From Candidatus Eiseniibacteriota bacterium (GTDB lineage Bacteria > Eisenbacteria > RBG-16-71-46 > DASYSL01), in NCBI GenBank assembly GCA_031431875.1, contig JANPEF010000085.1:1-45975 (forward strand): DNA of 45,975 nucleotides, read 5' to 3'. Every line of letters starts with the position of its first letter. Position 1 is the stretch's first letter. The position numbers and the translations under genes were made by a program. The notes under the pieces are model-generated. The model was not told the origin of the DNA, searched no databases, and worked only from the letters and a program-made list of their open reading frames with translations. Positions 1 through 45,975 of the stretch are shown here, one piece after another.

Positions 1-1092
1 GGCGGGCTTGTCGCCGCGTGACAGCGCCCACCAGGCGCCGCCGGCCAGGGCGAGCACGACCACGGCGCCGATGCCGAGCAGAACCGGCGACGGGCCGCGC
101 TTCTTCGCCGCAGGCAGGCCCAGCGCCGAGGCGCCGGCCAGGCTGCCCGAGCTCGCCGAGGCGGACAGCGCGTCGTAGTCGTCGACGATCTCGCGCAGCT
201 CGAGAGCGAGGTCCTTCATCGACTGCAGGCGCTGCTCGGGATTCTTCGCCAGGGAGCGGCGGATGAGGCGGCGCAGTTCGGCGGGGACCTGCGGATTGAT
301 CTCCTCGATCGGCGCGGGCTTCTCGTTGAGGATCCGGTGCATGGTCTCGATGCTCGTCTCGGCGGCGAACGGAGCACGTCGTGTCGCCGCTTCGTACAGG
401 ATGCAACCGAACGAGAAGATGTCGGCGCGATGGTCGACCGACTTGCCGGCGACCTGTTCCGGCGCCATGTAGCCGACCTTGCCGACGATCACGCCGATGC
501 CGGTCGCGTCCTGCGTCAGCGCCGGTCCACCGGTGGCGCTCGCGTCGCCCGTGCCCGCGCGCTGCTCGGTGAGCTTGGCGAGACCGAAGTCGAGCACCTT
601 GGCGAAGCCGTCGTTGGTGACCATGATGTTGCCCGGCTTGAGGTCGCGGTGGACGATTCCCACGCCGTGCGCCTTGGCCAGCCCGTCGGCGGCCTGGGCC
701 AGCCAGCCGAGCAGCGTGCGCAGGTCGGTGCGATCCTCGTGGATCAGGGTCGACAGCGTCTTGCCGTTGACCAGCTCCATCGAGATGTAGTGCACGCTCG
801 ACGACGGCTCGAGGCCCGGCGAGCGCACCGCGTCCTCCCCGATCTCGTAGATGGTGACGATGTTCGGGTGGCTGAGCGACGAGGCCGACTTCGCCTCGAG
901 CCTGAAGCGGCGCACGCGATCCTCGCTGCGCACCAGGTCGGGCGGCAGGATCTTGAGCGCGACGTTTCGCTCCAGCGAGCGGTCCTGCGCCAGGTACACC
1001 TCGCCCATGCCGCCGGCGCCGAGCGGGCCGACGATGCGGTAGTGGGAGAGTTCGTCCTCGGAGCGCAGCGTCCTGCCGCTCTCGTGTGCCAT
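1..1092 (-). CDS. Hanks-type Ser/Thr protein kinase with transmembrane helix (3'-partial, runs off the window)
   Basis: My translation from ATG 1092 (AGGAGG RBS upstream; not in the ORF track): GAGGMGEVY, VALK, HRDLKPGN, DFGLAK, YMAPE, DIFSFG, then hydrophobic VLLGIGAVVVLALAGGAWW. Confidence 0.95.
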   Translation of the reverse strand, partial: MAHESGRTLRSEDELSHYRIVGPLGAGGMGEVYLAQDRSLERNVALKILPPDLVRSEDRVRRFRLEAKSASSLSHPNIVTIYEIGEDAVRSPGLEPSSSVHYISMELVNGKTLSTLIHEDRTDLRTLLGWLAQAADGLAKAHGVGIVHRDLKPGNIMVTNDGFAKVLDFGLAKLTEQRAGTGDASATGGPALTQDATGIGVIVGKVGYMAPEQVAGKSVDHRADIFSFGCILYEAATRRAPFAAETSIETMHRILNEKPAPIEEINPQVPAELRRLIRRSLAKNPEQRLQSMKDLALELREIVDDYDALSASASSGSLAGASALGLPAAKKRGPSPVLLGIGAVVVLALAGGAWWALSRGDKPA

Positions 1093-1105
1093 CGTTCGAT
1101 TCCTC

Positions 1106-2395
1106 CTAGAATCCGTTGAGTGGCGAGAGAAAACACGGCGGCCCGGCGAACGCGCGATCGAGCAGCGCCGCGGCGCGCGGACTTCCGGTGGCGAATCCCT
1201 GCTCGAGGAGCACGCGCGCGGACGCGCCGCCCAGGTAGACCTGGGCCAGCCGATCGACCGGCATCGCGATGCGGTCGCGCGCGGCGCGCCCGACGACGGC
1301 GGTGGCCCCGCGTGCGCCGAACGTCACGTCGAGGCCGCGCGCGTTGGGGGGCACGATCGGGTCGACGAGGTCGAGCCCGATGCGCCCGCGGACCTGGTTG
1401 CGTGCCGGCGCCGGGTGCAGCGCGAGCGCGGCCGGCACGTCGACCAGGCGCAGCAGCGCGCCGGAGGCGACGTGGCCGGTCGTCTCGAGCAGCCGGATGG
1501 GATCGGCGTGACCGAGGACGCCCATTTCGCGCAGGAGCGAGACGCCCTCACCGCGCGGCATCGGCAGCAGCATCCAGCGGAACTGGTCGGCCAGCGCCTC
1601 GAGATAGCCGACGAGCCCGCGGAACGCCTCGGGATCGAGCGCCACCAGTTCGCGCACGTACAGTTGCTGCCGCGGGTACGATGGTTCGGCAGGCACTTCG
1701 TAGAGCAGGTAGCCGCGCGGGCGCTTCGTCTTCGGGTCGACGTAGACCGCGCCGTCGCTGGTGCGCTCCCAGACGCGTCGCTCCCACCAGCCCGGGTGGC
1801 GCACGAAGGGGCCGACGCGCTCCTTCCGCCAGCGCTCGTAGAGCGCGGGGAGGAGAGCCGCGTCCTTCTCGCGATCGAGCGCGCGGGCGTTACGGCGCAG
1901 CGGGGAGGCGGGCAACTGCTCGGGCGCGATGCGCAGGTCGTCCACCCACTCGACGGTGCCGTAGCCCATCTTGCGGTAGAACGAGTTGCGGAACGCGTAG
2001 AGCATCGACAGCGCCTCGCCGCGGCGACGCATCTGGCGGTGGAGGCCGACCATCAGCGCCTCGGCGACGCCGCGGCGGCGGAATGCGGGAAGGACCGCCA
2101 CCGCGGCGATGCCGCGCACCGGCACGTCGACGCCGCCGAGGCTCATGGTGAAACGGTAGCCCGAGGCGTGGCCGGCGATCTTCCCGTCGATGCGGGCGAC
2201 CAGCGTGTCGTCGGCATCGAGCAGGGGATTGTTCTCGAGCGTGAACACGCGCTGGCGCCACGCGGTCGCGTCGAGCGCGCGGAATGACTGGAAGCCCGTC
2301 TGCGCGAGCGTGTCGGCCTCGTCCTTGCGCATCGGCCGCACGTCGATGTCGGCGTGTTGCAGGAAGCCGCGGGCGGCGCGGTGCGAGCGATCCAT
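1106..2395 (-). CDS. Eis-like GNAT acetyltransferase (tandem GNAT plus SCP2-like C-terminus)
   Basis: VAVLPAFRRRGVAEALM acetyl-CoA motif, FYRKMGY, LRLVDVPAAL, C-terminal Phe; ATG 2395 overlaps the upstream stop (TGATG). Confidence 0.88.
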   Translation of the reverse strand: MDRSHRAARGFLQHADIDVRPMRKDEADTLAQTGFQSFRALDATAWRQRVFTLENNPLLDADDTLVARIDGKIAGHASGYRFTMSLGGVDVPVRGIAAVAVLPAFRRRGVAEALMVGLHRQMRRRGEALSMLYAFRNSFYRKMGYGTVEWVDDLRIAPEQLPASPLRRNARALDREKDAALLPALYERWRKERVGPFVRHPGWWERRVWERTSDGAVYVDPKTKRPRGYLLYEVPAEPSYPRQQLYVRELVALDPEAFRGLVGYLEALADQFRWMLLPMPRGEGVSLLREMGVLGHADPIRLLETTGHVASGALLRLVDVPAALALHPAPARNQVRGRIGLDLVDPIVPPNARGLDVTFGARGATAVVGRAARDRIAMPVDRLAQVYLGGASARVLLEQGFATGSPRAAALLDRAFAGPPCFLSPLNGF

Positions 2396-2982
2396 CAGAG
2401 GGGGGCCTCCAAGCTGGTTTCGTGGACGCTGCGGCCATCGGGGGCGGTCTGCACGCCCCGACCCTCGAAGCGCCGGCCCGAGTCGGCGGCGCGCAGGACC
2501 TCGGGCGGCTGGTCGGTTTCGCCGAACGGTGTCGTGAGTCGAATGGTGTACATCCCCTGCGGAACCGGGCCGCCCAGCGGCACGAGCGGTCCGCTCATGA
2601 AGTGTCCCAGCTCGACCGTCGCGCGCGACGTGGTCATCGCCTCGAGCCCGCGGGGGCCGTCGCGCAGCAGGCTTACGGTGATGCGGGTTCCGTCCGGGAA
2701 GCTGGTCGAGCCGCCGACGACGAGCGCGCCGTCGGTGGCGCGCACGACGCGCAGCTCGTCGTAAGGTCCCGCCGTGTAGATGGCGACGAACGCGGCGCCG
2801 TCGCGGCTCGTGTCGGGCTTCACCGTCGGCGATGGGGCGGCAACCTCGGGCGGCGAGGGCGAATCGTCGCGCGCGGCCGGCCGCTCGCCGCAGCCGGCTG
2901 CCGCGAAGGCGACGGCGCATGCGAGGAGAGCGCCGGCGGCGGCGGACCTACGACGGCACGAACGGCGGAAGGTGGGCGACAT
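2395..2982 (-). CDS. Hypothetical lipoprotein
   Basis: Basic N-terminus, hydrophobic stretch, lipobox-like AAGC, Pro-rich linker; translationally coupled to the downstream gene. Confidence 0.7.
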   Translation of the reverse strand: MSPTFRRSCRRRSAAAGALLACAVAFAAAGCGERPAARDDSPSPPEVAAPSPTVKPDTSRDGAAFVAIYTAGPYDELRVVRATDGALVVGGSTSFPDGTRITVSLLRDGPRGLEAMTTSRATVELGHFMSGPLVPLGGPVPQGMYTIRLTTPFGETDQPPEVLRAADSGRRFEGRGVQTAPDGRSVHETSLEAPL

Positions 2983-3056
2983 GGGCCGGGACTCTAGCAG
3001 ACGGCGCGGCCGGTCCCTATAGCCCGCACCCGGCCCGGCCCCTATACTTCGGTCCC

Positions 3057-3887
3057 ATGGCCACTTTCTCGAACTCGCGATTGAATGCCTACGAAAACTG
3101 CCCGCTCCAGTACCGCATGCGCTATGTCGACAAGGTGGAGGTGCCGCGCCGCGAGAGCATCGAGGCGTTCCTCGGCAAGCGCGTGCACGAGGCGCTCGAG
3201 TATCTCTACAAGAGCGTCGGGCAGGCCTACCGGCCCACGCTGGCCGAGGTGATCGCCCACTTTCGCGAGGCCTGGGAGCGCGAGTGGACCGACGCGATCC
3301 ACATCGTGCGCAGCGGCGAGACCGTCGCGGGGTACAAGGCGATCGCCGAGCGCTGCATCACGCTCTATTACCGGCGACACGAGCCGTTCGATCGCGGGCG
3401 CACCGTCGACGTCGAGATGCTGGTCAGCTACCCGCTCGACCTGGAGCGCGACCTCCACTTGCAGGGCTACATCGACCGTCTCGTCGACCTGGGCGGGGGC
3501 AACTACGAGATCCACGACTACAAGACCGGCCGCCGCCTGCCCAGCCAGGCCGACGTCGACCGCGACCGCCAGCTCGCGCTGTACCAGATGGGCGTGACGC
3601 AGCGCTTTCCCGACGTGCGTTCGGTCAAGCTCGTGTGGCACTACCTGGCGCACGACAAGAAGCTCGAGTCCGAGCGCACGCCCGAAATGCTTCGCGCGCT
3701 CCGCGAGAAGGTGATCGCGTTGATCGGGACCATCGAGCGTGCGACCGCTGCCGGAAACCTGCCACCGAAGGTCACCCCGCTCTGCTCGTGGTGCGAGTAC
3801 AAGCCGGTGTGCCCGGCGTGGAATCCCGGCGCCCACGCGGCGCTCAAGGCGGGAAACGGGTTCAGCGACGCAGACGGCGGTCGATGA
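3057..3887 (+). CDS. PD-(D/E)XK nuclease, RecB/Cas4-like with 4-Cys Fe-S staple
   Basis: SNSRLNAYENCP, GKRVHEALE, LQGYIDRL, IHDYKTG, QLALY, CSWCEYKPVC; TATACT at 3043-3048 just upstream (probably leaderless). Confidence 0.9.
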   Translation: MATFSNSRLNAYENCPLQYRMRYVDKVEVPRRESIEAFLGKRVHEALEYLYKSVGQAYRPTLAEVIAHFREAWEREWTDAIHIVRSGETVAGYKAIAERCITLYYRRHEPFDRGRTVDVEMLVSYPLDLERDLHLQGYIDRLVDLGGGNYEIHDYKTGRRLPSQADVDRDRQLALYQMGVTQRFPDVRSVKLVWHYLAHDKKLESERTPEMLRALREKVIALIGTIERATAAGNLPPKVTPLCSWCEYKPVCPAWNPGAHAALKAGNGFSDADGGR

Positions 3888-4893
3888 ACTCGAGGGTCTC
3901 GAGCGCCAGCACGAGGCCCATGGCGAGCAGGAAGAGCACCAGCAGCACGGCCTGGCGCGGCAGCACCGAGATCACGTAGGCCGTGATCCCCAGGTAGGCG
4001 CAGACGTAGTAGAGCAGCACGACCGATTGCTTGTGCGACAGCCCGAGCCGCAGCAGGCGGTGGTGCAGGTGCTCCTGGTCGGCCTTGAAGATGTGCCCGC
4101 CGCGGCCGAGGCGGCGCAGGAACGCCATCGTCGAATCGAGCAGCGGCAGGCCCATCGCCACGATCGGCAGGAGCAGCGTGATCGCCGCGGTGCCCTTGTC
4201 GTTCTCGAGCAGCGCGAGCGCGGCCATCATGACGCCGAGGAACTGGCTCCCGGTGTCACCGAGGAACACCTTCGCCGGCGGAAAGTTCGAGCGCAGGAAG
4301 CCCAGCGTCGCGCCGCCGAGGATCGCACCCACCCACACGACGGACGAGCCCGGATCGCCGAACGCGACCGCGCACAGCGTCGCCACCGAGATGGTGACCA
4401 CACCGGCGGCAAGACCGTCGAGGCCGTCGATCAGGTTGATCGCGTTGGCGATCGCCACCGTCCACACGATGTCGACGGCCAGGCCCCAGCCCTGCAGGTC
4501 GAGCGAGCCGCCGGTGAACGGGTTCGACAGCCTGTCCACGCCGAAGCCGAACGCGTGCAGCGTCCAGCCGCACGCCGCCTGCACGATCAGCTTGGCCCAT
4601 GCCGGCAGCCGCCAGCGATCGTCGGCCCAGCCCAGGGCCAGCGCCATCGCGCCGACCAGGGTGAGCCCGAGCACGACTTGCGGAGTCGGCGCGCCGGGAA
4701 GCAGCGTCGAGCCCCACAGCACCGCGAAGAACGCGGTGGCGACGGCGAACCCGCCGCCGGTCGGCATGGCGGCGACGTGCACCTTGCGCTCGCCCGGGTG
4801 ATCGACGAAGCCGAGACGGCGCGCCAGGTTGATCCACGCCGGCGTGAGCAGAAGTGCGACGCCGCTGGCGGCAAGGGCGAGCAGCAGCGGCAT
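3862..4893 (-). CDS. wecA: MraY/WecA-family undecaprenyl-phosphate GlcNAc-1-phosphate transferase
   Basis: DHPGERKVH, PTGGG, GWADD, NAINLIDGLDGLA, NFPPAKVFLGDTGS, ADQEHLHHRL; multiple TM helices. Confidence 0.9.
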   Translation of the reverse strand: MPLLLALAASGVALLLTPAWINLARRLGFVDHPGERKVHVAAMPTGGGFAVATAFFAVLWGSTLLPGAPTPQVVLGLTLVGAMALALGWADDRWRLPAWAKLIVQAACGWTLHAFGFGVDRLSNPFTGGSLDLQGWGLAVDIVWTVAIANAINLIDGLDGLAAGVVTISVATLCAVAFGDPGSSVVWVGAILGGATLGFLRSNFPPAKVFLGDTGSQFLGVMMAALALLENDKGTAAITLLLPIVAMGLPLLDSTMAFLRRLGRGGHIFKADQEHLHHRLLRLGLSHKQSVVLLYYVCAYLGITAYVISVLPRQAVLLVLFLLAMGLVLALETLEFIDRRLRR

Positions 4894-5774
4894 CACGCGC
4901 GCCCCTTGAGCGGTTGGAGCACGATCTGCAGAAGCGCTCGGGCGACGATGCCGGTGTCGGTGAGCAGCATCCACGGCCACGGGCCCGGGTGGTGCTTGCG
5001 GAAGTAGTGGCGCATGCCCATGTGCCGGCGCCAGATCAGCCACGCGGGGATGGCGCCCTTGGAGGCGCCGATCGCGTGCGTGCACACGGCGTCCGGCAGG
5101 TAGACGATCTGGTAGCCCGCGAAGCGCATCCGGCGGCACCAGTCGACGTCCTCATTGAAGAGGAAGAACGCCTCGTCCATGGCCCCGACGCGGTCGACGA
5201 CGTCGCGACGGGTGACCAGGCAGGCCCCCGAGATCCAGTCCACCGCGCGCGTCGAGGCGTGATCGAAATCGAGCATGAGGTAGGAGCGGCTCCAGGGGTT
5301 CGCCGGCCAGAGGCGGGTGAGCAGCGAGTAGCGGTTGAACAATCCCGTCCAGTGCGTCGGGAAGCGGCGGCAGGAGAGCTGCACGCTGCCGTCGGGATCG
5401 AGGATCTTCGGCCCGACCGCCCCGGTCGAGGGGTCGGTGTCGAGCCGGGCGACCAGTTTCGCGAACGCCCCGGCCGCGACCTCGGTGTCAGGGTTGAGCA
5501 GGGCCAGGCAGCGGCCCTTTGCCGCGGCCAGACCGCGGTTCACGCCCCGGGCGAAGCCCACGTTCTCCGCATTGGCGAAGACTCGGACCCCGGGATGCGT
5601 GGCCCGGATCTCCTCGGCCATGCCGTCCCCGGAGGCATTGTCGACCACCAGGATCTCGGAGGTGAGCCCGGAAAGGGCGGGGGGGAGGGCGGCGAGACAG
5701 GCTCGGATCGCCTCGGGCGCCCGGTAATAGACCAGAATCACGCTGAGATCCGTGGCTCCCCCCTTGAAATCCAC
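4893..5774 (-). CDS. Glycosyltransferase family 2 (WbbL-like)
   Basis: VVDNASGDG, NVGFARGVN, LLNPD, GACL, FFLFNEDVDWC. Confidence 0.92.
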   Translation of the reverse strand: MDFKGGATDLSVILVYYRAPEAIRACLAALPPALSGLTSEILVVDNASGDGMAEEIRATHPGVRVFANAENVGFARGVNRGLAAAKGRCLALLNPDTEVAAGAFAKLVARLDTDPSTGAVGPKILDPDGSVQLSCRRFPTHWTGLFNRYSLLTRLWPANPWSRSYLMLDFDHASTRAVDWISGACLVTRRDVVDRVGAMDEAFFLFNEDVDWCRRMRFAGYQIVYLPDAVCTHAIGASKGAIPAWLIWRRHMGMRHYFRKHHPGPWPWMLLTDTGIVARALLQIVLQPLKGRA

Positions 5775-5895
5775 CGATTTTGGCCCGGAACCGGCCGAAC
5801 GAGCCCGACGAGCATACCACAGGGCGGGGAACCTCTGCGGGGGAGGCTTTGGGCTAACTGTTTGTCAGGAATGAATCTAGCCGGACCCCGCCGGC

Positions 5896-5925
5896 TTGAC
5901 GACCCCCGCCCGCGCCTCGTATCCT
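5896..5925 (+). promoter_or_regulatory. Putative sigma70 promoter for the A-type Fe-S carrier gene
   Basis: TTGACG-N18-TATCCT in the divergent intergenic region. Confidence 0.45.
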
Positions 5926-6027
5926 TCTCCTGTTGCCACACCCCGCCCGCGGCCGGCACTTTGCCGTTGCCTGGAGGTCGGCGGGAACACGCGGGCCTGC
6001 CGGCCCGAAGAATGAAGGAGAAACACG

Positions 6028-6348
6028 ATGGTCATGCTCACCCCGACCGCCGCGGTCAAGCTCAAGGACATCCTCGTGGCCGAGGGTGCCGTCGATAAGG
6101 GCCTGCGCATTCGCGTCGTGCCCGGCGGCTGCTCGGGCTACTCGTACGACATGGTGTTCGACGATGTCGCCGACGGCGACAACGTGTTCGAGCATGAGGG
6201 AGTGAAGCTGCTGGTCGACGCCGACAGCCTGCCGCTCCTCAACGGCGCCGAGATCGACTTCGAGGAGCACCTCGGGGGCGAGGGATTCAAGATCAAGAAT
6301 CCGAACGCCAGCAGCGGCTGCGGCTGCGGCAAGTCTTTCCAGAGCTAG
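6028..6348 (+). CDS. erpA: A-type iron-sulfur cluster carrier (ErpA/IscA/HesB)
   Basis: GGCSGYSY and NPNASSGCGCGKSF motifs; AAGGAG RBS. Confidence 0.93.
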   Translation: MVMLTPTAAVKLKDILVAEGAVDKGLRIRVVPGGCSGYSYDMVFDDVADGDNVFEHEGVKLLVDADSLPLLNGAEIDFEEHLGGEGFKIKNPNASSGCGCGKSFQS

Positions 6349-6486
6349 GATCCGCCTGAACCGGGCCTGGCGCCGCCGCGCGCGGCGGCCGGCCGCGTTT
6401 CCATTTCCGTTCCGAATCCCGCACCGGCCCGCCACCTGGGCGGGCTGTTGCGTTTCGGCGCATCGACCTTCCGCAACCGGATCCCC

Positions 6487-8193
6487 ATGACGCCTGGTTC
6501 GACCCGACGCACCCGTCCCCGGTTCACCTGGCCCGCACCGGCGCCACGAACCGCCTTTACGCTATTCGCGTTCGCCGTCTCCGTGCTGGCGTTCCTCGCC
6601 CTGGCGTGGCTCGGGACGAACCCCTCAGCCGCTGACGCGGCTGTAATTCTCTCCGACATCCCCGGCGCCCATTACGCCGGGAACGCCGCCGCGCAGGTCG
6701 AGATCAACCGCGTGCGCAGCCGCCTGCGGCTCAACAACCTGCCCGGGGCGATCGAAGCCGCCGAGGCGGCCATAGGGATGGATTCGCTCTCGGCCGAGGC
6801 GTGGGACCTGCGCGGCACGCTCCAGCTGCGCAGCGAGAACTACGGAGGCGCGCACCAGTCGTTCCGCCGCGCTTCGGTGCTGGCCCCCGACCAGGCGGCG
6901 CTCTGGAACCGGCTTGCCCAGGTGTCGATCCTTCACCTCGGCTACGAGGAAGAGGCGCTGCAGGCGCTCGATTACGCGCTCGCGGCCGACTCGCTGTACG
7001 CCACCGCGTGGTACACGACCGCGCTCTATCGCTGGATGCGGGCCGAACTCGACGTCGCCGAGCAGGCCATCCTGCGCGCGCGCAGCGTGGAGGCGGACCA
7101 GAGCCGCTCGGTGGTCTGGTACTCGACGTGGGTCGGGCTGAACCTCGCCCGCGGGCGCTACGCGGAAGCTGCGAGTGCGCTGTCGGTGCACCTGTACTCG
7201 GCGCCGGGGGATATCTCGGCCCGAGAGCACTATGCTCACGCATTGCGCGGCCTCGGCCGGCAGGATCAGGCGAAGGCGCAGCTCGGACTCCTGCTCGAGA
7301 CGGCCGGACGGCAGCCGGTGTGGCTCGTCGAGTCGGGCCTCGTGTTGCGGGCTGAGGGCAAGGGCGACTCGGCGCGCATGGCATTTGCGCGGGCGGTGAA
7401 GGTGGACTCGGCGTCGTTCGACGCCGGCTACAACCTGGCGCTCGAGAGCGCGGCGCTCGGGGATACGGCGGGTGCATGGCGCGGACTGCGGCGCTTGCGC
7501 GGAATCGACGCGGGCAATTTCCTCGTTCCGCTCTACGCGAGCCGACTGGCCCGGGCCGCCGGGGACTCCGCGCGCGCGACGCTCGCCTTCGACGAGGCGC
7601 GTCGCCTGCATCCGGCGCTCGGTCTGGCCACCGCCGCCGAAGCTGGCGCCTCGGCGCCGATTCCGGGCTGGTCGTCGCCGGATCTCGCCCAGGGCGAGCG
7701 CCTGATGGAGGCCGGCGAGTTCACGCTGGCTGCCGATCGCTTCACCATGGCGGCGGAGGATCCGGTACGGCGTGCCGCTGCGCTCTACTGGTTGACGCGC
7801 GCGGCGCGCATGACCGGCGCGGCCCGCGGCCTGCCCGTGATCTCGGCCCAGGCCGGCGCCGAGGCGTCGCGCGGCGACCCGGTGCTGTTGCGCGTGCTCG
7901 CCGAGGCGCAGTGGGGGGCCGGTGACGCCGCCCGGGCCGTTCCGAACCTGCGCACCGTGCGCCGCGTGGCGCCCACCGACGTCGTCGCCGCCGCGCTCCT
8001 GTCCGACGTGTTGCTGGGCTCGGGCGAGCCCGCCGCGGCCCGCGCCGTGTGGAACGAGGTCGCGCAGGAGCCGACGCGTTCGTTACGCATCGAGTCGGCG
8101 CGCGCCGCCGCCTTCGTCGCCACGAACGACGCCGGTGCGGCGATCGCCCGCCAGCGCGCGGCCGCCGTCGACTACCTGACCGCCGGCCACTGA
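6487..8193 (+). CDS. Membrane-anchored or exported tetratricopeptide-repeat protein
   Basis: N-terminal hydrophobic helix followed by Ala-rich TPR-like helices (AEAWDLRG, ALWNRLA, AGYNLA); start codon uncertain. Confidence 0.75.
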   Translation: MTPGSTRRTRPRFTWPAPAPRTAFTLFAFAVSVLAFLALAWLGTNPSAADAAVILSDIPGAHYAGNAAAQVEINRVRSRLRLNNLPGAIEAAEAAIGMDSLSAEAWDLRGTLQLRSENYGGAHQSFRRASVLAPDQAALWNRLAQVSILHLGYEEEALQALDYALAADSLYATAWYTTALYRWMRAELDVAEQAILRARSVEADQSRSVVWYSTWVGLNLARGRYAEAASALSVHLYSAPGDISAREHYAHALRGLGRQDQAKAQLGLLLETAGRQPVWLVESGLVLRAEGKGDSARMAFARAVKVDSASFDAGYNLALESAALGDTAGAWRGLRRLRGIDAGNFLVPLYASRLARAAGDSARATLAFDEARRLHPALGLATAAEAGASAPIPGWSSPDLAQGERLMEAGEFTLAADRFTMAAEDPVRRAAALYWLTRAARMTGAARGLPVISAQAGAEASRGDPVLLRVLAEAQWGAGDAARAVPNLRTVRRVAPTDVVAAALLSDVLLGSGEPAAARAVWNEVAQEPTRSLRIESARAAAFVATNDAGAAIARQRAAAVDYLTAGH

Positions 8194-8204
8194 CGTCCCG
8201 TGCG

Positions 8205-9092
8205 ATGAACCTCGTGTGGGCGTCGCTTCTCGGGACCGTCAAGGGCATCTTCGAGGACGATTGCCACGGCATCGCCACGCAGATCGCCTACCACTGGATC
8301 TACGCGCTGTTCCCCGGGCTGTTCGTCATGGTCGCGCTGGTGACCGCTGTCGGCGCCAACCCGAACTCGCTTTCCGTGCTCGGCATGCTCGTCGAGCGCG
8401 CCACGCCCGGCGAGACGCGCTCGCTGGTCGAGGCCACGCTGGTGGCCATGCGCGAGGCGATCGCGCATGGCACGGCCCCGGTGCTGGGGCTGGGCCTCGT
8501 GGGAGTTCTCTGGGTGGCATCGAACGGCTTCGACGTGATCATGGGCGGCCTCAACCGGGCGTATCGCGTGACCGAGTTCCGTCCCTTCTGGTATCGCCGG
8601 CTGCTCGCCATCGTGCTCGTCGTGGCCGTGGGCTTTGGCCTGATCACCGCGTTCGAGATCCTGCTCGTCGGCTCGCAGCTGGTGAAGACGTGGATCGCCA
8701 CGTGGCCCGAGCCGCCGCAGCTCTCGGGCCTGTACGGCTGGGCGCGCTGGCCGGCCTATTTCCTCCTCGCCGCCATCGTCGGCTTCGCCATGTACGCAGT
8801 CGCCCCGGCGCTGCCGCGCGTCGACTGGCGCTGGACCGCGCCGGGCGCGGTGATGTTCGGCCTGGCCTGGGTGGCAATCGGCTACGGGTTCGATCGCTAC
8901 CTGTCGCTCTACGGCAAGATCGACAAGCTGTACGGAATCCTCGGCGCGTTCCTCGTGCTCATGACCTGGCTCTACCTGACCGCCTTCGCGTTCATGGTCG
9001 GCGGCGAGCTGAATGGCCAGATTCGATGGCGGTTCCTCGAACAGATCAGCCCGCGGCCTGCCGACCCGAGATCGTCATCTCCGCGATCTTGA
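8205..9092 (+). CDS. YihY/BrkB family inner membrane protein
   Basis: QIAYHWIYALFP, GLNRAYRVTEFRPFW, YGILGAFLVLMTWLYL, GGELN. Confidence 0.9.
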   Translation: MNLVWASLLGTVKGIFEDDCHGIATQIAYHWIYALFPGLFVMVALVTAVGANPNSLSVLGMLVERATPGETRSLVEATLVAMREAIAHGTAPVLGLGLVGVLWVASNGFDVIMGGLNRAYRVTEFRPFWYRRLLAIVLVVAVGFGLITAFEILLVGSQLVKTWIATWPEPPQLSGLYGWARWPAYFLLAAIVGFAMYAVAPALPRVDWRWTAPGAVMFGLAWVAIGYGFDRYLSLYGKIDKLYGILGAFLVLMTWLYLTAFAFMVGGELNGQIRWRFLEQISPRPADPRSSSPRS

Positions 9093-10425
9093 GCGTCGGC
9101 GAGTTCACGTTGCCGTTGTACCTGAGGTCGTTGCCGACCATCACCACGCTCTTCAGCATGTCGAGCGTGGTGCTCGCCACCGTGATCTCGGCAACCGGGA
9201 AGGCGACCTTGCCCTTCTCGATCCAGAACCCGGCAGCCTGGTACGAGTAGGCACCGGTCGTCGCGTTGTAACCGAACGCGCCGGAGTCCACCATCCAGAA
9301 CCCGCGGTCGACCGAGGCGAGGATCTGCTCGGGCGTGGACGCACCGTTGGCGATGTACAGGTTGCGCGGTCCGATGCCCGGCGCATTCTGGTACCCGCGC
9401 GTCGCGTTGCCCGTCGACCTGGCACCGGCGCGACGGCCCCAGTACGCGTTGTAGGCGAACATCTTCATCACGCCCTTGTCGATCAGGAGGTTCTTCTGCG
9501 TGGCGCCGCCCTCGCCGTCGAACGGCGCGGTGCCCACGCCGCCCGGCAGGATGCCGTCGTCGATGAGCGTGACCAGATCCGAAGCGATCGGCTGGCCGAG
9601 CTTCTCGGTCAGGTACGACACCTTCTTGAACGCCTGCTCTCCCGAAAACGCGTTGAACAGGTTCTGGATCCAGTTGCCCGCGATGTCGGGGTGGAGGATC
9701 ACCGGGACCTTCTGCGTCGGTACGCCGCGGGCGCCGATCTTGTCGATCGCGCGCTTGCCGGCCTCCTTGCCGATCGCCTCGGGCGTGCTCAACGCCTCGA
9801 GGTGGGACTGGAACTCGCCGTAGCCGCCCGACTGCTGCTTGTCGCCGTCGTCGGCGAGCGGGTTGATGAAGCCGCCGATCCCCGTGTTGCGGTAGGTCAG
9901 GCTCTTGCCGGCCGAGCTCGCGTACCAGGTCTCGCCGACGCCGCTCTGCAGCGAGCAGCCGTCGGTGCGCTTGATGCGCGGGTCGTAGGCCAGTGCGGCC
10001 TTCTCGACGCTGCGCGCCCAGTCGATCTTCTGCTCTGCGGTGAGCGCCGCGACCGCGGGATCGTAGGTCTTGAGCCCGGCCGCGTCGGCCGCCATCGCCG
10101 GCGGCGTGGCCGGCAGCCCGGCGGCCTCGTCGGCCTGCGCCTTCTTCGCCAGCTCGACGGCGCGCGTGGCGATGTCCTTGATCGCGTTCTCGCGGAAGTC
10201 GCTGGTGTAGACCAGCGCGGTGCGCTTGTCGACGAACACGCGCAGGCCGAGCCCGCGCGTTTGCGCCTGCTTCAGGTTCTCGACTTCGCCCTGCAGCACG
10301 TCGACCCGGAACTGCGCGCCGGATTCGACGAGGGCGTCGGCCTCCTTCGCGCCCGCCTTGAGCGCGAAGCCGACGGCTGATTCTGCCGCCTTCTGGAGCG
10401 TCAGGTTCGTGTCGGCGCTAGGCAC
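9046..10425 (-). CDS. pmbA: TldE/PmbA metalloprotease subunit
   Basis: GLGLRVF, PFDGEG, STGNA, TGAYS...GFWIEKG, SPTL; lacks the HExxxH motif. Confidence 0.92.
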   Translation of the reverse strand: MPSADTNLTLQKAAESAVGFALKAGAKEADALVESGAQFRVDVLQGEVENLKQAQTRGLGLRVFVDKRTALVYTSDFRENAIKDIATRAVELAKKAQADEAAGLPATPPAMAADAAGLKTYDPAVAALTAEQKIDWARSVEKAALAYDPRIKRTDGCSLQSGVGETWYASSAGKSLTYRNTGIGGFINPLADDGDKQQSGGYGEFQSHLEALSTPEAIGKEAGKRAIDKIGARGVPTQKVPVILHPDIAGNWIQNLFNAFSGEQAFKKVSYLTEKLGQPIASDLVTLIDDGILPGGVGTAPFDGEGGATQKNLLIDKGVMKMFAYNAYWGRRAGARSTGNATRGYQNAPGIGPRNLYIANGASTPEQILASVDRGFWMVDSGAFGYNATTGAYSYQAAGFWIEKGKVAFPVAEITVASTTLDMLKSVVMVGNDLRYNGNVNSPTLKIAEMTISGRQAAG

Positions 10426-12001
10426 GGGTGCCTCCCACGGTCATCTCGGAGAACATCACGGTGGGCTGTCCCACGCCGACGGGCTTCCACTGCCCGTCCT
10501 TGCCGCAGGTGCCCGTCTTCGTGTCGATCGCCAGGTCGTCGCCCAGCCCCTCGATCCGCAGCATCGCGTCGGCCGCGTTACCGGTGAGCGTCGCGCCCTT
10601 GACCGCGGACGTGATCTTTCCGTCCTCGATCAGGTACGCCTCGGAGACGACGAAGCTGAACATGCCGTCGGCCGGATTGACCGATCCGCCACCGAGGTTC
10701 TTGCAAAACAGGCCGTTCTTGATCGAGGCGATCATCTCGGCGGGCTTCGACGTGCCGCCAGCGATGTACGTGTTGGTCATGCGCGGGATGGGGAAGTCGC
10801 GGTAGCTGTTGCGACGGCCATTGGCCGTGCTCGTGTTGCCGGTGAGATCCGCGTTGAGGCGATCCCACAGATAGCCCTTGAGGACGCCCTTCTCGACCAC
10901 GTGCGACTTCTGCGACGGCGTGCCCTCGTCGTCCACCTTGAACGAGCCGCGCGCGTTCGGCACGGTCGAGTCGTCGTAGATGTCGACGATATCCGAGCAC
11001 ACCTTCTGGTTGAGCTGCTTCTCGCGGATCGAGGTCTTCTTGCGGATGCCGTCGCCCTCGAGCGAGTGGCCGAAGCACTCGTGGACGAGCACGCCGCCCC
11101 AGCCGTGGTTGATGATGACCGGGTAGCTGCCGGCCTTCGCATCGACGGCGGTCAGCAGCGCGATCGCCGTGTCGGACGCTTCGTGCGCGGTTTGCTCGGG
11201 CGTGCGCACCTTGTCGAAGTAGTCGGCCTCGACCGCGCCGCCGGCCATCGCCATGCCGCCCTGGCGATTCGACCCGTCGATCGCCGTCGGCACCACGGCG
11301 AGGCGCGAGATGAACTGGCGATCCTCGGCCCACACGCCGTCGGAGTTGGCGACCAGGATGGCCTTCGACGTGTCGGCCATGATGACCTGCACCTGCTTGA
11401 TCCGCGGGTCGCGGGTGCGCGCCGCCTCGTTGCCGCGGCGACACAGGTCGATCTTCTCGCCCTCGCTCGCGGTCAGCGGCGCGGGGCGGACCAGCACGAA
11501 CGGCGCCTTTGCCTTGGTCGCCGCGAACGCCCTGGGCGTGCCGCCGGGCTTGCCCCTGGCGATGGCGGCGGCGACGCGCGCGGCTTCGCGCAGGCCGTCC
11601 ATGCCGAACTCGTCGGCGTAGGCGTAGCCGACGGCATCGCCGTCGATGACGCGCACGCCCACGCCCGAGAGGACGCCGTACTGCGCCTGGCGCAGTTCGT
11701 TCTCGTCGAGCACGAAGTTGGTGTTGATCGTGTACTCGCCGTAGATCTCGGCGAACGGGGCGCCCTTCGACTGCGCGAGCTTGAGCAGTTCGGCGACCTG
11801 GTCCGGGGTCAGGAACCGGGTGACCGGCGGCAACTCGGCCTGGGCGGCCTGCGCGAGGACCGGCGCCCAGGTGTCGAGCGCGAGGCGCGACACCGCGACC
11901 CCCGCGCCGACCGCGAGGCTGCCGCGCATGAAGTCGCGGCGGGAGATCGAACAGGCGCCGAGGGCGGGCCCGCGATGTTGGAACGAACCGTGAACGTGCA
12001 T
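10418..12001 (-). CDS. tldD: TldD metalloprotease with twin-arginine signal
   Basis: HECFGHSLEGD metal motif, DDEG, PRMTNTY, CGKDGQ, GQPT; N-terminal SRRDFM. Confidence 0.93.
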   Translation of the reverse strand: MHVHGSFQHRGPALGACSISRRDFMRGSLAVGAGVAVSRLALDTWAPVLAQAAQAELPPVTRFLTPDQVAELLKLAQSKGAPFAEIYGEYTINTNFVLDENELRQAQYGVLSGVGVRVIDGDAVGYAYADEFGMDGLREAARVAAAIARGKPGGTPRAFAATKAKAPFVLVRPAPLTASEGEKIDLCRRGNEAARTRDPRIKQVQVIMADTSKAILVANSDGVWAEDRQFISRLAVVPTAIDGSNRQGGMAMAGGAVEADYFDKVRTPEQTAHEASDTAIALLTAVDAKAGSYPVIINHGWGGVLVHECFGHSLEGDGIRKKTSIREKQLNQKVCSDIVDIYDDSTVPNARGSFKVDDEGTPSQKSHVVEKGVLKGYLWDRLNADLTGNTSTANGRRNSYRDFPIPRMTNTYIAGGTSKPAEMIASIKNGLFCKNLGGGSVNPADGMFSFVVSEAYLIEDGKITSAVKGATLTGNAADAMLRIEGLGDDLAIDTKTGTCGKDGQWKPVGVGQPTVMFSEMTVGGTRA

Positions 12002-12263
12002 GAGCGCTCCATGGCGGCGTGTGGCGCCGGGGTGGATCGACGTGGAACGGAGCGGCGGGGGGAGCCCGCCGTCGCGCGAAGAAACGTCGCACCATGCGCT
12101 TGTCGGTGCAAGCCCGACGCGTGGGGGGGCCGTCAGGGATGCGTCAAGGACCGGTCAGGCGGCACCGTGGCCGCCGGCCTTGAGCGCCCCCGTGGCCTCG
12201 GCTAGACTGCGAGGGACCGGCGGCTCGCATCCGTCCCCCTATTCTCCGTCCGAGGTTCTTCCC

Positions 12264-13205
12264 ATGGCGACGACTTCTCCTCCTCCCGGGCTCACCCAGA
12301 AGCGAGTTCGCCTCATCGGCGCACCGATGGACCTGGGCGCCGGCCGCCGCGGCGTCGACATGGGGCCGTCGGCCCTGCGCGTGGCGGGCCTCGGTTCGCG
12401 CCTGCGCGAACTCGGCATTGCCGTCGAGGACTTCGGCGACGTGCGGGTCAAGCACCCCGAGCAGCAGGAGCCGGGCGACTCGAAGCTCAAGTACAAGGGC
12501 CCGATCCTCGACACCTGCACCGAGCTGGCGATCGCCGTCGAGCAGGCGCTCGACGATGGCTGTGTGCCCGCGGTCCTCGGCGGCGACCACTCGGTCGCGA
12601 TCGGCTCGACTGCCGGGCTCGGCTCGCACCTGCGCAAGAAGAACCAGCGCATGGGTCTCATCTGGTTCGACGCCCACGGGGACATGAACACGCCCGAGAC
12701 GTCCCCGACGGGAAACATCCACGGCATGGCGCTGGCGATCGCGCTGGGTCTCGGCGACGCCGACCTGACCGGCATCGGCGGCTTCCGCCCCAAGGTCGAT
12801 CCGTCGAACGCGGTGCTGGTCGGCCCGCGCTCGATCGACGACGAGGAGCGGCGCGTCATCCAGCACGCCGGCGTGCAGGTCTTCACCATGCGCGAGATCG
12901 ACGAGCGCGGCATGCGGGCGGTGATGGAGGACGCGATGAAGGTCGCGCTGAACGGCGCCGCCGGGCTGCACGTCTCGTTCGACATGGACTGCATCGATCC
13001 GTCGTTCGCGCCCGGGACGGGCACGACGGTGCCGGGCGGGATCACCTACCGCGAGGCGCACCTGGCGATGGAGATGGTCGCCGACTCGCAGACGCTGATG
13101 GCAATCGACCTGATGGAAGTGAACCCGGTGCTCGACGAGCACAACCAGACCGCGACGCTGGCCGTCGAGCTGTTCCTCTCGGCCATGGGCAAGCGCATCA
13201 TGTAG
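12264..13205 (+). CDS. rocF: Arginase
   Basis: GAGRRGVDMGP, GGDHS, DAHGDMNTP..SPTGNIHGM, SFDMDCIDP, EVNP. Confidence 0.95.
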   Translation: MATTSPPPGLTQKRVRLIGAPMDLGAGRRGVDMGPSALRVAGLGSRLRELGIAVEDFGDVRVKHPEQQEPGDSKLKYKGPILDTCTELAIAVEQALDDGCVPAVLGGDHSVAIGSTAGLGSHLRKKNQRMGLIWFDAHGDMNTPETSPTGNIHGMALAIALGLGDADLTGIGGFRPKVDPSNAVLVGPRSIDDEERRVIQHAGVQVFTMREIDERGMRAVMEDAMKVALNGAAGLHVSFDMDCIDPSFAPGTGTTVPGGITYREAHLAMEMVADSQTLMAIDLMEVNPVLDEHNQTATLAVELFLSAMGKRIM

Positions 13206-13265
13206 TCGTCGCCCCGTTGCCCCGTTGCCCCGTCACAACCGGAGTTCCTTGTTCACCGCGCCGAT

Positions 13266-13302
13266 CGTCGATGTTGCGACGGTCGGCGTCGTTGTATCGA
13301 CG
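13266..13302. promoter_or_regulatory. Tandem palindromic sites, candidate enhancer (UAS) for a sigma54 activator
   Basis: CGTCG-N6-CGACG at 13266-13281 and 13287-13302, 21 bp apart, about 110-145 bp upstream of a -24/-12 promoter. Confidence 0.6.
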
Positions 13303-13409
13303 GTGGCGCCGGCCCGTGCGCGTCGCGGTCGGACGCGGCCAGCCCGGAAATCCAGGCGTTTGGCGGGGTTCACGCCGGGTCGGGTCCGACTGCGGCCCGG
13401 CCCCTCCGG

Positions 13410-13425
13410 CGGCATGGCGCTTGCT
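13410..13425 (+). promoter_or_regulatory. Sigma54 (-24/-12) promoter
   Basis: cGGCATggcgcTTGCT, GG-N10-GC spacing, 47 bp upstream of ATG 13472. Confidence 0.75.
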
Positions 13426-13471
13426 GTTCGACGGACACAGCCCCCGCTGGTCCGCCCCTGCGGAGAGCGCG

Positions 13472-13792
13472 ATGCACCTTCTCGCTCGATTCGTCATCGC
13501 GACGTCCGCCGTGTTCGCCCTGCTCGGATTCTGTTCCGCGCCCGCCCGGGCCCAGGCCATCCCGGCGTGGCTGCCGGGGCTCTCGATCAAGTTCATCGTG
13601 CGCACGATGGAGCTCGGAGACCTGCTGAATGAGGCGATCGCCGATCGTCTCCGTCGCCGTCCGCTGTTCTACCCGCAGCCTGTCCTGCCGCCGCCGCCGG
13701 TGATCCTTCCCGTGATCGATCCTGCGACCGAGCCGGCTCCCCTCCGCGCGACCGGGCCGCATCCGTCGCTGGAAGCGGTGTTCGTCCCGTGA
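13472..13792 (+). CDS. Small secreted protein 1 (signal peptide, helix, Pro-rich tail)
   Basis: GGAGAG RBS; signal ending PARAQA; PQPVLPPPPVILP; GTGA overlap with the next gene. Confidence 0.7.
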   Translation: MHLLARFVIATSAVFALLGFCSAPARAQAIPAWLPGLSIKFIVRTMELGDLLNEAIADRLRRRPLFYPQPVLPPPPVILPVIDPATEPAPLRATGPHPSLEAVFVP

Positions 13793-14247
13793 TCGCGCGC
13801 CTTCCGGCAGCGGCCGCGCTGCTCGCCGTGCTGGGGCTCCTCCTCGCGCCGCCGGCGTCCGCCGGTCCGCTGCGGAAGGCGTTGCGCCTGGCCGTGCGGT
13901 ACGCCACCCGCTGCGTCGAGGCCCGCCGGACGATCGAATCCGTGCGCGAGTGGAAGGACCGTTTGCGCGCTTCGATGCCCGCTCCCGTGCGCCCCCCGAA
14001 CTCCGCCCCCGGGGATCAAGCCGATGAACTTCCCCACCCTGCGACGCTTCCGTCCGTGCGCCCTCGCGCTCGGGTTGCTCGACGCTCTCGCCCAGCCCAT
14101 CCTCGTCACCACTCCGGTCCACGCCGCGACCGCACCGATCGTCACCGACGGGGGCGCGGTCAAGGCGTTGCGCGTCGCCTGGGGCCGGTTCGGCCCGATC
14201 ATCATCACGCTCGCCTGGGACATCGTGACGGACCTGTTCTCGGGTGA
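13789..14247 (+). CDS. Small secreted protein 2 (true end may be near 14027)
   Basis: Signal ending PPASA, cationic amphipathic helix GPLRKALRLAVRYATR, PAPVRPPNSAP; the ORF overlaps the next gene by 224 bp. Confidence 0.6.
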   Translation: MIARLPAAAALLAVLGLLLAPPASAGPLRKALRLAVRYATRCVEARRTIESVREWKDRLRASMPAPVRPPNSAPGDQADELPHPATLPSVRPRARVARRSRPAHPRHHSGPRRDRTDRHRRGRGQGVARRLGPVRPDHHHARLGHRDGPVLG

Positions 14248-14305
14248 TTCGCAGCCACCGCCGCCGGCCGACCCGCCGCTGCCGGATCCGGATTTCGCGC
14301 CCTGA
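14024..14305 (+). CDS. Small secreted protein 3
   Basis: GGGGA RBS; signal ending PVHA; helix ALRVAWGRFGPIIITLAWDIVTDLFSG; QPPPPADPPLPDP tail. Confidence 0.7.
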   Translation: MNFPTLRRFRPCALALGLLDALAQPILVTTPVHAATAPIVTDGGAVKALRVAWGRFGPIIITLAWDIVTDLFSGDSQPPPPADPPLPDPDFAP

Positions 14306-14349
14306 CCCCCGCCTGCGTCCCCTTCAATCGCCCCCGCGGGAGATCGACC

Positions 14350-14609
14350 ATGCTTCGTCCGTTTCGCCCGCTGCTGCTCGTGAGCACCCTGGTCCTCGCC
14401 GTTCCTGCGCTTGTTCCGGTCCGTGCCGTGGCCGCGGCGAACCAACCGCAGGCCGACCTGGGCATTCCCAGGCCGGTCATGCGGTACCTCAAGGCCAACT
14501 GGCAGATGATCTACATCGCGCTCGACGAGCTGATCGATGATCTCACCGGGTGCGACTGCCCGCCGACGCCGCCCCCCGCACCGAATCCGGCTCCGTCCCC
14601 TGGGGTGGG

Positions 14610-14613
<4 letters not shown>
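14350..14613 (+). CDS. Small secreted protein 4 (apparent paralog of protein 3)
   Basis: GGGAG RBS; signal ending AVA/AAA; helix VMRYLKANWQMIYIALDELIDDLTG; CDCPPTPPPAPNPAP tail. Confidence 0.72.
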
Positions 14614-16688
<2,075 letters not shown>

Positions 16689-16745
16689 GCGGCCGAGCCT
16701 AGCACGGGCCGTCGGTCTCGGCTATCTTCGCGCCGGAGGATCGCC

Positions 16746-17402
16746 ATGCGCACATTGTCCGCTTCCATGTTTGCCTGCGCCGCCGCGATGCTGCTGGCCG
16801 GCTGCGCACGGGAGCCCGCCGCCCCGTCCGGACCCGTCGCCCCGGCCCGTCCCGAGGCCGCCCAGGCCGCGACCGTCGCCATGTGGCGCACCCAGTTCGA
16901 CGGGCATCGCGTCCAGTGGGAGGCGGTCTTCGCCGGCCCCGACTCGCCGCTGCCCGAGGGCGCGCGCGTTGCCTTCCCCGGCCTGCGCTTCTATCCCTAT
17001 GACGAGTCGTGGCGCTACGCCGGGGACCTCGAGCGCCTGCATCCCCCGCGCTTCATTGCGGTCCCGGCGACGAAGGGGCGGACGCAGTCATACCTCGACT
17101 ACGGCCGCTTTCCGCTCGAGCGCAACGGCGTCGTCGTCACCCTCGAGGTGCACCGCCCGGTCGAGCACCCGGACCAGTTCTTCATCGCCTTCTTCGACTC
17201 CACGAACCACGGCGAGACCTACGAGGGCGGCCGCTACGTGCACCTCGACTCGGTCGACACGCACCGGTTCGTGCTCGACTTCAACCGGGCCTACGCTCCG
17301 TACTGTGCGTTCGACTCGTCGTGGATCTGCCCCTTGCCGCCGCGGGGGAACGCGCTGCCGTTCGCCGTGCGCGCGGGCATGATGACGTCGGGGAAGAAGT
17401 GA
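16746..17402 (+). CDS. DUF1684 family lipoprotein
   Basis: LLAGC lipobox; DSPL, GLRFYP, ETYEGGRY, LDFNRAYAPYCAF...CPLPP..N.L..VRAG. Confidence 0.88.
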   Translation: MRTLSASMFACAAAMLLAGCAREPAAPSGPVAPARPEAAQAATVAMWRTQFDGHRVQWEAVFAGPDSPLPEGARVAFPGLRFYPYDESWRYAGDLERLHPPRFIAVPATKGRTQSYLDYGRFPLERNGVVVTLEVHRPVEHPDQFFIAFFDSTNHGETYEGGRYVHLDSVDTHRFVLDFNRAYAPYCAFDSSWICPLPPRGNALPFAVRAGMMTSGKK

Positions 17403-17881
17403 TGCTCCCGCTGTTTCTCGCCGCAGTTCTCGCCGCCGCGCCCTCTTCCTCGCCCGCGCCGGCCGCGGATCTCGCGCGTCTCTCGTGGCTCGCCGGCTGC
17501 TGGAGTCGCACCAGCCCGCGGCGCATCGTCGAGGAACAGTGGATGGCGCCCGCCGCCGGGCTGATGCTCGGCTCGGGCCGCACGCGCAACGTGGCCGACG
17601 GCGCGCTGGTCGAGTTCGAGCAGGTGCGCATCGAGACGCGCGGTGACACGCTCGTGTTCGTGGCCAAGCCGGCGCGCCAACCCGAGGCCGAGTTCGCGGC
17701 GATCGCGGTCACCGATTCGTTGGTCGTCTTCGAGAACCTGGCGCACGACTACCCGCAGCGCGTCGGCTACCGCCTGGTCCATGCCGACTCGCTCGCCGCG
17801 TTCATCGACGGCACCGCCGACGGCAAGCCGCGCAAGGTCGAGTTCCCGTACCGGCGCGTGGCCTGCGCGAACCCGCGATGA
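17402..17881 (+). CDS. Exported protein, DUF6265-like
   Basis: Signal peptide; LSWLAGCW, EEQW, FENLAHDYPQRVGY. Confidence 0.8.
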   Translation: MLPLFLAAVLAAAPSSSPAPAADLARLSWLAGCWSRTSPRRIVEEQWMAPAAGLMLGSGRTRNVADGALVEFEQVRIETRGDTLVFVAKPARQPEAEFAAIAVTDSLVVFENLAHDYPQRVGYRLVHADSLAAFIDGTADGKPRKVEFPYRRVACANPR

Positions 17882-18285
17882 GCGAAGAGACGCGCCGTAA
17901 CTTCGGCAGCGGGGGGCCGTGGGAGGAACTCTACGGCTACGCCCGCGCCGTGCGCATCGGCCGGCACGTGCAGGTCGCGGGCACGACCGCGGCCTTGCCC
18001 GACAGCGGCGTCGAGGGGGGCGCCGACGTGGCCGCCCAGGCGCGCGCGGTGTTCGACCGTATCGAGGCCGCGCTGGCGCAGGCCGGCGCGCGCATGGCCG
18101 ACGTCGTGCGCACCCGCATGTACGTCGTCCCCGGCGTCGACACCGACGCGGTCGGCCGCGTTCACGGCGAGCGCTTCGCCCTGATCCGTCCCGCCTCCAC
18201 GCTGGTCGTCGTCCACGCGCTCGTGCGCGCCGACCTGCTCGTGGAGATCGAGGTGGACGCGATCCTTCCCGCCGGGATGGCGTGA
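17878..18285 (+). CDS. RidA/YjgF family protein
   Basis: GGPWEELYGYARAVR, DVVRTRMY, RPASTLV, LLVEIEVDA. Confidence 0.92.
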   Translation: MSEETRRNFGSGGPWEELYGYARAVRIGRHVQVAGTTAALPDSGVEGGADVAAQARAVFDRIEAALAQAGARMADVVRTRMYVVPGVDTDAVGRVHGERFALIRPASTLVVVHALVRADLLVEIEVDAILPAGMA

Positions 18286-18911
18286 GCGCGACGCCGCTCT
18301 CGCCCACGCTCGCGGACGCGATCGGGCGATATTGTGCCGCGCGCGACGCGGTGAGCGCCCTGTGCGCGGAGACGAGCGACGAGGGCTTCCACCGTGCGCC
18401 GCCCGACGGCGGCTGGTCCGTCGCGGAGTGCATCGAGCACTTGCTCGTCTCCGGCGGGAAGATGGCGGCGAAGCTCGAGCCCGCGCTCGCCGCCGCACGC
18501 ACCGCCGGGCGCCTGGCCACGCCGGCGGCGGCGCGCGCTCCGGTGCGGCTCGGCTGGTTCGCGCGCTTCTTCGTCCAGAGCACGGGGCCTGGCAAGCCCG
18601 GGCGCGCCGCACCGGCGCGCGTGCGGACCCGGCCGCCGTTCGACCCCGGCGATCCGCGGGCCCGCGGGCGCACGCGCGACGCCGTCGGTGCCGACTTCGC
18701 GGCACTGCAGGAACGGCTGATCGCGATCGCCGGCGCTGCCGACGGGCTCGACCTTGCGGGCGTGAAGATCGAATCGGTGCTCGCGTCGTGGATCCGCGTT
18801 CCGCTCGGCGGCTGGTTCCTCGCGATCGCCGGCCACCAGGAGCGCCACCTGGACCAGGCGCGCCGTGCGCTCGCCGCGATCGCAGCGGCGCCGGAAGGAG
18901 CGAAGGCATGA
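18282..18911 (+). CDS. DinB-superfamily protein
   Basis: GWSVAECIEHL and HQERHLDQ metal-binding His motifs; GTG start overlaps the upstream stop. Confidence 0.85.
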   Translation: MSATPLSPTLADAIGRYCAARDAVSALCAETSDEGFHRAPPDGGWSVAECIEHLLVSGGKMAAKLEPALAAARTAGRLATPAAARAPVRLGWFARFFVQSTGPGKPGRAAPARVRTRPPFDPGDPRARGRTRDAVGADFAALQERLIAIAGAADGLDLAGVKIESVLASWIRVPLGGWFLAIAGHQERHLDQARRALAAIAAAPEGAKA

Positions 18912-19468
18912 ACGTGGACGGAACGAGCCTCGGCGACCACATGCTGGGCGACGCGATCGCCCGCTTCCGCGAGCTGAAGACCCTCGGGGACAAGGCGATG
19001 GCACAGGTCGACGACGCGGCGTACTTCGCCCGCAGCGACGACGCGGCGAATGCGATCGCGCACGTGGTCAAGCACGTCGCCGGCAACCTGCGCTCGCGAT
19101 GGCGCGAGTTCCGGACCACCGACGGCGAGAAGCCCGATCGCGACCGCGACTCCGAGTTCGAGCTCGCACCGGAGGACACACGCGCGGCCCTCACCGCGCG
19201 CTGGGAGGAGGGCTGGGCGATCCTGTTCGCCGAGCTCGGCGCGCTCGGCGGCGGCGACCTGATGCAGACGGTCACCATCCGCCACGAACCGCACACGATC
19301 GTGCAGTGCATCCATCGCCAGCTCGGGCACTACGGCTACCACGTGGGGCAGATCGTGTCGCTGGCCCGCGCGGCACGCGGGCCGGAGTGGAGCTCGCTGT
19401 CGATCCCGCGGCGCAAGTCCGAATCATTCAACGCCGCAATGAAAGACAAGTTCACCGACCGAAGCTGA
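18908..19468 (+). CDS. DUF1572 (DinB-like) protein
   Basis: HVAGNLRSRW...DGEKPDRDRDSEF, HYGYHVGQIV, SLSIP. Confidence 0.88.
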   Translation: MNVDGTSLGDHMLGDAIARFRELKTLGDKAMAQVDDAAYFARSDDAANAIAHVVKHVAGNLRSRWREFRTTDGEKPDRDRDSEFELAPEDTRAALTARWEEGWAILFAELGALGGGDLMQTVTIRHEPHTIVQCIHRQLGHYGYHVGQIVSLARAARGPEWSSLSIPRRKSESFNAAMKDKFTDRS

Positions 19469-19501
19469 CCGGACGCGCGCTCACGAATCCATTCCTGCCA
19501 A

Positions 19502-19615
19502 TCGAGGCGGCGGCTCCCCTTCCGGGCGGAGGCGACCGCAGGCGAGCCGCGCAACGCGCGGCGACCCGAGGACGCTTCACCTCGCCTCGGCGCGGAAGGG
19601 GAGCCGCCGCCCCGA
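19502..19615. repeat. Long imperfect palindrome (REP/MITE-like or bidirectional terminator)
   Basis: Arms 19502-19524 and 19593-19615 match at 22/23, pairing continues inward at 9/11; internal hairpin 19546-19562; lies between convergent genes. Confidence 0.8.
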
Positions 19616-19620
19616 GAGGA

Positions 19621-21474
19621 TCAGCCGATCGTGTGGATGAGGATCTCGTCGCCGGGCAGGAGCTTGTGCAGGCCCTTGAGGACCGAGCCGCGCAGCATGT
19701 GGACGAGCTTGGAGCGCTGGCTCACGCCCACCATCACCGAGTCCACGCGCAGCCGGCGGGCGGAGTCGGCGATCGACTGGGCGGCGTTGTTCGACAGGCG
19801 CCAGATCGGGATCGGGGTCAGGCCGGCATCGCGGATCTGGTCGGCGGCGGCCTCGAGCGCGAGCAGTAACTCGCGCTCCGGCTGCAGCTGGTCGCCCGAG
19901 AACAATCCGGGCCACTCGGTCACGCCGAGCACGAAGATCGCCGTGTCGCCGTGTCCACGGGCGCGGAAGATCGCCTCGTCGATCAGCTTCGGATTGGCAT
20001 CGCGCAGGGCGATGAGGGTGCGCGACGGCTCGATCGCGGCTGCCTCGACCGCGGTCTCGATCGAGACCACTTCGCGACTGCGCCGCTCGACGATGTCCTC
20101 GGCGCGCTCGATCTGGCGCACGGCCTCGGTCGCGATCCACGGGACCTGGTTGAGCGCACGCACCGCCCAGTCCTTGCGGATGGCGAGCGCGAACAGGCAC
20201 CCCAGCGCGACCACCCCGCCGCCGAACAGCGTGGCCTGCCACTTCTCGATGATGTTCACGCCCCACGCCGTCGCCACCATCAAGGTGGTCACGATGCCGA
20301 CCCAGAACGTGACGCCACGTTGTTTCTCGCGCCAGCGCAGCACGTCGACGCCAGCCGAGGTGAACGTGAATGCACCGAGCAGGCCGAACGAGTAGAGGTG
20401 CCCGAGCATCTCGAGCTCGCCCTTCGTCGCGTGGACGATGAGGAACGTGATGATGGTGAAGAAGATGATCCCGATGTGCGGCGTGCCGAACGTGCGGTTG
20501 CGCCGGGCCAGCACCTTGGGCAGGTAGTCGCCGCGCGACAGGGCAAGGAACACGTGGTAGCCGCCGATCAGGGCCGTGTTGGCGGCGAACAGCAGCAGCG
20601 CCGACGCCGCGAGCACGACGCTCCAGGCCAGCGCGGGGCCGCCGTACTGGCGGCCCAGCTCGGAGATGAAGAACTCCTTCGACGCCACCTTGACCGGCTC
20701 GGACAGCCCCGCGATCGACAGCAGCGTGAGAGTGGGCGAGGTCAGCGTCATGGTGACGATGACGAGCAGCATCGCGTACAGCGCGGTCCGCTTGATCGGC
20801 AGCTTCATCGCGGGGGAGAGCTGGCTGATGCTCTCCAGTCCCGAGAACGCGAGCCACGCCCCGGCGAAGCCCACCAGCGCCGAGCGGGGCGGCAGGGTCT
20901 GCAACGAGCGCATCTGGTCCCACGCGAAGTTCCACTGCTCGGGCGTGAGTTGCACCGCGACGGTGCCGACGACGATCAGGTTGACCACGACCGCGGCGAC
21001 CGCCATCCACAGCGCGACCATGGCGCTCTCGCGGATGCCGATGATGTTGATGATTCCCAGGATCAGCAGGCCGATCCCGGCCATGAGCTCGATGTGGTTC
21101 TGGAACCACGGCATCACCGAGCCGATGTACTGGAAGGCGCTGACCGAGGAGATCGCGGCGGTGAGGAAGTAGTCGACGATGATCAGCATCCCGCCGATGG
21201 CGCCCATGAACGGCGAGAACGCCTTGGTGGCGACCGTGACGACGCCGCCGCCCTCGGGGTTGCGCCACGACACTTCGATGTACTTGGAGGCGAGGAGGAC
21301 GAAGCCGATGGTGGTCAGCGCGACGAACACCGGGGCGAGGTTGCCGACCTCGCCGAACAGGATGCCCGGCACGTAGTAGACACTCGTCCCGATGTCGCAG
21401 AAGACGACCGCCCAGGCGAGGATCCAGCCCAGTTGTTTCAGGTCGTGCTCGCCGGTCCTGGCTGGGGAACTCAC
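19621..21474 (-). CDS. APC-family permease fused to a C-terminal universal stress protein domain
   Basis: DIGTSVYY, GGGVV, FSGLESISQ, many TM helices; C-terminal VMVG...GSVLKGL; GTG 21474 with GGAGA RBS preferred over 21609. Confidence 0.88.
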   Translation of the reverse strand: MSSPARTGEHDLKQLGWILAWAVVFCDIGTSVYYVPGILFGEVGNLAPVFVALTTIGFVLLASKYIEVSWRNPEGGGVVTVATKAFSPFMGAIGGMLIIVDYFLTAAISSVSAFQYIGSVMPWFQNHIELMAGIGLLILGIINIIGIRESAMVALWMAVAAVVVNLIVVGTVAVQLTPEQWNFAWDQMRSLQTLPPRSALVGFAGAWLAFSGLESISQLSPAMKLPIKRTALYAMLLVIVTMTLTSPTLTLLSIAGLSEPVKVASKEFFISELGRQYGGPALAWSVVLAASALLLFAANTALIGGYHVFLALSRGDYLPKVLARRNRTFGTPHIGIIFFTIITFLIVHATKGELEMLGHLYSFGLLGAFTFTSAGVDVLRWREKQRGVTFWVGIVTTLMVATAWGVNIIEKWQATLFGGGVVALGCLFALAIRKDWAVRALNQVPWIATEAVRQIERAEDIVERRSREVVSIETAVEAAAIEPSRTLIALRDANPKLIDEAIFRARGHGDTAIFVLGVTEWPGLFSGDQLQPERELLLALEAAADQIRDAGLTPIPIWRLSNNAAQSIADSARRLRVDSVMVGVSQRSKLVHMLRGSVLKGLHKLLPGDEILIHTIG

Positions 21475-21669
21475 GCGCGCCGCGTCTCCGGGCTCGATCG
21501 CAGGCGGAACCGGGGCCGGTCCACGCGGGTGCGGCGATCGCAGGCGGCACCGTACCACAGCCCCGCCACGGCTTGCGACCGGACCGCCCTGAGGGTATGG
21601 TCCGGGCACCTCGGTTCCGGTCCGCGTGTGGCGGACGGCCCGTCGTCACCCCGGCCCTCCGAGGAACGA

Positions 21670-22302
21670 TTGCAGCCTGATTCCGCCCGCCAACTGGCCT
21701 CCCAGGAGCATGCCGTCGACCGCGAGCTGATGAATCGCGTGCGCGCACGGGATTCGGATGCCCTGCGGGCGCTCTACGATCGCCATGCGAGCCTGGTCTA
21801 CGGTCTGGGGCTGCGCGTCCTGCGCGACGCCACCGAGGCGGAGGACCTGGTGCAGGACGTGTTCCTGCACCTCTGGCGCCGGGCCGAGATGTTCGACGGC
21901 GAGCGCGGTGTCTTCACCGGCTGGCTCGTGTCGCTGGCCCGCAATCGCGCGATCGATCGGTTGCGTGCCCGCCGCACGCGCGAGCGCAAGGGCGACGAGT
22001 TCGAGGCCGAGCAGGCCGCCCAGCCCGCGGCGCGAGCCTCCGATCCCGCCGCGACGACGTATTCGAACGAGCTGCGCAGCGCGGTGGTGCGTGCTCTCGG
22101 CACTCTTCCCGACAACCAGCGCTCCGCCCTGGAGCTGGCCTACTTCGGCGGCCTGTCGCACAGCGAAATCGCGGAACGACTCGAAACGCCGCTGGGCACG
22201 GTCAAGGCCCGCGTTCGCCAGGGAATGCTGCGCCTGCGCGAGCTGCTCGGGGAGTTCGTGGACGCGGGAATCGCGTCCGGAACCGAGGAAGGACGCCGGT
22301 GA
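21670..22302 (+). CDS. ECF sigma factor (SigK-like)
   Basis: LYDRH, AEDLVQDVF, RNRAIDRLR, LAYFGGLSHSEIA, PLGTVKARVR; TTG start after GAGGA (alternative ATG 21730). Confidence 0.93.
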   Translation: MQPDSARQLASQEHAVDRELMNRVRARDSDALRALYDRHASLVYGLGLRVLRDATEAEDLVQDVFLHLWRRAEMFDGERGVFTGWLVSLARNRAIDRLRARRTRERKGDEFEAEQAAQPAARASDPAATTYSNELRSAVVRALGTLPDNQRSALELAYFGGLSHSEIAERLETPLGTVKARVRQGMLRLRELLGEFVDAGIASGTEEGRR

Positions 22303-23207
22303 ACGAGGATCGTTTCACGGAACAGGCGCCCGACTACGCGCTGGGCCTGCTCGAAGGCGAAGAGCTCGAGGACTTCGAGCGCCACCTCGCCGCCGGCTGC
22401 GCGCAGTGCGAGCAGGAGCTGGCGTCGATGGATGCCGTCGGCGATGCGCTGGCGTACTCGGCGCCGGCATTGGCACCGCCCGAGGCGTTGCGCGATCGCG
22501 TGATCGCCGCCATCGCGACCGATCTCGAGCGCGAGCGCGCCGGGGCCGACGCGCTGGATGCCGAGGCCGCCGCCGTTCCCGCGGGCCAGCCGCTGTACCG
22601 CGGCCAGCCGACCGCCACGCCCACCTACGAGCCTTCGCCTGCCGAGTGGCCGCCCCGCGTTCCCGTGGTCGCCGTGCCGTTGATTCCGTGGTGGGTGCGG
22701 GTCGGTCCGCCGCTCGCTTTCGCGGCCACGCTGGCGACCGTGGTCGTCGGGGCGTGGGCCTGGCGCATCGATCGGCAACTCACGCTGGTGCGTGGCGACC
22801 TCGAGCGCGTGCAGTCCGAGAACCAGGCGCTCGCCCGCATCCTCGACGTCGTGCAGTCGGATCGCCTGCGCGTCGTCGCGCTCGGCGGCCTCGAGGGAGC
22901 GCCGCAGGCGCACGGCCGCGTGCTGTGGTCCCCCGAGAAGAAGCAGGCCGTGCTCTACGCGTTCGACCTGCCGCGCCCGCCCGCGGGCAAGGACTACCAG
23001 TTGTGGGCGATCGACGGGCAGACGCCGCGCAGCGAGGGCGTCTTCGCCGTCGGTGGCGACGGCCGCGCCACCCACGTGCTGCCCGAACCGCCTGCCGCCG
23101 GCGGCGCGTCCGCGTTTGCCATCACGCTCGAGCCTGCGGGCGGCATGCCGCAACCGACCGGCGCCATCCTCCTGCTCGGCTCCGTGGGCGCCGTCATCGA
23201 CGGATGA
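22299..23207 (+). CDS. Anti-sigma factor, RskA-like with zinc-binding HxxxxCxxC
   Basis: FERHLAAGCAQC, TM helix, DYQLWAI, AFAITLEPAGGMPQPTG. Confidence 0.9.
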   Translation: MNEDRFTEQAPDYALGLLEGEELEDFERHLAAGCAQCEQELASMDAVGDALAYSAPALAPPEALRDRVIAAIATDLERERAGADALDAEAAAVPAGQPLYRGQPTATPTYEPSPAEWPPRVPVVAVPLIPWWVRVGPPLAFAATLATVVVGAWAWRIDRQLTLVRGDLERVQSENQALARILDVVQSDRLRVVALGGLEGAPQAHGRVLWSPEKKQAVLYAFDLPRPPAGKDYQLWAIDGQTPRSEGVFAVGGDGRATHVLPEPPAAGGASAFAITLEPAGGMPQPTGAILLLGSVGAVIDG

Positions 23208-23644
23208 GCCCATTCGTCGAGATGCGCGACGGGTTCACGCTGACGACCGATCGCGCCCGCCTGCCGATCGAGGAGATCCATCGCTGGCTCGCCGAAGAGT
23301 CGTACTGGGCGCGCGGCATTCCACTCGAGGCCTGCCGCCGCTCGATCGAGCACGCCCTGCCGTTCGCGATCTACGAAGGGGACACGGTGGTCGCGTTCGC
23401 CCGCGTGATCAGCGACTTCGCGACGGTGGCCTACCTCGGGGACGTCTTCGTCAAGGACCCCTGGCGCGGCCGCGGCTTGTCGAAGTGGCTGGTCGCGGCG
23501 ATCCAGCGCCACCCCGACCTGCAGAACCTGCGTCGCTGGATCCTGCTCACCCGCGATGCGCACGCGTTGTATGCGCAGTCGGGCTGGACCGCGCTCGAGG
23601 ATCCGCCGCGCTGGATGGAGCTGCGCCCGGTCCGGAATTATTGA
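23204..23644 (+). CDS. GNAT N-acetyltransferase
   Basis: SYWA, FARVISD, YLGDVFV...RGRGLSKWL, LLTRDAHALY. Confidence 0.92.
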   Translation: MSPFVEMRDGFTLTTDRARLPIEEIHRWLAEESYWARGIPLEACRRSIEHALPFAIYEGDTVVAFARVISDFATVAYLGDVFVKDPWRGRGLSKWLVAAIQRHPDLQNLRRWILLTRDAHALYAQSGWTALEDPPRWMELRPVRNY

Positions 23645-23667
23645 ATCCCCCAACGCGAGAGGTTCAC

Positions 23668-24648
23668 GTGAAGCGCACGCTGCGGACACTCGGGACGCTC
23701 CTGCTCGGGGCTGTCGTCTACGCGGCAGTCGCCGGCGTGACTCCGGCGCGCGCGTTCGATGGCGAGCTGCTCGACACGGTCCGCGTGATCCTTCCGGACA
23801 GCGTGATCACGCGGCTCGAGGGATCGTTGCCCGGCATGCGCACGATCATCGCCACCGTCGACGTGTGGAAGATCACCTATCGCAGCGACAGCCTGCGGGT
23901 GAAGGGCTACCTTGCCGTCCCGAAGTCGGGCGGCAGGTTGCCGTGCGTGATCGACAACCGCGGGGGCAACCGCGACTACTCGCAGTGGACCGACGCGCGG
24001 GCGATCTCGCGCCTGGGGCGCATCGCGGCGTGGGGTTACGTCGTCGTGGCCAGCCAGTATCGCGGGGTCGACGGCGGCGACGGCGTCGAGGAGTTCGGCG
24101 GCCGGGACGTCAACGACGTGCTGAACCTGATCCCGCTGCTGGCGACGCACCCCCGCGCCGACACGACGCGCATCGGGATGTACGGCTGGAGCCGCGGCGG
24201 CATGATGACGTACCTCGCGCTGGCGCGGACCGACCGCATCCGGGCCGCGATCATCGGGGCGGGCATGGCCGACCTGTCCGACATGATCCGGCGTCGCCCC
24301 GAGATGGAGACCGAGGTCGTCGCCCAACTCGTCCCCGGATTCGCCACGCGGCGCGACGAGGCGCTGGCGGAGCGCTCGGCGGTCCGCTGGCCCGAACGGC
24401 TCGCTCCGGCGACGCCGATCCTGCTCCTGCAGGGCAGTGCCGACTGGCGCGTCGACCCGGGCCAGGCCCTGACGATGACGGCCAGGCTCTATGCCCTCCG
24501 ACGGCCGGTCCGCCTGGTGTTCTTCGAGGGTGGCGATCACGGCCTGACCGAGTTCCAGGCGGAAGTCGACCGGCTGACACACGACTGGCTCGATCGCTAC
24601 GTGCGCGACCGCACGCCGTGGCCGTCCCTGGAACCGCACGGGCGGTAG
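23668..24648 (+). CDS. Secreted S9 (prolyl oligopeptidase-like) alpha/beta hydrolase
   Basis: Signal peptide; NRGGN, GWSRGG nucleophile, D..RV, GGDH. Confidence 0.88.
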   Translation: MKRTLRTLGTLLLGAVVYAAVAGVTPARAFDGELLDTVRVILPDSVITRLEGSLPGMRTIIATVDVWKITYRSDSLRVKGYLAVPKSGGRLPCVIDNRGGNRDYSQWTDARAISRLGRIAAWGYVVVASQYRGVDGGDGVEEFGGRDVNDVLNLIPLLATHPRADTTRIGMYGWSRGGMMTYLALARTDRIRAAIIGAGMADLSDMIRRRPEMETEVVAQLVPGFATRRDEALAERSAVRWPERLAPATPILLLQGSADWRVDPGQALTMTARLYALRRPVRLVFFEGGDHGLTEFQAEVDRLTHDWLDRYVRDRTPWPSLEPHGR

Positions 24649-24735
24649 GATTCGCTTTGACTCCACCTTCACAGCTCCGTTCCGGAGTTCCTGTATCGTC
24701 CGCAGCCTCGCGGACCGAACCAGGAGGAACCACGA

Positions 24736-26163
24736 ATGCGCCGCTTCGACCCGAACCGTCCGCTTGCTCGCACCTTCGTACTCGTGACGATGTTCCTTCT
24801 GCTCGCCGCACACGAGCTCGCCGGAGCCGCGACCGTTCCCGCGGCCAGGGCCGCGCCGGGGACCGGCGACGCGGCGGTCGCGGCACGTCTCGACTCGATC
24901 GCCCGGGCCGCCGAGGGCCGGGGGTTCTCCGGTGTCGTCGTCGTCCACCGCAGCGGGAAGGAGCTCCTCGCCCGCGGATACGGCCTGGCGAATCGCGAAA
25001 CCGGCGCGCGGTTCACGCCACAGACGGTCGTTCCGATCGGCTCGAACGTGAAGGAGTTCACCAAGCTGGCGATCTTCCAGCTGGTCGAGGCACGAAGGTT
25101 GCGCCTGTCCGATTCGCTGGCCACGTTCTTCCCCGCGGTCCCGACCGACAAGCGCGACATCACCGTCGACCAGTTGCTCGAGCATGCCGCCGGCCTGCCG
25201 CTCGGCGTGGCACCCGACGAGGAACCCCTGATCAAGGCCGAGTTCCTGTCGCGCCTCTGGGCACGGCCCCTCGGTTCGAGGCCGGGCACGGAAGAGCGTT
25301 ACTCGAACGCCGGCTTCTCGCTCCTCGCCGCGATCGTCGAGAAGGTGACCGGCGAGGCGTTCGACGACTACGTCGCGCGCGCCATCCTCGGACCACTCGG
25401 GCTCAAGGAGACTGGCCTCCGTCGCCCGGCGTTCGACCCGGCGCGCCTGGCGCACGGCTATGTCGGCGGACGCGACCACGGCACCATGCTCGACCAGCCG
25501 CACGATGCAACCGGCATGCTGTGGAGCCTGCGCGGGAACGGCGGCTACCTTGCTACTGCCGCGGATCAGCTCGCGTTCTTCCGGGCGATCGGCGGTGGCG
25601 CGCTGCTGCGCGAGCCGGCGCATCGGGCGCGCTTGTTCGACGCGAGCGGCGCCGGGGTCTTCGCGGGGTCCGACCTGGTCGGCGCATTCCTCTTCGGAAA
25701 CTTCCCGCGCGAGGGCTACGAGATCGTGCTGGCCAGCAACCAGGCCGAATTCACCGCAATGACGCTGCTCGAAGAGTTCGGGCCGGTGCTCGGTCTGCCG
25801 CAGGGCCCGCGCGGGACCACGCACGAGCTGGCGCCAACCACGCCGGTCGAGCTGCCGACGGGCGGCTCGTGGAAGGTGGTGCGGGCGTGGCTCGATGCAT
25901 TCCGCGCCGGAGACGAGGCGGGCATGCAGCGGTTCTTCGCGGCCCACGCGGAGAACGGTCCCGACGCGCCGCCGATGGAGCGCCGGCTCGAGAACTTCCG
26001 GCGGATGCGGGGCGACTTCGGTGAGTTCATCATCCACGCCGCGCGCGAGACGCCGGACGGCCCGCAGCTCGAGATCCGCACGGGGAGCGGCGAGCGCGCG
26101 TCGATCGACTTCCTCTTCGAGCCGGACGGCCGCCTGCGCGGGTTGAGGGTCGAGGTGGGCTAG
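24736..26163 (+). CDS. Secreted serine hydrolase, beta-lactamase class C / PBP-like
   Basis: Signal peptide; SNVK (SxxK), LLEHAAGL, YSN (YxN). Confidence 0.88.
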   Translation: MRRFDPNRPLARTFVLVTMFLLLAAHELAGAATVPAARAAPGTGDAAVAARLDSIARAAEGRGFSGVVVVHRSGKELLARGYGLANRETGARFTPQTVVPIGSNVKEFTKLAIFQLVEARRLRLSDSLATFFPAVPTDKRDITVDQLLEHAAGLPLGVAPDEEPLIKAEFLSRLWARPLGSRPGTEERYSNAGFSLLAAIVEKVTGEAFDDYVARAILGPLGLKETGLRRPAFDPARLAHGYVGGRDHGTMLDQPHDATGMLWSLRGNGGYLATAADQLAFFRAIGGGALLREPAHRARLFDASGAGVFAGSDLVGAFLFGNFPREGYEIVLASNQAEFTAMTLLEEFGPVLGLPQGPRGTTHELAPTTPVELPTGGSWKVVRAWLDAFRAGDEAGMQRFFAAHAENGPDAPPMERRLENFRRMRGDFGEFIIHAARETPDGPQLEIRTGSGERASIDFLFEPDGRLRGLRVEVG

Positions 26164-26885
26164 ACGAGGATCCGGTCCACCGCCTCGGTGAGCGATCGCG
26201 CGCGAACCACGCCCTCGCGCTCGAGGTTCGGGTAGAGCCCGTGCGGGTCGAGCAGCACCGCGTTCATTCCCGCGCGGCGCGCGCCCAGCGCGTCGGCGGT
26301 CGGGTCGTCGCCGACGTGCCACGCATCGGCCGCGTCGACGCCGAGCAGGCCGAGCGCGTGCTCGAAGATCCGGCGATCAGGCTTGGCGCGATGGAGTGCG
26401 GTCGAGGCGACGCAGGCGCGGAAGAATCGGCGCAGGCCCTTCTTCTCGAGGATCGCCTCCAGCGTGTCGTCCCAGTTCGAGATCACGCCCAGAGCGATGC
26501 CGCGCTCGGCCAGGCGGGTGAGCGCGGCCGGCGCGTCGGTCACGACCACCAGCGGATCGCCGCCGAAGTGCCCGGCGCTCACCGTGGTGACGAAGCGATC
26601 GACCGCCGCGTCGTCGAGCCCCAGCGCCTCGCCGATGCGCTGGTAGCGGTCGACCCACCACGCGGCGTTGTCCTTCACCTCGTGGAATGGCGGTCGCTTC
26701 ACCGGCAGCGTGGCACCGGATTCCTCGACCGCCCGACGCACGTCGGCGATCGTCCGCGTCGGATCGAGCGGGACGAGCGCGGTGTAGAGCGCGCTGTCGA
26801 GCATCGCGCTGGTGTCGAGCAGCGTGTCGCCGACATCGAAGAAGACGGCGCGCGGTGTGGGTCGTGCGGTGCGAGCGGGATCCAT
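26160..26885 (-). CDS. HAD-IA family hydrolase (REG-2-like)
   Basis: FFDVGDTL, VISNWD, KPD, HVGD...D. Confidence 0.9.
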   Translation of the reverse strand: MDPARTARPTPRAVFFDVGDTLLDTSAMLDSALYTALVPLDPTRTIADVRRAVEESGATLPVKRPPFHEVKDNAAWWVDRYQRIGEALGLDDAAVDRFVTTVSAGHFGGDPLVVVTDAPAALTRLAERGIALGVISNWDDTLEAILEKKGLRRFFRACVASTALHRAKPDRRIFEHALGLLGVDAADAWHVGDDPTADALGARRAGMNAVLLDPHGLYPNLEREGVVRARSLTEAVDRILV

Positions 26886-26948
26886 GAGCCTCGTCCGGAG
26901 GAGTGGGGCGTGCTACGCTTCCGGCACCATGCTCGCACGGACGATTCG

Positions 26949-27551
26949 ATGAAGGAAGGAGCGCTTTCCCCCGACGGTGCGGCGCGCGCCGCCGCGCATC
27001 TCGATGCGGCGCTGCGTGCACTCGGCGTGCCGTCCGAAGGCCCGCACCTGGCCGGCACGCCGGAGCGGGTCGCGCGCCTGTGGGCGCAGCTCTTCTCCGG
27101 GCTCGATCCCGCGCACACGCCCGACGTGGGCGCGTTCCCCAACCCGTCGCCGGGCATCGGGATGGTGCTCGCCGCCGATCTCCCGTTCCATTCGATGTGC
27201 GCCCACCACCTGTTGCCATTCTTCGGTCGCGCCCACGTGGCCTACCTGCCGGGCGCTTCGATCGTCGGGCTGGGCGTACTGCCGCGCCTGGTCGATCACC
27301 ACGCGCGTCGCCCCACGCTGCAGGAGGACCTGGCGGCCGGCGTCGCCGATGCGCTGGAACACGCCGTCGCGCCGCACGGAGTCGCGGTGCTCCTCGTCGG
27401 GCGCCACCTGTGCATGGAGATGCGCGGCGCCCGCCGGCGCGCGCGCGTGGAGACCACCACCTGGCGCGGCGCGTTCGCCGACGATCGGGCGTTGCGGGCC
27501 GAGTTTCTCGATGCCGCGCGCGGGCCGGGGCGGCCAAGGAGTGCACGATGA
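26949..27551 (+). CDS. folE: GTP cyclohydrolase I (divergent)
   Basis: TPERVAR, SMCAHHLLPFFGRAHVAYLP, LQE, HLCMEMRG. Confidence 0.88.
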   Translation: MKEGALSPDGAARAAAHLDAALRALGVPSEGPHLAGTPERVARLWAQLFSGLDPAHTPDVGAFPNPSPGIGMVLAADLPFHSMCAHHLLPFFGRAHVAYLPGASIVGLGVLPRLVDHHARRPTLQEDLAAGVADALEHAVAPHGVAVLLVGRHLCMEMRGARRRARVETTTWRGAFADDRALRAEFLDAARGPGRPRSAR

Positions 27552-28510
27552 GCGCGAACCCGCCGTCCGTCCGCCGCAGCGAAGGGCGCTGGCCCATCGG
27601 CACGCGCCCCGATGGCTCGGCGCTGGAGCTGCCCTACATCCGGTGGGACGGCGGGCCCGGCGCCCATCTCTACATCGGCGTCACGATCCACGGCGACGAG
27701 GTGACCGGCCAGGCCAGCCTGTGGCGCGTGGGCGCGTGGCTCGAGCAGAGCGTCCTGCATGGGACCGTGACCGCCGTGCCGGTGCAGAATCCCGAAGGCT
27801 TCAACTACAACGTGCGCGGCATGCACGGGCGCACCGTCGATCCCAACCGCGTGTATCCGGGTGACCCCAGGGGCGAGACGATGGAGCGCGTCACCGCGCG
27901 CATCACCGCCGCCGCGCTCGAGGCCGACGCCGCCATCGACGTCCACACCGCCGGCTGGGCCATGCCGTACATCCTGCTCGATCCCGTCGCCGACCCCGAG
28001 CTGGCGGCCCGCACGCGCGCTCTCGCACGAGCCGCCGGCATCACGCTGGTCGACGAGTTCGCCAGCGAGGAATACGAGAAGGAGGGCCTCGCCGCCTCGT
28101 TGCCGCCGGCCATGCTGGCCGCGGGCAAGCCGGCATTCACGCTCGAGCTGGGCGGCCACGGTCACATCGAGTGGACGCAGGTCGAGGCGGGCGCGGTGGC
28201 GCTGCGCAACGTCATCCGCCACCTTGCGATCGTGCGCGACGAGAGCGAGGGCGTGCAGGACGTTCCCGCGTTCGAGGACGAGGGCCGCCAGCGCACCGAC
28301 TTCTTCTGTGACCACGGCGGCCTGATCGAGTTCGTCGTCCGCCCTGGCGAGCGCGTCGAGCGCGGCCGCCGCGTGGCGCGGATCCGCAACGTGTACGGGC
28401 GCGTCATCGAGGAGATCCTGGCACCGCGCACGGGCATCGTCCTCGCGCTGGCACCGACGAGCGCCGTGTGGAGCGGTGCGTACCTCGGGGAGATCGCCGC
28501 GGAGGACTGA
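27548..28510 (+). CDS. Succinylglutamate desuccinylase/aspartoacylase family (M14-like)
   Basis: IHGDE, NRVYPG, IDVH, TLELG; C-terminal biotinyl-like barrel. Confidence 0.88.
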   Translation: MSANPPSVRRSEGRWPIGTRPDGSALELPYIRWDGGPGAHLYIGVTIHGDEVTGQASLWRVGAWLEQSVLHGTVTAVPVQNPEGFNYNVRGMHGRTVDPNRVYPGDPRGETMERVTARITAAALEADAAIDVHTAGWAMPYILLDPVADPELAARTRALARAAGITLVDEFASEEYEKEGLAASLPPAMLAAGKPAFTLELGGHGHIEWTQVEAGAVALRNVIRHLAIVRDESEGVQDVPAFEDEGRQRTDFFCDHGGLIEFVVRPGERVERGRRVARIRNVYGRVIEEILAPRTGIVLALAPTSAVWSGAYLGEIAAED

Positions 28511-28557
28511 CGGCCGGATCCTGCACTCCACACCCTCGCCGCTCGGTGGGCACACGC

Positions 28558-30015
28558 ATGCGCATCCTGTTCTGGTTCCGCAAGGATCTCCGCCTCGACG
28601 ACAACTCCGGCCTCGCCGCCGCCGCGCGCGACGCGGGCGGCAATGTCGTGCCGTTCTATGGCAGCGAGCCCGCCATCCTCACGCGGCCGGACATCGCGCC
28701 GATCCGCGTTCAGTTCGTGCTCGACTCCCTGGCCGACCTCTCCGCGGCGTGTGCGCGGGCGGGTTCCCGCCTCGCGCTGGCGCACGGCGATGCGACGACC
28801 ATGGTGCTCGCCGCCGCCCGCGCCTGCGGCGCGGATGCGGTCTACTGGAACGACGAGTACGAACCCGCGTTGCGCGCGCGCGACGCCGCGGTCGAGGCGA
28901 CGCTGCGCGGCGCGGGGTTCGGCGTCGAGCGGTTCCACGATCGCCTGCTCGTCCCGCCCGATGAAGTGCGCACCCGGGCGGGAACGCCGTTCACCGTGTA
29001 CACGCCGTATCGCCGCGCCTGCGAGGCGTTGCCCGTGCCGCTGCCGTCGCCGCTGCCGGCGGTGACGCGCCTGGCGGCGCATGAACTGCCGGCGCCGCCC
29101 CTGGCGACCCTGGCGCAGCTCGGTTTCCCGATGGTACCGCGCGACGCGCTTGCCGCGTGGCACGGCGGAGCCTCGGCCGCGGCGCGCCGGCTGGAGACTT
29201 TCCTCGAGCACGCGCTTGCGCGCTATATGGGCGAGCGCGACTTTCCGGCGGCGGCGGCGCACTCACGACTCTCGGCGGATCTCAAGTTCGGGACGATCGG
29301 TGTGCGGCGCGCCGCGCACGGGGCGCTCGCGGTAGCGGACGGCGGGCGCGGCGGGCCGGCGCTGCGCTCCTCGGTCGACAAGTTCATCGCCGAGCTGCGC
29401 TGGCGCGACTTCTACGCGCAGGTGCTGCATCACCACCCGCACGCCGCGGCGGGCGCGTTCCGCCGCGAATTCGACGCGATCCGCTGGGCGGGCGCCGACG
29501 CATGGTTCGAGGCATGGAAGGAGGGCCGCACCGGCTACCCGATCGTCGATGCGGCGATGCGCGAGCTGGCGGCGACCGGCTTCATGCACAACCGCGCGCG
29601 CATGATCGTCGCGTCCTTCCTGACGAAGGACCTGTTGACCGACTGGCGGCGCGGCGAGCGGTGGTTCATGCAGAACCTGGTCGATGGCGACCTGGCGAGC
29701 AACAACGGCGGGTGGCAATGGGCCGCCGGGACGGGCACGGACGCACAGCCGTACTTCCGCATCTTCAACCCGGTGCTGCAGGGCGTGCGCTTCGATCCCG
29801 ACGGCACGTACGTGAAGCGCTGGGTGCCGGAACTGGCCGACGTGCCGACCGAGTTCGTGCACACGCCGTGGGAGATCGGGACGAAGCGGCGCCGCGGGAC
29901 GACGGGGCTGTTCCCGGACACGGTCCCACCTGCGGCGTATCCGGAACGCATCGTCATCCACGAGGAGATGCGCGAGCGGGCACTCGCGATGTACCGGGCC
30001 GCCTCGAACCCCTAG
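28558..30015 (+). CDS. phrB: Deoxyribodipyrimidine photolyase (class I CPD)
   Basis: WFRKDLRLDDN, WRDFY, GRTGYPIVDAAMR, GFMHNRARM, DGDLASNNGGWQW, YFRIFNP. Confidence 0.95.
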   Translation: MRILFWFRKDLRLDDNSGLAAAARDAGGNVVPFYGSEPAILTRPDIAPIRVQFVLDSLADLSAACARAGSRLALAHGDATTMVLAAARACGADAVYWNDEYEPALRARDAAVEATLRGAGFGVERFHDRLLVPPDEVRTRAGTPFTVYTPYRRACEALPVPLPSPLPAVTRLAAHELPAPPLATLAQLGFPMVPRDALAAWHGGASAAARRLETFLEHALARYMGERDFPAAAAHSRLSADLKFGTIGVRRAAHGALAVADGGRGGPALRSSVDKFIAELRWRDFYAQVLHHHPHAAAGAFRREFDAIRWAGADAWFEAWKEGRTGYPIVDAAMRELAATGFMHNRARMIVASFLTKDLLTDWRRGERWFMQNLVDGDLASNNGGWQWAAGTGTDAQPYFRIFNPVLQGVRFDPDGTYVKRWVPELADVPTEFVHTPWEIGTKRRRGTTGLFPDTVPPAAYPERIVIHEEMRERALAMYRAASNP

Positions 30016-30045
30016 CGTTTCGGCATTGCCGTGGCGTTCGCCCGC

Positions 30046-30333
30046 CTACTTGTCCCGGCCGCGGCCCACGCGACGGCCCGGACGCTCCGACCACAGCGAC
30101 TTGCTGCCGATCGCCGTGCTTCCGCCCGGGTTGGAGATCAGGGTGGGAGGCAGGACGCCATCGTCGGGTGCCGGGAGCTCCTCGATGGGCATGACCGCGA
30201 CGGACGTCTCGAGCGGGGGGGAGACCGCGAGGGCAGCCGGTCCCATCGGATTCTCGGTGCCGCAGCCGCTGAGGCCGGCGACGAGCAGGGTGAGCATGGT
30301 GACACGGACGGTGTTCTTCAGGGCAACGGACAT
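30046..30333 (-). CDS. Small lipoprotein (95 aa)
   Basis: GGAGG RBS; lipobox LSGC; Pro-rich middle and Arg-rich end. Confidence 0.72.
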   Translation of the reverse strand: MSVALKNTVRVTMLTLLVAGLSGCGTENPMGPAALAVSPPLETSVAVMPIEELPAPDDGVLPPTLISNPGGSTAIGSKSLWSERPGRRVGRGRDK

Positions 30334-30387
30334 GGGTTGGGACCCTCCAGGGGGTCGCTCCACGCGAACCACCTGCCCCTGTTCCAA

Positions 30388-30403
30388 TGCAACCGCCGTG
30401 CCC
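30388..30403 (-). promoter_or_regulatory. Sigma54 (-24/-12) promoter
   Basis: Minus strand gGGCACGgcggTTGCA, near-consensus, 55 bp upstream of ATG 30333. Confidence 0.8.
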
Positions 30404-30688
30404 GGACGCTGAAAGTGTCGTCGCCGAGCCCGCGCCGGCCAGAGCGGGCGATGTGCACGGCGATTCGCACGAGGATTCGCAGGCTGCGTGGTCGCTGCGC
30501 TGCGGCGCGCGATCGGGCGGGGGAATCCCGCGCGACAGGCTGAGGATTCCCACCCACGTTCGCGTCGAAGCGGAAACCGTCGCTCCTGGCGACCTCGCCG
30601 GGGAGACCGGTCCGGCCGCGAAAGCTGTGCTATCCTCCGGCCCGTCCACGCATTGCGCCCCAGGTGCCCGACCCGATCCGAGGTTTCC

Positions 30689-31945
30689 ATGCCGTTTCTC
30701 ACCGATCAGAACCGCGAGTGGCAGGCGCGTGCCCGCGAGGTGGCCGAGAAGGTCGTCCGCCCCCTGGCCCGCAAGTACGACGAGCTCCAGGAGTACCCGT
30801 GGGAGATCAAGGACGCGCTGGCCGAGGGCGGGTTCTTCGGCGTGTGGATCCCCAAGGAGTACGGTGGGGCGGGCGGCACGGTGCTCGACCTGTGCCTGGT
30901 CATCGAGCAGCTCTCGCGCGCCTGCGGCGGCGTCGGCGTCATGTACTGCGTCAATGCGCTCGGCTCGTTCCCCATGCTCGTCGGTGGCACCGAGGAGCAG
31001 AAGAAGACGTGGCTGCCGAAGATCGCCTCGGGCGAGAAGCTGATCGCCTTCTGCCTCTCCGAGAAGTTCGCCGGCTCCGACGCGCAGGGCATGCGCCTGG
31101 CAGCGACGCCGGCGCCGGGCGGCGGCTGGCTGCTCAACGGCGAGAAGAAGTGGACGACCAACGGCGGCGCCGCAGACCTCTACACCGTGTTCGCGGTCAG
31201 CGACCCGGCCTCGAAGTCGCGGCGCATCTCGGCGTTCATCGTCGAGCAGGGCATGCCCGGGTTCTCGATCGGCAAGGTCGAGGATAAGATGGGCATCCGC
31301 TGCGTCCCTGTGGTCGAGACCGTGTTCAAGGACGTGAAGGTGAGCGAGGCGCAGCTCCTGGGCGGGCAGCCCGGCTTCGGTTTCCATCACGCGATGGGCA
31401 CGCTGGACCTGGCGCGCCCCGGCGTCGCCGCGCAGGGCCTGGGCCTGGCCGCCGGCGCGCTCGAGTTCGCGCAGGTCTATGCCGCCAAGCGCAACCAGTT
31501 CGGCACCTCGATCAACTCGTTCCAGATGATCCAGCAGCTGCTCGCCGATATGGCGACCCAGGTCGAGGCCGCGCGTCAGCTGGTCTACGCCGGCGCCACG
31601 TCGCTCGACAAGAAGCTGCCGAGCGCGAACAAGATGGCGGCCATGGCCAAGCTGTACGCGACCGACACCGCGATGAAGGTGACCACCGACGCGGTGCAGA
31701 TCTTCGGTGGCTACGGCTACATGCGCGACTACCCGATCGAGAAGTACATGCGCGACGCGAAGATCACGCAGATCTACGAGGGTACGAACCAGGTGCAGCG
31801 GCTGGTCGTGGCGCGCAACCTGATCAAGGAGACCGCCGCGCTGTCGCAGTTGCTCGACGCCTACATCCCGAAGGAAGTGCAGGTCGGCTTCAACGACCCG
31901 GCGACGCTGGCGGCGCAGAAGGCCGAGGCGCCGGCCACCTCGTGA
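30689..31945 (+). CDS. Acyl-CoA dehydrogenase
   Basis: FCLSEKFAGSD, LNGEKKWTTNG, KMGIR, RNQFG, QIFGGYGY, IYEGTNQ. Confidence 0.95.
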   Translation: MPFLTDQNREWQARAREVAEKVVRPLARKYDELQEYPWEIKDALAEGGFFGVWIPKEYGGAGGTVLDLCLVIEQLSRACGGVGVMYCVNALGSFPMLVGGTEEQKKTWLPKIASGEKLIAFCLSEKFAGSDAQGMRLAATPAPGGGWLLNGEKKWTTNGGAADLYTVFAVSDPASKSRRISAFIVEQGMPGFSIGKVEDKMGIRCVPVVETVFKDVKVSEAQLLGGQPGFGFHHAMGTLDLARPGVAAQGLGLAAGALEFAQVYAAKRNQFGTSINSFQMIQQLLADMATQVEAARQLVYAGATSLDKKLPSANKMAAMAKLYATDTAMKVTTDAVQIFGGYGYMRDYPIEKYMRDAKITQIYEGTNQVQRLVVARNLIKETAALSQLLDAYIPKEVQVGFNDPATLAAQKAEAPATS

Positions 31946-32427
31946 GCCGCGCCATCGCGATCACGCCCGCCACGCGGGCCGACGCGCCGCGCATCCACGC
32001 GCTCATGCACGGGCTCGCGGTCTACGAGAAGATCGAGCACGAGATGGTCTCTTCCGTGGACGACCTCGACCGCGCACTGTTCGGCGAGCGTCCGCTCGCC
32101 GAGGCGCTCGTTGGCTCGCTTGACGGGCAGGTCGTCGGCTTCGCGCTGTTCTATCCCACCTACTCGACGTTCGCGGGCAAGCCCGGGATTTGGCTCGAGG
32201 ACCTGTTCGTCGTGCCCGAGGCGCGCGGCGCCGGCGTGGGCAAGGCGCTGCTCGCGGCCCTGGCCGCGCTCGCGGTCGCGCGTGACTGCGGATCCGTGCA
32301 GTGGGAAGTGCTCGACTGGAACGCGCCGGCGATCGGCTTCTACGAATCGCTGGGGGCGGAGTCGCTGTCCGAGTGGACGACGAACAAGCTGGCGGGGGAT
32401 GCGCTCAGGCGGCTCGCCCGAAGCTAG
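31942..32427 (+). CDS. GNAT acetyltransferase (SSAT/diamine-like)
   Basis: LAVYEK, YSTF, WLEDLFV..EARGAGVG, VLDWNAPAIGFY. Confidence 0.92.
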   Translation: MSRAIAITPATRADAPRIHALMHGLAVYEKIEHEMVSSVDDLDRALFGERPLAEALVGSLDGQVVGFALFYPTYSTFAGKPGIWLEDLFVVPEARGAGVGKALLAALAALAVARDCGSVQWEVLDWNAPAIGFYESLGAESLSEWTTNKLAGDALRRLARS

Positions 32428-32549
32428 GGCGCAGACTCGCCGCCTTCGCGCGGTCGCGCATGGACGGCGAAGGCATGCGCACCGACGAGGAGATACTCAA
32501 CCTCTGCGGCGGAGAACTCGGACAACATCTCGACGAAGTCGCGATTCAT
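32424..32549 (-). pseudogene. Truncated nucleotidyltransferase-like gene (N-terminal 34 codons)
   Basis: MNRDFVEMLSEFSAAEVEYLLVGAHAFAVHARPR, then unrelated EGGESAP-stop; ends just before the expected T-x-D-x-D catalytic motif. Confidence 0.7.
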
Positions 32550-32697
32550 CCGCGCGTTCTCCCCTGAACAACCATGCCTGGACGGTGAGTGTCCACACCA
32601 TGGCCAGCCGTTCCTCGGCCGTCGTGCCCTCGAGCCCGGACTCCAGGCCCTGATCTTCGAGCCGGGACTTGTGGACCGGATCGTTGGTGCGCTCCGT
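32497..32697 (-). pseudogene. Small partner (antitoxin-like) ORF with ACG in the start position
   Basis: TAAAAT -10 and GGAGGG RBS precede ACG; 66 codons ...TTAEERLAMVWTLTVQAW...SRLRRDVVRVLRR, overlapping the NTase start. Confidence 0.6.
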
Positions 32698-32751
32698 GGC
32701 TGCCCTCCGGCTCCTATTTTACCCCGAATCCGATCCCGGGGACAGCATGGG

Positions 32752-33357
32752 TCACGCCCGCAGGCGCAGGCGGATGGCTTCCTTCGACGGCACCGTGACG
32801 CGCGCGCTCGCCGTGCCGAGCCGCGGATTCCACGCCCGGATCAGGTACTCGCCACGCGGCAGATGCGCCAGCAGGAACGATCCGTCGCGTGCGGTGTTCG
32901 TGTTCCAGCGCTCGTCCGAGACCACGACGTACAGCACCTCCGCCGGATGCAGCTCGCAGAACACCTCGTACTCGCCGGGATGGGCGAACGACGCGCGGCG
33001 AACCTGCCCCGGGCGATAGCGGCCCAGGTCGAAGCGGCCCTTCGGCGCGAGACAGAATGCATTGTGGTAGACGCGGTCGGCGTTGGCGAACTCGATGATC
33101 ATGCCGGCCTGGACGGCGAGCACGCGGGGCTCGAAGCGACCGCCCTGCTGGGTCACGCGGGCGGTGTCGGTCGGCGCCTTCGACGCTCGCGCCTTCACCG
33201 GCCAGGCCTGGACGACGGTGTCCGGCGATGGCGGGTGCACCCGTCCGGCGACCGAGCCCTTGCTCGCGCAGCCGCCGAGCAGCAGCCCGACGAGCGCGAT
33301 CACCGCCGCGGCCGGCCCGAGACGCCCCTTCCCTGGAATGTTCCGAATCGAGTCCAT
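32752..33357 (-). CDS. Lipoprotein with cupredoxin-like and carboxypeptidase-regulatory-like domains
   Basis: LGGC lipobox; FEPRVLAV, FANADRVYHNAF, VFCELH, YLIRAW. Confidence 0.8.
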   Translation of the reverse strand: MDSIRNIPGKGRLGPAAAVIALVGLLLGGCASKGSVAGRVHPPSPDTVVQAWPVKARASKAPTDTARVTQQGGRFEPRVLAVQAGMIIEFANADRVYHNAFCLAPKGRFDLGRYRPGQVRRASFAHPGEYEVFCELHPAEVLYVVVSDERWNTNTARDGSFLLAHLPRGEYLIRAWNPRLGTASARVTVPSKEAIRLRLRA

Positions 33358-33362
33358 TCGAT

Positions 33363-33400
33363 CCCCTCCCCCGGAGGTATCGGCACGTCCGGGGGAGGGG
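33363..33400. terminator. 13-bp perfect stem-loop (terminator or translational control)
   Basis: CCCCTCCCCCGGA-N12-TCCGGGGGAGGGG; one arm contains the RBS of the 33357 gene. Confidence 0.55.
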
Positions 33401-33430
33401 TCCAGCGGAAACTCACGGCGGGATCGGGCG

Positions 33431-34646
33431 CTACTCCTTCGCCCAGCGCAGCAGCTCCGGCAGGTTGATCTCCTTGCCGTACATGAGCATGCCCACCCGG
33501 ATGGCCGTGCCCGCGAGGATGCGCATGAAGTGGGTCGCCGCGATCAGCAGCAGCAGCGCGCCCACCCACTCCCACGTCGGCGCGGCCTTGAGGGCGATGC
33601 GCGCCGGCATGAGCATCGGCGCGAAGAAGGGGATCCACGACAGGACGACCGCGAGCATGGACTCGGGCTTCTCGAGGATCGTCTCGATGAAGATGAACGG
33701 GATCACCGGGATGAAGTAGAAGTACGCCTGCACGCGCGAGGTCGACTGCATATCCTTGATCGTCGCCAGGATCGTCGCGAACATCGACACGTAGAACGCG
33801 AACCCGAAGACGAGGAACAGCAGGTACGCCGCAATCGACGCCGGGCTCACCGCCGGCGGCAGCTGCCACGACGAGAACACCGCGAACAGCAGGGCCGAGC
33901 CGCCCCAGATGACCGCCATGAGCATGCCGATGCCGACGAAGGCGATCAGCTTGCCGTCCATCCACGCCTGCGGCCGGATTGCCGAGACGATGACCTCGGT
34001 CACGCGCGCCTGCTTCTCGCCGGTGATGCCCACCGCCAGGTACGCCGCCGTGGCGTAGATCGTGATCAGCAACAGGATCACCAGCGCCAACGCCGCGATC
34101 ATGTCGCCCTTCGAGGTCTTCGCCTCGGGGCGCGTCAGCGTCTCGGCGATCGGGACCCGCGCATCGATCGTCGTCAGCCCTGCCGCATCGACGCCCACGG
34201 CGCGCGCCCGCTCGAGGCGCGCCAGCTCGGTGAGCGGCTCGCGCACGGTACGCACCCAGCCGGGACGCGAGCGCTTGGTCAGCACGCGGATCGAGTCGCC
34301 GGTCGCGAAGCCGGCGGGGACCAGCACCGCACCGTCGTAGGTCTTCGCCTCGATCGCGGCCGTGAGCGCCGCGGGTTCGGCCTGGGCCCCGTCGACGACC
34401 GTCCACTGCACGGTCTTCAGCGTGTCGAGCGCGGGCAGCTCTGCGTCGATCCCCGGGGCGGCGGACGAGAACGCGAGCTTCACCGGCTCGTTCGCCGCGC
34501 GGTTCGCGATCCAGCCGGCGCCGAACGAGAGTCCGACGGACAGGAGGGGCATGAGCACGAGCGAAACGAGGAAGTCCCCGCGGCGCACGACGCGCAGGAA
34601 CTCGAAGCGGGCGACGGGCCACCACTCGGGGCGGTTCACGCGGGCG

Positions 34647-34654
<8 letters not shown>
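33431..34654 (-). CDS. ABC-2 type permease (NatB/YhaP-like)
   Basis: EKQARVTEVIVS, GKL, SWIPFFAPMLMPARI; TM topology. Confidence 0.9.
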
Positions 34655-35647
<993 letters not shown>

Positions 35648-35651
<4 letters not shown>

Positions 35652-35962
35652 GAAGAGAATTCTCCCGTGAGGTACAGGACGGCGAGGCCGATCAGGATGA
35701 GCGCGACGGCGGCGATGATCGCCCAGCGCTGCCGCGTCCGCATGGCCTCATAGCGTACGGGATTCACGAAGTACGTGCCCGCCTCGGTGCGCACGACCAG
35801 CCCGGAGGCGATGGCCGCTTCCAGCCCGCCGCGCTCGAGGGCGTTTCTTGGCTCGTACGCCCGCGCCGACCACTGCGAGGTCGCGCCGTCGCGAAACAGG
35901 TGCCTCGCCACGCGGCACTTGCGTCCCTCGGAGGAGGAACCGGCGACGACGACCAGGGCCAT
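35648..35962 (-). CDS. Small hypothetical membrane protein
   Basis: C-terminal TM helix; coupled to both neighbours in the operon. Confidence 0.6.
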
Positions 35963-35965
35963 GGC

Positions 35966-36271
35966 CTAGCGTTCCTGCACGACGACGATGCCGCCGGAGA
36001 GCTTGGTCTCGTGCCCGGCGCTGTCGAGGAAGGCGACGATGCCGCTGCGCGAGGTCTCGATGTAGGTCTTCGCGTTCCAGCGTCCTATCAGCCCCCCGTG
36101 GAGGTCGTACAGCGAGATCGTGCGATTCAGCCCCTCGGTGCCGGACTCCCAGTGCTTGCCGGCCTTGTCCAGGCGCTGGCAGCCGGAGAGGACAGCTGCC
36201 GCGATGGCGATCGCGACAATGAGGAGGACGCCGATGCCCTGCAAGGGGTTCTTCAATCCGCAGCCGCTCAT
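35966..36271 (-). CDS. Small lipoprotein, DUF5052-like
   Basis: GGAGG RBS; LSGC lipobox; [21 protein letters not shown]. Confidence 0.7.
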
Positions 36272-36465
36272 GATTCCTCCGTCGATGGATCTTCGGGGTC
36301 CGTGACTTCGGCCCGCCGCACCGTGCGGCCGGCGTCCTTCAGCGCCTGCGCGAGCAGGTACTCGATCTGTCCGTTCACCGAGCGCAGCTCGTCCGCCGCC
36401 CACTTCTCGAGGGCAGCGTAGAGTTCCGGCGGCACGCGCAACAGGAACGACTTGCGCGCGGCCAT
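36268..36465 (-). CDS. Arc/ribbon-helix-helix DNA-binding protein
   Basis: [34 protein letters not shown]; typical partner of SPFH genes. Confidence 0.88.
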
Positions 36466-36474
36466 CTCACCCAC

Positions 36475-37344
36475 CTACTGGTGCAGGGTGCCGGCGTTGA
36501 TCACCGGGCTCACCGAGTGGTCGCCGCACAGGACGACGAGAAGGTTCGACACCATCGCGGCCTTCTTCTCCTCATCGAGCTGGATGATGTTCTTCGACGA
36601 CAGGCGCTCCAGGGCCATCTCGACCATGCCCACGGCTCCCTCGACGATCCGCGTGCGGGCGGCGACGACCGCGCCGGCCTGCTGGCGGCGCAGCATGGCA
36701 CTCGCGATCTCGGGGCCGTACGCCAGGTGCGACAGGCGCGACTCGAGGATCTCGACGCCGGCCTTGTCGAGCCGCACCTGCAGCTCGGCCCGCAGCGCCT
36801 CGGAAATCTGGTCCATGTTGCCGCGCAGCGAGACGGTCTCATCGTCGTGCGCATCGTAGGTGTACTGGCTCGCCAGGTGGCGCACCGCGGTCTCGCTCTG
36901 CACGGCCACGAACTGCTCGTAGGTGTCGACGTCGAACACGGCCTGCGCCGAGTCGCGCACGCGCCAGACGACCACGGCCGCGATCTCGACCGGGTTGCCG
37001 TCCTTGTCGTTGACCTTGAGCTTCTCGCCGTTGAGCGAGCGCACGCGCAGCGAGAGCTTCTTCTTGCTGGCGATCGGGTTGGTCCACCACCAGCCGTCGT
37101 CGTGCACCGAGCCCACGTACTTGCCGAGCAGGATGATGACCTCGGCCTGGTTCGGCTGGACGGTGAAGAAGCCGTTGAGCGAGACGCTCGCGACGATGAC
37201 GAGGAGCGCGACGATCGCGATGCGGAATCCGATCGGTCCGGCACCGGGGCTGGCAATCACCAACCAGGTCAGGGCGAGCATGGCGAGGATGAGGACGAGC
37301 CCGAGCATTCCGGGCAGCGGGTGAGCCTTCGTTTCACGGGTCAT
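36475..37344 (-). CDS. SPFH/band-7 domain membrane protein
   Basis: Two TM helices; LKVNDKDGNPVEIAAVVVW, LAYGPEIASAMLRRQQA, MVSNLLVVLC. Confidence 0.93.
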   Translation of the reverse strand: MTRETKAHPLPGMLGLVLILAMLALTWLVIASPGAGPIGFRIAIVALLVIVASVSLNGFFTVQPNQAEVIILLGKYVGSVHDDGWWWTNPIASKKKLSLRVRSLNGEKLKVNDKDGNPVEIAAVVVWRVRDSAQAVFDVDTYEQFVAVQSETAVRHLASQYTYDAHDDETVSLRGNMDQISEALRAELQVRLDKAGVEILESRLSHLAYGPEIASAMLRRQQAGAVVAARTRIVEGAVGMVEMALERLSSKNIIQLDEEKKAAMVSNLLVVLCGDHSVSPVINAGTLHQ

Positions 37345-37366
37345 GGAGTTCGGTTCCTCCTTTCGG

Positions 37367-37396
37367 TGATTTCATTGTGATATTAGAATGGGATCA
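37367..37396. promoter_or_regulatory. Three TGATATCA-like boxes, candidate RHH operator
   Basis: TGATTTCA 37367, TGATATTA 37378, TGGGATCA 37389; 11-bp period, directly upstream of the SPFH RBS. Confidence 0.6.
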
Positions 37397-37497
37397 TCGT
37401 CCAGAAAATTAAGGCGCTTGAGACTCTTTTTTCGAGGCACCCCGAAGGCGCCCACTCGCAAGTGAACCCCGGCAACCGCTCCACACAACAACTTGGC

Positions 37498-37525
37498 TTG
37501 TAATAGACCGGTCGTCTAGTAGACT
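37498..37525 (+). promoter_or_regulatory. Promoter with NemR-like TetR operator
   Basis: TTGTAA-N16-TAGACT enclosing the palindrome TAGACCGGTCGTCTA. Confidence 0.65.
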
Positions 37526-37533
37526 TCATTTTC

Positions 37534-38223
37534 ATGAACGAGCCTGTCGACACCCCGATCCTGGGTGCCCACGCCGCCCCCGCGACCCGCAAGGGCGAGG
37601 AGACCCGCGAGCGGATCCTGGCCGTGGCCCGCGATCTGATCCACCAGCACGGGTTCAAGCAGACCGGCCTGGCGGACATCCTGGCGGCGAGCCGGGTGCC
37701 CAAGGGCTCGTTCTACTTCTACTTCCGCAGCAAGGAAGAGCTCGCGACGGAGTTGCTCCGCCAGCACCGGGTCACCTATCGCGAGGCGATGGAGCGCGAC
37801 GTCTTCCCGCCGGTCGGCGAGACGATTCCGCAGCTCGTGGCGTTCTTTCGCGGCTCGGCGCAGCGACAGGCGGATGCCGGGTGCAAGTCGGGATGCCTGC
37901 TCGGCAACCTCGCCGCCGAGATCGGCGACCTCCACGAGGACCTGAGGCGCGAAGTCGTCGCCAGCTTCCTCGAGATGCGCCAGGCATTGACGGTGGTCCT
38001 CGCGCGAGGGCAGGCCCGCGGTGAACTGAAGACCGACTTCGCGCCGGATCAGGCGGCGGAGTTCCTGATGGCGGTGATGGAGGGATCGGTCCTTCTCGCC
38101 AAGGTGCGGCGCGAACCGGCGGCCTTTGCCGCAGTCGAGTTTTCGCTGGCCCGTTACCTGGAGACGTTGCGTAACCCGGCGCCGCCGCATTCGGCCGGCC
38201 CCAAGAACGGAGGGATCGCATGA
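37534..38223 (+). CDS. TetR-family regulator (NemR-like)
   Basis: TRERIL, GFKQTG, KGSFYFYFRSKEEL, GCLLGNL. Confidence 0.92.
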   Translation: MNEPVDTPILGAHAAPATRKGEETRERILAVARDLIHQHGFKQTGLADILAASRVPKGSFYFYFRSKEELATELLRQHRVTYREAMERDVFPPVGETIPQLVAFFRGSAQRQADAGCKSGCLLGNLAAEIGDLHEDLRREVVASFLEMRQALTVVLARGQARGELKTDFAPDQAAEFLMAVMEGSVLLAKVRREPAAFAAVEFSLARYLETLRNPAPPHSAGPKNGGIA

Positions 38224-38936
38224 TCGCGACCACGTTGCGGATCGAGACCGACGAGCAGCTCGTCGAGCGGGCGCAGTCCGGTGAATCGGCTGCGTTCGAC
38301 GAACTGGCGCGGCGCTACACGAACATCGTCTACCGGATCCTGTACAAGATCCTGCGCCACGACGAGGACACGCAGGACGCGCTGCAGGACACGTTCGTCA
38401 GCGCGTACCGCGCGCTGCCGCGCTTCCGCAAGGACGCCAAGTTCTCGACCTGGATCTATCGCATCGCCACCAACGCGGCGCTGATGAAGGCGCGCGCGCG
38501 GAAGACGAACCTGGTCTCGCTCGATCATCCGACCGAGGACGACGACGCGCGCCACGCGTGGGACCTGCCCGACCGCAGGGCCACGCCGGACCAGGACATC
38601 CTGTCCGACGAGACGCGTCGCGTCATGGAGGCGGCGATCCAGGCCCTGCCGGCTGAGCAGCGCGCGGCATTCGTGCTGCACGACATGCAGGAGCTATCGA
38701 GCGCCCAGACCGCCGAGGCGATGGGGATCACCGTGTCCGCCGTGAACTCGCGGCTGCACCGCGCGCGCGTGTTCCTGCGCGACCGCATCGGCCGCTACGT
38801 GCGCGAGCCGGAGCCCGCGATGTGGCGCAAGCTCGACCCGGCGACGGCGGCGAAGGCCGCGCGCCTCACGCGCGTGGTCGATCGCACGGAACGCGCGGCC
38901 GAGGCTGTCCGCGAGGCGCGTCGCACGGCGGCCTGA
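38220..38936 (+). CDS. ECF sigma factor (RpoE/SigW-like) with C-terminal extension
   Basis: DALQDTF, FSTWIYRIATN, LPAEQR, VNSRLHRAR. Confidence 0.92.
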   Translation: MIATTLRIETDEQLVERAQSGESAAFDELARRYTNIVYRILYKILRHDEDTQDALQDTFVSAYRALPRFRKDAKFSTWIYRIATNAALMKARARKTNLVSLDHPTEDDDARHAWDLPDRRATPDQDILSDETRRVMEAAIQALPAEQRAAFVLHDMQELSSAQTAEAMGITVSAVNSRLHRARVFLRDRIGRYVREPEPAMWRKLDPATAAKAARLTRVVDRTERAAEAVREARRTAA

Positions 38937-38967
38937 CCACCGGCGGATGCCGCACACACGACACCCT

Positions 38968-39000
38968 GAAGCCCCGGCGCGCCGCGCGCAACGGGGCTTC
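38968..39000 (+). terminator. Putative terminator hairpin
   Basis: GAAGCCCC...GGGGCTTC after the sigma factor stop; no clear U-tract. Confidence 0.4.
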
Positions 39001-39015
39001 TGCTATGTTCCGGCC

Positions 39016-39669
39016 ATGCGCATTCCCGTCTATCTCGAAGTCGGCGCCCGCGGCGCGACCCGCGCCTGGGTACTGACGCTGCCCGGCGTGGCGGTCGATG
39101 CAGCTTCGCCGGAGGCGGCGCTCTTGGCCGTGCCTACGACCGTCGCCGCCGAAATTGCGCTCCTCGCACAGGGCGGACATCCGTGGGCTCACGCCCAAGA
39201 GCATCTCGAGTTCGTCGAGACCGAACGCGTCGACACCAATGTCGGACTCGAGGAAGGCTCGGCCCGCGCGCTCTTCAAGTGGGACCTGCGGCCGACCAAG
39301 CCGGAGGACGTCGCTGCTGCGCTCGCGCGCATCGAGATCGCCCGCCGCGCGATCGAGGCCGCCGTCGCCGGGACGCCCGACGCGACGGTCGTCGAGTCCC
39401 CGGTCGGATCGCGCCTGATCGCGCTGTCGGGATCGATGCTGTGGCTCCTGTCGCGCCTGGGATCGAAGCCGACCGGAACGCTCTCGCAAGAGCCGTTGCC
39501 GCGCTTCGTCGGCGCCGAGCAGATCGCCATCGAACGCTTGAACAACCTGCTCCCCGGCGACCTCGAGCGGCACGCGGTGTTCCTCGGGGAGCCGTGGACG
39601 ACCCGCAAGGTGCTGCGGCGGCTCGCCTGCCTGGTGCGTGCGGAGTCGCTCGCGACGGTTGCGCCATGA
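39016..39669 (+). CDS. Hypothetical protein (HicB-like N-terminus, DinB-like C-terminus)
   Basis: AWVLTLPGV..A.S.E.AL; EPWTTRKVLRR; TGCTATGTT just upstream (leaderless). Confidence 0.6.
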   Translation: MRIPVYLEVGARGATRAWVLTLPGVAVDAASPEAALLAVPTTVAAEIALLAQGGHPWAHAQEHLEFVETERVDTNVGLEEGSARALFKWDLRPTKPEDVAAALARIEIARRAIEAAVAGTPDATVVESPVGSRLIALSGSMLWLLSRLGSKPTGTLSQEPLPRFVGAEQIAIERLNNLLPGDLERHAVFLGEPWTTRKVLRRLACLVRAESLATVAP

Positions 39670-40943
39670 ACGTCGTGCATCCGGTGATCGTCGTGGGCGC
39701 CGGAGCGGCCGGGTTGATGGCCGCGATCGCGGCCGCGAAGCACGGCGCGCGCGTCATCCTGCTCGAGGGCACGACGCACGTCGGTACGAAGATTCTCATG
39801 TCCGGCGGCACGCGCTGCAACGTCACCCACGACGTGATCACGCCCGCCGACTACCACGGCGGCTCGCGCAACGTCGTGGCGCGGCTGCTGCGCGAGTTCT
39901 CGCACCTCGACACCCTGCGCTTCTTCGAGGACGAGCTGCACGTGCCGCTCAAGCGCGAGGACACGGGCAAGCTGTTCCCCGTGTCCGACGACGCACAGCA
40001 GGTGGTCGACGCGCTGGTGGCGCACTTGACCGAGCTGGGCGGCTCGATCTGGACGGGTCGCAAGGTCACCTCGATCGAGCGCCTGGCCGACGGCACGTAT
40101 CGCCTCGTCACCGACGTCGCGCCCATCCATGCGCACGCCGTGATCGTCACGACCGGCGGGCTGTCGTTCCCGCGCACCGGTTCCGACGGCACCGGCTACG
40201 GGCTCGTCCAATCGCTCGGCCACACGCTCACGCGCACCTCGCCCGCGCTCACGCCGCTCGTGGCGTACAGCGGCGGCATGCACGAGCGCCTGCGCGGCGT
40301 CACGCTGCCCGTGGCGTTGACGGTGCTCACCGGCGCGAACCGCAAGCGCTTCTGGCAGGGCGCAGGCTCGTTCCTGTTCACGCACTTCGGCTACAGCGGA
40401 CCCGTCGCGCTGGATGCGAGCCGTCACTTTGCGCGCGAGTCGTGGGACGGACCGGTCGCCGTGATCGCCAACTTCCTCCCCGAGGTCACGAGCGAGGCGT
40501 TCGAACGCGAGCTCATGCTCGCCATCGAGCACGAGCCACGGCGCACGCTGCCGGCGCTCCTGCGCGGTCGCATTCCCGAAAGCCTCGTCGGCGAGTTGCT
40601 GGCGCTCGTCGAGATCGAGCCGGAGCGCCCGCTGTCACGGATCTCGCGTGACGAACGCCGCGCGATCGTCGCGGCGGTGACCGCACACGAGCTGCCCGTG
40701 CTCGAGGTGATGGGCTACCGCAAGGCCGAGGTCACCGCCGGCGGCGTGCCCGTCTCGGAAGTGGACCCCCGCACACTCGAGTCCCGCCTGTCCCCGGGCT
40801 TCTTCCTGGCAGGGGAGATCCTCGACGTCGACGGGCGATTGGGGGGTTATAACTTCCAGTGGGCGTGGTCGACTGGGTGGGTGGCCGGGAAAGCGGCGGC
40901 AGCTCGTTCAGCGACCGAGACGTCGACGGCGCCTTCGCCGTAG
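39666..40943 (+). CDS. HI0933/BaiN/YhiN family FAD-dependent oxidoreductase
   Basis: VGAGAAG, KILMSGGTRCNVT, GKLFP, TGG.SFP.TGSDG.GY, LFTHFGYSGP, VTAGGV, GEILDVDG.LGGYNFQWAWSTG. Confidence 0.95.
   Translation: MNVVHPVIVVGAGAAGLMAAIAAAKHGARVILLEGTTHVGTKILMSGGTRCNVTHDVITPADYHGGSRNVVARLLREFSHLDTLRFFEDELHVPLKREDTGKLFPVSDDAQQVVDALVAHLTELGGSIWTGRKVTSIERLADGTYRLVTDVAPIHAHAVIVTTGGLSFPRTGSDGTGYGLVQSLGHTLTRTSPALTPLVAYSGGMHERLRGVTLPVALTVLTGANRKRFWQGAGSFLFTHFGYSGPVALDASRHFARESWDGPVAVIANFLPEVTSEAFERELMLAIEHEPRRTLPALLRGRIPESLVGELLALVEIEPERPLSRISRDERRAIVAAVTAHELPVLEVMGYRKAEVTAGGVPVSEVDPRTLESRLSPGFFLAGEILDVDGRLGGYNFQWAWSTGWVAGKAAAARSATETSTAPSP
40845..40900 (+). repeat. Direct repeat copy 1 (in-gene 3' end of the HI0933 gene)
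   Basis: Core TTCCAGTGGGCGTGGTCGAC at 40854-40873. Confidence 0.95.
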
Positions 40944-40974
40944 CGCGCGCCTGAACTCCTCGTGACCCCGAATC

Positions 40975-41304
40975 TCACAGCGGCTTCCCGGTTCGCCGCG
41001 GGCGAGTCCGCAACTGGTTCACTCCACGGCAAAGCTCCGCATCCGCATCCGCCAGTCGTCGCGCGAGACTGCGGACTTCAATCACCGCGAAGAATCCCGG
41101 GTTGATCGAATAGACGCGTGTGCGGCCCACGGATCGACCTGCGATCAGGCCATCGAGCTCAAGGGAGCGGATCGCCTTCTGGACGACAGAAAGGCTGGAT
41201 CCGAGGAGGCGGGCAAGCTCCCGCGGGTAGCTCTCTCCCCGGAGTTCGAGCGCCAGGAGCACGCGGGTTCGGGTCCGGCTGCCAAACGGGCTGGATTTCG
41301 TCGT
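40975..41304 (-). CDS. Winged helix-turn-helix protein (start ACG 41304 or GTG 41262)
   Basis: PFGSRTRTRVLLAL..RGESYPRELARLL....SVVQKAIRSLE.DGLI....VGRTRVY. Confidence 0.8.
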   Translation of the reverse strand, partial: TTKSSPFGSRTRTRVLLALELRGESYPRELARLLGSSLSVVQKAIRSLELDGLIAGRSVGRTRVYSINPGFFAVIEVRSLARRLADADAELCRGVNQLRTRPRRTGKPL

Positions 41305-41308
41305 GACC

Positions 41309-41338
41309 TTTATAGGAGGTCATATGACCGCTTGTCGA
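41309..41338 (-). promoter_or_regulatory. Promoter with palindromic operator for the wHTH gene
   Basis: TCGACA-N18-TATAAA on the minus strand; perfect palindrome GGTCATATGACC at 41318-41329. Confidence 0.6.
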
Positions 41339-41410
41339 GGTACTCGTCAAGGGCCCGTAAGAGCGTCTTCGGGGCCAGCCTCCGGCTCGAAGTCTCGACA
41401 CGAACCCGAC

Positions 41411-41473
41411 GGATACAACTTCCAGTGGGCGTGGTCGACGGGATGGGTGGCGGGGAGGAGCGCGATGCGTTGA
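41411..41473 (+). repeat. Direct repeat copy 2 (displaced HI0933 3' end)
   Basis: Encodes GYNFQWAWSTGWVAGRSAMR-stop; core at 41420-41439. Confidence 0.93.
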
Positions 41474-41600
41474 GTCGGGCCGTGGCCGTCCGCTACCGCG
41501 GATGGCCGTGACACCGCAAGCTGCCGAAGTCCGACATCTCGTGCGGTGGAACCGAGACGCGAGTCCGTGCCGCGGGACCGGAACCCAATGACGCTTTCCC

Positions 41601-41629
41601 TTGCAATGAGACTGACCGGTCTATACCAT
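41601..41629 (+). promoter_or_regulatory. Promoter with TetR operator (leaderless)
   Basis: TTGCAA-N17-TACCAT enclosing GAGACTGACCGGTCTA; GTG follows 7 bp later. Confidence 0.65.
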
Positions 41630-41636
41630 TCAGGCC

Positions 41637-42227
41637 GTGAGCCAGGTCCGCGAACGAATCCTCGACGTTGCCTCCGACCTCTTCTACCGCCACGGAATCA
41701 AGGCAGTGGGAGTCGACGCGATCATTTCCCAGGCCGACGTGGCGCGCATGAGCTTCTACCGCCATTTCCGCTCCAAGGACGGGCTGGTTGTGGCTTATCT
41801 GGAGCGGCGCGACGAGGCGACTCGGGTCTGGTTCGAGAAGCAAGTACGCCGGCTCGCGCCGAATCCCCGCGACCGTCCGCTAGTGGTTTTCGACGCGCTG
41901 GCGTTGCGTTTCAGATCCAAGGGGTACCGGGGCTGCGGCTTCATCAACGCGATTGCCGAGGTTGCAGACCCCGCGAGCGACGCGCACGGCGCCGCGGCGG
42001 CGCACAAGCGGCGCTTCCAGAGCTGGCTCGCCACGCTCTTGCGCGAAGCGGAGCTGGACGAGATCTTCGCGGCAGACCTCCTCCTCCTGTTCGAGGGCGC
42101 GACGGCCGTCTCCGTTCGCCAGGGAACAGCCGAGCCTGCGCTCCGGGCCAAGCGGATCGCTGCCCTCTTGCTCGGCACTCTCGAGCCCCGCCGAGTCCAG
42201 AGACGCCCAAGCACGCCTCGTCGCTAG
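41637..42227 (+). CDS. TetR-family regulator
   Basis: RERILDVA..LFYRHGI.AVGVD, FYRHFRSKD, RGCGFIN. Confidence 0.92.
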   Translation: MSQVRERILDVASDLFYRHGIKAVGVDAIISQADVARMSFYRHFRSKDGLVVAYLERRDEATRVWFEKQVRRLAPNPRDRPLVVFDALALRFRSKGYRGCGFINAIAEVADPASDAHGAAAAHKRRFQSWLATLLREAELDEIFAADLLLLFEGATAVSVRQGTAEPALRAKRIAALLLGTLEPRRVQRRPSTPRR

Positions 42228-42249
42228 ACCGCCACCTCCCGGAGACCCC

Positions 42250-43479
42250 GTGGCCGCACACGAATCTATCGCGGTTTCCGCTTCCGACGGATCGACGGCG
42301 ATCCCGAACGAGCTGCGCCCCGTCGCGCCATCGGAACGGCGTCTCGAACTGGACGTCTTGCGCGGCGTCGCGCTCTTCGGAGTGCTCCTCGTCAACATCG
42401 CCGTGTTCAGCGGCTCGGACCTGGCGCTCGAGCAGAAGCTACCCTCTCCCTGGGGCTGGGGCGGCGCATGGCCCAGCTATCTGCGGAGCGCGCTGATCGA
42501 GAGCAAGGCCGCCGCCCTCCTTGCAATGCTGTTCGGAGCCGGCCTGGTGATCCAGTGCGAGCGCGTCATGCGGCGAGGCCGCTCTTACGTCGGCTTCGCG
42601 TTCCGCCGCTCGAGCGCGCTCGCGCTGATCGGGCTCGCTCACACGCTCCTGCTGTGGAACGGCGACATCCTGCTCGACTACGCGGTGATCAGCCTTCTGC
42701 TGATCCCGTTCCTCAGCCTGCGCGCCTCGCGGATTCTGTGGGCGATCCCGGCACTCATTGCGGCGACCATCGTCCTGACGGTGCCCTTCCTGCACCTGGC
42801 CGAGTCAGGGCTCTCCTATCCCATGCAGTTGCAACACTACGGTGCCGGTTCCTGGGTGGACGCGCTCCGATTTCGGGCGTGGGAGTTCGTCCACGCCATG
42901 GGCCCGATGCGGGCGGCGAACCGGCTGCCGATCCTTTCACCGTTCTTCGTCCTCGGGGCCTATTTTTGGAAGACGGGGTATCTTTCCGAGCCGACGAAGC
43001 ATCGCGGTGCCCTCGTGCGGATCCTCGCCGTCTGTTCGCTGATCGGACTGTTCGCGAACGTCGTCCCGTGGGAGAACCTCGGCGGCTGGCTGACCGTGCA
43101 CATTCCATTTCGGCCGCTGAGAATCCTGATCAAGCTGGTGTGCTTCCTCGGTCGCCCTTTGCTCGCTCTCGGCTACGCCGCCGGGATCCTGCTCCTGCTC
43201 CAGCGACCCGGGTGGCGGCGCGCCCTCGCCCACATCGCACCCCTCGGACGAATGGCGCTGACCCAGTACTTACTCCAGTCCGTGGTGTGCACGCTGGTCT
43301 TCAATGGCTACGGGCTCGGCCTCTTTGGCAAGGTCTCGATCAACGCCTGCATCCTCGGTACGATCGCGTTCTTCCCCCTTCAGGTGTGGAGCAGCGAGTG
43401 GTGGTTAGCGCGGTTCCGGATGGGGCCGGCGGAGTGGTTGTGGCGCCGGATGGTGTATGGGGGAGCACGCCACGAATAG
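42250..43479 (+). CDS. DUF418/YeiB family membrane protein
   Basis: LDVLRGVALFGVLLVN, LFGAG, GDILLDY, GRMALTQYLLQS, GPAEWLWR; GTG after GGAG. Confidence 0.9.
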   Translation: MAAHESIAVSASDGSTAIPNELRPVAPSERRLELDVLRGVALFGVLLVNIAVFSGSDLALEQKLPSPWGWGGAWPSYLRSALIESKAAALLAMLFGAGLVIQCERVMRRGRSYVGFAFRRSSALALIGLAHTLLLWNGDILLDYAVISLLLIPFLSLRASRILWAIPALIAATIVLTVPFLHLAESGLSYPMQLQHYGAGSWVDALRFRAWEFVHAMGPMRAANRLPILSPFFVLGAYFWKTGYLSEPTKHRGALVRILAVCSLIGLFANVVPWENLGGWLTVHIPFRPLRILIKLVCFLGRPLLALGYAAGILLLLQRPGWRRALAHIAPLGRMALTQYLLQSVVCTLVFNGYGLGLFGKVSINACILGTIAFFPLQVWSSEWWLARFRMGPAEWLWRRMVYGGARHE

Positions 43480-43507
43480 GCTGACCTGTCCCTCCCCGGG
43501 GCTCGCG

Positions 43508-43591
43508 CACAAGTTCCAGTGGGCGTGGTCGACGGGGTGGGTGGCGGGGAAGGCGGCGGCGGATGAGAAGGATGCGAGACCCGAGGTCTAG
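43508..43591 (+). repeat. Direct repeat copy 3 (displaced HI0933 3' end)
   Basis: Encodes HKFQWAWSTGWVAGKAAADEKDARPEV-stop; core at 43514-43533. Confidence 0.93.
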
Positions 43592-43626
43592 GAAACCGCT
43601 GCTCTATCCACCTGAGCTACGGGGGC
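43578..43626 (-). pseudogene. tRNA-Arg(CCT) 5' fragment / pseudo-tRNA
   Basis: GCCCCCG TA GCTC AGGTGGATA GAGC A GCGGT TT CCT AG ACCTC GGGTC; T-arm and 3' acceptor strand missing. Confidence 0.85.
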
Positions 43627-43809
43627 ACGGGCGAGCGACTCTAGTGCATCACTCGGGAGGCCGACTCTCGCGCCCACGCGCTCGCGCAACTCGAGCGACT
43701 CGTTCTCCGAGTCGAACCCCGAACCACGGAGTGTTCCGGCCGGGGCCGGAATGATCCACCTCGTTGTCCAACGCCGGCGCCAGTTCGCGCCGTTACTCGT
43801 CTACTCATC

Positions 43810-45558
43810 TCACTCGAGCACCACCATTCGTCGCGCGGCCACTTCCCCGCCCGCGCGGATTAGTACGAGGTAGATTCCTGCCGGCACGCGGCGGAGCTGC
43901 TCGTTCCGACCGTCCCATCGCAGGATCTGGCGCCCAGCTGAGACCTCGCCGTCCGGCATCAGCGACCGGACTCGACGGCCCGCAGCGTCGAAAACCTCCG
44001 CCGACGCGTGGGCCCGAGACGGCAGATCGAAGTCAATCGTGACAGGTTCGCCCTGAGAGGGACTGGGATACGGTGCGAGCAGCCGGAGACCGGCCGCCGC
44101 CCTCGGAGCGGGAACATCCGCGACACCGCCGGAGGCGTACACCCGAGAAGCGTAGATATCGAAGTTCCCGACACGAGCGTCGGACCAGGATACGATCGCT
44201 CCGCCCGCGCCATCACCGATGATGTACGGGGTGTCCTGCTGGTTGCCCGCCTGACACAACGCCTTTCCGTCGGTAGGCCAGGCGGGGTCCAGGACGCCCG
44301 AGGCCAGCGCGTGCTGGGCGTAGACGTCGACGCTGGTCCCGCTGCGGACGTCCTGCCACGTTGCGATCATCCCGCCATTGCCATCGGCGACGATCTGGAC
44401 GTAGGACTGGTGGCTCGCGGCGGTACACACACCGGTGCCGTCCGCTGGCCAAGCCGGGTCCACCCCGCCCGACGCCAGCACGTGCTGCGCGTAGATGTCC
44501 AAGTCGAAACCCCGCTGGTCGTGCCACGCGACGATTGCGCCGCCCGACCCGTCCGTCACGATCTGGGGGACGCCCTGCGGACTCCCGGCGGTGCAGAGCG
44601 CCTGGCCATCCACCGGCCAGAGCGGATCCACAGTCCCCGAGGCCAGTACGCGCTGGGCGTAGATGTCGAAACCTGTAGCCGCGCGGCTGTCCTTCCAGGT
44701 GATGATCGCTCCGCCCGACCCATCGGTCACGATCGCCGGATCGAGCTGGATGAGCGGGGCCGTGCACACCGCCACTCCGTCCACCGGCCACAGCTCGTCC
44801 ACCGTCCCGGTCACGAGGACGTGCTGCGCGTAGATGTGGTAGTTCGAGCCGCGACCGTCGTACCAGGTGACGATGGCGCCACCCGCGCCGTCCGATGCGA
44901 TCCGGGGGCCCCCCTGATCGTTCTCGGCCAGGCACAGAGCCCGGCCGTCCACCGGCCAGACGGGATCCACCGCGCCGGAGGCCAGAACGTGCTGGGCATA
45001 GATGTCGTAGTTGGGGGAGTCGGCACGCACATCGTTCCAGGTGACGATGGCGCCGCCCGCCCCGTCGCCGACGAGTTGCGGATAGAACTGGTCGTTCGCG
45101 GCCGTACAGAGGGCGCGACCATTCGCCGGCCAGGCAGGATCCACGGCCCCGGAGGCCAGCACGTGCTGGGCGTAGATGTCGAAGCCGACGTTACCGCGAG
45201 CGTCCTGCCACGTGACGATCGCGCCGCCTGCTCCGTCGCTGACGATTTCCGGATTGGTCTGCTGGCTCCCCGCGACCGCGCACAGGGCGCGGCCGTCGGC
45301 CGGCCAGGCCGGATCCACCTCGCCGGAGGCGAGCACGTGCTGGGCGTAGATGTCCGGGGCGTTGCCGTCGCGCAGGTCCTGCCACGTGATGATGGTGCCG
45401 CCTGCGCCGTCCGATACCACCCTCGGGTTGACCTGATTGTTCTCCGCGGTGCACACCGGGCCGCCATCGATTTGCCACTGGGCCCGGACGGTCGTGGCGG
45501 AGGTGGCGAGGAGAGACGGAAGAAGAACAAACCAGAGCAGCATGCGATGCGGGCGCAA
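43810..45558 (-). CDS. Secreted repeat protein (8 repeats of about 57 aa, probable beta-propeller) with C-terminal FlgD-Ig-like domain
   Basis: TTG 45558 after GAGGAGG (or ATG 45543); signal ending VRA; repeats C.A..Q..P....DG.GGAI..W.D.R....DIYAQ; C-terminal P.P..., FDAAGRRVR.L, WDGR...G.Y. Confidence 0.88.
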   Translation of the reverse strand: MRPHRMLLWFVLLPSLLATSATTVRAQWQIDGGPVCTAENNQVNPRVVSDGAGGTIITWQDLRDGNAPDIYAQHVLASGEVDPAWPADGRALCAVAGSQQTNPEIVSDGAGGAIVTWQDARGNVGFDIYAQHVLASGAVDPAWPANGRALCTAANDQFYPQLVGDGAGGAIVTWNDVRADSPNYDIYAQHVLASGAVDPVWPVDGRALCLAENDQGGPRIASDGAGGAIVTWYDGRGSNYHIYAQHVLVTGTVDELWPVDGVAVCTAPLIQLDPAIVTDGSGGAIITWKDSRAATGFDIYAQRVLASGTVDPLWPVDGQALCTAGSPQGVPQIVTDGSGGAIVAWHDQRGFDLDIYAQHVLASGGVDPAWPADGTGVCTAASHQSYVQIVADGNGGMIATWQDVRSGTSVDVYAQHALASGVLDPAWPTDGKALCQAGNQQDTPYIIGDGAGGAIVSWSDARVGNFDIYASRVYASGGVADVPAPRAAAGLRLLAPYPSPSQGEPVTIDFDLPSRAHASAEVFDAAGRRVRSLMPDGEVSAGRQILRWDGRNEQLRRVPAGIYLVLIRAGGEVAARRMVVLE

Positions 45559-45756
45559 GGTGACCTCCTCGTAGTCTCTCCGGCCCAGGTCCAGGGCGCC
45601 CGGGTCATGCCAGGCAAGCGGCCCGCCCCGCCAGCGCGAACACTTTAGCACGGCGGACAGCGGCAAATACGAGGAATGACCCCCTCGAGTGCCGGCGCTG
45701 CATGCTGTTGCTAGGCAGCGTCCGATGGTCCCTGGGTGGAGCTCGCGTACAACTTC

Positions 45757-45975
45757 GGTTGTGCCCGCACGATTGTGTGTAGACCGGGACGGTCCCTTCC
45801 TGGGGCCGTCCTGCTTCGTTTTTTCGCGAGTGCACTACACCGCGTACTTCCGTCGATGCTCTCTCCACCGTGAAATCGTCCGGCTCGGCACCCGCCCCCA
45901 GTAGTAGTCGGCCCACGGCTCGGACAGCGCGAGCCGGCTCGGGAAGAGTCGCTTTGCGAGCACGTCCTCGACCGC
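45757..45975 (-). mobile_element. Probable right end of an IS1-like insertion sequence
   Basis: GGTTGTG terminus (GGnnnTG pattern) at 45757, hairpin 45787-45811, ORF C-terminus ending at 45835. Confidence 0.4.
45835..45975 (-). CDS. C-terminus of a 5'-truncated gene, possibly an IS1-like transposase
   Basis: Open frame from the window edge: AVEDVLAKRLFPSRLALSEPWADYYWGRVPSRTISRWREHRRKYAV-stop; assignment from recollection of similar proteins only. Confidence 0.5.
   Translation of the reverse strand, partial: AVEDVLAKRLFPSRLALSEPWADYYWGRVPSRTISRWREHRRKYAV

Follow-up and report, generated by a model that had tools for sequence, protein, structure and literature searches.

Three ends of one HI0933-family gene in an Eisenbacteria genome: probable remains of a tandem stack at a tyrosine-integrase target

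Results

The locus and its repeated gene ends

The window, by which we mean the whole stretch of 45,975 nucleotides analysed, carries a flavoprotein gene of the HI0933 family, of which we take yhiN to be a member, followed by cargo genes and by further copies of its own 3' end:

39666..40943, + strand: HI0933/yhiN-family flavoprotein gene (aminoacetone oxidase family), the target gene (PF03486, E 2e-76; TIGR00275 above cut-off)
40845..40943, + strand: copy 1, the in-frame gene end, an attL-like junction with its core at 40854-40873 and without an arm-type site downstream
40975..41313, - strand: cargo 1, wHTH regulator gene (weak Pfam wHTH match)
41316..41331, no strand: palindrome GAGGTCATATGACC(T/G)C, predicted operator just upstream of the wHTH gene, conserved in relatives
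41411..41473, + strand: copy 2, right end of the wHTH cassette joined to the tail of the TetR cassette (RSAMR*); core 41420-41439; no arm-type site
41601..41630, + strand: predicted TetR promoter/operator (TTGCAA...AGACTGACCGGTCTATACCAT), from motif conservation
41637..42227, + strand: cargo 2a, TetR-family regulator (PF00440, TetR_N)
42250..43479, + strand: cargo 2b, DUF418 (YeiB-like) membrane protein (PF04235)
43493..43591, + strand: copy 3, from comparison with three relatives; core 43514-43533; tail stop 43589-43591
43589..43655, - strand: 5' half of a tRNA-Arg(CCT) ending in the anticodon loop (43626-43589), with conserved leader

The HI0933 gene is single-copy in the genome (one tblastn match). 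As a preliminary description of this DNA had stated, a 20-bp core, TTCCAGTGGGCGTGGTCGAC, recurs exactly at 40854, 41420 and 43514, at spacings of 566 and 2094 bp; about 2e-7 copies of one given 20-mer would be expected by chance in the window. The repeated unit is an in-frame gene end of about 45 bp, and after FQWAWSTGWVAG each copy has, again as described, its own tail and stop (KAAAARSATETSTAPSP*, RSAMR* and KAAADEKDARPEV*). The five differences between copies 1 and 2 within -9 to +36 all fall at third codon positions, as do the four between copies 1 and 3 from the core to +47, which bears out the wobble pattern claimed for the flanks, except that upstream of the core copies 1 and 3 differ non-synonymously. 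The HI0933 gene of one relative (G002) is 95-100% identical until about copy 1 and divergent beyond. Relative to the right end of the same cassette in three relatives, copy 3 lacks about 300 bp including an arm-type site, a deletion that coincides with a short similar stretch. Its stop codon overlaps the anticodon-loop end of the tRNA-Arg(CCT) half, which probably represents an att end from another island family unrelated to the first, and the tail of copy 3 therefore may not be an original gene end. Rfam gave two chance-level matches only, and GC content dips mildly (0.63-0.69 against 0.70). Two further core copies lie on another contig of the same genome, C109, at 12048 (no mismatch) and 24496 (one mismatch), with cargo between them that is 84-86% identical to cargo beside the HI0933-site integrase family in two relatives (L141, G018); a site profile found no match in 500 kb of the genome's other contigs.

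The cargo consists of the wHTH, TetR and DUF418 genes only, with no integration, transfer or transposition genes among them, so the cassettes are integrase-free as first described. PADLOC returned weak HTH matches for the wHTH gene and none for TetR, DUF418 or the partner ORF of the wHTH gene, which is present in G004 and G007 and missing from the window. The wHTH start codon is ATA here against ATG in G003 and G004, where the palindrome is a perfect 16 bp, with one mismatch in the window. The promoter and operator initially assigned to each cargo fare differently by part: the wHTH palindrome is conserved as a predicted operator, and the putative TetR motif occurs upstream of all six TetR homologues inspected, distant ones included, but a sigma-70 scan gave no promoter at its threshold, with the TetR candidate falling below it.

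Gene-end arrays and a shared cassette in relatives

Comparison with relatives, the check originally proposed, covered 38 genomes, among which multi-copy genomes were over-represented; 21 of them yielded 36 extra HI0933 gene ends. The largest number of orphan ends within 8 kb of the HI0933 gene is four, in G020; in G024 and G113 an intact gene and a distal orphan share a contig, G024 being a single-contig genome. The cargo behind HI0933 varies between relatives. With its replacement ends, tandem arrays and variable cargo, the HI0933 3' end is an order-wide integration hotspot, and the gene-capture hotspot proposed for it is upheld.

The TetR-DUF418 module recurs in three genomes of another family, at 96% identity in G114 and G020 and 90% in G013 (91-95% for the TetR and 91-97% for the DUF418 protein), although the HI0933 proteins of these genomes are only 41-44% identical to that of the window. 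The match begins at the core in G114 and G013, and in G114 the RSAMR* tail is the C-terminus of the intact HI0933 gene. All three genomes keep the far arm of this cassette, whereas the wHTH cassette is without an arm site in each of three genomes. At +19 to +27 copy 2 reads host-type STGW where the G114 copy of the cassette reads SSGT, and in G020 the cassette sits behind a different tail; gene conversion or homologous recombination must therefore have played a part as well.

A dedicated integrase clade and its putative arm sites

Among the ORFs next to the HI0933 gene in relatives we recognised a tyrosine integrase (PF00589 above cut-off), located about 150-220 bp behind HI0933 and convergent with it. 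Within the best 30 loci of the phylum, all ten with at least 66% identity to the reference integrase P0001 abut the HI0933 core, as against none of the other 20, 18 of which have a tRNA in the locus. The full-length HI0933-adjacent integrases form one clade (100/100) in the tree, and six of seven close homologues from metagenomes with enough flank also abut HI0933. Excisionase-like HTH_17 and AAA_25 genes lie beside the integrase, together with restriction-type cargo. Phage records gave distant integrases only (best 28%), and viral contigs two integrase loci at 36-37%, neither of them at HI0933. Symmetry around the core of the kind expected for a serine-integrase attP gave no clear peak (best 0.41, against 0.36 in genes).

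Tandem repeats flank the core, at +152 towards the integrase and at -145 on the far side; we take them to be arm-type sites, a putative function assigned by position and by analogy with lambda-type integrases. The motif occurs at +152/153 in five training attL sites and in G104. It lies upstream of 20 of the 36 orphan copies, 19 of them at -143 to -146 (two of these being training rows), and downstream of none of the 36. One locus, L077, joins far arm, core, near arm and integrase in an attP-type junction; either an excised form or a junction within a tandem could account for it. The helper elements of relatives thus resemble tyrosine-integrase elements of gene 3' ends, with an integrase by attL, a restored gene, a repeat of the target end at the far boundary and arms on both sides. 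A W-S-W codon variant (+9 to +12) accompanies closely related integrases in the intact gene at five of six loci, so the replacement tail is carried by the element, and it moves together with the DNA lying downstream; the tails are mostly element-borne, rather than the ends of different host alleles as had been thought.

The cognate integrase was not found at E 0.01 in the window's own genome (a MAG 98% complete), nor in any of the six genomes of the genus, five of them MAGs 53-91% complete, five of the six nonetheless containing arrays. Around each of the three window copies, 330 bp of flank contain no arm-type site.

Origin of the array

With a probability of roughly 85%, the three gene ends appear, from sequence comparison, to be attachment junctions of a tyrosine-integrase family, and the window to preserve a tandem stack in decayed and immobile form. 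An element would insert itself within the final ~20 codons of HI0933, for which it supplies a replacement end, with the crossover falling somewhere from about -7 to +8 relative to the core. New elements would each enter at the intact gene end and displace older ones downstream; a deletion removing the integrase and the +152 arm would then leave a cassette of tail, cargo and -145 arm. Such a cassette could co-excise with a helper landed in front of it and so move from host to host by cis-mobilisation, while a helper excising alone would leave it in place. No single contig showed a helper integrase element with another att-bounded cassette behind it, so we infer cis-mobilisation from the arm asymmetry and from the cross-family sharing of cassettes (90-96%). 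Since the window copies are armless and no cognate integrase was found, the array in this genome is likely fixed, a fossil of CIME-like tandem accretion rather than an active array served in trans.

Cassettes that are still mobile here, served in trans, as the preliminary description had entertained, by an unassembled cognate integrase or by another recombinase of the genome and so shuffled in an integron-like way, are improbable. The genome does encode XerD-like, IntI-like and large serine recombinases, and contigs from other runs break off near the repeats: those of X5, from another study, follow the wHTH cassette as far as the core, and copy 3 starting from 43504, with other sequence beyond, and an X4 contig begins at 41413 with 30 unaligned letters upstream. 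These breaks, however, are equally compatible with strain differences, and the absence of arms and of the cognate integrase here, together with the lack of a near-side arm in every orphan-led cassette, argues against mobility. Locus searches that used this genome's XerD, IntI and serine recombinases as queries missed the cognate integrase. No copy-to-copy joint was among the joints listed for eight runs, which, coming from contigs, proves nothing by its absence; TetR-DUF418 is barely covered in X5, X7, X11 and X15, and the uncovered parts are no evidence either way.

The other origin first suggested, short-homology recombination at a conserved motif, we consider very unlikely, as we do RecA-type recombination there, both with no site-specific enzyme. 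The ~45 bp of conservation, the host-type codons of copy 2, a partial HI0933 duplicate in G117 and the loss at a short similar stretch in copy 3 would suit it, but it leaves unexplained the integrase clade that marks the site, the constant arm offsets and the attP-type junction, and such recombination is likely a secondary editor only.

There is hardly any chance that IntI, the integron integrase encoded on contig C74, acts on these junctions as attC-like sites. In 19 of 36 orphans the seven bases preceding the core agree with the attC consensus RYYYAAC, and G003 has an IntI fragment close to its array; however, 24 of 32 intact genes match as well, because the stretch is coding, the downstream GTTRRRY is found in only five of 36 orphans, and no orphan folds better than its shuffles (z between -1.0 and +1.0; z +0.3 for window copy 2, whose ends stay unpaired). 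An integron or CALIN cassette array, with attC hairpins ending in RYYYAAC...GTTRRRY, was accordingly rejected.

A strain-chimeric misassembly is next to impossible: contigs of X1, X3 and X5 cease to match at 43590, with 25-26 unaligned letters, and the join beyond copy 3 is therefore unconfirmed, but an X2 contig (another sample, in the study to which the possible source run belongs; contigs, no long reads) spans 40712-43543 with all three copies and no difference, and the same architecture recurs in the 21 genomes, single-contig G024 among them.

Returning to the tyrosine-integrase reading, a wider extension is conceivable but doubtful, namely an order-wide exchange in Eisenbacteria in which a roaming integrase clade, switched from a tRNA to a protein-gene target with its arm motif kept, would shuttle 1-3 kb cassettes, each with cargo, a single arm site and a spare C-terminus for HI0933, across families, integron-like without a resident integrase and converging with Tn6230 on one gene family.

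Discussion

The underlying process is well known and the window likely a decayed example of it, adding mainly evidence of cross-family cassette transfer. For an uncultured phylum, the relatives offer a complete, testable set of integrase, attP and attB whose target is a conserved protein gene, which makes it a possible genetic tool, and in Eisenbacteria genes for defence, metal efflux and regulation accumulate as cargo at the HI0933 site.

Integration within a protein-coding gene whose end is replaced by a recoded one, with tandem att repeats, is familiar from the lambdoid elements phage 21 and e14 at icd and from SCCmec composites at rlmH, which differ from the HI0933 case in their targets and, for SCCmec, in recombinases of the serine type. 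The literature searched gave no report of an integrase at HI0933/yhiN and no paper on an Eisenbacteria integrase, although the TIGER/Islander island tables may already list this target; the papers examined on yhiN and genomic islands concern Tn7-like elements, and the Integrase-On-Demand supplement contains neither HI0933 nor yhiN.

Tandem accretion of CIMEs is said to have been described by Pavlovic (2004) and Bellanger (2011) for the ICESt1/ICESt3-related islands of Streptococcus thermophilus. CIMEs are defined, in a passage of PMC5704250, as cis-mobilisable elements retaining attL and attR. As there, integration-gene-free decayed elements stand in tandem at a target gene end, with entry at the gene-end site and co-transfer of tandems proposed here as well; here, unlike there, the target is HI0933, and cassettes keep the far arm at most, those of the window none. 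The window cassettes lack integration and transfer genes and follow one another, as a tandem, at the site used by a related integrative element, yet with cores kept and arm sites gone they are decayed CIME-like remnants rather than CIMEs proper. Nor did a non-systematic look at the helpers of relatives identify relaxase or conjugation genes.

The Tn7-like Tn6230 uses yhiN as its landing site, and thus the same gene family; in the passages on it in PMC11406308, PMC10121019 and PMC8417528 it transposes between yhiN and yhiM, with no gene-end replacement described, whereas we propose a tyrosine-recombinase crossover within the coding sequence. A Tn7-like insertion (tns/tniQ, short duplication) was rejected for the window, which has ~45-bp in-frame end repeats and cargo without transposition genes. 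Tn6230 and the HI0933-site tyrosine integrase, though unrelated as mobile systems, seem to have chosen the same gene family.

The ssrA islands of Dehalococcoides, as presented in part of PMC3146451, are similar in that many tandem islands are bounded by a repeat of the target 3' end, with a reverse-strand integration module by attL, many islands without the module, and a conserved non-target motif upstream of the repeat. Their target is a tmRNA and their integrase the serine integrase DsiB, whereas here a tyrosine integrase acts on a protein-coding target, and the replacement end must therefore remain translatable.

An array of HI0933 ends

The 20-bp core had been placed at three points, from the end of the HI0933 gene onwards, in the preliminary description, and the exact sequence is present at 40854, 41420 and 43514 (copies 1, 2 and 3). 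Within the conserved stretch the copies differ at third codon positions, where most of the differences had been put there too. The features concerned, in the window and on contig C109 of the same genome, are:

39666-40943, HI0933-family gene, in frame with copy 1, sole copy in the genome
43589-43655 (minus strand), 5′ half of a tRNA-Arg(CCT), its end lying in the anticodon loop
43810-45666 (minus strand), secreted repeat protein with a FlgD Ig-like tail
45757-45975, repeated transposase-like element at the contig end, common to contigs C40, C43, C109 and C119
G000:C109:12048 and 24496, two HI0933 ends (loci L001 and L002)

One contig from sequencing run X2 covers 40712-43543 with no differences; the array of three copies is therefore real and did not arise in the present assembly. 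Contigs of three runs match the window no further than 43590, which leaves the join at that point provisional. Judged by where their matches end, contigs from X4 and X5 stop at the cores or close to them, which hints that array content may differ between co-occurring strains.

The two further core copies on C109, 12.4 kb apart, enclose a histidine kinase/response regulator pair and a Cus/Czc-type efflux operon similar to cargo of integrase-bearing elements. The stretch 8390-11520 of C109 matches DNA downstream of the array in the relative G002 at 97% identity, so that C109 may, judged by sequence, continue the window's array. Homologues of the FlgD-tailed protein come after HI0933 ends in two relatives (G020, G023), so that it may be cargo too. 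In family-f3 genomes the leader of the tRNA half recurs at genes that are intact or reduced to the 5′ half, often with integrase-like ORFs nearby; 5′ halves are found in L118, L121 and L132, and the intact gene of the own genome is on C158. The half likely marks a second island family, replacing the tRNA's 5′ half.

Relatives and their integrase

A degenerate pattern search matched 93 of 206 genomes of the phylum; of the 104 that lie outside the window's order, a single one has two matches, on the pattern alone. Flanks were taken from 38 genomes of the order, own genome included (the first 18 mainly genus relatives and multi-match genomes, the further 20 nearly all single-match), and scanning them with a profile found 32 gene copies, lying inside intact HI0933, and, in 21 genomes, 36 orphan copies, away from the gene, with no row from three of the 38. 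Cargo changes between genomes, as had been anticipated: the G002 gene shares 95-100% identity with that of the window as far as the core region, then diverges into different cargo. In G002, GVYT replaces GGYN immediately ahead of the core (L026:3870-3883), which may disable the site there.

Convergent behind HI0933 in several relatives is a 353-residue tyrosine integrase (PF00589; reference P0001), accompanied by HTH_17 and AAA_25 genes and restriction-type cargo. Among the best 30 phylum loci, all 10 with at least 66% identity adjoin an HI0933 core, against none of the remaining 20 (37-56%), 18 of which have a tRNA in the locus. In a tree of integrases longer than 250 residues, shorter fragments being left out, the HI0933-adjacent rows form one clade (100/100; midpoint root only, deep forks open). 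Among 26 metagenome loci, 6 of 12 close homologues adjoin HI0933, 5 have a flank that ends too early and one (L141) has an arm site, described below, but its flank holds no core; of the 14 distant homologues, none lies at HI0933. Searches of the own genome and of five others of the genus (53-91% complete) found no HI0933-site integrase, and the window's array is likely a fossil in its own genome. Elsewhere that genome carries an IntI-like integron integrase (G000:C74:4663-5550) and, beside a fumarase-like gene, a large serine recombinase (G000:C39:2252-3613).

Arm repeats and probable crossover

A tandem TGTGCT-like repeat, assigned as the integrase arm-type site, stands at +152/153 from the core in G104 and in the five gene ends with an integrase that served for training. 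Of the 36 orphan copies, 19 have it at -143 to -146, two of these being training rows, and one more, on C109, has it at -77. It is downstream of none of the 36 orphan copies and at none of the window's three, and three weak scores at other positions close to gene copies are inside the null range. The motif is common to five tRNA-Leu integrases. L077 joins far arm, core, near arm and integrase on one locus, an attP-type junction. Because agreement between gene and orphan copies does not begin until about -7, and the codon variant found at +9 to +12 tracks integrase group across hosts, we infer a crossover within about -7 to +8. In G117 (L055), an orphan copy with an arm site comes after a partial HI0933 duplicate that lies 11 kb downstream of the gene.

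The two cassettes in relatives

The second cassette, TetR and DUF418 behind a conserved promoter/operator-like motif, moves. Window 41411-43492 is 96% identical in G114, 96% in G020 (from 41569) and 90% in G013, all three of another family than the window's, despite HI0933 proteins only 41-44% identical to the window's. In G114 no other cassette precedes it, and its tail, RSAMR*, forms the C-terminus of the intact gene. In all three it extends a further ~220-330 bp to an arm site and core; the window lacks this stretch, copy 3 following DUF418 almost directly.

Homologues of the wHTH gene of the first cassette, which follows a conserved 16-bp palindrome (together window 40975-41331), are present in many genomes of the order; it starts with ATA here versus ATG in G003 and G004. 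An extra ORF follows it in G004 and G007 (L030:1878-2686; L128:3177-4012) and is missing from the window and G003. This ORF, nucleotidyltransferase-like by eye, has no match in Pfam, NCBIfam or PADLOC; the two genes are possibly a toxin-antitoxin-like pair.

Mechanism and known systems

These comparisons establish the site and the integrase clade that goes with it, and they show that the arms are asymmetric, that the tails are borne by the elements and that cassettes are shared across families. Every new element would insert at the intact gene end, older ones would then shed integrase and near arm, and the reduced cassettes would travel by co-excision with an integrase-bearing helper lying in front. 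Four observations count against so clean a picture: the codons at +19 to +27 of copy 2 are of host type, the TetR-DUF418 cassette of G020 sits behind another tail, the wHTH cassette lacks an arm site in three genomes, and no contig has a second bounded cassette behind a helper.

A full-text literature search found no integrase at HI0933/yhiN; the TIGER/Islander tables may list one. Tn6230 is a known user of yhiN as target (PMC11406308, PMC10121019, PMC8417528). The underlying mechanism is already known: the proposed scheme agrees with the three-step model for cis-mobilisable elements (CIMEs; PMC5704250) and with the ssrA islands of Dehalococcoides (PMC3146451).
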